Shown here piece by piece: positions 1 to 34,582 of a DNA stretch of 34,582 bases. Numbering within the stretch: position 1 is the stretch's first letter; each line of letters opens with the position of its first letter. Below the pieces are notes generated by a model. The model had not been told where the DNA came from, searched no databases, and was given only the letters and a program-made list of their open reading frames with translations. The position numbers and the translations under genes were made by a program. This DNA comes from a virus (lineage: Duplodnaviria > Heunggongvirae > Uroviricota > Caudoviricetes): IMG/VR virus record IMGVR_UViG_2623620495_000015; one strand, given 5' to 3'.

Positions 1-237
1 ATGATGGTTAGAAATGAAGTAATGAACCTGGACTGGCACCGCGAGTACATTGTCGCAGCTGTGCACACCAAAGGTTTTACGTTGCGTGAACTGTCTGTTC
101 GCGCTGGTCTAAAAAAAGACTCTTTAAAAAATGCATTGTATCGCTCATGCCCTAAATATGAACGCATCATAGCCGATGCTATTGGTGTGGAACCTGCGGA
201 GATCTGGCCAAGCCGGTATGCCAGTAAGGCGGCGTAA
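1..237 (+). CDS. ner: Ner-like DNA-binding transcriptional regulator
   Basis: 78-aa ORF; C-terminal ...AIGVEPAEIWPSRY resembles Mu Ner (from memory); TAATG overlap with the transposase start. Confidence 0.75.
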   Translation: MMVRNEVMNLDWHREYIVAAVHTKGFTLRELSVRAGLKKDSLKNALYRSCPKYERIIADAIGVEPAEIWPSRYASKAA

Positions 238-2279
238 TGTTTTATTCAGCCAATGAACTGGCCGGTCTTACTGGTTTGCCCGGTACAGTTCAGGGGGTGC
301 GCTGGACGCTCAATCGGATCACAGAGACGCACCCGGAATGGAAGCGCAAGCGTGAAGGCACCAAAGCATTCGAGTATCACATCGACTGCCTGCCCGCTGA
401 AGCGCAGAAGGTTTTACGTAAGCGCCTGACTCATCAGGTCCTGGAAGATGCACAACTGCCCGCCGTGGTTGAGCAGAAGGCAGTTAAAAACGTCGCCGTT
501 CGCGATGAACTGGAAGTGATGGTCAAATGCCCGGAACTGGCATTACGCGAAGTTCAGGCACTGACCGACAAGCAAAAGGCCATCGCTGATGCGCGGATAT
601 TGCTGGCTACTGAAGTGCATAAACTGCGTGAATACGCAGGAATGTCCAGGACGGCGGCGATAAAACACATCGTTGATGGTATCCGCCAGGAGGCTTTGCC
701 CGAGCGCGTTATTGTGGCAGGTAATACCGCCAATGCCCGACAGGGTAAGCGAACTGGCGTCAGTACAGGGAGTTTACAGGAATGGTATTCCTCCTGGCTG
801 ATGGCGCGCGGTGATGCCAATCAGTTACTGGCGTTACTGGCCCCCGGTCATCATAAGGGAACACCGTGGGAGCAGGTCTGGTGGTTGAGCGATTTCTTTA
901 TGTTCTATCGCTCATGGAAGCGCCCGACCGTTGAATATGCGTATCGCGAGTTTTCAGCCTGGTGGCATGAAAAACACGCGAATGATGCGGGAATGCTGGC
1001 GGCACTGCCTTCAGTTCACGCAGTAAGACGGGTGTTAAGCAACGTCCCGGTGATTGTTAAAGAGCGTTTCCGCTCCACCGGTTCAGCCTGGCGTTCGCTC
1101 AATCCCTTTGTGCGGCGCGACTGGAGCACATTACCGGTTAATGCGGTATGGGTCGGGGATGGTCACTGCATGAAAATGACCGCGTTTAACCCCCTGACCG
1201 GCAATATTTTTCGGCCAGAAGTGACGCTGGTTATGGATGCGGGTCAACGCTTTGTTGTGGGCTGGTCACTGTCCCTGTCGGAGAACGTGGTGGCCGTTGC
1301 TGACGCATTGCGTCATGGCATGTCACAACACGGAATACCGCTGATTTATTACTCCGATAACGGGGGCGGTGAAAAAAACCGGGTACTTGATGCCGATATT
1401 ACCGGGATTCTGCCCCGGCTGGGTGTGGAGCATCACACAGGGATACCAGGTAACCCACAGGGGCGCGGGGTGATTGAAAGGCTTAACAAGGAAATTCCCC
1501 GGGATGTGGCCTTGAGCTTCCAGACGTACTGCTCAAAGGGAGCAGACAAGGAAACCGTAATGATGCAGCAACGGATTATGCAGTCAGCCATTAAGGCCAC
1601 CCACAAAGGGAAAGAGCTGACAAAACGGCAGGTTAAGGCGAGGGATGAAATCCCTACCTTTGAGCAACTGATGGCAGCCATAGAGCTGGAGGTCAGACGC
1701 TATAACAACCGGCCACACAGCAGCCTTCCCCGCAAAGAGGATGGCGAATATTACAGCCCGGCAGCGTATCGCCGGAAACTGATAAAAGAGCAGAATGTTG
1801 AAATTGATTTCCTGTCGCCGGAAGAACTGCATGAAATGTTCAGGCCGGAAGTAACGCGCAAAACTTTTCGCGGGGAAATTCAGTTATTCAACAATATTTA
1901 TTACTCGTATGAGCTGGCAGCAGAGCACGGGAATGAAGTCAGGGTCAGTTACGATATTCATGATGCAAACAGTGTCATTGTCCGGCGGGCTGATGGCTCT
2001 TATATCTGCGACGCCATCTGGAACGGTAACAAGGTTGATGCCTTCGCTAAACCAGTTATCGAACAAAAACTGGAGAAACGCGTCAGGGGCCGCATTGCAC
2101 GGGCCACGCAGAAAATCGAAGAGGCTAAACGCGAGCTTACCCCGGCTATTACGCAGAAACCTGACTTTAATTTTGGATTTGGTCTGGAGCACAAGGAGGA
2201 AAAGAAAAAAGAAGAACTTTATTTCTTTGTATCCGAGCGTGACCGCAATTTAAAGAAAGACGGTACAAACAACCGTTAA
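237..2279 (+). CDS. A: Mu-type DDE transposase (MuA-like)
   Basis: 680-aa ORF immediately after ner and before a MuB-like ATPase; length and position match Mu A (663 aa); recognisable similarity to Mu transposase from memory. Confidence 0.88.
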   Translation: MFYSANELAGLTGLPGTVQGVRWTLNRITETHPEWKRKREGTKAFEYHIDCLPAEAQKVLRKRLTHQVLEDAQLPAVVEQKAVKNVAVRDELEVMVKCPELALREVQALTDKQKAIADARILLATEVHKLREYAGMSRTAAIKHIVDGIRQEALPERVIVAGNTANARQGKRTGVSTGSLQEWYSSWLMARGDANQLLALLAPGHHKGTPWEQVWWLSDFFMFYRSWKRPTVEYAYREFSAWWHEKHANDAGMLAALPSVHAVRRVLSNVPVIVKERFRSTGSAWRSLNPFVRRDWSTLPVNAVWVGDGHCMKMTAFNPLTGNIFRPEVTLVMDAGQRFVVGWSLSLSENVVAVADALRHGMSQHGIPLIYYSDNGGGEKNRVLDADITGILPRLGVEHHTGIPGNPQGRGVIERLNKEIPRDVALSFQTYCSKGADKETVMMQQRIMQSAIKATHKGKELTKRQVKARDEIPTFEQLMAAIELEVRRYNNRPHSSLPRKEDGEYYSPAAYRRKLIKEQNVEIDFLSPEELHEMFRPEVTRKTFRGEIQLFNNIYYSYELAAEHGNEVRVSYDIHDANSVIVRRADGSYICDAIWNGNKVDAFAKPVIEQKLEKRVRGRIARATQKIEEAKRELTPAITQKPDFNFGFGLEHKEEKKKEELYFFVSERDRNLKKDGTNNR

Positions 2280-2296
2280 TTTAAAAGGTATTTAAT

Positions 2297-3190
2297 ATGA
2301 GTTTAATTACGCAATTAAATGACGTAATGGCCCGTCGCGGCTATACGCAGACCCACGTAGCCCGTGCTATTGGGCGTAGTAACGCCGTTATTAACCAGTA
2401 TTTGCAGGGTAAATATCAGGGCGATATCGCTGATATCGAAGAGCGAATTTCTGCCTTTGTCAGCCGTGAACGGGAGAAAGAAAACAATCGCCGTGTTAAA
2501 GCAAATTTTGTTGCCACCAATATGGCTGCCAAAGGACTGGAAGTGCTGGCCTACGCTCACCTGGAATGTGAAATCTGTGTACTGTATGGCGCAGCAGGCC
2601 TTGGCAAAACAATGATTCTGCGTGAATACGCAGCCAGAAACCGGGATGCGGTCCTGATTGAGGCTGACCCGGGCTACACAGCCAGGACACTGCTTGAGGA
2701 GTTGTGCCGCCAGCTGGGGGTAAAGGTTCGCGGCAACATTCACGAACTGATTGATGCCTGTGTGCGCGAACTGGGTGATTCCGGTCGTCTGCTGATGGTG
2801 GACGAGGCTGAACTGCTACCCTATCGCGCACTGGAGGTTCTGCGCCGTCTGCATGACAAGGCGGGTATCGGGATTGTCCTGGCGGGTATGCCACGCCTTC
2901 TGATTAACCTCAAGGGGCGTCGTGGTGAGTTCGCCCAGTTATACAGCCGTGTTGCGCTGGCGCTTAACCTGGGCGACACGCTGTCGCAGGAAGATTTTAA
3001 CCAGATAGCCACAGAGCTGATGCCGGAAGCCGTTGAACCGGAAATCAGCGAGGCGCTTTACACGCGCTCGTTGGGTAATGCCCGCCGTCTGTTCAAACTG
3101 GCGCGCGGTGTGTACCGGATTTGTGATATCAGCGATGCCCCCGTCAGCGTGCAAGCTATTGATGATTTCGCAGAAATGTTAATTCACTGA
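2297..3190 (+). CDS. B: MuB-like AAA+ ATPase, transposition target DNA activator
   Basis: 297-aa ORF; Walker A GAAGLGKT; MVDEAE Walker B-like; N-terminal HTH-like segment; follows the transposase as in Mu. Confidence 0.85.
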   Translation: MSLITQLNDVMARRGYTQTHVARAIGRSNAVINQYLQGKYQGDIADIEERISAFVSREREKENNRRVKANFVATNMAAKGLEVLAYAHLECEICVLYGAAGLGKTMILREYAARNRDAVLIEADPGYTARTLLEELCRQLGVKVRGNIHELIDACVRELGDSGRLLMVDEAELLPYRALEVLRRLHDKAGIGIVLAGMPRLLINLKGRRGEFAQLYSRVALALNLGDTLSQEDFNQIATELMPEAVEPEISEALYTRSLGNARRLFKLARGVYRICDISDAPVSVQAIDDFAEMLIH

Positions 3191-3204
3191 CAGGGAGTTA
3201 TCGT

Positions 3205-3537
3205 ATGGAAAAAATGGCTCTCAGAAATGAAATCAGGGCACTCAGGAATATTGGTTGTCATGGGCGCGTTTATTTTGATGGAACCCCTGGTGAAATTATT
3301 CCGTTTGTTGATTGCCGCGTGCCGGGTGAACTGTACATTGATTTGTATTCCCGCGAACGGGAAATCAATGGAATCGGAAATACCAGCGATGACTGGGATG
3401 TTGATGAATGCTATATGCGATTAATGATTATCCCTTTTGAGCAGAATTTACAGGGGTTTCGCCGGGCTTATCGTCTTGCGCGTATGTGTGCCCGTCTTCC
3501 CCGTTATCAGCCACGGCTTGCGTTTGCACTCAGATAA
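3205..3537 (+). CDS. hypothetical early protein (110 aa), candidate inserted accessory gene
   Basis: ATG with GGGAG RBS 7 nt upstream; bracketed by an 18-bp direct repeat of the B 3' end. Confidence 0.5.
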   Translation: MEKMALRNEIRALRNIGCHGRVYFDGTPGEIIPFVDCRVPGELYIDLYSREREINGIGNTSDDWDVDECYMRLMIIPFEQNLQGFRRAYRLARMCARLPRYQPRLAFALR

Positions 3538-3563
3538 TGCGGCAGAGAAATGTTAATTCACTG

Positions 3564-3803
3564 ATGGAGAACAAGATGATGGACAAGCAGACCATTAACG
3601 CCGTCCGTTCCCGTGCCCGTGTGGCCATCCATACCACCGGCGGTCGCGTAACGTGGCAGCATCACCGTTTACCTGTGGTTTATGCCTGCCCGCCCGTGGG
3701 TGGTCCTGTATGGCCGGTAACGGAAATCATCCAGACATTCAGCGGCCTGCGCCGCGTGGTTAAAACGTCCTGTATCGACGGCTGCACCGTCGTATGGCAA
3801 TAA
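3564..3803 (+). CDS. hypothetical early protein (79 aa)
   Basis: ATG overlapping the TGA of the repeat copy (TGATG); in frame with track ORF 3486..3803; Cys-rich. Confidence 0.4.
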   Translation: MENKMMDKQTINAVRSRARVAIHTTGGRVTWQHHRLPVVYACPPVGGPVWPVTEIIQTFSGLRRVVKTSCIDGCTVVWQ

Positions 3804-3815
3804 GAGGAAATCAGA

Positions 3816-4031
3816 ATGACAGTTAAATTAGAAGTAATTATCTATACCAATGAAAAAGGCATGACTTTAACCCAGATTACAGGGAGTTATTCGAAGGACG
3901 TCACTTCCGAAAGGGAGTTTCAGGTGGCAACAGGATTACATGATGTTATCAAGGACGCACTGAGAAATGACTACAACGGTGTGAATATTTTTTCTGAAAA
4001 CGTTGCACCTTGCGCACATAACGCACGTTAA
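3816..4031 (+). CDS. hypothetical small protein (71 aa), AT-rich
   Basis: AGAGGAAA RBS; markedly AT-rich compared with neighbours. Confidence 0.45.
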   Translation: MTVKLEVIIYTNEKGMTLTQITGSYSKDVTSEREFQVATGLHDVIKDALRNDYNGVNIFSENVAPCAHNAR

Positions 4032-4060
4032 TCTGTAAATATCACTGAGGTAATTTAATT

Positions 4061-4705
4061 ATGACGACTGAAAATAAAGTTAAACAATATACGAAAAACC
4101 AGGTGACCGAAGGTTACTGGGTGGATGCCCGTGGCGTAATGACACCTGAAAGTCTGATTAAGGATATTGACCGCGACCGCGAGCAGCTGGTCGGTGAGAT
4201 TGTCGAACTGGTGATTGCTGCCTCCGCCTCGCTGCGTGATTTGAAACTGCGCGCGTTTGGCGATATTCAGGCATTTATTGACCTGTCGGCGGAGAAATAC
4301 GGCGCTGTGAAAGGCGGCAAAAAAGGCAATATCACGCTTTACAGCTTTGACGGGCGTTACAAGATTCAGCGCGCCATGCAGGACCGTATCGCGCTTGATG
4401 AACGCATTCAGACCGCGAAGGCGCTGATTGATGACTGTCTGGCTGACTGGACGGAAGGTGCACGCCCTGAAATTAAAGCCATCATCAGCGAGGCATTCAG
4501 CACGGACAAGGAAGGCAACATTAACACCGGGCGCGTTCTGGCTCTGCGTCGTCTCGATATTACGGAGGAACGCTGGGATAACGCCATGAAACTGATTGGT
4601 GAAGCCGTCCAGGTGGTTGGCAGCAGAAGCTATATCCGCGTGTATGAGCGCGTCGGTGATTCTGCTGAATACCGCGCAATCCCGCTTGATATTGCAGGGG
4701 TTTAA
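4061..4705 (+). CDS. hypothetical early protein (214 aa), possibly DUF3164-like
   Basis: GAGG RBS; mixed-charge globular composition; resembles a family seen in Mu-like prophages (recalled, unverified). A full-length antisense ORF (4055..4708) is judged a shadow. Confidence 0.55.
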   Translation: MTTENKVKQYTKNQVTEGYWVDARGVMTPESLIKDIDRDREQLVGEIVELVIAASASLRDLKLRAFGDIQAFIDLSAEKYGAVKGGKKGNITLYSFDGRYKIQRAMQDRIALDERIQTAKALIDDCLADWTEGARPEIKAIISEAFSTDKEGNINTGRVLALRRLDITEERWDNAMKLIGEAVQVVGSRSYIRVYERVGDSAEYRAIPLDIAGV

Positions 4706-4706
4706 C

Positions 4707-4940
4707 ATGCATCAGGATATCAAAGAGTACAGAGCCAGAAATAGTTGCGCGGCGTATTCGCTGGGCGCGTCCAGAGCAGAACAACGCGGCGATTATGCCG
4801 AAGCTGAAAAACTGTGGCGTAAGGTAGCACAAAGCCCGTGTAGTACCCTGCGCCGCATCTGGGCGGAACACCGGGCAGAGTTCTGTGCCAATGCTCACCT
4901 GAAAGGATGGAAGCCGCCTCATGAACGCGAAGAACTTTAA
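4707..4940 (+). CDS. small ANR-like regulator candidate (77 aa)
   Basis: ATG 2 nt after the upstream stop; pattern AE..G.Y.EAE.LW...W.E.RAEFC resembles small prophage ANR-family proteins (memory only). Confidence 0.4.
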   Translation: MHQDIKEYRARNSCAAYSLGASRAEQRGDYAEAEKLWRKVAQSPCSTLRRIWAEHRAEFCANAHLKGWKPPHEREEL

Positions 4941-5112
4941 TCAGTTATATCCGCCAGGAACTCGCTTCATGCACATTGCACACCCGGCACTGCGTGGTGG
5001 TCGTGTGGTGAAAACCGTTGCGCCAGCCAGAGATTTTAAATGTGGTTGTGTGGTTGAAATTAATGTCGAGCCTTATTTCGTAAAAGTCGAAACACTGAAA
5101 GCACCGCATTAA
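4921..5112 (+). CDS. hypothetical small protein (63 aa)
   Basis: ATG overlapping the end of the previous gene; no recognisable motif. Confidence 0.3.
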   Translation: MNAKNFNQLYPPGTRFMHIAHPALRGGRVVKTVAPARDFKCGCVVEINVEPYFVKVETLKAPH

Positions 5113-5142
5113 TTTAATTTGCTTTTAATTGTTATTTAAACC

Positions 5143-5174
5143 AGGCGTAAACACGCCAGGGCTGGCTTACGCCT
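5143..5174 (+). promoter_or_regulatory. conserved stem-loop module A upstream of gene 5194
   Basis: AGGCGTAA (5143-5150) pairs with TTACGCCT (5167-5174); loop contains GCCAGGGCTGGC; paralogous copy at 5769-5798. Confidence 0.5.
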
Positions 5175-5193
5175 GAATCAAGAGGATTTATAT

Positions 5194-5739
5194 ATGAAAG
5201 ATAAAGTCTGGGATTTTATTGTTACTCCGAAAGGTTTTGCTACCCGTAAATCTGTAGAGTTGGCCAATGTTACGTTATGGGCATCATCATTGCTGGGACG
5301 TCTGGGAGGACCCGGTAGTTTTATGGATGCGGTACTTAATGCCCAGATTGCCGGGAATGCTCTGGCCAGTAACGGGGCTTATATTCAGGGGGACTTGTTC
5401 GCCATGATGGCAAATGACACGGTTGCACTGTACCTCGCGACACGGAACATACTGACAAGAATATCCATGCAGTCATGTAGCGAGGGTATGGAAGACCTCC
5501 GGGACATTCTTGAAGGTGATTTGCTCACTATTTCAGGTGTGCAGGAATCCCTCCCGCGTCAGTTGCGGTTTATTGACCTGATGGAGTCATATAAAGATAA
5601 ACCTGATTTTTTTCATATTCGATTCAGCGGGATGGAACTGCTGGATGAATATTATTCGCTGGATTCGATTTCCCGTGATGTGAAGGCGTTTGTTAAGTCA
5701 GTTGATCGCCATTACCGGAAAGCTGAACGCTGTAGTTAA
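5194..5739 (+). CDS. hypothetical protein (181 aa)
   Basis: ATG with AAGAGG RBS; preceded by stem-loop module A; no family recognised. Confidence 0.55.
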   Translation: MKDKVWDFIVTPKGFATRKSVELANVTLWASSLLGRLGGPGSFMDAVLNAQIAGNALASNGAYIQGDLFAMMANDTVALYLATRNILTRISMQSCSEGMEDLRDILEGDLLTISGVQESLPRQLRFIDLMESYKDKPDFFHIRFSGMELLDEYYSLDSISRDVKAFVKSVDRHYRKAERCS

Positions 5740-5768
5740 TAAGTCTGTTTTTAATTTTATTTGTATAT

Positions 5769-5798
5769 GACGTAAACCAGTCAGGGCTGGCTTACGTC
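5769..5798 (+). promoter_or_regulatory. conserved stem-loop module B upstream of gene 5818
   Basis: GACGTAA (5769-5775) pairs with TTACGTC (5792-5798); same loop core CAGGGCTGGC; differs from module A by a compensatory G-C to A-T stem change. Confidence 0.5.
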
Positions 5799-5817
5799 TG
5801 AATAAGAGAAATTCATT

Positions 5818-6534
5818 ATGGAAAATAAAAGTAAATACATTGCCAGAATTAAAAAACTGTTACGCCTTGCCAGAGGAACATCAAGCCCGGAAGAAGCCGC
5901 TAACGCTATTGCAAAAGCCCAGGCATATATGCGCCAGTATGGTATCAGCGAAAACGACGCGGAATTGTTCGATATTCAGGAGGCTGCCAGCGCGGGTGCC
6001 CCCAGTAATGCTGTGATTTCGCCGCGCTATATGCATGTTCTGTGTAGTCTGGTCCGCAATGCCTTCGGGGTTGAATGTTATATCTCCTTTAAATATCTGG
6101 AATCTGGTTCACGTAAATGCTACGTGAAATTTTATGGACCTGGCAGCCGCCCGGAAATCGCTGCCTACGCGTTTGATGTGCTTTCCCGTCAGATGATGGC
6201 AGAGCGCAGGAAATATCAGGATAAACACTGCAAACGTTGCAGCCCGTCCACGCGGGTGGCCCGTGGTGACCAGTTCTGCGAAGGCTGGGCCTTTGGTGCC
6301 CGTGACGTGATTACGGTGTATGACGTCTCCCCGGAAGAGAAAGGTCGTATTGAGCTTTACCGGCAGAGCCTGCACAGCTCTAAAGGGCTGCGCGAAGGGA
6401 ATATGCGCACAGCTAAAGCGTGTCGGGGTGCAGAGTTTGCCGCTACTGCGGGTTTTATCGCCGGGAAAAACGCCAGACTGCATCAGGGGGTTAATGGTCA
6501 GAGCAACAGACCGCTGGCACTGGGGAGGGGATAA
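5818..6534 (+). CDS. hypothetical protein with DUF2786-like N-terminus and Cys-containing C-terminal region (238 aa)
   Basis: N-terminus IARIKKLLRLARGTSSPEEAANAIAKAQAYMRQYGI resembles DUF2786 (memory); C-terminal part has HCKRC...C motif. Confidence 0.55.
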   Translation: MENKSKYIARIKKLLRLARGTSSPEEAANAIAKAQAYMRQYGISENDAELFDIQEAASAGAPSNAVISPRYMHVLCSLVRNAFGVECYISFKYLESGSRKCYVKFYGPGSRPEIAAYAFDVLSRQMMAERRKYQDKHCKRCSPSTRVARGDQFCEGWAFGARDVITVYDVSPEEKGRIELYRQSLHSSKGLREGNMRTAKACRGAEFAATAGFIAGKNARLHQGVNGQSNRPLALGRG

Positions 6535-6536
6535 CG

Positions 6537-6764
6537 ATGGCTTTTAAACTTCTCAGTGTTACCGAAGCAATATACCAGCCGCCAGGAGAACGCCACGAAT
6601 ACAGGATGAATGACGGCAGCGCGGCGGTTGAGTTCCCTAAATATCCGGGGGCTTCCCGGTGGCGGTTCTATGACAGTGCGGGACGCCGGATTATTAAAAG
6701 AACCGTGCACAACGCCATGAAAGCCGCTGTAGAACGTCACAAAAGAAGGTTTAACTGCAAATGA
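6537..6764 (+). CDS. hypothetical small protein (75 aa)
   Basis: GGGAGGGG RBS; tightly packed after the upstream gene. Confidence 0.4.
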   Translation: MAFKLLSVTEAIYQPPGERHEYRMNDGSAAVEFPKYPGASRWRFYDSAGRRIIKRTVHNAMKAAVERHKRRFNCK

Positions 6765-6991
6765 ATATTGAATTTTATAACTATGGGACTAAAGCAAAAA
6801 TCATTGTTACCTGCTGGCTCTGGGAGTTTCGCCGCTATAACCGGGTTGTGGATGCGGCGCTGTTTGCGGCCCCTGAAGTGCACCATCAGAGCGGTGGCGG
6901 TCTTTTAATGAGAACCGTCATCTACGGTAAGACGGTCCCGATGTTACGGGTGTTTAAAGTGGCAAAACAGGAGGCTGGCAATGGTCATTGA
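6761..6991 (+). CDS. hypothetical small protein (76 aa)
   Basis: ATGA overlap with the upstream stop; operon-style coupling. Confidence 0.35.
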   Translation: MNIEFYNYGTKAKIIVTCWLWEFRRYNRVVDAALFAAPEVHHQSGGGLLMRTVIYGKTVPMLRVFKVAKQEAGNGH

Positions 6992-7271
6992 TAAAACGAT
7001 AACGATAGATGTAGCCATGAATGCAGGCATCGCTCTTCTCGGTTGGTGTTACATCATGCTCCGCGCCGGGATGTGGCTGTCCCTTGTATTCCTGAAAACA
7101 TGGAATAAGCACCGTAAACAGACGCAGCAGCAGAAGGCAATGAATGCGTTTTTTGAGGCCTTCGATATCGACAGTATAGAGCCGGGAGAACCAACCCGCG
7201 TTATCCCCGTAGGTGATGTCGTGATTTTGGTATACCGGAGTGAAAAGAATGAACAGGAGGTGGCGCAGTGA
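6981..7271 (+). CDS. small membrane protein (96 aa)
   Basis: AGGAGG-like RBS; one strong hydrophobic helix AGIALLGWCYIMLRAGMWLSLVFL. Confidence 0.4.
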   Translation: MVIDKTITIDVAMNAGIALLGWCYIMLRAGMWLSLVFLKTWNKHRKQTQQQKAMNAFFEAFDIDSIEPGEPTRVIPVGDVVILVYRSEKNEQEVAQ

Positions 7272-7432
7272 ACCAGCAAACCAGAATAAGCGATAAGAGT
7301 CTGACCAGACTGATTGCTGATGCGGACAAGGTGCTGGAGCGGAACACCCCGGTTGCCGATGAGGAATGGTGGCAGGATTTCCGGGCCGCAATGCTGGAAC
7401 TTCAGGAACGTCGTCGGGAGGAGTTGAAGTGA
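7268..7432 (+). CDS. hypothetical small protein (54 aa, GTG start)
   Basis: Translated manually (below the track cutoff); AGGAGG 8 nt upstream of GTG; GTGA overlaps on both sides. Confidence 0.3.
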   Translation: MNQQTRISDKSLTRLIADADKVLERNTPVADEEWWQDFRAAMLELQERRREELK

Positions 7433-8055
7433 GCAAGATGAAAGAGCGCGGCATGATTTTTAATGATGCGATGGTCAGGGCCATCCTCGAAGGCAGGAAG
7501 ACGCAGACTCGCCGACCTGTAAAAAATGTCGGGGCGGATAACTACCTGGTTATCAGTAAACCGACAAAGAAACGCAATGGTGTCTATATCCATGTTATGG
7601 ATGCACCGAAACATGGTTTATGTCCGTTCGGTAACGTTGGTGATCGCATATGGGTACGTGAAACATTCAACGCTTTTTGGCTGGATAACGATGTCATTCA
7701 GGAAATCAAAAATGGTGTCTCTCTGGCTTCTGAACTGTGTGATTACAAGGCTGATTACTCAGATAGTAGCAATCTAGCTGAGGGTTGGACCCCGTCAATT
7801 CACATGCCGCGATGGGCATCGCGTATTTTGCTGGAAATTACCGACGTGCGTGTGGAACGGCTGCATGACATGAGCGAGGCAGATGCTAAAGCGGAAGGCG
7901 CATCTCCGGCGACGTACAAGATTACACCGCCGGAAGCTGTTTATCGCGTTGGCTTTGGTGATATCTGGCGCGGTATTTACGGGCAAGAGAACTGGTTATC
8001 TAACCCGTGGGTATGGGTAATTGAGTTTAAGCGTATTCAGGAGGGCAACCAGTGA
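7429..8055 (+). CDS. hypothetical protein, possible ASCH-like fold (208 aa)
   Basis: GTG start 6 nt after GGGAGGAG; motifs GRKTQTRRP and GDRIWVRETF recall ASCH-type domains (memory, unverified). Confidence 0.45.
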   Translation: MSKMKERGMIFNDAMVRAILEGRKTQTRRPVKNVGADNYLVISKPTKKRNGVYIHVMDAPKHGLCPFGNVGDRIWVRETFNAFWLDNDVIQEIKNGVSLASELCDYKADYSDSSNLAEGWTPSIHMPRWASRILLEITDVRVERLHDMSEADAKAEGASPATYKITPPEAVYRVGFGDIWRGIYGQENWLSNPWVWVIEFKRIQEGNQ

Positions 8056-8645
8056 GCAACATTAATTACCAGGCACTGCGAATGGCGGCAGAAAATGCAA
8101 CCCCTGGCGAATGGTGTTCTGATAATTACTATGGGGTAATTGCTGATGCCGGACTGAACGCAAATTACTACATAGCATCATGCTCAGGACCAGATAATCG
8201 TGCCAATAAGCGATTCATAGCAGCAGCCAATCCGGCTGCTGTGCTGGCACTGCTGGATGAACTGGAGTATTACAAATCACGCGAAGAGCGGGTTACAAAG
8301 CTGGTTATGGATAACTCGACAAGTTGGGATGCTCTTTACAAGAAGCTGGAAGCCGCAGAGAAGCGCATAGCAGAACTGGAAGCACGGGAAACAAAACCAG
8401 CCAAAGGCGAAGTTCTTGTCGTTGTATCTGGTTTTACTGGTTGCGGAAAAAGCGCCATTGCCGGGGAAATAGAAATCGCGATGAAGGCTATTGGTGTACC
8501 GGTTAAGTGGACTAATGGCGATGCAGAAAAGCGCATGACTGGCGCTGACTGGCTGACAGCAATTGAGATGTACAAACCAACTGTGCGCATCGTGGAAGTT
8601 AATGTGCCACGCGTCGCTGGCATTCGCATCAAAGGAGGTGAGTAG
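8052..8645 (+). CDS. ead/Ea22-like protein
   Basis: GTG start after AGGAGG; motif AANPAAVLALLDELE plus coiled-coil AAEKRIAELEARE, typical of Ea22-like proteins (memory). Confidence 0.5.
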   Translation: MSNINYQALRMAAENATPGEWCSDNYYGVIADAGLNANYYIASCSGPDNRANKRFIAAANPAAVLALLDELEYYKSREERVTKLVMDNSTSWDALYKKLEAAEKRIAELEARETKPAKGEVLVVVSGFTGCGKSAIAGEIEIAMKAIGVPVKWTNGDAEKRMTGADWLTAIEMYKPTVRIVEVNVPRVAGIRIKGGE

Positions 8646-8814
8646 TGCGTGTGGCATGTATCGGCTTGTTACCGTACCCGACTCGTTTTTGGGCTTCTGC
8701 GCTAATTGCAAAGCCGCATGTCCTGATGGCTGACAGCATCATCCCTGCACCGAAACGCCGTACAGGCATTGCGGCGGCGAGACGAGCAGCAAAGAAACGC
8801 AGGAGAACAAAACG

Positions 8815-8997
8815 ATGAAAAACCGTAAGGCAAAAATTCTGTTAGCTCGCAGAAACGGTGTTGGGATCTGGCGATGGTTGAGGATTAGTAACAGACGAGT
8901 GAGGTTGACGGGGTGTTGCGGGGTGATGGGGCACAGTTGTTGCAAAAAGCCCAGCGCGGCGCAAAACCGCTGGAAGAATCACACTAACGCAAAGTAA
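8815..8997 (+). CDS. doubtful small basic ORF (60 aa)
   Basis: ATG with AGGAG RBS, but extremely K/R-rich with CC..CC; may be non-coding. Confidence 0.2.
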   Translation: MKNRKAKILLARRNGVGIWRWLRISNRRVRLTGCCGVMGHSCCKKPSAAQNRWKNHTNAK

Positions 8998-9016
8998 TTA
9001 AATAATAACCAATAAC

Positions 9017-9040
9017 AGACCAAAACATATGTTTTGGTCT
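9017..9040. repeat. perfect 24-bp palindrome AGACCAAAACATATGTTTTGGTCT, with a third half-site GTTTTGGTC at 9053-9061
   Basis: Read directly from the sequence; lies just upstream of the ATG at 9065. Confidence 0.7.
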
Positions 9041-9064
9041 GCCAAAAGTAGTGTTTTGGTCATT

Positions 9065-9343
9065 ATGAAGATTGAACAAATCGGAATGGCAGCCTTCCGG
9101 CAACAGGCTGAAAGCGGTGGCGTGGATGAGTTCGTCGTGCAGCGGTTCGGTGGTGTATATCACCTCTTCGCTGTGAATCGCCGCGCCGGGGTGTCCTATT
9201 TTCTACAGGAACGCCGTGGCGATTACAAGACGTGGCTGTCTCTTGATCGTGCCGCTGCGTTCCTGTCAGGGATTGGCGTTTCACGTTTTACCGTGCGTTT
9301 TGAGGATAACAAACATGCTGAAAAAGATGATCGGAGCCATTAA
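9065..9343 (+). CDS. hypothetical protein (92 aa)
   Basis: Internal ATG of track ORF 9029..9343; overlaps the gemA start by 29 nt. Confidence 0.4.
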   Translation: MKIEQIGMAAFRQQAESGGVDEFVVQRFGGVYHLFAVNRRAGVSYFLQERRGDYKTWLSLDRAAAFLSGIGVSRFTVRFEDNKHAEKDDRSH

Positions 9344-9713
9344 AGCCGGTCAGGCGTATCTGGGGTGGGATGATGCCCTTTATCGCCAGACGCTGGCCCG
9401 CCTGACAGGTAAAACCAGCACCACTCGCTGCAACCTCGATGAACTGCGCATCATCCGGGAATATATGCACGAACAGGGATTCCCGCGTAAAGCGCCCACC
9501 GGTAAAGGTCGCCGTCCCCGTGTTGCAATGAGCAGAAAATCGGTATTATCAAAAATTGAAGCGTTGCTGGCTGATGCCGGTCGTTCCTGGGGGTATGCGG
9601 AAGGACTGGCATCTCACATGTATAAGCAACATGTGATCGAATGGCTGACGGATGAACAGCTTTTCGGGGTGATGGTGGCGCTGGTTAAAGATTCAAGAAG
9701 GAGGAGTAAATGA
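9315..9713 (+). CDS. gemA: GemA-like protein (Mu gp16 family)
   Basis: ATG with GAGG RBS (track ORF 9216..9713 begins earlier at a non-ATG codon); MLKKMIGAIKAGQAYLGWDDALYRQTLARLTGKTS... matches the Mu gp16/GemA family from memory. Confidence 0.65.
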   Translation: MLKKMIGAIKAGQAYLGWDDALYRQTLARLTGKTSTTRCNLDELRIIREYMHEQGFPRKAPTGKGRRPRVAMSRKSVLSKIEALLADAGRSWGYAEGLASHMYKQHVIEWLTDEQLFGVMVALVKDSRRRSK

Positions 9714-10213
9714 TTAAAAAACGGTATTTTCTTTTAGTGGCGTTCATTTTGTCTTTTCCTGCCGTTGCTGAATGGCACACATGGGTACAAAAAGATGCTT
9801 TTGATGATCAACAAACAGCCATGATGGTGGGTATTGGAACAATGGATTTTGGGATTGCTTTAGACTGTTCGAATGACTCACTATTTGCTGGTATTACAAA
9901 AGAAACAGATAAAGTTAACATTGCGTTATTCGGTTCATCAAAAGATTTAATATTTAGGATAGACGAATTTCCAGCAGTAAAGACCACAGGGGTACTCGCT
10001 GCACGAAATGAAAAAATGTATATCTATAAAATAGAGGACAAACAAAAAATCAAAGAGTTGTTATCTTATCTTCGAAAAGCCCAAAAACGTGTTTTAGCTG
10101 GTGTAAAAGAACCGAGTGAAGAACGAGGCGCATCGTTTAATGTAACACCGACAGGTTCAACAACCGCTGTTAATAAATTTATCAAAGCCTGTAACATTAA
10201 GATTCCAGAGTAA
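9710..10213 (+). CDS. secreted/periplasmic protein of unknown function (167 aa), AT-rich moron
   Basis: Strong RBS GAAGGAGGAG; Sec-type signal peptide MIKKRYFLLVAFILSFPAVA/EW; GC content visibly far below flanking phage genes; own terminator downstream. Confidence 0.6.
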   Translation: MIKKRYFLLVAFILSFPAVAEWHTWVQKDAFDDQQTAMMVGIGTMDFGIALDCSNDSLFAGITKETDKVNIALFGSSKDLIFRIDEFPAVKTTGVLAARNEKMYIYKIEDKQKIKELLSYLRKAQKRVLAGVKEPSEERGASFNVTPTGSTTAVNKFIKACNIKIPE

Positions 10214-10223
10214 CTTAATAGCC

Positions 10224-10249
10224 GCCCCTGCCATGTAGGGGCTTTTTTT
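10224..10249 (+). terminator. intrinsic terminator after the secreted-protein gene
   Basis: GCCCCT (10224-10229), loop GCCATGT, AGGGGC (10237-10242), then T7 run (10243-10249). Confidence 0.6.
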
Positions 10250-10255
10250 GTGGTC

Positions 10256-10283
10256 TGTACAGGCGATCATGTATGGCTATAAT
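10256..10283 (+). promoter_or_regulatory. candidate sigma70 promoter upstream of the Mor/C-family gene
   Basis: -10 TATAAT at 10278-10283; 16-nt spacer; -35-like TGTACA at 10256-10261. Confidence 0.35.
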
Positions 10284-10312
10284 AACAGTAAGTTACTACC
10301 GGAGACGCCATC

Positions 10313-10780
10313 ATGCAGACCTTCAGTGAAACAGATCTTCGCGATGCGCAGGCACTGCTGCCCGATTCCGTGCAGCAACTGATTAGCGTGATTGGCTTCC
10401 CCGCCCTGACCCGGTTGATTCGTTCTTTTGGTGGCGTGACGTTAAGTGGTAAAACCGGCGCACACGCCGAACGCACCGGCGGTGTCCATGCCCTGTTACA
10501 TGACGTGCTGACCGAAGACGAAATCAACAAACTGATCCGCTTTCTTGGCGGTGCTCCGTTTTACATCCCCCGTTGCGATCATGCGTTACGTGCCCTGCGT
10601 AACACCCGTTTTATGGCTGATTTACAGCAGCATGTAAAAGACGGGTGCTCACACCGGCAGGCGCTGGCGCTGCTCTGTCCCCGCTACGGGATTTCAGACC
10701 GGTATGCATGGCAACTGATACACCGACGACAAAAACAGACTTCGCTGAAAAGCCCCACCCAGGTGGGGCTTTTTGATTAA
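10313..10780 (+). CDS. Mor/C-family transcriptional activator
   Basis: 155-aa ORF with GGAG RBS; C-terminal region with FYIPR motif and HTH-like segment resembles Mu Mor/C (memory); sits after gemA as in Mu. Confidence 0.7.
   Translation: MQTFSETDLRDAQALLPDSVQQLISVIGFPALTRLIRSFGGVTLSGKTGAHAERTGGVHALLHDVLTEDEINKLIRFLGGAPFYIPRCDHALRALRNTRFMADLQQHVKDGCSHRQALALLCPRYGISDRYAWQLIHRRQKQTSLKSPTQVGLFD
10751..10775 (+). terminator. intrinsic terminator overlapping the 3' end of the Mor/C-family gene
   Basis: GCCCCAC (10752-10758), loop CCAG, GTGGGGC (10763-10769), then T5. Confidence 0.5.
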
Positions 10781-10807
10781 TGAGACTCAGAAAAAAGGAG
10801 ACACGAA

Positions 10808-11095
10808 ATGATGAGTTCTGACACCAATATCGACTACGCAGCACTCGGTGAATATACCGCATTTTCAGACAAGGCCCGGGATGCAGCCCGTCGCCGACAT
10901 GCTGAGATGTGTAATTTATCCAGTTATCTGGCGAGACAGGCCCAAAGCCCGGAGTCAGAAACGAATCATAATGAAGTGCTGTCAGCCGTAAACAGGATGC
11001 TGGACGCAGAACGGGAAATGCGTAATGCCGTGGAAAGAGCTAACCTGTTGGCGCGGGCATGTTATAAGCCACCATTAAAACTCGCTTCCCTTTAA
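10808..11095 (+). CDS. hypothetical protein (95 aa)
   Basis: Strong RBS AAGGAG 6 nt upstream of ATG; no recognisable domain. Confidence 0.4.
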   Translation: MMSSDTNIDYAALGEYTAFSDKARDAARRRHAEMCNLSSYLARQAQSPESETNHNEVLSAVNRMLDAEREMRNAVERANLLARACYKPPLKLASL

Positions 11096-11122
11096 CCCAT
11101 CCAGATAATCAACCTGCCGGGG

Positions 11123-11135
11123 GTGCTGAACACCC
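11123..11135 (+). promoter_or_regulatory. candidate late-promoter activator site 1 (GTGCTGAACACCC), upstream of the lysis cassette
   Basis: Exact 13-mer also at 18545-18557 and 30503-30515; sites 1 and 2 also share CAGTACCC downstream. Confidence 0.5.
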
Positions 11136-11282
11136 CCAGCAGTACCCACCACACCAGACCGTTTACCCTGTCCACTCAGACCACAAGGCACCTTAAGGGA
11201 TAGCGCCCTGCAAAAGGCTTTTGTGCCTTTGACAGGGTGTTATTTACGGGCCGTCAGTGGCTCAGATTTACAGGAGAAACTC

Positions 11283-11675
11283 ATGTCTGAACCCTTATCA
11301 GGCGGCGGAGCTGTGGCAGTCACCATCGGTGGTGCCAGTGTGTTTGGCCTTCTCACCAATACCGATTTCGGGGTCGTGGTGGGCGCGTTTGCCGGGGCGC
11401 TTTTTGTTGTCACGCAGCAGAAAGAAATCCCGGTCTGGCGAATGGCCATCCACCTGCTCGTCGCGTTTGTGGTTGGCGTTCTGGGGGCTGGCGTGGCTGC
11501 GTCACTGATGCAGTGGCTGACCCACTACAACGACAAGCCGCTAGATGCATTGTGTGCGGTCGGTGTCTCGGCGCTCTCAATCAAGATTCTGACGTTTATT
11601 TATAAACAGGATATTTCATCGCTGTTTGGCCTGTTTTCACGGCTGCGCGGCGGAGGGGGTGAAAATGGTAAGTAG
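11283..11675 (+). CDS. putative holin (130 aa, multi-pass membrane protein)
   Basis: ATG with AGGAG RBS; about three hydrophobic segments; first gene of the lysis cassette. Confidence 0.5.
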   Translation: MSEPLSGGGAVAVTIGGASVFGLLTNTDFGVVVGAFAGALFVVTQQKEIPVWRMAIHLLVAFVVGVLGAGVAASLMQWLTHYNDKPLDALCAVGVSALSIKILTFIYKQDISSLFGLFSRLRGGGGENGK

Positions 11676-11961
11676 CGTTGCCGGCATTGTTAACGTCTGG
11701 CTGTGTGTCGCCATTGTGTTCGGGTTGTTCGTGTACCGCCGTAAAGGGGCTGTTCATAAACCTGCGGTCACCTGGGTGGCGTACTGGCTGATGCTCTGGT
11801 ACGCCATCATCCCGTTCCGCTGGTTGTTTGGTACGTACACCCACTCCAGCTGGCTGGTTGTGGCGCTTAATCTGGTGTTCTGTGCGCTCATCGTGTGGGC
11901 GCACGGGAATTTGTCGAAAATCCTTTCGTTACTGAGGTATCCATATGAAATCAAAAGATGA
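11665..11961 (+). CDS. small membrane protein (98 aa), holin/antiholin-like partner
   Basis: ATG 7 nt after GGAGGG; two to three hydrophobic helices; overlaps neighbours at both ends. Confidence 0.45.
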   Translation: MVSSVAGIVNVWLCVAIVFGLFVYRRKGAVHKPAVTWVAYWLMLWYAIIPFRWLFGTYTHSSWLVVALNLVFCALIVWAHGNLSKILSLLRYPYEIKR

Positions 11962-12490
11962 AATCTTTGACAGCGTTCTGGGTAAAGAAGGCGGTTACGT
12001 CAATCACCCGGATGATAAAGGTGGCCCGACCAAATGGGGAATTACGGAAAAAGTCGCCCGCGCTCACGGATACCGTGGCGATATGCGCGATCTAACCCGC
12101 GAACAGGCGCTGGACATCCTTGAAGCCGATTACTGGTATGGCCCGCGATTTGACCAGGTCGCCGCGTTATCCTCTGATATTGCCGCAGAGCTGTGTGATA
12201 CCGGTGTGAATATGGGGCCAACCGTGGCGTCCAGAATGCTTCAGCGCTGGCTGAATGTGTTCAATCTGCGCGGCAGGATGTATCCCGATATGGATGCAGA
12301 CGGGCGCATCGGGCCTCGTACTATCAGTGCATTGCGCGCCTTCCTGAATTATCGCGGTCAGGACGGCGAACGGGTGATGCTGAAGGCCCTGAACTGCACG
12401 CAGGGTGAGCGCTATCTGGAACTGGCAGAGAAACGCGAAGCCAACGAATCGTTTGTTTATGGCTGGCTGGAGGAGCGCGTGGCGGTATGA
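11945..12490 (+). CDS. endolysin, glycoside hydrolase family 108-like with C-terminal peptidoglycan-binding region
   Basis: N-terminal EGGYVNHPDDKGGPTKWGIT is the hallmark GH108 motif (TtsA-like muramidases). Confidence 0.8.
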   Translation: MKSKDEIFDSVLGKEGGYVNHPDDKGGPTKWGITEKVARAHGYRGDMRDLTREQALDILEADYWYGPRFDQVAALSSDIAAELCDTGVNMGPTVASRMLQRWLNVFNLRGRMYPDMDADGRIGPRTISALRAFLNYRGQDGERVMLKALNCTQGERYLELAEKREANESFVYGWLEERVAV

Positions 12491-12669
12491 CGCGTCAGCA
12501 CTGGACCCACAGAACGCCACGTAAAGCCGCGCGCTGTGTTCTGGCCCTGTTTCTGGTGATGTTGCTTCCGGTGGGATGCACAGACATTAACAGAGCGGGC
12601 CAGCTGTTTGACGCGGCGGCGCAGGTCTGCCGGATTATTGACGGTATCCGGCAGTGTTCGCAGAACTGA
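12487..12669 (+). CDS. small putative lipoprotein (60 aa), possible spanin-like lysis accessory
   Basis: ATGA overlap with the endolysin stop; signal-like N-terminus ending LLPVGC (non-canonical lipobox); three Cys in the mature part. Confidence 0.3.
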   Translation: MTRQHWTHRTPRKAARCVLALFLVMLLPVGCTDINRAGQLFDAAAQVCRIIDGIRQCSQN

Positions 12670-12689
12670 TTTTTTGAAGGTCTGACACA

Positions 12690-12896
12690 GTGAGCATTAT
12701 CAGATTTACAGAATACACAGGTTCAGGAGGTGCTGGCGCTGTCATGGTGCTCGCTGAACGAATCACCCATTTTTACCGTCAGTACGGTACACATGATGGC
12801 ACTGTCATTGAACTGGATACCGGGAAAAACGTATTTGTTCTTGAAAATCCCGACGAAGTTCAGCGCAGGATTGAACAGGCTCAGAAGGACACTTAA
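12690..12896 (+). CDS. hypothetical small protein (68 aa, GTG start)
   Basis: Track ORF; TAATG overlap with the following gene. Confidence 0.35.
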   Translation: MSIIRFTEYTGSGGAGAVMVLAERITHFYRQYGTHDGTVIELDTGKNVFVLENPDEVQRRIEQAQKDT

Positions 12897-13396
12897 TGGC
12901 GTGGTCACAGGATATCAGGGACAAAGTCCGTAACGGGTACATCTTTGACCAGCTTCCGCTGGATATCGTCGCCATGAAGTACGCCGTACCGCACGATACC
13001 GCGCGGCGCTGGAAAACGCAGGCAATGAAGAACGGCGACGACTGGGACAAGCTGCGGGCCGCGCACGCGCTCGCCGGTGACGGGCTGGAAAGTGTCGCCC
13101 GCACCGTGCTTATCAGTCTGGTGGTGAAGTGTCAGACGACGCTTGAGCGGCTGAACCAGAACCCGGACATCCCGCCGCAGGAGTCCGTCGAACTGCTGGC
13201 GAGTCTGTCTGACAGTCTCAGTAAGGCGGTGGCCAGCAGCAAAAAAATCCTGCCGGAAACCGACCGGCTCGCCACGGCACTGGAAGTGGTGCAGCGGCTC
13301 GGTGCGTTCATCAGGGAGCGTCACCCGGCACAGTATGCCGCGTTCCTTGAGGTGCTCGAAGGCTTCGCTAAAGAGCTTGAGGATAATTTCAGTTAA
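12896..13396 (+). CDS. terminase small subunit-like protein (Mu gp27 family)
   Basis: 166-aa ORF immediately upstream of the large terminase; N-terminal HTH-like region. Confidence 0.55.
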   Translation: MAWSQDIRDKVRNGYIFDQLPLDIVAMKYAVPHDTARRWKTQAMKNGDDWDKLRAAHALAGDGLESVARTVLISLVVKCQTTLERLNQNPDIPPQESVELLASLSDSLSKAVASSKKILPETDRLATALEVVQRLGAFIRERHPAQYAAFLEVLEGFAKELEDNFS

Positions 13397-13430
13397 CCAC
13401 AGCGGCCCGGTTTTCCGGGCCGTCTGATAT

Positions 13431-15089
13431 TTGTATACCAGGTGTGACGTGGCAAAACGTAAACTTTCCATTAAAGAGTTTCAGAGAAGCCTGCAGGAGT
13501 ACATCGCCAACCTCCGCCAGACCATCGAGGCTGAATGTCTGGGGTTCGATGTTAACCCGCAGGCCACACAGGCCCGCCGGGCGGCAGTCTGCGACCCGGT
13601 GACGGGCTACGATTATTTTGTCGAAAACTATTTCCCGCATTACGTCCGCAACCCGGCAAAAAGTGAGCTGCATAAATACCTGTTCAGCCGTCTGCCACAG
13701 GTTGTGGCAAGCCCGGACCCGGAGAACGACGCCATCGCCGCGCCCCGTGGTGAAGCAAAATCCACGCTGGTGACTCAGCTGTTTACCCTGTGGACCATTA
13801 TCCGGGCCATTAAACATTACCCGGTCATCATTATGGACAGTATCGACCAGGCTTACCCGATGCTGGAAGCCATCAAGGCTGAACTGGAATTTAACCCCCG
13901 TTTAAAAAACGATTTCCCGGAAGTGTGCGGACAGGGCCGTGTCTGGCGTATGGGGACCATCGTCACGGCCAACAATATCAAGGTAACCGTTGCCGGTAGT
14001 GGTAAAAAACTGCGTGGTCTGCGCCACGGCCCGTACCGTCCTGACCTGGTCATCCTCGATGACATCGAGAACGACGAGATGGTGCGTAACCCGGAGCAGC
14101 GCGACAAGCTGCATGACTGGCTCACCAGAACCGTGATGCCGCTGGGCGAGGCTGGCGGTAAAACCGATATTATTTATATCGGGACTATCCTGCATTACGA
14201 CTCGGTATTGTCCCGCACCCTGGATAACCCGATGTGGAAAACAGCCCGCTTTAAGGCTGTTATTCAGTGGCCTGCCAACATGAAGCTGTGGGACGAGTGG
14301 GAAGAACTCATCCGCAACAAACAGCCGGAAGCGGCGGAGGCACTTTATCAGCAGAACGAAGCCGACATGCTCGCCGGGTCGGTGGTGTCATGGGCGGCGC
14401 GCCCACTGCTGGCGCTGATGAAAATCCGTGTCCGTGACGGTCACGACACCTTTGATTCTGAATACCAGAACGACCCGGTCAGCGGTGAAGATGCGCTGTT
14501 TGCGGGCTGCATTAAGTTCTGGGTTAACCGTCTTGATGAATGGGTGTTTTATGGTGCTGTTGACCCCAGTCTCGGGAAGAAGAATAAAAACCGCGACCCG
14601 TCGGCCATTCTCGTGGGGGGCTTTAACCGTTTTACCGGCATTCTGGATGTGGTTGAAGCCGATATCCGCCGACGTCTGCCAAACAAACTTATCGAAGACG
14701 TGATTAAGTATCAGCGGGAATACCACTGTCTGTGCTGGTCGTTTGAGTCCGTTCAGTTTCAGGAGTTTCTGCGTACCGTGCTGGTTGAGCGTTCGGCGGC
14801 GCTGGGCGTACCGGTTCCGGCGCTGCCGGTCATCCCGCTGGAGGATAAGGCACTGCGTATCGAATCCCTTCAGCCGCATATGGCCAACGGCCTGATTCGT
14901 ATCAGCCACACACATCAGACGCTGATTGACCAGCTGCGCCACTACCCCAAAGCTGACCACGATGATGGCCCGGACTGTCTGCACATGCTGTGGACGCTGG
15001 CGGTTTCGCGTAGCGCAAAATTTCAGATACACACCCCACGCAGCAGCGGGCGTGACCGTGGCGGGCGTTTTGGTTCAGGAGGATGGTAA
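13431..15089 (+). CDS. terminase large subunit (Mu gp28-like)
   Basis: 552-aa ORF with ATPase-like N-terminal half and nuclease-like C-terminal half; start uncertain (track uses TTG 13431; GTG 13449 also possible). Confidence 0.8.
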   Translation: MYTRCDVAKRKLSIKEFQRSLQEYIANLRQTIEAECLGFDVNPQATQARRAAVCDPVTGYDYFVENYFPHYVRNPAKSELHKYLFSRLPQVVASPDPENDAIAAPRGEAKSTLVTQLFTLWTIIRAIKHYPVIIMDSIDQAYPMLEAIKAELEFNPRLKNDFPEVCGQGRVWRMGTIVTANNIKVTVAGSGKKLRGLRHGPYRPDLVILDDIENDEMVRNPEQRDKLHDWLTRTVMPLGEAGGKTDIIYIGTILHYDSVLSRTLDNPMWKTARFKAVIQWPANMKLWDEWEELIRNKQPEAAEALYQQNEADMLAGSVVSWAARPLLALMKIRVRDGHDTFDSEYQNDPVSGEDALFAGCIKFWVNRLDEWVFYGAVDPSLGKKNKNRDPSAILVGGFNRFTGILDVVEADIRRRLPNKLIEDVIKYQREYHCLCWSFESVQFQEFLRTVLVERSAALGVPVPALPVIPLEDKALRIESLQPHMANGLIRISHTHQTLIDQLRHYPKADHDDGPDCLHMLWTLAVSRSAKFQIHTPRSSGRDRGGRFGSGGW

Positions 15090-15092
15090 TTA

Positions 15093-16688
15093 ATGGCACA
15101 GCTTGTTGATATTTACGGACGCCCGCTGAAACGTGAGGCACTCAAAACCACGCAGTCGGTCAGAGTGGCGGAACGGCTGCGCATTTATCCCGACCACCCG
15201 TCCCGTGGTCTGAACATCAGAAAACTGCCGCGCATTCTGGAAGCTGCCGAACGCGGTTATCTTCCGGCGCAGGCGATGCTGTTTGCGGATATGGAAGAAC
15301 GTGATGGCCATCTGTTCGCCGAGATGGAAAAGCGCAAAAAAGCATTGCTGACGCTGGACTGGTCGGTGGAGCCGCCACGCAATGCCTCGAAGGCAGAAAA
15401 GGAGCTGGCCGCCGCCGTGGATGAATGGCTGCACGGTATCCCGGACATGGAGGACATCATCCTCAACGGGATGAGCAGTGTCGGTTACGGCTTCAGTTGT
15501 CAGGAAATCAGCTGGGCGTTCGTGGATAAAACGTGGTTACCGGATGCGGTGACGCTGCGACCGCATAACTGGTTTATTACCCTGCCGGAACACAATGACG
15601 AACTCCGGCTGGATGACGGCAATCGTGGGGAAGATGGTAAAGACGGTTCCGCGCTGTGGCCGTTCGGCTGGCTGGTTCACCGTTACAACGCCCGGTCGGG
15701 GTTCCTGGGTTCATCCGGCCTGTTCCGCGTACTGGTCTGGCCGTATCTGTTCAAAAACTTTGCGCTGCGTGATATGGCAGAATTTCTGGAGATTTACGGC
15801 CTTCCGGCGCGCATTGCGTACTATGCACAGGGCACCAGTGACGAGGACCGGGACAACATTCTTGAGGCGCTGGTCAATCTGGGTCATGAAGCGGTGGCAG
15901 CCCTGCCGCAGGGTAACGAAATTGAGTTCAAGGAGGCCGCGTCCGGCGGACCGGAGGCGTTCATGTCGATGGTGGAATGGGCAGAGCGCACCACCTCAAA
16001 AGTGATTCTGGGCAGTACGCTGACCAGCCAGGCTGACGGTAAAACCTCCACCAACGCGCTGGGTAATGTGCATAACGAGGTCCGGCACGACATTCTGGCC
16101 GCCGATGCTCGCCAGCTGTCCGGCATGTTCAGCAGCCTGATACAGATGATGGCCAGCCTGAACGGCTGGCAGGATATCCCGCCACGCCGTCTGCCGCGTC
16201 TGGTGTTTGATGTGCAGCAGGAAGCCGACATTAAGGGCGTGGCGGAAGCCGTCAACGTGCTGGTCAACAATGTGGGGATGAAGGATATCCCTGTGTCGTG
16301 GGTACGCAAAAAAACCGGTATCCCCACCCCGAAAGACGGCGAAGAGGTACTGGTGCCGGTGGCACCGCGTCTCCCTGTGCAGGCGGGCCTCAGCCAGCTG
16401 CGTGAGCGGCTGAATGTTGCCGCGCTCAGTCAGCAGGACAACGGGGAGGACGACCCGGCACAGCGCGCCATCGACCGGGCAGAGCTTCCGGCAGAGGCCA
16501 TCACGCAGGGGATGAACGAACTGGTGGCCCCACTGGTGCAGGCCATACAGGAAGGCCGGGATGCAGACGAGGCCATGAACGTACTGGCGGAAGCATGGCC
16601 GGAACTGCCGGATGAAACGCTGCGGCAGTTGCTGACGCAGGCATTCTTTGTGGCGGATATCTGGGGGCGACTGAATGCCGACAGCTGA
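15093..16688 (+). CDS. portal protein (Mu gp29/H-like)
   Basis: 531-aa ORF directly after the terminase; AGGAGG upstream. Confidence 0.8.
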   Translation: MAQLVDIYGRPLKREALKTTQSVRVAERLRIYPDHPSRGLNIRKLPRILEAAERGYLPAQAMLFADMEERDGHLFAEMEKRKKALLTLDWSVEPPRNASKAEKELAAAVDEWLHGIPDMEDIILNGMSSVGYGFSCQEISWAFVDKTWLPDAVTLRPHNWFITLPEHNDELRLDDGNRGEDGKDGSALWPFGWLVHRYNARSGFLGSSGLFRVLVWPYLFKNFALRDMAEFLEIYGLPARIAYYAQGTSDEDRDNILEALVNLGHEAVAALPQGNEIEFKEAASGGPEAFMSMVEWAERTTSKVILGSTLTSQADGKTSTNALGNVHNEVRHDILAADARQLSGMFSSLIQMMASLNGWQDIPPRRLPRLVFDVQQEADIKGVAEAVNVLVNNVGMKDIPVSWVRKKTGIPTPKDGEEVLVPVAPRLPVQAGLSQLRERLNVAALSQQDNGEDDPAQRAIDRAELPAEAITQGMNELVAPLVQAIQEGRDADEAMNVLAEAWPELPDETLRQLLTQAFFVADIWGRLNADS

Positions 16689-17841
16689 CGATGTTGACCT
16701 GGGATATGCGTACACCCTGAAGCCGGAAGAAGCGATTAAGTATTTCGAGAGCAAGGGATACGTTATCGGCTTCCGCTGGCACGATGTGAAGGATATTGCA
16801 AACGCCCGGGCGTTCACGGTGGCGGGTGTGCTGAAACTGGATGTGCTGAAGGATATCCGTGATGGCCTGACGGCGGCACTGGCTGACGGCGGGACGTTCC
16901 GGGAGTTTGCAGCACAACTGGAACCACTGCTGGAATCAAAAGGCTGGCTGGGTAAAAAACTGATTGTGGACGAGGACACCGGCGAACTGCATGGCAGACA
17001 ACTGACGCCGCGCCGGTTGCGCACGATATTTGATACCAATATTCAGTCGTCATATAACGCCGGACGTTATCAGCAGCAGATGGCGAACGTGGCTGACCGG
17101 CCTTATTTTGAGCGCGTGGCAGTGATGGACCTTCACACCCGCCCGAAACACGCCGCCCTGAACGGCTTTACCGCCCGGGCGGATGACCCGGTCTGGGAGT
17201 TTTTATACGCCCCGGACGGTTATCACTGCCGCTGCCGTATCCGGGCGCGTTCGGCGTCTGATGTGGAGAAATACGGCCTGACGGTGCAGAGCAGCGAGGG
17301 GCGACTGGTTGAGGTTGAGCAGGAATATGGCCAGCCAGGCCAGACCATCAGAACAATGGGGCTGAAGATGCCGGACGGCTCCGTGTATACCGCCGACCCG
17401 GGCTTCGGATTTAATCCCGGTCGGGTGGCATGGCAGCCGGAACCGGAAAAATATGATTACCGCAGTGCCCGCCAGTATGTCACCGGCACTCTGACCGGAC
17501 CGGATTTTGCCCGGGGACTGGCGAACGTCAGCGAACTGGATGCACGCCAGCGATATCCGCTGGCCATCCGTTCACCGGAACAGGTCGCCGCCACGGGCGC
17601 TGCACGGCAGACGGTAAACCTTACGGCTGACGTTATGAAGCGCCTCAGTGCAGCAGACACGCCCCCGACCGCCGCCGACTATGTGCTGATGCAGCAGACC
17701 ATCGAACGGGCGGAGCATGTCACGCAGGACGGCAACGCGTGGCGGTATGCGTTACAGTCGGGCGACCGCTGGTCAGTGGCGACGGTTGAGGATGACGTGC
17801 TGACAGACTGGGTTATGCAGGACACCCCGGAGGCATCATGA
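16675..17841 (+). CDS. head morphogenesis protein (Mu F/gp30-like)
   Basis: 388-aa ORF overlapping the portal stop; position and recognisable similarity to Mu F-type proteins. Confidence 0.75.
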   Translation: MPTADDVDLGYAYTLKPEEAIKYFESKGYVIGFRWHDVKDIANARAFTVAGVLKLDVLKDIRDGLTAALADGGTFREFAAQLEPLLESKGWLGKKLIVDEDTGELHGRQLTPRRLRTIFDTNIQSSYNAGRYQQQMANVADRPYFERVAVMDLHTRPKHAALNGFTARADDPVWEFLYAPDGYHCRCRIRARSASDVEKYGLTVQSSEGRLVEVEQEYGQPGQTIRTMGLKMPDGSVYTADPGFGFNPGRVAWQPEPEKYDYRSARQYVTGTLTGPDFARGLANVSELDARQRYPLAIRSPEQVAATGAARQTVNLTADVMKRLSAADTPPTAADYVLMQQTIERAEHVTQDGNAWRYALQSGDRWSVATVEDDVLTDWVMQDTPEAS

Positions 17842-18389
17842 GCGGCGGTAAACTGGATATTAAGATTGATTTAAGCGCGTATAACACCACGCTGGGGAAA
17901 CTGATTCGTTCCGTGAAGGACCGGCGCGACCTGATGACGGCGCTTGCAGGCTCCATGCTGGATGCGGTTGAGACTAACCTGGAACAACAGGGGCGCCCGA
18001 AATGGATGGGCTGGAGTCCGGCTTATGCGAAGCGACGCGGCCCCGGGCAAATCCTTCAGAAGTCCGGGCGACTGGCTGCCAGTATCCGCTCTGCGGTTAA
18101 CAATAACGAGGCCACGGTCGGGACAAACGTCCGTTATGCCCGTATCCACAACGAAGGCGGCGAAATCCGCCATCAGGCACGGACGCAGAACCTGTATTTT
18201 AAACAGTACAAAAACGGCAGCGTCAGCACCCGCTTTGTGAAAAAGCGCAACAGTAATTTTGTGCAGAGTGCAACGGTCGGAGCGTATACGGTCAACATGC
18301 CCGCGCGCCCCTTCCTTCAGCTTGTGCAGGATGACATCGACGAGCTGGAGAACACCGCAAACCGCTATTTTGCGCGTGTGATTGACTGA
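17838..18389 (+). CDS. virion morphogenesis protein (Mu G/gp31-like)
   Basis: 183-aa ORF, ATGA overlap with F; contains IHNEGG motif. Confidence 0.65.
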   Translation: MSGGKLDIKIDLSAYNTTLGKLIRSVKDRRDLMTALAGSMLDAVETNLEQQGRPKWMGWSPAYAKRRGPGQILQKSGRLAASIRSAVNNNEATVGTNVRYARIHNEGGEIRHQARTQNLYFKQYKNGSVSTRFVKKRNSNFVQSATVGAYTVNMPARPFLQLVQDDIDELENTANRYFARVID

Positions 18390-18481
18390 ATGGCCACAAA
18401 CGCGCTGTAATCGCCTGTGACAACATAAACGCCTCATGGATGAGGCATTACAGCACTGCACCCCGTAAATGCTGTCAGAAT

Positions 18482-18506
18482 CGTTTTTAAAAGGGTTTTA
18501 AAAACG
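18482..18506. repeat. inverted repeat CGTTTTTAAAA-GGG-TTTTAAAAACG (11-bp arms) in the G-I intergenic region
   Basis: Read directly; AT-rich palindrome about 40 bp upstream of late motif site 2. Confidence 0.7.
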
Positions 18507-18544
18507 GTTTTATTTCCCCTTTTATCCTTTCCCGTTATGGCAGG

Positions 18545-18557
18545 GTGCTGAACACCC
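18545..18557 (+). promoter_or_regulatory. candidate late-promoter activator site 2 (GTGCTGAACACCC), upstream of the head protease/scaffold gene
   Basis: Exact 13-mer; followed by TCCACAGTACCCC, resembling site 1. Confidence 0.5.
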
Positions 18558-18589
18558 TCCACAGTACCCCGTGTTCCCCTTCCGTCATC

Positions 18590-19714
18590 ATGCCGCGTAT
18601 GAAGATGAACATTGCGGCATTAAGCCTCGAAATTACTAAAGCAACCCACAGCGAAATCCAGCTGTTTCCGGCGGGCGAGTTCAGCGCGGTGGATGGTCGC
18701 CCACATACCGATGAAGTCGAAAGCGGTAAATGGGTGCTGACCGCTGAACTGGCCGCGCAGCTTGTCGCGCAGGTGGCCGCCCGTACCACGCCTTTTGTCA
18801 TTGATTACGAACATCAGACGCTGCGCGCCGTAAACAACGGCAAGCCCGCCCCGGCGGCGGGCTGGTTCAGCCAGGTGGAATGGCGTGAAGGTGTGGGCCT
18901 GTATGCCACCGGTGTGGAGTGGACGGAGAACGCGGCGGCCATGATTGCCGCCGGTGAGTACAAATTTATTTCCCCTGTTTTTGCCTACAACAAGCGCGGC
19001 GAAGTGCTGGAGCTGTTACACGCTGCGCTGACCAATACCCCGGCGCTCGACGGTATGGACGCGGTCATGCTGGCTGCGGCCAGCCGTCTGGCGAGTCTGT
19101 CAACTGAAACGGAGACCACAACAGTGGATGAAGAACTGTTAAACGATTTGCTGTCCAGTCTGCGCTGGACGCTGAACCTCCCGGCAACCTCAACGCCGGA
19201 AGACATTAAAAATGAGCTGCAAAAAATTGTTGATGCCATCTCCGGCGGCAAAGGAACGGCAGCGGCTTCTGTTGGTCTGCTGGCCCTGCTGAATCAGAAA
19301 GACGAGCAAATCGCCAGCCTGTCAGCAAATGCTTATGACCCGTCAAAACACATTTCCCTTGCTGCCTTTGAAGAACTTCAGGGGCGTTATGCCGCACTGG
19401 CGCAACAGTCCGGTGAGGCCGAAGCCGGGGCACTGATTCAGGCGGCGCTGTCTGACGGGCGACTGCTTCCGGCGCAGGAAGACTGGGCGAAAGATTACGC
19501 CAGCCGCGATATCAACGGCTTTAAGTCCTGGCTGGAGAACGCGCCGAAACTTGTTGCGCTCAGTCAGACCCAGACCGGCGGCAAGCCACCCAAAACGCCG
19601 TCGCCTGCCCCGGCGCAGATTAAAACCGGCGATGACGTCGATGTCGATATCGCCATTTGTTCCATGATGGGCGTTGATCCAGAGGATGTCGCCCGTTACG
19701 CAGGAGATGAGTAA
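18590..19714 (+). CDS. head maturation protease/scaffold (Mu I/gp32-like)
   Basis: About 375 aa; N-terminus NIAALSLEITKATHSEIQLFPAGEF typical of Mu I-family proteases (memory); ATG choice among 18590/18599/18605 uncertain. Confidence 0.7.
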   Translation: MPRMKMNIAALSLEITKATHSEIQLFPAGEFSAVDGRPHTDEVESGKWVLTAELAAQLVAQVAARTTPFVIDYEHQTLRAVNNGKPAPAAGWFSQVEWREGVGLYATGVEWTENAAAMIAAGEYKFISPVFAYNKRGEVLELLHAALTNTPALDGMDAVMLAAASRLASLSTETETTTVDEELLNDLLSSLRWTLNLPATSTPEDIKNELQKIVDAISGGKGTAAASVGLLALLNQKDEQIASLSANAYDPSKHISLAAFEELQGRYAALAQQSGEAEAGALIQAALSDGRLLPAQEDWAKDYASRDINGFKSWLENAPKLVALSQTQTGGKPPKTPSPAPAQIKTGDDVDVDIAICSMMGVDPEDVARYAGDE

Positions 19715-20110
19715 ATGGATCGCAATACCCCCTACCGTGACGGCGAGCTGAACCCGGTGCCGGTTGCCGCTGCGACCGAAATTTTTGGCGGCCATATGGT
19801 GGCCGTTAACGCATCCGGTTATGCCGTTCCGGCCAGTGCCACGGCCTCACAGATTACGCTGGGCGTGTCTGATGGCTGGGTGGATAACAGCAAGGGCAGC
19901 GATGGCGACGCCACCGTTCTGGTGCGTTGCGGCAAAGCCTTTCTGATGGCGAACAGCACCTCAGACCCGGTCACGCAATCGCAGGTTGGTAAAGAATGCT
20001 ACGTGGAAGACAGCGTGACCGTGGCGAAAACCGACAACAGCAGCGCCCGCCCTGTCGCCGGGAAAGTGATCGGCATCGGTGACGATGGCGTCTGGGTTCA
20101 TTTCAGTTAA
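19715..20110 (+). CDS. small head protein (Mu Z/gp33 position), possible decoration protein
   Basis: 131-aa ORF with AGGAG RBS between the protease and major head genes. Confidence 0.45.
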   Translation: MDRNTPYRDGELNPVPVAAATEIFGGHMVAVNASGYAVPASATASQITLGVSDGWVDNSKGSDGDATVLVRCGKAFLMANSTSDPVTQSQVGKECYVEDSVTVAKTDNSSARPVAGKVIGIGDDGVWVHFS

Positions 20111-20120
20111 GGAGCAAAAC

Positions 20121-21029
20121 GTGTTAGTCAACGTTAAAAACGTCAAACAGATTTTTATCAATCTGAAGGCCACCTTCCAGAAAGCCTTCGACCAGTCACC
20201 AACTGACTGGCAGAAGGTGGCAATGGAAGTGCCATCAAACGGCAAGGAGAACGACTACAGCTGGTTAAGTCGTTTCCCGAAAATGCGCGAGTGGATTGGT
20301 GACAAGGTCGTCAAATCACTGGCGGCATTTAACTACACCATCCGTAACAAGGACTGGGAAGCCACGGTTGAAGTCGATCGTAACGACATCGAGGACGACC
20401 AGATTATGGGCTATGCCCTTCAGGCGAAAGGAGCCGGACAGTCGGCAGCAGAGCTACCGGCAGATATTGTGGCGTCCCTTATCAGTAACGGTTTTACCAA
20501 TCCATGTTACGACGGTCAGATGTTCTTTGATACCGACCACCTGGTCGCCGGTAAATCGGTGTCCAACAAAGGCACCAAAAAACTCAAAGTTGGCTCGCTT
20601 GCCGAGGCGAAAGCCTCCTACGGTGCCGCCCGTACGGCCATGCGTAGTCTGAAAGATGACGAAGGCGCATCCCTCAAAATTCGCCCGAATCTGCTGGTTG
20701 TGCCACCGGCGCTGGAGGATGACGCGAACTACCTGATGACCGCCGAGAAGTTCCCGGACGGCACGCCGAACCCGTACCGCAATACCGCCGAAGTGCTGGT
20801 GATGCCGGAGCTGGCGTCGGATTCTGCGTGGTTCCTGTTTGACACCACCAAACCGGTGAAACCGCTGATTTATCAGCTGCGTAAAAAGCCTGTTTTTGTG
20901 GAGCAGACGGACTACAACAGCGACAACGTGTTCAAGCGTAAGAAGTTCCTGTTTGGTGCCGAAGCGCGCTGTAACGGCGGTTACGGCTTCTGGCAGATGG
21001 CATTTGGTTCTGATGGTACGACGGAGTAA
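20121..21029 (+). CDS. major head subunit (Mu T/gp34-like)
   Basis: GTG start 6 nt after AAGGAG (track ORF begins earlier at 20079 inside the previous gene); about 302 aa. Confidence 0.8.
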   Translation: MLVNVKNVKQIFINLKATFQKAFDQSPTDWQKVAMEVPSNGKENDYSWLSRFPKMREWIGDKVVKSLAAFNYTIRNKDWEATVEVDRNDIEDDQIMGYALQAKGAGQSAAELPADIVASLISNGFTNPCYDGQMFFDTDHLVAGKSVSNKGTKKLKVGSLAEAKASYGAARTAMRSLKDDEGASLKIRPNLLVVPPALEDDANYLMTAEKFPDGTPNPYRNTAEVLVMPELASDSAWFLFDTTKPVKPLIYQLRKKPVFVEQTDYNSDNVFKRKKFLFGAEARCNGGYGFWQMAFGSDGTTE

Positions 21030-21032
21030 TGC

Positions 21033-21374
21033 ATGGAAAAGGTGATTGAAATTACCGCCCGCCGTGAGGGTTTTCGCCGCTGCGGTGTGGCACACAGCGC
21101 AACCACGAAGGAATGGCCTGCGGATGCGTTCACCCCGGAACAGCTGGCGGTGCTGAAGGCTGACCCCATGCTGATTGTGGTGGAGCGCGATAAAGCGTCC
21201 GGCCAGAACGACGCGGCCCGGGGTGATGAGCTGGCCGCACAGCTGGATGCCGAGCGTCAGAAAGTCAGCGAACTGACGGCGCAACTGGAAGAAGAACGCC
21301 AGAAAGTCAGTGAACTGACCGCACAGCTGAACGCCGCACAGAAAACAAAAAAAGCGGACAAAAAGGAGAAGTAA
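21033..21374 (+). CDS. Mu gp35-like protein with internal tandem repeat
   Basis: 113 aa; position matches Mu gp35; contains 2 x 42-bp repeat encoding ERQKVSELTAQL. Confidence 0.5.
   Translation: MEKVIEITARREGFRRCGVAHSATTKEWPADAFTPEQLAVLKADPMLIVVERDKASGQNDAARGDELAAQLDAERQKVSELTAQLEEERQKVSELTAQLNAAQKTKKADKKEK
21252..21335 (+). repeat. tandem 42-bp in-frame repeat (2 copies) inside the gp35-like gene
   Basis: Copies differ at several mostly synonymous positions. Confidence 0.8.
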
Positions 21375-21377
21375 CCC

Positions 21378-21809
21378 ATGTCTTACGCCACACCGGAACA
21401 GTTCATCAGGGCGTTCAGTGAACGCGAGGCACGCACACTGACGGATGAAGACATGACGGGATTCATCGACGAAGAAAAGCTGGCCTCCGCGCTTGCACGC
21501 GCCAGTGCCCAGATTGATGGCTATCTGGTGGGGCGTTACCGGACCCCGTGGCCTGACAGCCCGGGGATTCTGGTGGGTTACTGCTGCGATATCGCCCGTT
21601 ATCACCTGGCGACCGATTACCGTATCTGCTCAGAAGAAATTCAGATGCGCTACCGGGACGCCATCCGCTTTCTGGAGAAAGTCGCGGCAGGACAAATCAA
21701 CCTCGGGCGGGATACGTCCGGCAGTGTGATCCAGTCATCGTCACAGGTGCGTATCCGCTCCGGCTCCCGTCAGTTCGGGCGTGAGTCCACGCGGGGAGGT
21801 GCATTCTGA
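21378..21809 (+). CDS. Mu gp36-like protein (DUF1320-type)
   Basis: 143-aa ORF with AAGGAG RBS; position and recalled similarity. Confidence 0.6.
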   Translation: MSYATPEQFIRAFSEREARTLTDEDMTGFIDEEKLASALARASAQIDGYLVGRYRTPWPDSPGILVGYCCDIARYHLATDYRICSEEIQMRYRDAIRFLEKVAAGQINLGRDTSGSVIQSSSQVRIRSGSRQFGRESTRGGAF

Positions 21810-21862
21810 TTACTGAAATTGAACGGGCGCTGGTTGAGCGTCTGCGTTGTGGTCTGGGGCAT

Positions 21863-22459
21863 ATGGTGCGGGAAGTCCGCACCTATGCCGGTGAACTGGA
21901 TGAAGACCCGGGCCGGATTGTTCGCAGCCTTCCGGCAGCCTGGGTGACGTTCGGTGGCGTCGTGAAAACCGAACGCTATTCCACGTCACGCCGGAAATAC
22001 ATTGCCACCGGACGCTTTGTGGTTGTGGTGGGTGATTACAACACCCGCAGCGAACAGAGCGCCAGACAGGGAGGCACCGTCCGGGATGAGGTCGGGACAA
22101 ACCAGCTGGTTGAATCCGTCCGTCGCCTGCTGACCGGTCAGGATTTGGGGCTGGAGATTGATTATTTCGAACCCGGGCGGGTCAGGACGCTGTTTAACAC
22201 CGGCGTGGCAGAGCGGGCAATGTCCGTGTTTGCCTGTGAGTTCGATACCCGCTGGGTGGAGCACGCGCTGGAGAACGGCAAATGGCCGGAGCGTGGCGCA
22301 GAAGCGGACCGCCTCTTCAACCGCTACCACGGCAGGCTGTCAGACCTTGACCCGGAGCTGCTGAACCTTGGCATCCGGTACCAGATGCAGGACAGCGACG
22401 CTGAAATATCAGGGCTGACTGAATTAAGAGAGCAACAGCATGAACAAAATGAAGGTTAA
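21863..22459 (+). CDS. Mu gp37-like protein
   Basis: Track ORF; the frame stays open upstream to 21806 with no ATG/GTG, so the true start may be non-canonical or upstream. Confidence 0.5.
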   Translation: MVREVRTYAGELDEDPGRIVRSLPAAWVTFGGVVKTERYSTSRRKYIATGRFVVVVGDYNTRSEQSARQGGTVRDEVGTNQLVESVRRLLTGQDLGLEIDYFEPGRVRTLFNTGVAERAMSVFACEFDTRWVEHALENGKWPERGAEADRLFNRYHGRLSDLDPELLNLGIRYQMQDSDAEISGLTELREQQHEQNEG

Positions 22460-22682
22460 GGCGGCTCCCGGGATGAAGTTCCCGATGGAGGATAACGCCC
22501 GGAAATACATCACCACGGAAGTGGTGACCGTTGAGAACACCGTTTATTACCGGCGAGCCGTTCAGGACGGTGACCTGATTCTGGTGAAGGATGAGCCTGA
22601 AACTATCGTGACGGCTGAACAGGACGCCGTGCAGGTAAAAGCGAAGGCGAAGAGAGAGAAACAGGTGGATTCCGATGAGTGA
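22440..22682 (+). CDS. Mu gp38-like small protein
   Basis: 80-aa ORF between gp37 and the sheath gene. Confidence 0.45.
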   Translation: MNKMKVKAAPGMKFPMEDNARKYITTEVVTVENTVYYRRAVQDGDLILVKDEPETIVTAEQDAVQVKAKAKREKQVDSDE

Positions 22683-24096
22683 AATTCAGTTTGACACCAT
22701 TTCGGGCGGCATCCGTAAGCCCGGTGTGCATTTTGAGTTCAATACCCGGCTCGCCGTTAACACGCTGCCGGGTAACGAACAGCGTGTTCTGGTGATTGGC
22801 CCGATGCTGTCAGGCGGCACCGCCACGCCCCTGAATGCCGTCTCCGTGTATTCCGAAGACGAAGCGGATGTGTATTTCGGGGCCGGTTCGCTGGCCGCTG
22901 CAATGGCGCGCGCGGCCATTAATGCCAACAGCTATCTGCAACTGGATGTTATCGGTATTGCAGACAGTGGCGCAGGAAAGGCGGCAACCGGCGCAGTTAC
23001 CGTCAGTGGCACGGCAACCAGCAGCGGCACGCTGTCGGTATGGGTTGCCGGTGAGCAGGTCACGGTGGATGTGGAAACCGGTGATGAACCGTCGAAAATC
23101 ATTCCGGCACTGGTGGAAGCAATGACGCAGACGCCCTCGCTTCTGGTGACGGGGGAATACAAATCAGAAGCCTCTCAGCTGACGGTGACCACCCGGACCA
23201 AAGGAGCCTGGGGGAATGACATCACCCTGTCAGCATCCACCACGGCAGGTGGTCTGACCGTGAGCGCCACGCCGATGGCGAACGGTGAAATGGACCCGGA
23301 TATTCAGCCCGCACTGGATGCGGTCTTTGCCGCCGGTCACAACATTCTGATTTGTCCGTTCAGTACCACGCCAGCCCTTGCCGCCCTGAAGCAGCATCTG
23401 GAGAAAACCGGGAACGCGATGGAACAACGTGGCGCGATTGGCTGTGCGGGCTGGACGGGCAGTCTCGGAAACGGGATCACCCTGGCAGCCGGTGTGAACA
23501 GCGGGCGCGTGTCCGTCCCCTGGTATCGCGGCTCCGTGAAGCTGCCAGCGGTGCTGGCGGCCATCTACGGCGCTGTGATGGCGGGCGAGGAAGACCCGGC
23601 GCGTCCGCTGAACTCGCTGGCGCTGTCCGGGCTGGATGTGGTCGCCATGTCACAGCGTGAAAGCCGTAACGAACAGGAAAACGCTCTGCATAACGGCCTG
23701 ACGCCGGTTGAGGTTGGCCCGGGTAACACGGTGCAGATTGTGCGTGCGGTCAGTACGTACACGGTTAACGCACAGGGGGTGACTGACGTCTCGTTACTGG
23801 ATATCACGTCCATCAGAACGCTGGACTACACCCGCAAGGCGTGCCGCGAACGCATCAGCCTTCGCTTCCCGCGCGAAAAACTCAGCACCCGCACTATCGC
23901 AAAAGTGGAAAGCGAACTGTATGACGTGCTGATCAAGCTGGAGGAAGCGGAGATTCTGGAGAACGTGGAAGCGAACAAGGCAAAGCTGCGCGTTCAACGA
24001 AACGGGAAAGATGCAAACCGTCTCGACTGCGTGGTTCCGGCGGATGTGGTTAACGGCTTGCATGTGTTTGCCGGTCGCATCGACATGATTTTGTAA
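22675..24096 (+). CDS. tail sheath protein (Mu L/gp39-like)
   Basis: 473-aa ORF; N-terminus ISGGIRKPGVHFEFNT typical of contractile-tail sheath proteins. Confidence 0.85.
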   Translation: MSEIQFDTISGGIRKPGVHFEFNTRLAVNTLPGNEQRVLVIGPMLSGGTATPLNAVSVYSEDEADVYFGAGSLAAAMARAAINANSYLQLDVIGIADSGAGKAATGAVTVSGTATSSGTLSVWVAGEQVTVDVETGDEPSKIIPALVEAMTQTPSLLVTGEYKSEASQLTVTTRTKGAWGNDITLSASTTAGGLTVSATPMANGEMDPDIQPALDAVFAAGHNILICPFSTTPALAALKQHLEKTGNAMEQRGAIGCAGWTGSLGNGITLAAGVNSGRVSVPWYRGSVKLPAVLAAIYGAVMAGEEDPARPLNSLALSGLDVVAMSQRESRNEQENALHNGLTPVEVGPGNTVQIVRAVSTYTVNAQGVTDVSLLDITSIRTLDYTRKACRERISLRFPREKLSTRTIAKVESELYDVLIKLEEAEILENVEANKAKLRVQRNGKDANRLDCVVPADVVNGLHVFAGRIDMIL

Positions 24097-24108
24097 GGAG
24101 CGCGGTAA

Positions 24109-24483
24109 ATGTCTCTGCATGAATACATTGGCTCGATTGTGCTGGAGGTGGACAGCCAGGAAATCGAGATCACCGACCTTGATGTTCAGATCAACACCGG
24201 GCGAAAACTGGTCAAGACCATGAACAAAACCGGCAGGGCCAAAGGATTTGCCCGGGGCATTGGCACCTATGAACTGTCTGTTTCGGCGGTGATCCCTGAT
24301 ACCAACGAGCCGGACTGGGAAAATCTGGAAGGTGTGAAAATCTCGCTGTACCCGCTCAGTAAAAGCGGCAAACGCACCTCCTATCTGGACTGCTTCACAA
24401 CCGAAGTGGGTGAGAAATACACCGTCGATAATGAAGCGAAAATTGATATCAAACTGGCTGCACTCAGGAAGGTGACAGGATGA
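24109..24483 (+). CDS. tail tube protein (Mu M/gp40-like)
   Basis: 124-aa ORF with AAGGAG RBS directly after the sheath gene. Confidence 0.75.
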   Translation: MSLHEYIGSIVLEVDSQEIEITDLDVQINTGRKLVKTMNKTGRAKGFARGIGTYELSVSAVIPDTNEPDWENLEGVKISLYPLSKSGKRTSYLDCFTTEVGEKYTVDNEAKIDIKLAALRKVTG

Positions 24484-24863
24484 CTTTGATTAATACACAG
24501 ACCGGCGAACTGTCTGATGGCGTGGTATTTAACGGCACCGTTCATAAAAACTTTGAGCTGCGTCTGCCGGTCATGCGTGATAACGGGCAGGCACTGGAAG
24601 AAACTGAAGAACGCTTTCAGACGGTGGATGGCTTCGCGGCGGATTATTACTACCGCTGTGCGGTGATGGCGGCAACGCTGGTCCGTCTGGGGGATATTCC
24701 GCAGGAAGAACTGACGGCGGAGCTGTTGCACGACAACATGACGCCGGATGATTTTAATATTCTGCTGGCATCACGCAACGTCCTGAAGGTAAAGCGGAAC
24801 GGCGGGAATCCCGGCTCGCCGGACTCCGGCTCGCAGTCCTCATCCTCGGGCGCTACGGAATAA
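24480..24863 (+). CDS. tail assembly chaperone (Mu gp41-like)
   Basis: 127-aa ORF between tube and tape measure genes. Confidence 0.55.
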   Translation: MTLINTQTGELSDGVVFNGTVHKNFELRLPVMRDNGQALEETEERFQTVDGFAADYYYRCAVMAATLVRLGDIPQEELTAELLHDNMTPDDFNILLASRNVLKVKRNGGNPGSPDSGSQSSSSGATE

Positions 24864-24877
24864 CCGAAGAGCAAATC

Positions 24878-25036
24878 ATGACCATGAGCCGTCCCGAGCT
24901 GGACGGCTGGCTTGCCGCCGTTGACAGGCTGAACGGCGGCGGCTCAGGAAGGAAGGACACCTCACAGACCACCCGCCAGTCATTTAAATCCCTCAGAAAG
25001 AAACGCAGAAAAGGTAAGCAGAAAAATGGCCGGTAA
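24878..25036 (+). CDS. small basic ORF (52 aa) between chaperone and tape measure
   Basis: Translated manually; K/R-rich C-terminus; overlaps the TMP start by 11 nt; weak RBS. Confidence 0.25.
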   Translation: MTMSRPELDGWLAAVDRLNGGGSGRKDTSQTTRQSFKSLRKKRRKGKQKNGR

Positions 25037-27308
25037 TTTCAAAGTTGGCATGACCCTGACTGCGAAGGACGAAGCCTCGCAGGTTCTGGAAAAGGGACAA
25101 AAACAGGTTATCAAAGCCACCGAAGGTGTAACAAAGGCAACACGGAAGGCAGGCGCAGAGCAGAAGCGTACCGAGCAGGAAAGCGTTAACAGCACGAAAA
25201 AGGCCGCAAAAGAGATACAGCGTGCCGCCCGTGCCCGGGAAACGCTCGGTATTCGTGCAGAGCGTGAGATCCGGCGTGAAATTTATCAGACGGTTGCCAG
25301 TTATAACCGTCTGGCCCGCGCCGGTTTTGAATCTGCGCAGGAGCAGGAGCGCGCCATGCAGGCCACCCGGGAAAAAGCCCGGGCACTCAAGCGCGAACTG
25401 GATGGCGTTACTCAGGCTCAGATGAAGATGGCGAAAACGCCTGTTATCCCTGAACAGGGGCGTTTTGCCCGTGCGGCTGCATTTGGCGGGAATGCCGTGA
25501 CAACAGGCGCTGGTATCGCAGCAGGTGCGGCCATTATGGCACAGCCGGTCAAAAAGCAGATGAGCTACGACCGCCAGCTGGCAATGATGGCCAATACCGC
25601 CTTCAGTGATGGCGGTCTGGAGGGGCGCAGGGCTGGTCTTGAGCAGATGAAAAGCAGCATCCGTAACGCAGTGACCTATGGTGGCGGCACGAAAGAGGAT
25701 GCAGCCGAAACGCTGGATGCCCTGTTGAAAGATGGCGGTATTTCATTTGAAACAGCCAGTAAGTGGCTGCCTGAACTGATGAAATACGCCACGGCTTCCG
25801 GTGCATCAGCGACAGACCTGGCTAATGTGATGCTTAAGGGCAAAAAGACTTTTGGATTCAGGGATGAAGATATTTCCACCGTTCTGAATATGGCAATTGC
25901 AGCGGGCAAAGAAGGCAGCTTTGAGTTGAGCGACATGGCCCGATGGTTATCTTCGCAACTGGGGTCAGCGTCAGCTGCGGGGATGAGAGGCAAGGATGAT
26001 TTTGTCAAGATTCTGGCACTGAATGAAGCTGCTGCCATCACGGCGGGAAGCAGTGGTGAGGCCGGAAATAACGTGTTTAACCTGCTGGCTAAACTGACCA
26101 GCCACGATATTGAAACAGCGGCAAAGAGCATTGATTACAACGGTAAAGGAATTGATTTTTCCGGTACGCTGGTTCAGGCGCGCGAGCATGGGCTTGATCC
26201 GATAGATGCGCTGTCCAGCCTGATAGACAAAATCGTTGCCAGCGATAAACGCTTTCAGGAGTTGCAAAAGAAACTGGCCTCTGCCCGGGATAAAGGTGAG
26301 CAGACGGCTGTTTACGATTCGATGGCAAAACTCCTTGAAGGCTTTGGTGTCGGGAAACTGGTTGCAGACCAACAGGCGTTAAAAGCGTTGCTGGCTTACC
26401 GTAACAACCCTGAATACCGGAAAAAGGTTGAAGACGCGATTAATCAGCAGCGCACTCTGCCGGAAGGTCAGCGCGCGGGTGATGTGGATTTTAACTTCAT
26501 ATCCGGCCTCAATGACTTTAAAACCGAACAGGCTAAAAACACGCTTGAATTTTCACAAATGGACAGCGTGAAAAAGCTGGCTGATGCGTCCGGTACTGTG
26601 GCTGATGCCATAAGCTGGGCGGGTGAAAAGTTTCCGGGACTGACCACGGCAGTGGTGGGGGCCACGACAGCCATTGAAGCGATGACCGCAGCGGCCCTGA
26701 CATGGGCCGGGATCAAAATCCTGACCGGGGGTAAACCCGGTGGCAAGGCTGGCGAGGTTGTCGGTGATGTAATTGAAAACACGGTCAAAAAAGGCAAAGG
26801 ATTTAAATTCCCCGGCATCGCCGGTAGCCTGCTTTCTTTCGGTGGCACCGTTACGGCACTGGCCACCGCAACCAGCCCGGAAGAAGACACCGCCGTCGAA
26901 GGAAGCGAGGAGCGCTGGAAAAATATACGGGCTAAATATCCTCAGTGGCTGATTGATGCTGCCCGTGAAAAATATCAGCCGTGGTGGCAGTTTGGCGAAG
27001 GTTACTCAACAGAAAACGAGAAATGGATCCAGCAGTATCTTGACGAACTGAAAAAAACCGGGGTTATCGCCGGTGATTCTCTGCCAACACCAGAACAAGT
27101 CCGACAGCAAGCCGGAATGGCAGCGTCTGAAACGGCATCAAAGCAACCCGGACGCATCACCCAGCCGGAATACCTCACGCACTGGGGACCACCTGCCAGC
27201 CCCATTAATTTCACCACACAACTGGTGCTTGATGGTCAGGTCGTGGCGGAGGCGGTGAATAAATACAACCTTCAGGACGGTAACAGAGGCACGGGGGGAA
27301 CTTACTGA
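25026..27308 (+). CDS. tail tape measure protein (Mu gp42-like)
   Basis: 760-aa ORF; long Ala/Gly-rich helical protein in the canonical position. Confidence 0.8.
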   Translation: MAGNFKVGMTLTAKDEASQVLEKGQKQVIKATEGVTKATRKAGAEQKRTEQESVNSTKKAAKEIQRAARARETLGIRAEREIRREIYQTVASYNRLARAGFESAQEQERAMQATREKARALKRELDGVTQAQMKMAKTPVIPEQGRFARAAAFGGNAVTTGAGIAAGAAIMAQPVKKQMSYDRQLAMMANTAFSDGGLEGRRAGLEQMKSSIRNAVTYGGGTKEDAAETLDALLKDGGISFETASKWLPELMKYATASGASATDLANVMLKGKKTFGFRDEDISTVLNMAIAAGKEGSFELSDMARWLSSQLGSASAAGMRGKDDFVKILALNEAAAITAGSSGEAGNNVFNLLAKLTSHDIETAAKSIDYNGKGIDFSGTLVQAREHGLDPIDALSSLIDKIVASDKRFQELQKKLASARDKGEQTAVYDSMAKLLEGFGVGKLVADQQALKALLAYRNNPEYRKKVEDAINQQRTLPEGQRAGDVDFNFISGLNDFKTEQAKNTLEFSQMDSVKKLADASGTVADAISWAGEKFPGLTTAVVGATTAIEAMTAAALTWAGIKILTGGKPGGKAGEVVGDVIENTVKKGKGFKFPGIAGSLLSFGGTVTALATATSPEEDTAVEGSEERWKNIRAKYPQWLIDAAREKYQPWWQFGEGYSTENEKWIQQYLDELKKTGVIAGDSLPTPEQVRQQAGMAASETASKQPGRITQPEYLTHWGPPASPINFTTQLVLDGQVVAEAVNKYNLQDGNRGTGGTY

Positions 27309-28657
27309 TGGGCTGGGCTGAAAACCTGCAAAACGCCTCCTTTCGTGGCGTGCAGTTTGACGTACTGAACACGGACGAACAAATCAGCCGCGACCATGCG
27401 GTCTATGAATACCCGTTTGTTGACGGGGCGGATTTGCACGACCTCGGACGCAAGGCGCGACCGTTCCGCATGACGGCGTTCCTGTGGGGGGAGTATTACG
27501 AATATAAACTTGAAAAGCTGATCGCCGCCCTGGACGAAGGCGGCGATGGTGAGCTGATTCACCCGGTTTACGGCTCCGTACCGTCGGTGATTGTGACCGG
27601 CTACAGCATTCGCCATGACGCAGAAAGCCCGGACAGCTGCACCATCGACATGAGTTTTCTGGAGAACCGCACCGGCAGCGCGTTGTTCAGCACCCCGTTA
27701 CCGGAGCTGTTTGCACAGCAGTTATTTGAAGAACTGGATAAGTTACTGGCACAGTTAAGCGAATTATTTGACGCTGTTACGGCCCCTTTAAAGACCATTA
27801 ACAGCGTGATTAAAAAAATCCAGACGGTACGCGCCACGCTGGTGAATACCCTGCTGACATTCAAAAGCGATTTTCTCTCATCCATCGACAATATGATGTC
27901 GCTGGCCAGCGAACCCGGAAAGTTCATCGGCGGGCTGGCAGAGGTGCTGGAAATCCACACGTCAGATGTCGGGCACGCAGTGCCGGTGCTGGAGCGTACT
28001 GATTCCGCCACCACGACCGGACTGACCGGGGAAGACAGCGTCGCCAGTTCTGCGACAGTGATGACCTGCTGGAATGAGGTGATGGCAGATATGGATGAGC
28101 TGGTCGCGCTGCCGGTCGCACTGGTCAGCGGTGATAAAACGCCGTCTGTGGCACTTCCGCCGGATGCGTCCGTGGAAGACGTGCAGGACGTGAAAGCGGC
28201 TTATGCGGTTCTGGCGGCCTCAGAGCTGGCCAGCGTGGCGACGGCGATACTGTCCGATGAAGCCCAGTCAGAGCAGCTTATACCGGCGGATATCGGGCGA
28301 CTGGTCGGGGATGTGCGCACCCGCTTACAGGCCGCCATCACGCTGTTCCGTGAACGCTATGAAGGCGAACGCGAACGGATAACCGAAACCGCATCACCAC
28401 TGGGGCTGATGTACCCGGAAATCATTCAGAGCATGAAGAACGTGGCGGCATCCGTGCAGGATGTCGGCCTGCTGGTTCTGTCACGCCGCCCACCGCTGAC
28501 GCAGAAACAGGTGCAGGCGGACAGCTGTCTGCTGTTGCTGGCGTGGCAGTGGTACGGCGACTACAGCCGTGCGGCAGAGCTGCAACGTCTGAACCCGCAG
28601 CTGCGTGACCCGAACAACATAACCGCCGGGATGGTGATTAATGCCTACGCAAAATAA
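27308..28657 (+). CDS. DNA circularisation protein (Mu N/gp43-like)
   Basis: 449 aa; N-terminus WAENLQNASFRGVQFDVL typical of Mu N-family proteins; C-terminal LysM-like segment. Confidence 0.75.
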   Translation: MGWAENLQNASFRGVQFDVLNTDEQISRDHAVYEYPFVDGADLHDLGRKARPFRMTAFLWGEYYEYKLEKLIAALDEGGDGELIHPVYGSVPSVIVTGYSIRHDAESPDSCTIDMSFLENRTGSALFSTPLPELFAQQLFEELDKLLAQLSELFDAVTAPLKTINSVIKKIQTVRATLVNTLLTFKSDFLSSIDNMMSLASEPGKFIGGLAEVLEIHTSDVGHAVPVLERTDSATTTGLTGEDSVASSATVMTCWNEVMADMDELVALPVALVSGDKTPSVALPPDASVEDVQDVKAAYAVLAASELASVATAILSDEAQSEQLIPADIGRLVGDVRTRLQAAITLFRERYEGERERITETASPLGLMYPEIIQSMKNVAASVQDVGLLVLSRRPPLTQKQVQADSCLLLLAWQWYGDYSRAAELQRLNPQLRDPNNITAGMVINAYAK

Positions 28658-29852
28658 CGACGACAAAATCAGCCTGGTCATTGCCGGAAGGTCGCATTCT
28701 GACTGGAGCAGTTATCGTATTGACAGCGATTTCCTGAAAGCCGCCGACGGCTGGCAGCTTCAGCTGGGACTGCCTGAAAAGGTGTTCCCGGCGGATATCG
28801 TCCGGGGTGCGCCGGTCCGTTTGCAGGTGGGAGACGAGACGGTCCTCAGTGGTCGCGTGGACAGCGTGCGCCGCAGTGTATCCCGTCAGAGCTGCACGCT
28901 GACCCTGTCCGGGCGTGATGATGCCGCCATCCTGGTGGACTGTGCCGCACCGGTGTTCAGCGCCAATCAGCTGACGCTGGACGAGGTCATCGACAGGATT
29001 GTCAGACCGCTGGGGATACAGCGCATCCGTATTCAGGCGTCCGGTGTGTCACGTAATGACAAGGTCGTTATAGAGCCGGGGATGCGTGCGTGGGATGCAC
29101 TGGCTAAAGCTGCCGCCGGTCGCGGCTTATGGCCGTGGTTTGAGCCTGACGGTACGCTGGTTGTGGGTGGCCCTGACTACACCACCACGCCGGTGGATAC
29201 ACTGATTATGAAGCTGGACGGCACCGGGAACAACGTGATGGAGCTGGACGATACCCGGTCCATTAACGGCTGTTTCTCCGAGCTGACGGTGCTGGCCCAG
29301 AGCCACGCCCGCCGCGCAGACAGCAAGAAACAGGTGGCCGTGGTGCCGCTGGATATCTGGAACGAGGACGGCAGCGTGCGCACATTATCCGGGCAGGACA
29401 GCGGTAATACAGGCAGTGGTCAGACAGGCATTCATAACATGAAAGCCGTGGCCACCGACCCCACCGTGGATTATTACCGCCCGCAGATAATCACCCAGGG
29501 CGACACCAGTAACATGGAGCAGGTGAACTGGCGCGCAAAAAAAATGATGAGTGATGCCCGCCTGTCGGGGCTGGATATCGTCGCACTGGTTGCAGGCCAT
29601 CGCACGGCGGATGGTGTCCTGTGGCAGCCCGGCCAGCGTGTGCGGATTGTCAGCGAACCCCACGGCATCGATGCCATTTTTTTTCTGATGGGCCGCGAGT
29701 TCAGCGGAGGCCGGAGCGGGCAGACAACCCGGCTCCGCTTTAAGGAGGATGGCGTGTGGATACCTGATGCCTTCCCACGCGAGAAGAAACGCCATCACCG
29801 CAGGGGCAAAAAGAAAAAAGAGGTCGCCATTGTTAAGGTCTGGGAGAAATGA
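28641..29852 (+). CDS. baseplate hub protein (Mu P/gp44-like)
   Basis: 403-aa ORF in the canonical position. Confidence 0.75.
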   Translation: MPTQNNDDKISLVIAGRSHSDWSSYRIDSDFLKAADGWQLQLGLPEKVFPADIVRGAPVRLQVGDETVLSGRVDSVRRSVSRQSCTLTLSGRDDAAILVDCAAPVFSANQLTLDEVIDRIVRPLGIQRIRIQASGVSRNDKVVIEPGMRAWDALAKAAAGRGLWPWFEPDGTLVVGGPDYTTTPVDTLIMKLDGTGNNVMELDDTRSINGCFSELTVLAQSHARRADSKKQVAVVPLDIWNEDGSVRTLSGQDSGNTGSGQTGIHNMKAVATDPTVDYYRPQIITQGDTSNMEQVNWRAKKMMSDARLSGLDIVALVAGHRTADGVLWQPGQRVRIVSEPHGIDAIFFLMGREFSGGRSGQTTRLRFKEDGVWIPDAFPREKKRHHRRGKKKKEVAIVKVWEK

Positions 29853-30502
29853 TGTGGGACAAGGTTAATCAGCGCATACAGCAGGCACTGGCCGCCGTTC
29901 GCCAGGCATTCAGGGTGGTGACCGGTACGGTGGACAGTTCGACCAAAGTACAGCTACTTCAGCTGAACGGGCTGGCAGGCGAACAGCTGGACGGTGCGGA
30001 GTATTTTCAGCATTACGGCCTCACCACATCCCCGCCGCCCGGCTCGATGGGTATTGCCGTTCCGCTGAATGGTAATACCTCCCATACCGTCGTCGTGGCC
30101 ACAGAGCACGGCGCATATCGCCTGACGGAACTGAAACCCGGCGAGGTGGCGCTGTATACCGACGAAGGCGCGAAAATCGTACTGAAGCGCGGGCGGGTTA
30201 TTGAGCATGAATGTGATGTTTATCGCGTGAAATGCAAACGCTATGAGGTTGAGGCAGAGGAGAACGCCGCATTCACGACACCGTTACTGACAGTCAGCGA
30301 TAAGCTGACTGTGGAAGGTAAAATCACCGGCAACGGTGGCATGGCCATCCGTGGAGGCAAGAAATACGCTGCCACCTTTGAAGGCAATATCAACCATGTG
30401 GGAGGTGTGATTACCTCCGTTGACGTCACCATTAATGGCGTTAAAATCGGAACACACAAACACGATACCCCTCACGGCATATCCGGCCTGCCGCATAATT
30501 AA
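29849..30502 (+). CDS. baseplate spike/assembly protein (Mu gp45, gpV-like)
   Basis: 217-aa ORF with ATGA overlap upstream. Confidence 0.7.
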   Translation: MMWDKVNQRIQQALAAVRQAFRVVTGTVDSSTKVQLLQLNGLAGEQLDGAEYFQHYGLTTSPPPGSMGIAVPLNGNTSHTVVVATEHGAYRLTELKPGEVALYTDEGAKIVLKRGRVIEHECDVYRVKCKRYEVEAEENAAFTTPLLTVSDKLTVEGKITGNGGMAIRGGKKYAATFEGNINHVGGVITSVDVTINGVKIGTHKHDTPHGISGLPHN

Positions 30503-30515
30503 GTGCTGAACACCC
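30503..30515 (+). promoter_or_regulatory. candidate late-promoter activator site 3 (GTGCTGAACACCC), between gp45-like and gp46-like genes
   Basis: Exact 13-mer starting 1 nt after the gp45 stop, about 40 nt upstream of the gp46 ATG. Confidence 0.45.
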
Positions 30516-30555
30516 TCACCTGATTCTGACCTGTCCATGCTGCCAGACTGGCGGC

Positions 30556-30906
30556 ATGGACCAGACGATTTCACCTGCAACCGGCGACTACGAACGCCGC
30601 CGGATTTATACACTCCATAACGCGGTTTATCTGCGACTGGCGACACCGCTTGGCAGTTACTGGGCGGATGCGTCGCTGGGGTCACGCCTGCACGAACTGA
30701 AGCGGAAAAAAGACGTTTCCCGTGTTCACAGGCTGGCGGCGCAGTATGCCAGCCAGGCACTTCAGCCCCTGCTTGATGACGGGCGGGCAAAATCCATTAC
30801 CGTTGACACGAAAGCGGGCCAGCGCGGCTGGCTGTTGCTGTTAATCACCGTCACGGATAACGCGGGCACACCGCAGACGTTTGAACACCCTGTGAGGATT
30901 ATGTAA
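30556..30906 (+). CDS. baseplate protein (Mu gp46-like)
   Basis: 116-aa ORF; position and recalled similarity to the GP46 family. Confidence 0.65.
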   Translation: MDQTISPATGDYERRRIYTLHNAVYLRLATPLGSYWADASLGSRLHELKRKKDVSRVHRLAAQYASQALQPLLDDGRAKSITVDTKAGQRGWLLLLITVTDNAGTPQTFEHPVRIM

Positions 30907-31985
30907 TGCCGTTTCCTGTTCCGGGCGTTGCTGAAAACACAGAACGCCAGCTACGTGATATCGCTAACGCCCTGCCGGGAGAAACCATAGATACCGGCGC
31001 TGACAGCGATTACCGCATTCGTGCCAATGCCGTATCCGGCGTGGCGGACGGACTGTATATGCATCAGGGATGGATCCTCCGTCAGGTGTTTCCTGACACG
31101 GCAGACCCTGAATATCTGGAGCTGCACTGTCGCACGCGCAATGTTTTTCGTAAAAAAGCAACAGCCTCATCCGGTCCGGTGGTGATTACCGGCACACCCG
31201 GTAAGACACTGCCAGCCGGTGCGGAAATTCGTGGTGAAGGTGTCAGCGTGGCCACCACAGCAGACTGCACCATCGGTGATGAAGGCAGCGCAGAGGTGAC
31301 GGTAAAAAGCACCGCCACGGGTGCACAGAAGAATGCATCCACGACGCAGACGGCAACGCTGGTCAGTCCGCCGGAAGGCATCAACAGCACGGTGACGATT
31401 AAATCCCTGACCGGCGGAACGGACAGGGAAAGCGACGCCGACCTGCTGGCGCGTTATCTGGATATTCTGCGCAGACCGCCCGCTGGCGGTAACAAATATG
31501 ATTACAAACGCTGGGCGCTGGAAGTGGATGGCGTTACGTCTGCGTATGTGGAGCCGTTGCGCCGTGGTCTGGGGACGGTTGATGTGGCCATTACGTCAGC
31601 CAATGACCTTCCCTCGCAGGAACTGATTAATGCCGTGCTGGCTCATATCGAGGAAGTCCGCCCGGTGACAGCGAAGGACACGATGGTGCTGGCCCCGACG
31701 AAAAAAGCCGTTGATTTCGTTGTCCGGGTAAAAACCAGTGGTCTGACCGTTGAGCAGATAAAACCACAGATAACTGACGTTATCACGGATTTTATGAACC
31801 GACTGGAGCCGGGGCAGGAATTAATTATTTCACAACTGGAAACCCAGATTTCATTAATTTCCGGTGTCAGTGACCGGCGAATCATTACGCCAGCAGACAA
31901 CGTAAAAGCCATTATTAACGCGTCAACGTGGGAATGGTTGCGCCCGGGAAATATTGATATTCAGCCTTTTCCACGTGAGGGGTGA
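30906..31985 (+). CDS. baseplate J-like protein (Mu gp47-like)
   Basis: 359-aa ORF; TAATG overlap with gp46. Confidence 0.75.
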   Translation: MPFPVPGVAENTERQLRDIANALPGETIDTGADSDYRIRANAVSGVADGLYMHQGWILRQVFPDTADPEYLELHCRTRNVFRKKATASSGPVVITGTPGKTLPAGAEIRGEGVSVATTADCTIGDEGSAEVTVKSTATGAQKNASTTQTATLVSPPEGINSTVTIKSLTGGTDRESDADLLARYLDILRRPPAGGNKYDYKRWALEVDGVTSAYVEPLRRGLGTVDVAITSANDLPSQELINAVLAHIEEVRPVTAKDTMVLAPTKKAVDFVVRVKTSGLTVEQIKPQITDVITDFMNRLEPGQELIISQLETQISLISGVSDRRIITPADNVKAIINASTWEWLRPGNIDIQPFPREG

Positions 31986-31989
31986 TTTT

Positions 31990-32562
31990 ATGAATATGGT
32001 CGATTTATTTCGCGCCATGCTGCCACCTGTCAGTTATGACCTGAACGGGAAATATATTTCCGCAGAACTGACCGCCGAGGCTGACGTCATGGAGGCCGTG
32101 AAGGCGTCAGCGGCGCGCGTTCTGGCACAAATCACCCCGTTACAGGCATCGATGACGCTGTCCGACTGGGAGCGCGTGTACGGTGTTGTCCCCCGTGAAG
32201 GGGCAACACAACAGGAGCGGCGGCAGAACATTCTGGTAAAAATGGCAGCTACGGGCGGGCTGTCAATCCCTTACTTTAAGAGCCTTGCCGCCAGTCTGGG
32301 CTATACCATCACCATTACGGAGCCGCGACCGTTCCGGGTGGGGATAAACCGCTGCGGCGACCGTCTGCTGATACCGGAAATCCGCTGGGCGTGGCAGGTC
32401 AACGTTATCGGGACAAAAACACCTGTCTACCGTTTCAGAACGGGCGCATCGGCAACCGGCGAACCGCTGACGGCCTTTGGTGAATCCATTTTAGAAAACA
32501 CGTTTAAAGACCTTAAACCGGCTTTTACAGACTGTTATTTCACGTATGAGGTGGAGGAATAA
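31990..32562 (+). CDS. tail protein (Mu gp48-like)
   Basis: ATG 31990 (track ORF begins at 31954 inside gp47); about 190 aa. Confidence 0.65.
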   Translation: MNMVDLFRAMLPPVSYDLNGKYISAELTAEADVMEAVKASAARVLAQITPLQASMTLSDWERVYGVVPREGATQQERRQNILVKMAATGGLSIPYFKSLAASLGYTITITEPRPFRVGINRCGDRLLIPEIRWAWQVNVIGTKTPVYRFRTGASATGEPLTAFGESILENTFKDLKPAFTDCYFTYEVEE

Positions 32563-33365
32563 TGCGGAATTTAATGCCCCCGGTGAATACGCCGGATAAG
32601 TTATTTCATGACGGTGACCCGACTCAGGGAATTGAGGGAACCATCGTTACTGCTGAATTTATGAATAATCATCAGGCAGCGACGCGTGATTTGCAGCAGG
32701 AGGTGATTAACGTTCTTAAGGAGGCTGGCGTCACCCCGGACCCGGAAAAACAAAACCAGCTGGTTGAGGCGCTGACCTCGTTTATTGGCCAGAAAGTCCC
32801 GGATGCATCGCTGACGCAAAAAGGCGTGGTACAGCTTAACAGCGCTGTTAACAGTGAATCAGAAACAGAAGCTGCCACACCAAAAGCGGTCAAGATTGCG
32901 ATGGATAACGCAAACGCCAGGCTCGCAAAAGACCGTAACGGCGCAGACATCCCGAATAAACAATTGTTTCTGGATAACATCGGCGGTGCGCCGAAAACGC
33001 GCAAAATTAACAATATGCCCCTGACGTCGGATATCACCATCAACAACATCGGCGGCAATGCCGGAACGGCAACCCGGCTTCAGACGGCCCGCAGGATTAA
33101 CAATGTGCTGTTTGATGGCTCCAGAGATATCACCATCAGCAGCACCGATTCTGGTGCAGTACGTGATTTCAGATACACCAGCGAAGTGTTTCACAATCCC
33201 GGTGGTAACCAAATTTCCTGGGTATTCCGCGCGCCTTCAGGGTGTATTTTGTCAGGTATTAACGTTCAGGAAACTGGCAAAAGCTCTGCGGATAACATCG
33301 GGGGTGTGTATTACAAACAAACTCAGATTTATATCAATGGCGGATGGCGCACGGTATCCGGCTAA
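32562..33365 (+). CDS. tail fibre protein (Mu S/gp49 position), short form
   Basis: 267 aa; KGVVQLNSAVNSESETEAATPKAVKIAMDNAN matches the conserved motif of lambda Stf / P2 H-type fibres (memory). Confidence 0.7.
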   Translation: MRNLMPPVNTPDKLFHDGDPTQGIEGTIVTAEFMNNHQAATRDLQQEVINVLKEAGVTPDPEKQNQLVEALTSFIGQKVPDASLTQKGVVQLNSAVNSESETEAATPKAVKIAMDNANARLAKDRNGADIPNKQLFLDNIGGAPKTRKINNMPLTSDITINNIGGNAGTATRLQTARRINNVLFDGSRDITISSTDSGAVRDFRYTSEVFHNPGGNQISWVFRAPSGCILSGINVQETGKSSADNIGGVYYKQTQIYINGGWRTVSG

Positions 33366-33379
33366 TTAAGGAGAAAATA

Positions 33380-33904
33380 ATGGAACTCAGAAACGTCACG
33401 CGTTATTACCCGGAAGAAATGCCTTATGGTGAAAACATTCAGTATTTCCGTAGTGAAGACGGACAGGATTTTTATGAATCACTGGATAAATTCACGAAGA
33501 AATACAAATTGTGCATTCACCCGGAAACCGGCGTGATTTATTCAATGGCAGAAGACGTGTCCCGTCTTTATCCTGTTGGTTTTACCATTGTGGAAGTGGA
33601 TGAGCTGCCGGAGGGTTTTGGCATCGAAGCCAGCTGGTATTACCGGGATGGCGAAGTACTGCCAGTTCCTGTTGATTATTCGAAACTGGCAGAAAAGCAA
33701 CGTCAGCGCCTGCTGAATGAAGCAAAGGAAATCACCTCCGACTGGAAAACCGAGCTGGAGCTGGGCACCCTCAGCGATGATGACAAAGCCCGTCTTACGC
33801 AATGGATGGCATATATCAAAGCGGTAAAGGCGCTGGATTTAAGTCAGGTCAGTGATGAATCCTCCTTTTATTTAATTCAGTGGCCGGAAAAACCGGGCGT
33901 GTAA
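33380..33904 (+). CDS. tail fibre assembly protein (Tfa; Mu U/gp50-like)
   Basis: ATG 11 nt after AAGGAG; about 174 aa; typical Tfa size and position. Confidence 0.7.
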   Translation: MELRNVTRYYPEEMPYGENIQYFRSEDGQDFYESLDKFTKKYKLCIHPETGVIYSMAEDVSRLYPVGFTIVEVDELPEGFGIEASWYYRDGEVLPVPVDYSKLAEKQRQRLLNEAKEITSDWKTELELGTLSDDDKARLTQWMAYIKAVKALDLSQVSDESSFYLIQWPEKPGV

Positions 33905-33911
33905 AAACAAT

Positions 33912-33937
33912 AACGGTCGCTGTCTGGCGACCGTTTT
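33912..33937 (+). terminator. intrinsic terminator after the tail fibre assembly gene
   Basis: AACGGTCGC (33912-33920), loop TGTCTG, GCGACCGTT (33927-33935), then T-rich tail. Confidence 0.5.
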
Positions 33938-33952
33938 CAGTTCAGAGGCTTT

Positions 33953-34582
33953 ATGTCTGTATTAATTTCAGGTGCGCTGATTAATGGCGCTGGTGTTCCG
34001 ATGGCGGAATGCAAAATTTATTTAGATGCACTGGTTAATACCAGTGAAGTGGTCACTGAATCATTTGCGGTTATTGAAACCGATGCGGCGGGACAGTATG
34101 CCTTTAAAGCACAAAAAGGCAAATACACCGTACACATCAAGCAAAAGAACGGCCCCAAGTGCTGCGTGGGTGACATTTCGGTTTACGACGACTCAAAGCC
34201 CGGCACGCTGAACGACTTTCTGACTGCCCTTGATGAAAGCGATTTAAAGCCGGATGTAGTGAAACGCTTTGAGGAACTGGCGCAACAGGCACAGCAGAGC
34301 GCGGAAGCCGCCGCTGGCAGCGAACAACAGGCAGGACAACACGCCACTGATGCACAGCAGATTAAGGCCGACTGTCAGGCGCTGGCGAAAGACGTACAGC
34401 AGAACGCCGACGCGGTTGCGGAGGGTAAACAACAGGCCGAAAATCTGGTCTCACAGGTTGAGAATGCCGCCGAGGAGGTAAAAAAGGACGCTGAAGCTGC
34501 TAAACAGGCCGCATCTGATGCAGAGCATGTCAGGGAGGATATTGATACTGCGTTATCTGCGACACTGAAAACGGCGAATCGT
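33953..34582 (+). CDS. side tail fibre protein, N-terminal part (lambda Stf-like), truncated by window end
   Basis: Translated manually: 210 codons with no stop to the window edge (absent from the track because no stop is in-window); N-terminus MSVLISGALINGAGVPMAECKIY... and ISVYDDSKPGTLNDFL match the lambda Stf N-terminal domain; Ala/Gln-rich coiled region follows. Confidence 0.65.
   Translation, partial: MSVLISGALINGAGVPMAECKIYLDALVNTSEVVTESFAVIETDAAGQYAFKAQKGKYTVHIKQKNGPKCCVGDISVYDDSKPGTLNDFLTALDESDLKPDVVKRFEELAQQAQQSAEAAAGSEQQAGQHATDAQQIKADCQALAKDVQQNADAVAEGKQQAENLVSQVENAAEEVKKDAEAAKQAASDAEHVREDIDTALSATLKTANR

Follow-up and report, generated by a model that had tools for sequence, protein, structure and literature searches.

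Two tail-fibre and chaperone cassettes probably occupy the place of Mu's invertible fibre segment in a Mu-like Escherichia coli prophage

Where phage Mu has one tail-fibre gene with an invertible variable half, the Mu-like prophage described here carries two fibre genes, which raises the question of whether these are pieces of a single split S gene or two independent fibres, and, if they are independent, where on the virion the second would be attached. We address this question in a stretch of 34,582 nt (IMG/VR record IMGVR_UViG_2623620495_000015), referred to below in its entirety as the window. The window represents a Mu-like phage, encoding MuA, a MuB-like ATPase, Mor, the Mu portal, F, I, T, gp36, gp37, the sheath and gp44 to gp48. 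Its tail is contractile, with the sheath protein (PF04984) and the Mu gp44-48 baseplate genes encoded in the window, and no homologues of J, V or M of the lambda-type non-contractile tail were found in the window's phage. We conclude that the region very probably forms the right end of the tail operon in a transposable Mu-like E. coli prophage that lacks gin and in which two complete fibre and chaperone cassettes stand where Mu has its single fibre gene (Table 1). The layout is largely ordinary, being already present in annotated phage genomes such as phiP27.

Table 1. Features at the right-hand end of the window, with the evidence for each
Feature	Position	Strand	Evidence
Baseplate wedge protein, Mu gp47 homologue	30906..31985	+	PF04865 Baseplate_J, E 2e-68
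Baseplate wedge protein, Mu gp48 homologue	31990..32562	+	PF10076 Phage_Mu_Gp48, E 2e-30; 28% identity to Mu gp48
Fibre 1, 267-aa Mu-S-type wedge fibre (S267)	32562..33365	+	Mu S homology, PF03406
Chaperone 1, tail fibre assembly protein, 174 aa, Mu U / lambda Tfa type	33380..33904	+	PF02413, E 5e-22
Intergenic hairpin, 10-bp stem, 4-nt loop	33912..33935	+	dG -16 kcal/mol, z -2.5
Ribosome-binding site of fibre 2, AGAGG	33944..33948	+	Read from sequence; 5 nt before ATG 33953
Fibre 2 N-terminal collar/anchor domain, aa 1-95, lambda Stf-N fold	33953..34237	+	PF08400, Foldseek
Fibre 2 linker and A/Q/E-rich coiled coil, aa 96-210	34238..34582	+	Helix predicted at aa 100-134; cut at window/contig end

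The first fibre gene lies directly behind the gp48 wedge gene, its ATG overlapping the stop codon of the latter, and is followed by a U/Tfa-type chaperone gene. A first-pass annotation of the window had remarked that the gene in the S position encodes only 267 aa and nevertheless carries the conserved Stf/H-type motif, and both observations hold: Mu S has 504 aa, and S267 contains the 'phage tail fibre repeat' PF03406 at aa 83-123 (E 4e-21). The repeat is preceded by an N-terminal anchor (aa 1-78) and followed by a short shaft and a variable tip (aa 186-267), in which the sequence variation of the protein is concentrated; the shaft repeats take the form xINNxxFDGSxDITI. Residues 4-141 align with Mu S 12-171 at 41% identity (E 5e-32), identity to the constant part of Mu S reaching ~85% over Mu S 109-171, and S267 also matches PDB entries 5yvq, 8ju3 and 9ki1. 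The tip and the C-terminus of the phiTE short tail fibre are homologous (PDB 9cuy, E 4e-14), and the tip also weakly resembles the Mu S C-terminus. An AlphaFold2 monomer of S267 is unusable (pLDDT 55, pTM 0.27), as expected for a trimeric fibre. Mu gp48 carries the loop where the S fibre docks, as seen by cryo-EM (PMC11915804), and by homology to Mu six S267 trimers would dock on the gp48 wedge loop, the ~80-aa tip presumably binding a surface receptor, probably LPS as for Mu. Likeness to Mu S/U (gp49/gp50) thus extends to the S267 N-terminus, the position behind gp48 and the U-type chaperone, whereas S267 is half the length of Mu S.

This short length, although it had been singled out as unusual, is a common design. 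The S267-type tip (~125 aa) recurs behind three or more unrelated N-terminal anchors in fibres of 245-331 aa, which occur in E. coli, Shigella and Salmonella and fill 2244 database clusters. We rejected the idea that S267 is a truncated remnant because its length is conserved, its dN/dS lies at 0.15-0.18 and homologues built in this way are plentiful. Indeed, all three genes (fibre 1, Tfa and fibre 2) are under purifying selection, with dN/dS of 0.10-0.20, the values being 0.10-0.12 for Tfa and 0.11-0.20 for the anchor and proximal coil of fibre 2. The Tfa protein matches Mu U (PDB 5yvq_B, E 2e-15). Its true start, at 33380, lies behind an AAGGAG site and is the one annotated in relatives; the start at 33344 given by a mechanical open reading frame list is not the one in use.

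Between Tfa and the second fibre gene lies a hairpin that the first-pass annotation had taken for a terminator. The hairpin itself is present and, apart from a single G-C to G-U change, is conserved in the Mu-like relatives from E. coli. Its standing as a terminator is poorer: the plus strand holds just UUUUCAGUU 3' of the stem, and a consensus terminator scan scored it on the minus strand only, so that it would be at best a leaky terminator; it is probably either that or an mRNA-stabilising stem. The hairpin is absent from phages phiP27 and Rac-SA53, in which only a 23-nt spacer separates Tfa from the fibre gene behind it. No sigma-70 promoter was found for fibre 2 in a scan whose scope does not extend to Mu C-dependent late promoters. 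The two cassettes share a strand and follow the baseplate genes; they would probably be co-transcribed, with the hairpin lowering read-through into the second.

The second fibre gene (fibre 2) opens with an ATG at 33953 and stays open for 210 codons up to the window end, bearing out the earlier description of a fibre gene on the same strand that runs off the window. The end of an NCBI contig from E. coli (LCVH01000230.1) is 100% identical to the window and stops at the same base, so the truncation of the gene is an assembly break, which explains why such fibre genes stand nearly always as 'partial' in draft assemblies. Used as a homologue query, the 210-aa fragment matches almost exclusively partial proteins. 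Among species-representative genomes, no exact match to the last 33 nt of the window was found, and scans of metagenomes and IMG/VR for the window end returned eight loci, of which a single one (L102) is near-identical. L102 is 99.3% identical over the last 404 nt of the window and lengthens the fibre 2 gene by just 611 nt, and this extension is collinear with the 474-aa fibre found in E. coli C5.

The block common to Mu S ends at S267 residue 141, equivalent to Mu S residue 171 and exactly at the Mu G-segment boundary. This coincidence, together with the missing downstream sequence of the window itself, could be accommodated by one S gene split as in the Mu G segment, in which the reading frame at 33953 would be the alternative variable part and an invertase and inverted S'/U' genes would lie just beyond the window. 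We regard this as scarcely credible. S267 is served by its own chaperone and closes with a tip that is complete and conserved. The reading frame at 33953 comes with a ribosome-binding site, an ATG and a full N-terminal anchor of its own; these features, along with the intact gene in relatives, mark it as a separate fibre gene. Furthermore, the window holds neither an invertase nor an inverted S'/U' pair, the absence of the latter having been noted before, and no gix-like site within 3 mismatches; a vestigial gix site was also looked for at the Sc/Sv junction and not found, and long inverted repeats are absent from the window and from three relatives. In four relatives with different insertion sites, fibre 2 is followed by a DUF4376 gene and then by the transposon end, without an invertase or inverted fibre genes before the element right end. 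The canonical G segment for which a downstream search had been suggested thus appears in no relative. Overall, two independent fibre genes are supported, as the first-pass annotation had suspected, and the place of Mu's invertible segment, S'/U', gin, com and mom is probably taken here by a second fibre cassette.

The relatives also indicate what follows the break. They are 95.6-100% identical to the window at the nucleotide level through the shared tail region, with one of them (L003) diverging only past ~34200. Fibre 2 is intact in relatives, with lengths of 474, 567, 684, 759 and more than 998 aa, and is followed by a gene for a DUF4376 (PF14301) chaperone, not by a PF02413 Tfa gene, in all of them. 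The element right end, ...AGCCCAGAAAAAAACGCGAAGTTACA, lies 85-95 nt past the last fibre-module gene and is seen at three different chromosomal sites. The window contains the first three genes of the series fibre, Tfa, Stf-N fibre, DUF4376, and the fourth is seen in relatives at 95.6% nucleotide identity. DUF4376 proteins are fibre chaperones by experiment (PMC7289586, PMC7882524). For the window's own phage, we deduce from these relatives the presence of a DUF4376 gene, the fibre 2 length and the lack of an invertase: judged from the nearest of them, the full fibre 2 is probably ~474 aa long, and the continuation of L102 in line with the C5 fibre implies a DUF4376 gene downstream, which would sit just beyond the window, ~90 nt before the transposon right end. 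[quoted passage not shown]

At its N-terminus, fibre 2 matches the whole PF08400 profile (1-134/134, E 8e-48). The first-pass annotation had described this domain as closely resembling lambda Stf; the homology is clear, but the closeness is not, as the two share 39% identity over lambda Stf residues 1-123. The Ur-lambda Stf collar domain (9e7m) is matched by phmmer with E 2e-16, and an AlphaFold2 model of the fibre 2 anchor, with block-mean pLDDT of 69-92 over aa 1-95, matches 9e7m_Ta in Foldseek (TM 0.94, rmsd 1.1 A, 42% identity). The neck protein gp40 of XM1 is also matched (phmmer E 4e-6; Foldseek of the model against 7kjk_A3, E 4e-7), and it and Ur-lambda Stf-N are the two best structural matches of the modelled anchor. 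In fibre 2, as in Ur-lambda Stf, the collar fold leads into a linker and a coiled coil; the whole fibre would be built from a lambda-Stf-type collar domain, a coiled coil and an exchangeable distal receptor-binding part.

A recombination breakpoint lies within fibre 2 near 34200-34436. L003 is 100% identical to the window up to ~34200, beyond which identity falls to 35-61%, and its distal fibre is 92.6% identical at the nucleotide level to tail3 of Rac-SA53. Changes in host range would come from recombination with other prophages that exchanges the distal part of fibre 2 and, at a slower pace, the fibre 1 tip, and not from Gin inversion. The proposal that the fibre module was acquired from a lambdoid phage oversimplifies its origin: the anchor belongs to a separate Stf-N class (class B), 41-46% identical to lambda's, which always lies between a fibre-Tfa pair and a DUF4376 gene and occurs mainly in temperate myoviruses (phiP27, Rac-SA53). 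A myovirus-exclusive clade of anchors was considered and rejected, the same class serving as a second Stf in lambdoid siphovirus contigs L030, L059 and L072, with 72-75% (L030) and 87-91% (L059) identity to the phiP27 type.

The same four-gene order is found in phiP27, Rac-SA53 and pPE4, and in 35 of the 80 surveyed IMG/VR loci with baseplate-J/gp48 genes upstream. In phiP27 (L54-L57) and Rac-SA53 (tail1-tail4), the gp47/gp48-type wedge genes are likewise followed by a fibre, a PF02413 Tfa, a PF08400 fibre, DUF4376 and the prophage end, the DUF4376 proteins having 187-188 aa and their genes being 77-78% identical at the nucleotide level. L56 of phiP27 is 70% identical to fibre 2 over the 210-aa window fragment, the first 135 aa of fibre 2 fall in the 60-80% identity band for Rac-SA53, and over the 95-aa collar domain fibre 2 is 64% identical to its counterpart in each of the two phages. 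These phages differ in being integrase-type temperate myoviruses rather than transposable Mu-like phages, and their first fibres are longer (332-460 aa) with a different N-terminal anchor. Our literature searches brought up no work on the function of this second fibre, whether in phiP27, in Rac-SA53 or in Mu-like prophages.

Is fibre 2, then, a working part of a contractile virion? In Ur-lambda, twelve Stf-N domains form a 12-mer collar on the gpV/gpM junction of the bare tail tube (PMC12617516), whereas here the virion is contractile and the gpV/gpM docking site is not exposed, and the chaperone is of the DUF4376 type in relatives instead of PF02413. As the lambda anchor needs that tube junction, fibre 2 could be cargo or a decaying remnant left by recombination with a resident lambdoid prophage and not be assembled onto the Mu-like virion, whose contractile tail offers the collar no bare tube. 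Prophage fibre regions do recombine freely, the relative JNE21-009 lacks the second cassette, and among the PF08400 phage records 295 of 299 are less than 60% identical to the window's, those listed being almost all lambdoid siphoviruses. We nonetheless consider this improbable: the anchor and proximal coil are under purifying selection, intact reading frames with a cognate chaperone lie inside the element ends at three or more independent insertion sites, and the cassette is kept in three unrelated myovirus lineages as well as in the surveyed IMG/VR loci. Moreover, the anchor is of its own class, distinct from lambda's, and a homologous anchor serves on the neck of a myovirus, XM1. The virion would be expected to carry both fibres.

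As to the site, XM1 offers the nearest precedent. Its gp40, a collar spike of this Vibrio myophage, binds the neck proteins gp4 and gp5 and consists of an Ig-like N-domain, a 100-aa coiled coil and a receptor-binding domain, and XM1 gp1 is a homologue of Mu gp36 (PMC10457771). Fibre 2 has the same build, the Ig-like N-domain and the coiled coil of gp40 each covering ~100 aa before the C-terminal receptor-binding domain. Since the sheath covers the tube in the present phage, the neck (gp36/gp37) is the most likely site for fibre 2, as for gp40, and by this analogy we tentatively place it there, with slightly less than even confidence. The neck reading draws on one distant homologue, the sole solved one from a myovirus: the gp40 N-terminus scores E 6e-4 and 20.3 bits against PF08400, below the gathering threshold of 26.6, and its gene does not adjoin baseplate genes, whereas the fibre 2 gene adjoins these and not the neck genes. 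Furthermore, as the same anchor class occurs in lambdoid siphovirus contigs, fibre 2 may dock off the neck, or at different sites in different phages.

The gene's position directly behind the baseplate and fibre genes would instead fit a virion in which both fibres are functional and fibre 2 sits at the baseplate end, on the wedge, the sheath-baseplate rim, fibre 1 or a retained Tfa, in a long and short fibre arrangement like that of T4. The anchor class is always found behind a fibre-Tfa pair, and it occurs also on siphovirus-type contigs, where its place would be close to the tail tip. A fibre of ~474 aa would not be long enough to span the distance from the neck to the cell if the tail measures ~100 nm, a tail length that we estimated ourselves. 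Two receptor-binding fibres on one contractile virion are known from T4 (long and short fibres) and from myophage phiTE (STF/LTF), with both phiTE fibre types on the wedges. In T4 and phiTE, however, both fibres dock on elaborate wedges with dedicated sites, whereas the baseplate here is of the minimal Mu type with no gene beyond those of Mu for a second docking site, the sole gp48 docking loop is presumably occupied by S267, and in the two solved cases an anchor of this fold encircles a tube-like structure or a neck and not a wedge. Attachment at the baseplate end is therefore possible but somewhat doubtful in our judgement.

Returning to the neck placement, we further propose, and hold more loosely than that placement, that a class-B Stf-N fibre with its DUF4376 chaperone may form a portable second-fibre cassette for contractile and non-contractile tails alike, its collar ringing the neck as in XM1 gp40. 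If so, the Mu-like phage would rely for its host range chiefly on neck fibres that can be exchanged and not on Gin inversion, and there would be either a docking surface common to both tail types or a loosely specific 'ring on a rod' attachment.

For annotation, the analysis clarifies that in this E. coli lineage the Mu-like prophages lack a G segment and carry two fibre-chaperone pairs, the second being the fast-swapping one, which is relevant to host-range prediction and to the engineering of Mu-like or tailocin-like particles. Additionally, the Stf-N collar, solved in 2025 as a ring on the bare lambda tube, is also maintained by selection in phages with contractile tails, in which the site is not exposed. 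Finding its position on these phages would show how a single anchor module is put to use on different tail types, and whether the module could serve to add fibres to engineered myovirus particles.

The 34.6 kb window is, by gene content, a transposable prophage of the Mu-like type, coding for a MuA-type transposase, a MuB-like AAA protein, Mor and a GH108 endolysin; the Mu portal, F, I protease and T capsid; the gp36 and gp37 neck proteins, sheath, tape measure and DNA-circularisation protein; and the baseplate proteins gp44-48. The last 34.6 kb of Escherichia coli contig LCVH01000230.1 (GCA_001637635.1) are 100% identical to it, and neither end of the element lies within the window itself. 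The second fibre gene had been noted to run off the window; since the source contig ends at the same base (34582), this is an assembly break. It falls inside fibre 2, where relatives start diverging, and nearly all of the 120 database homologues listed are annotated ‘partial’; evidently, short-read assemblies generally break at fibre genes of this type. In the early region, a 217-aa minus-strand ORF almost exactly opposite the DUF3164 gene is probably fortuitous, lying antisense in a GC-skewed gene. GC drops to 0.441 at 5001-6000 (semi-essential region) from 0.54 for the whole window, and a 181-aa ORF there, without a Pfam match, may be acquired cargo.

Features of the fibre module and early region in the window, and of comparison loci
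Feature	Location	Details
MuA-type transposase	237-2279	
Minus-strand ORF	4055-4708 (-)	217 aa
DUF3164 gene	4061-4705 (+)	
181-aa ORF	5194-5739	
Fibre 1 (S267)	32562-33365	267 aa; ATG overlaps stop of gp48 homologue
Chaperone 1 (Tfa)	33380-33904	PF02413 assembly protein, Mu U homologue; start chosen from AAGGAG site and annotation of relatives
Hairpin	33912-33935	10 bp; dG -16 kcal/mol, z -2.5
Fibre 2	from 33953	AGAGG upstream
E. coli C5 (L001)		95.6% nt identity over 8.2 kb; fibre 2 474 aa; DUF4376 188 aa; then IS21-type insertion sequence
STEC308 (L002)	right end 13390-13404	fibre 2 567 aa; DUF4376; then host yjiK
M8 (L011)	right end 11099-11113	fibre 2 684 aa; DUF4376, DUF1353; then host fadR
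08-00022 (L012)	right end 10995-11009	fibre 2 759 aa; DUF4376
Metagenome contig L003		99.4% identical; fibre 2 at least 998 aa; next gene beyond contig
Lambdoid contig L030	910-8765	J (1132 aa), lom, Stf (776 aa), Tfa, second class-B Stf-N fibre
Lambdoid contig L059	2331-9988	order as L030, degraded; DUF4376 present

All elements listed in the first-pass annotation proved real. Fibre 1, roughly half the length of Mu S (504 aa), carries the Stf/H-type motif ascribed to it (PF03406 at aa 83-123). Its residues 4-141 are 41% identical to Mu S 12-171 (E 5e-32), rising to ~85% over residues 79-141 (Mu S 109-171), and the conserved block ends at the exact start of the Mu G segment (S residue 170). 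Judged by homology, fibre 1 carries the Mu S anchor, which in Mu docks on gp48 loop 133-155 to give six trimers (PMC11915804), and chaperone 1 is of the U type. The shortness of fibre 1, earlier regarded as unusual, is a common design: a database search with the short fibre returned 2244 clusters, and its ~125-aa tip (…WRTVSG) aligns in fibres of 245-331 aa that combine it with three or more unrelated N-terminal anchors, ruling out a remnant. [quoted passage not shown] Variation clusters here (aa 186-267), with 72-76% identity to C5 and to 08-00022 at 33156-33305 against 91-98% in the flanks, and the tip forms a second hotspot of exchange or diversification in the module, on a smaller scale. 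Of the proposed Tfa gene and terminator, the former stands (PF02413); the hairpin exists, but because only UUUUCAGUU follows on the plus strand it would be a leaky terminator at best. It is kept in E. coli Mu-like relatives and absent from the integrase-type myoviruses phiP27 and Rac-SA53.

The second fibre lies on the same strand, and its lambda-Stf-like N-terminus was confirmed: residues 1-134 cover the PF08400 profile in full (E 8e-48), with 39% identity to lambda Stf 1-123. An AlphaFold2 model (block-mean pLDDT 69-92 over aa 1-95) shows six strands and one helix, as described for lambda, and matches 9e7m_Ta in Foldseek (TM 0.94, rmsd 1.1 Å); by homology and model, fibre 2 has the Stf-N fold. 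IMG/VR contig L102 matches the final 404 nt of the window at 99.3% identity and then runs on colinear with the C5 fibre (93% aa identity), so the window’s fibre 2 is, by extrapolation, most likely ~474 aa long. The predicted layout is most likely a collar (1-95), a coiled coil to ~residue 225 and a ~250-aa domain, which in C5-type fibres has no Pfam or PDB sequence match.

Because the window’s own contig stops, the downstream layout was read from relatives; in the four that reach far enough (C5, STEC308, M8 and 08-00022), a DUF4376 gene follows fibre 2. PF08400 matches every relative’s fibre 2 and PF14301 every downstream protein; published experiments have established DUF4376 proteins as fibre chaperones (PMC7289586, PMC7882524). 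At three different insertion sites the last module gene is followed after 85-95 nt by ...AGCCCAGAAAAAAACGCGAAGTTACA, beyond which the flanks diverge, placing the second cassette inside the transposable element; a 20-nt inverted repeat lies just inside this end (TTTTGCGCTCAATTCTGGGC / GCCCAGAATTAAGCGCAAAA in M8). In Mu, this position is held by the G segment, gin, com and mom. A canonical G segment downstream, the alternative raised earlier, appears in none of the relatives: no invertase follows the fibre module in any of them, long inverted repeats are absent from the window and three relatives, and the window has no gix-like site within 3 mismatches. In M8 (L011 8049-11023), fibre 2 has four collagen triple-helix repeat stretches and a Gp53-like C-domain, and the DUF1353 gene right after its DUF4376 gene belongs to phrog_1158, ‘tail assembly chaperone’. 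In E. coli JNE21-009 (L010 8487-9542), a 351-aa protein replaces the second cassette, with no Pfam or PDB match and phrog_8291 (unknown function) as its sole match; gp48 is a pseudogene there, and the inverted tail cluster of another prophage adjoins.

Against C5, 08-00022 and M8, dN/dS is 0.15-0.18 for S267, 0.10-0.12 for Tfa and 0.11-0.20 for the first 160 codons of fibre 2 (0.02-0.08 for gp47 and gp48), so all three module genes are under purifying selection. The tail genes have a GC content of 0.567; this drops to 0.50 in S267 and to 0.467 in Tfa and the collar. Up to ~34200 L003 matches the window at 100% identity, and past that point at 35-61%, so that otherwise identical phages differ solely in distal fibre 2, which appears to be the fast-changing host-range determinant; in L003 this part is 92.6% identical (nt) to Rac-SA53 tail3. 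The earlier proposal of two host-range determinants and a mosaic module is supported.

The suggested acquisition from a lambdoid phage oversimplifies the origin of the fibre 2 anchor. Pairwise comparison separates two anchor classes: class A (lambda Stf) lies directly after lom, is paired with a PF02413 Tfa and is 41-42% identical to the window’s anchor, whereas class B (the window’s) follows a fibre-Tfa pair, is paired with DUF4376 and is 88-91% identical within the Mu-like group and 57-65% between this and the phiP27/Rac-SA53 groups. The window’s N-domain has 60-80% identity to only 4 of 299 phage records with this domain, of the phiP27/Rac-SA53/pPE4 kind; the remaining 295 fall under 60%, and those listed were almost all lambdoid siphoviruses. 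Among the best 80 IMG/VR loci, 35 have baseplate-J/gp48 upstream (anchors 60-96% identical), 22 have lambda J/Lom (42-64%) and 23 were left untyped. Rather than a recent loan from lambda, the Stf-like anchor is of a distinct class, one travelling with DUF4376 among temperate phages. In phiP27 the order is L52 (baseplate J), L53 (gp48-like), L54 (fibre), L55 (Tfa), L56, L57 (DUF4376), attR, with L56 a PF08400 fibre 70% identical to fibre 2 over the 210-aa fragment; Rac-SA53 and ‘Actinobacillus’ phage pPE4 share this order. Lambdoid contigs, too, carry class B as a second Stf, and two of these siphovirus contigs (L030, L059) have two Stf-N fibres in tandem. Occurring in both myovirus and lambdoid contexts, the class-B fibre and DUF4376 would behave as a portable second-fibre cassette. 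All parts belong to populated Pfam and PHROG families, and GenBank has contained the four-gene layout since phiP27; we found no functional study of it in the literature. Several partial Stf-N fibre proteins (E. coli, Salmonella) are named ‘shikimate transporter’ and one ‘M14 carboxypeptidase’ in NCBI/nr (P0014, P0034, P0047, P0049, P0052, P0057, P0059); these look like propagated annotation errors. The tail-fibre region of ‘Actinobacillus phage vB_Apl-pPE4’ (L014, PP818812.1) is 81-93% identical (nt) to E. coli prophages of the Rac-SA53 type; a phage said to infect Actinobacillus pleuropneumoniae would not be expected to show this, and its host assignment may be wrong.

We infer that the late tail transcript carries both cassettes, the hairpin lowering read-through, that the virion would bear both fibres, and that host range would shift through recombinational exchange rather than Gin inversion. 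The Ur-lambda collar consists of twelve Stf-N domains that encircle the bare tube at the gpV/gpM junction and bear four trimeric fibres (PMC12617516); in a contractile tail the sheath covers this junction. The collar spike gp40 of Vibrio myophage XM1 ranks second among the sequence and fold matches of the fibre 2 anchor; it combines an Ig-like N-domain with a coiled coil of 100 residues and a receptor-binding domain, and binds neck proteins gp4 and gp5 (PMC10457771). XM1 gp1 is a Mu gp36 homologue. Together, the gp40 match and its neck binding tentatively suggest the neck as the most likely site for fibre 2, although the gp40 domain falls under the Pfam gathering threshold, the fibre 2 gene adjoins baseplate genes and the class B anchor is found on siphovirus-type contigs too.
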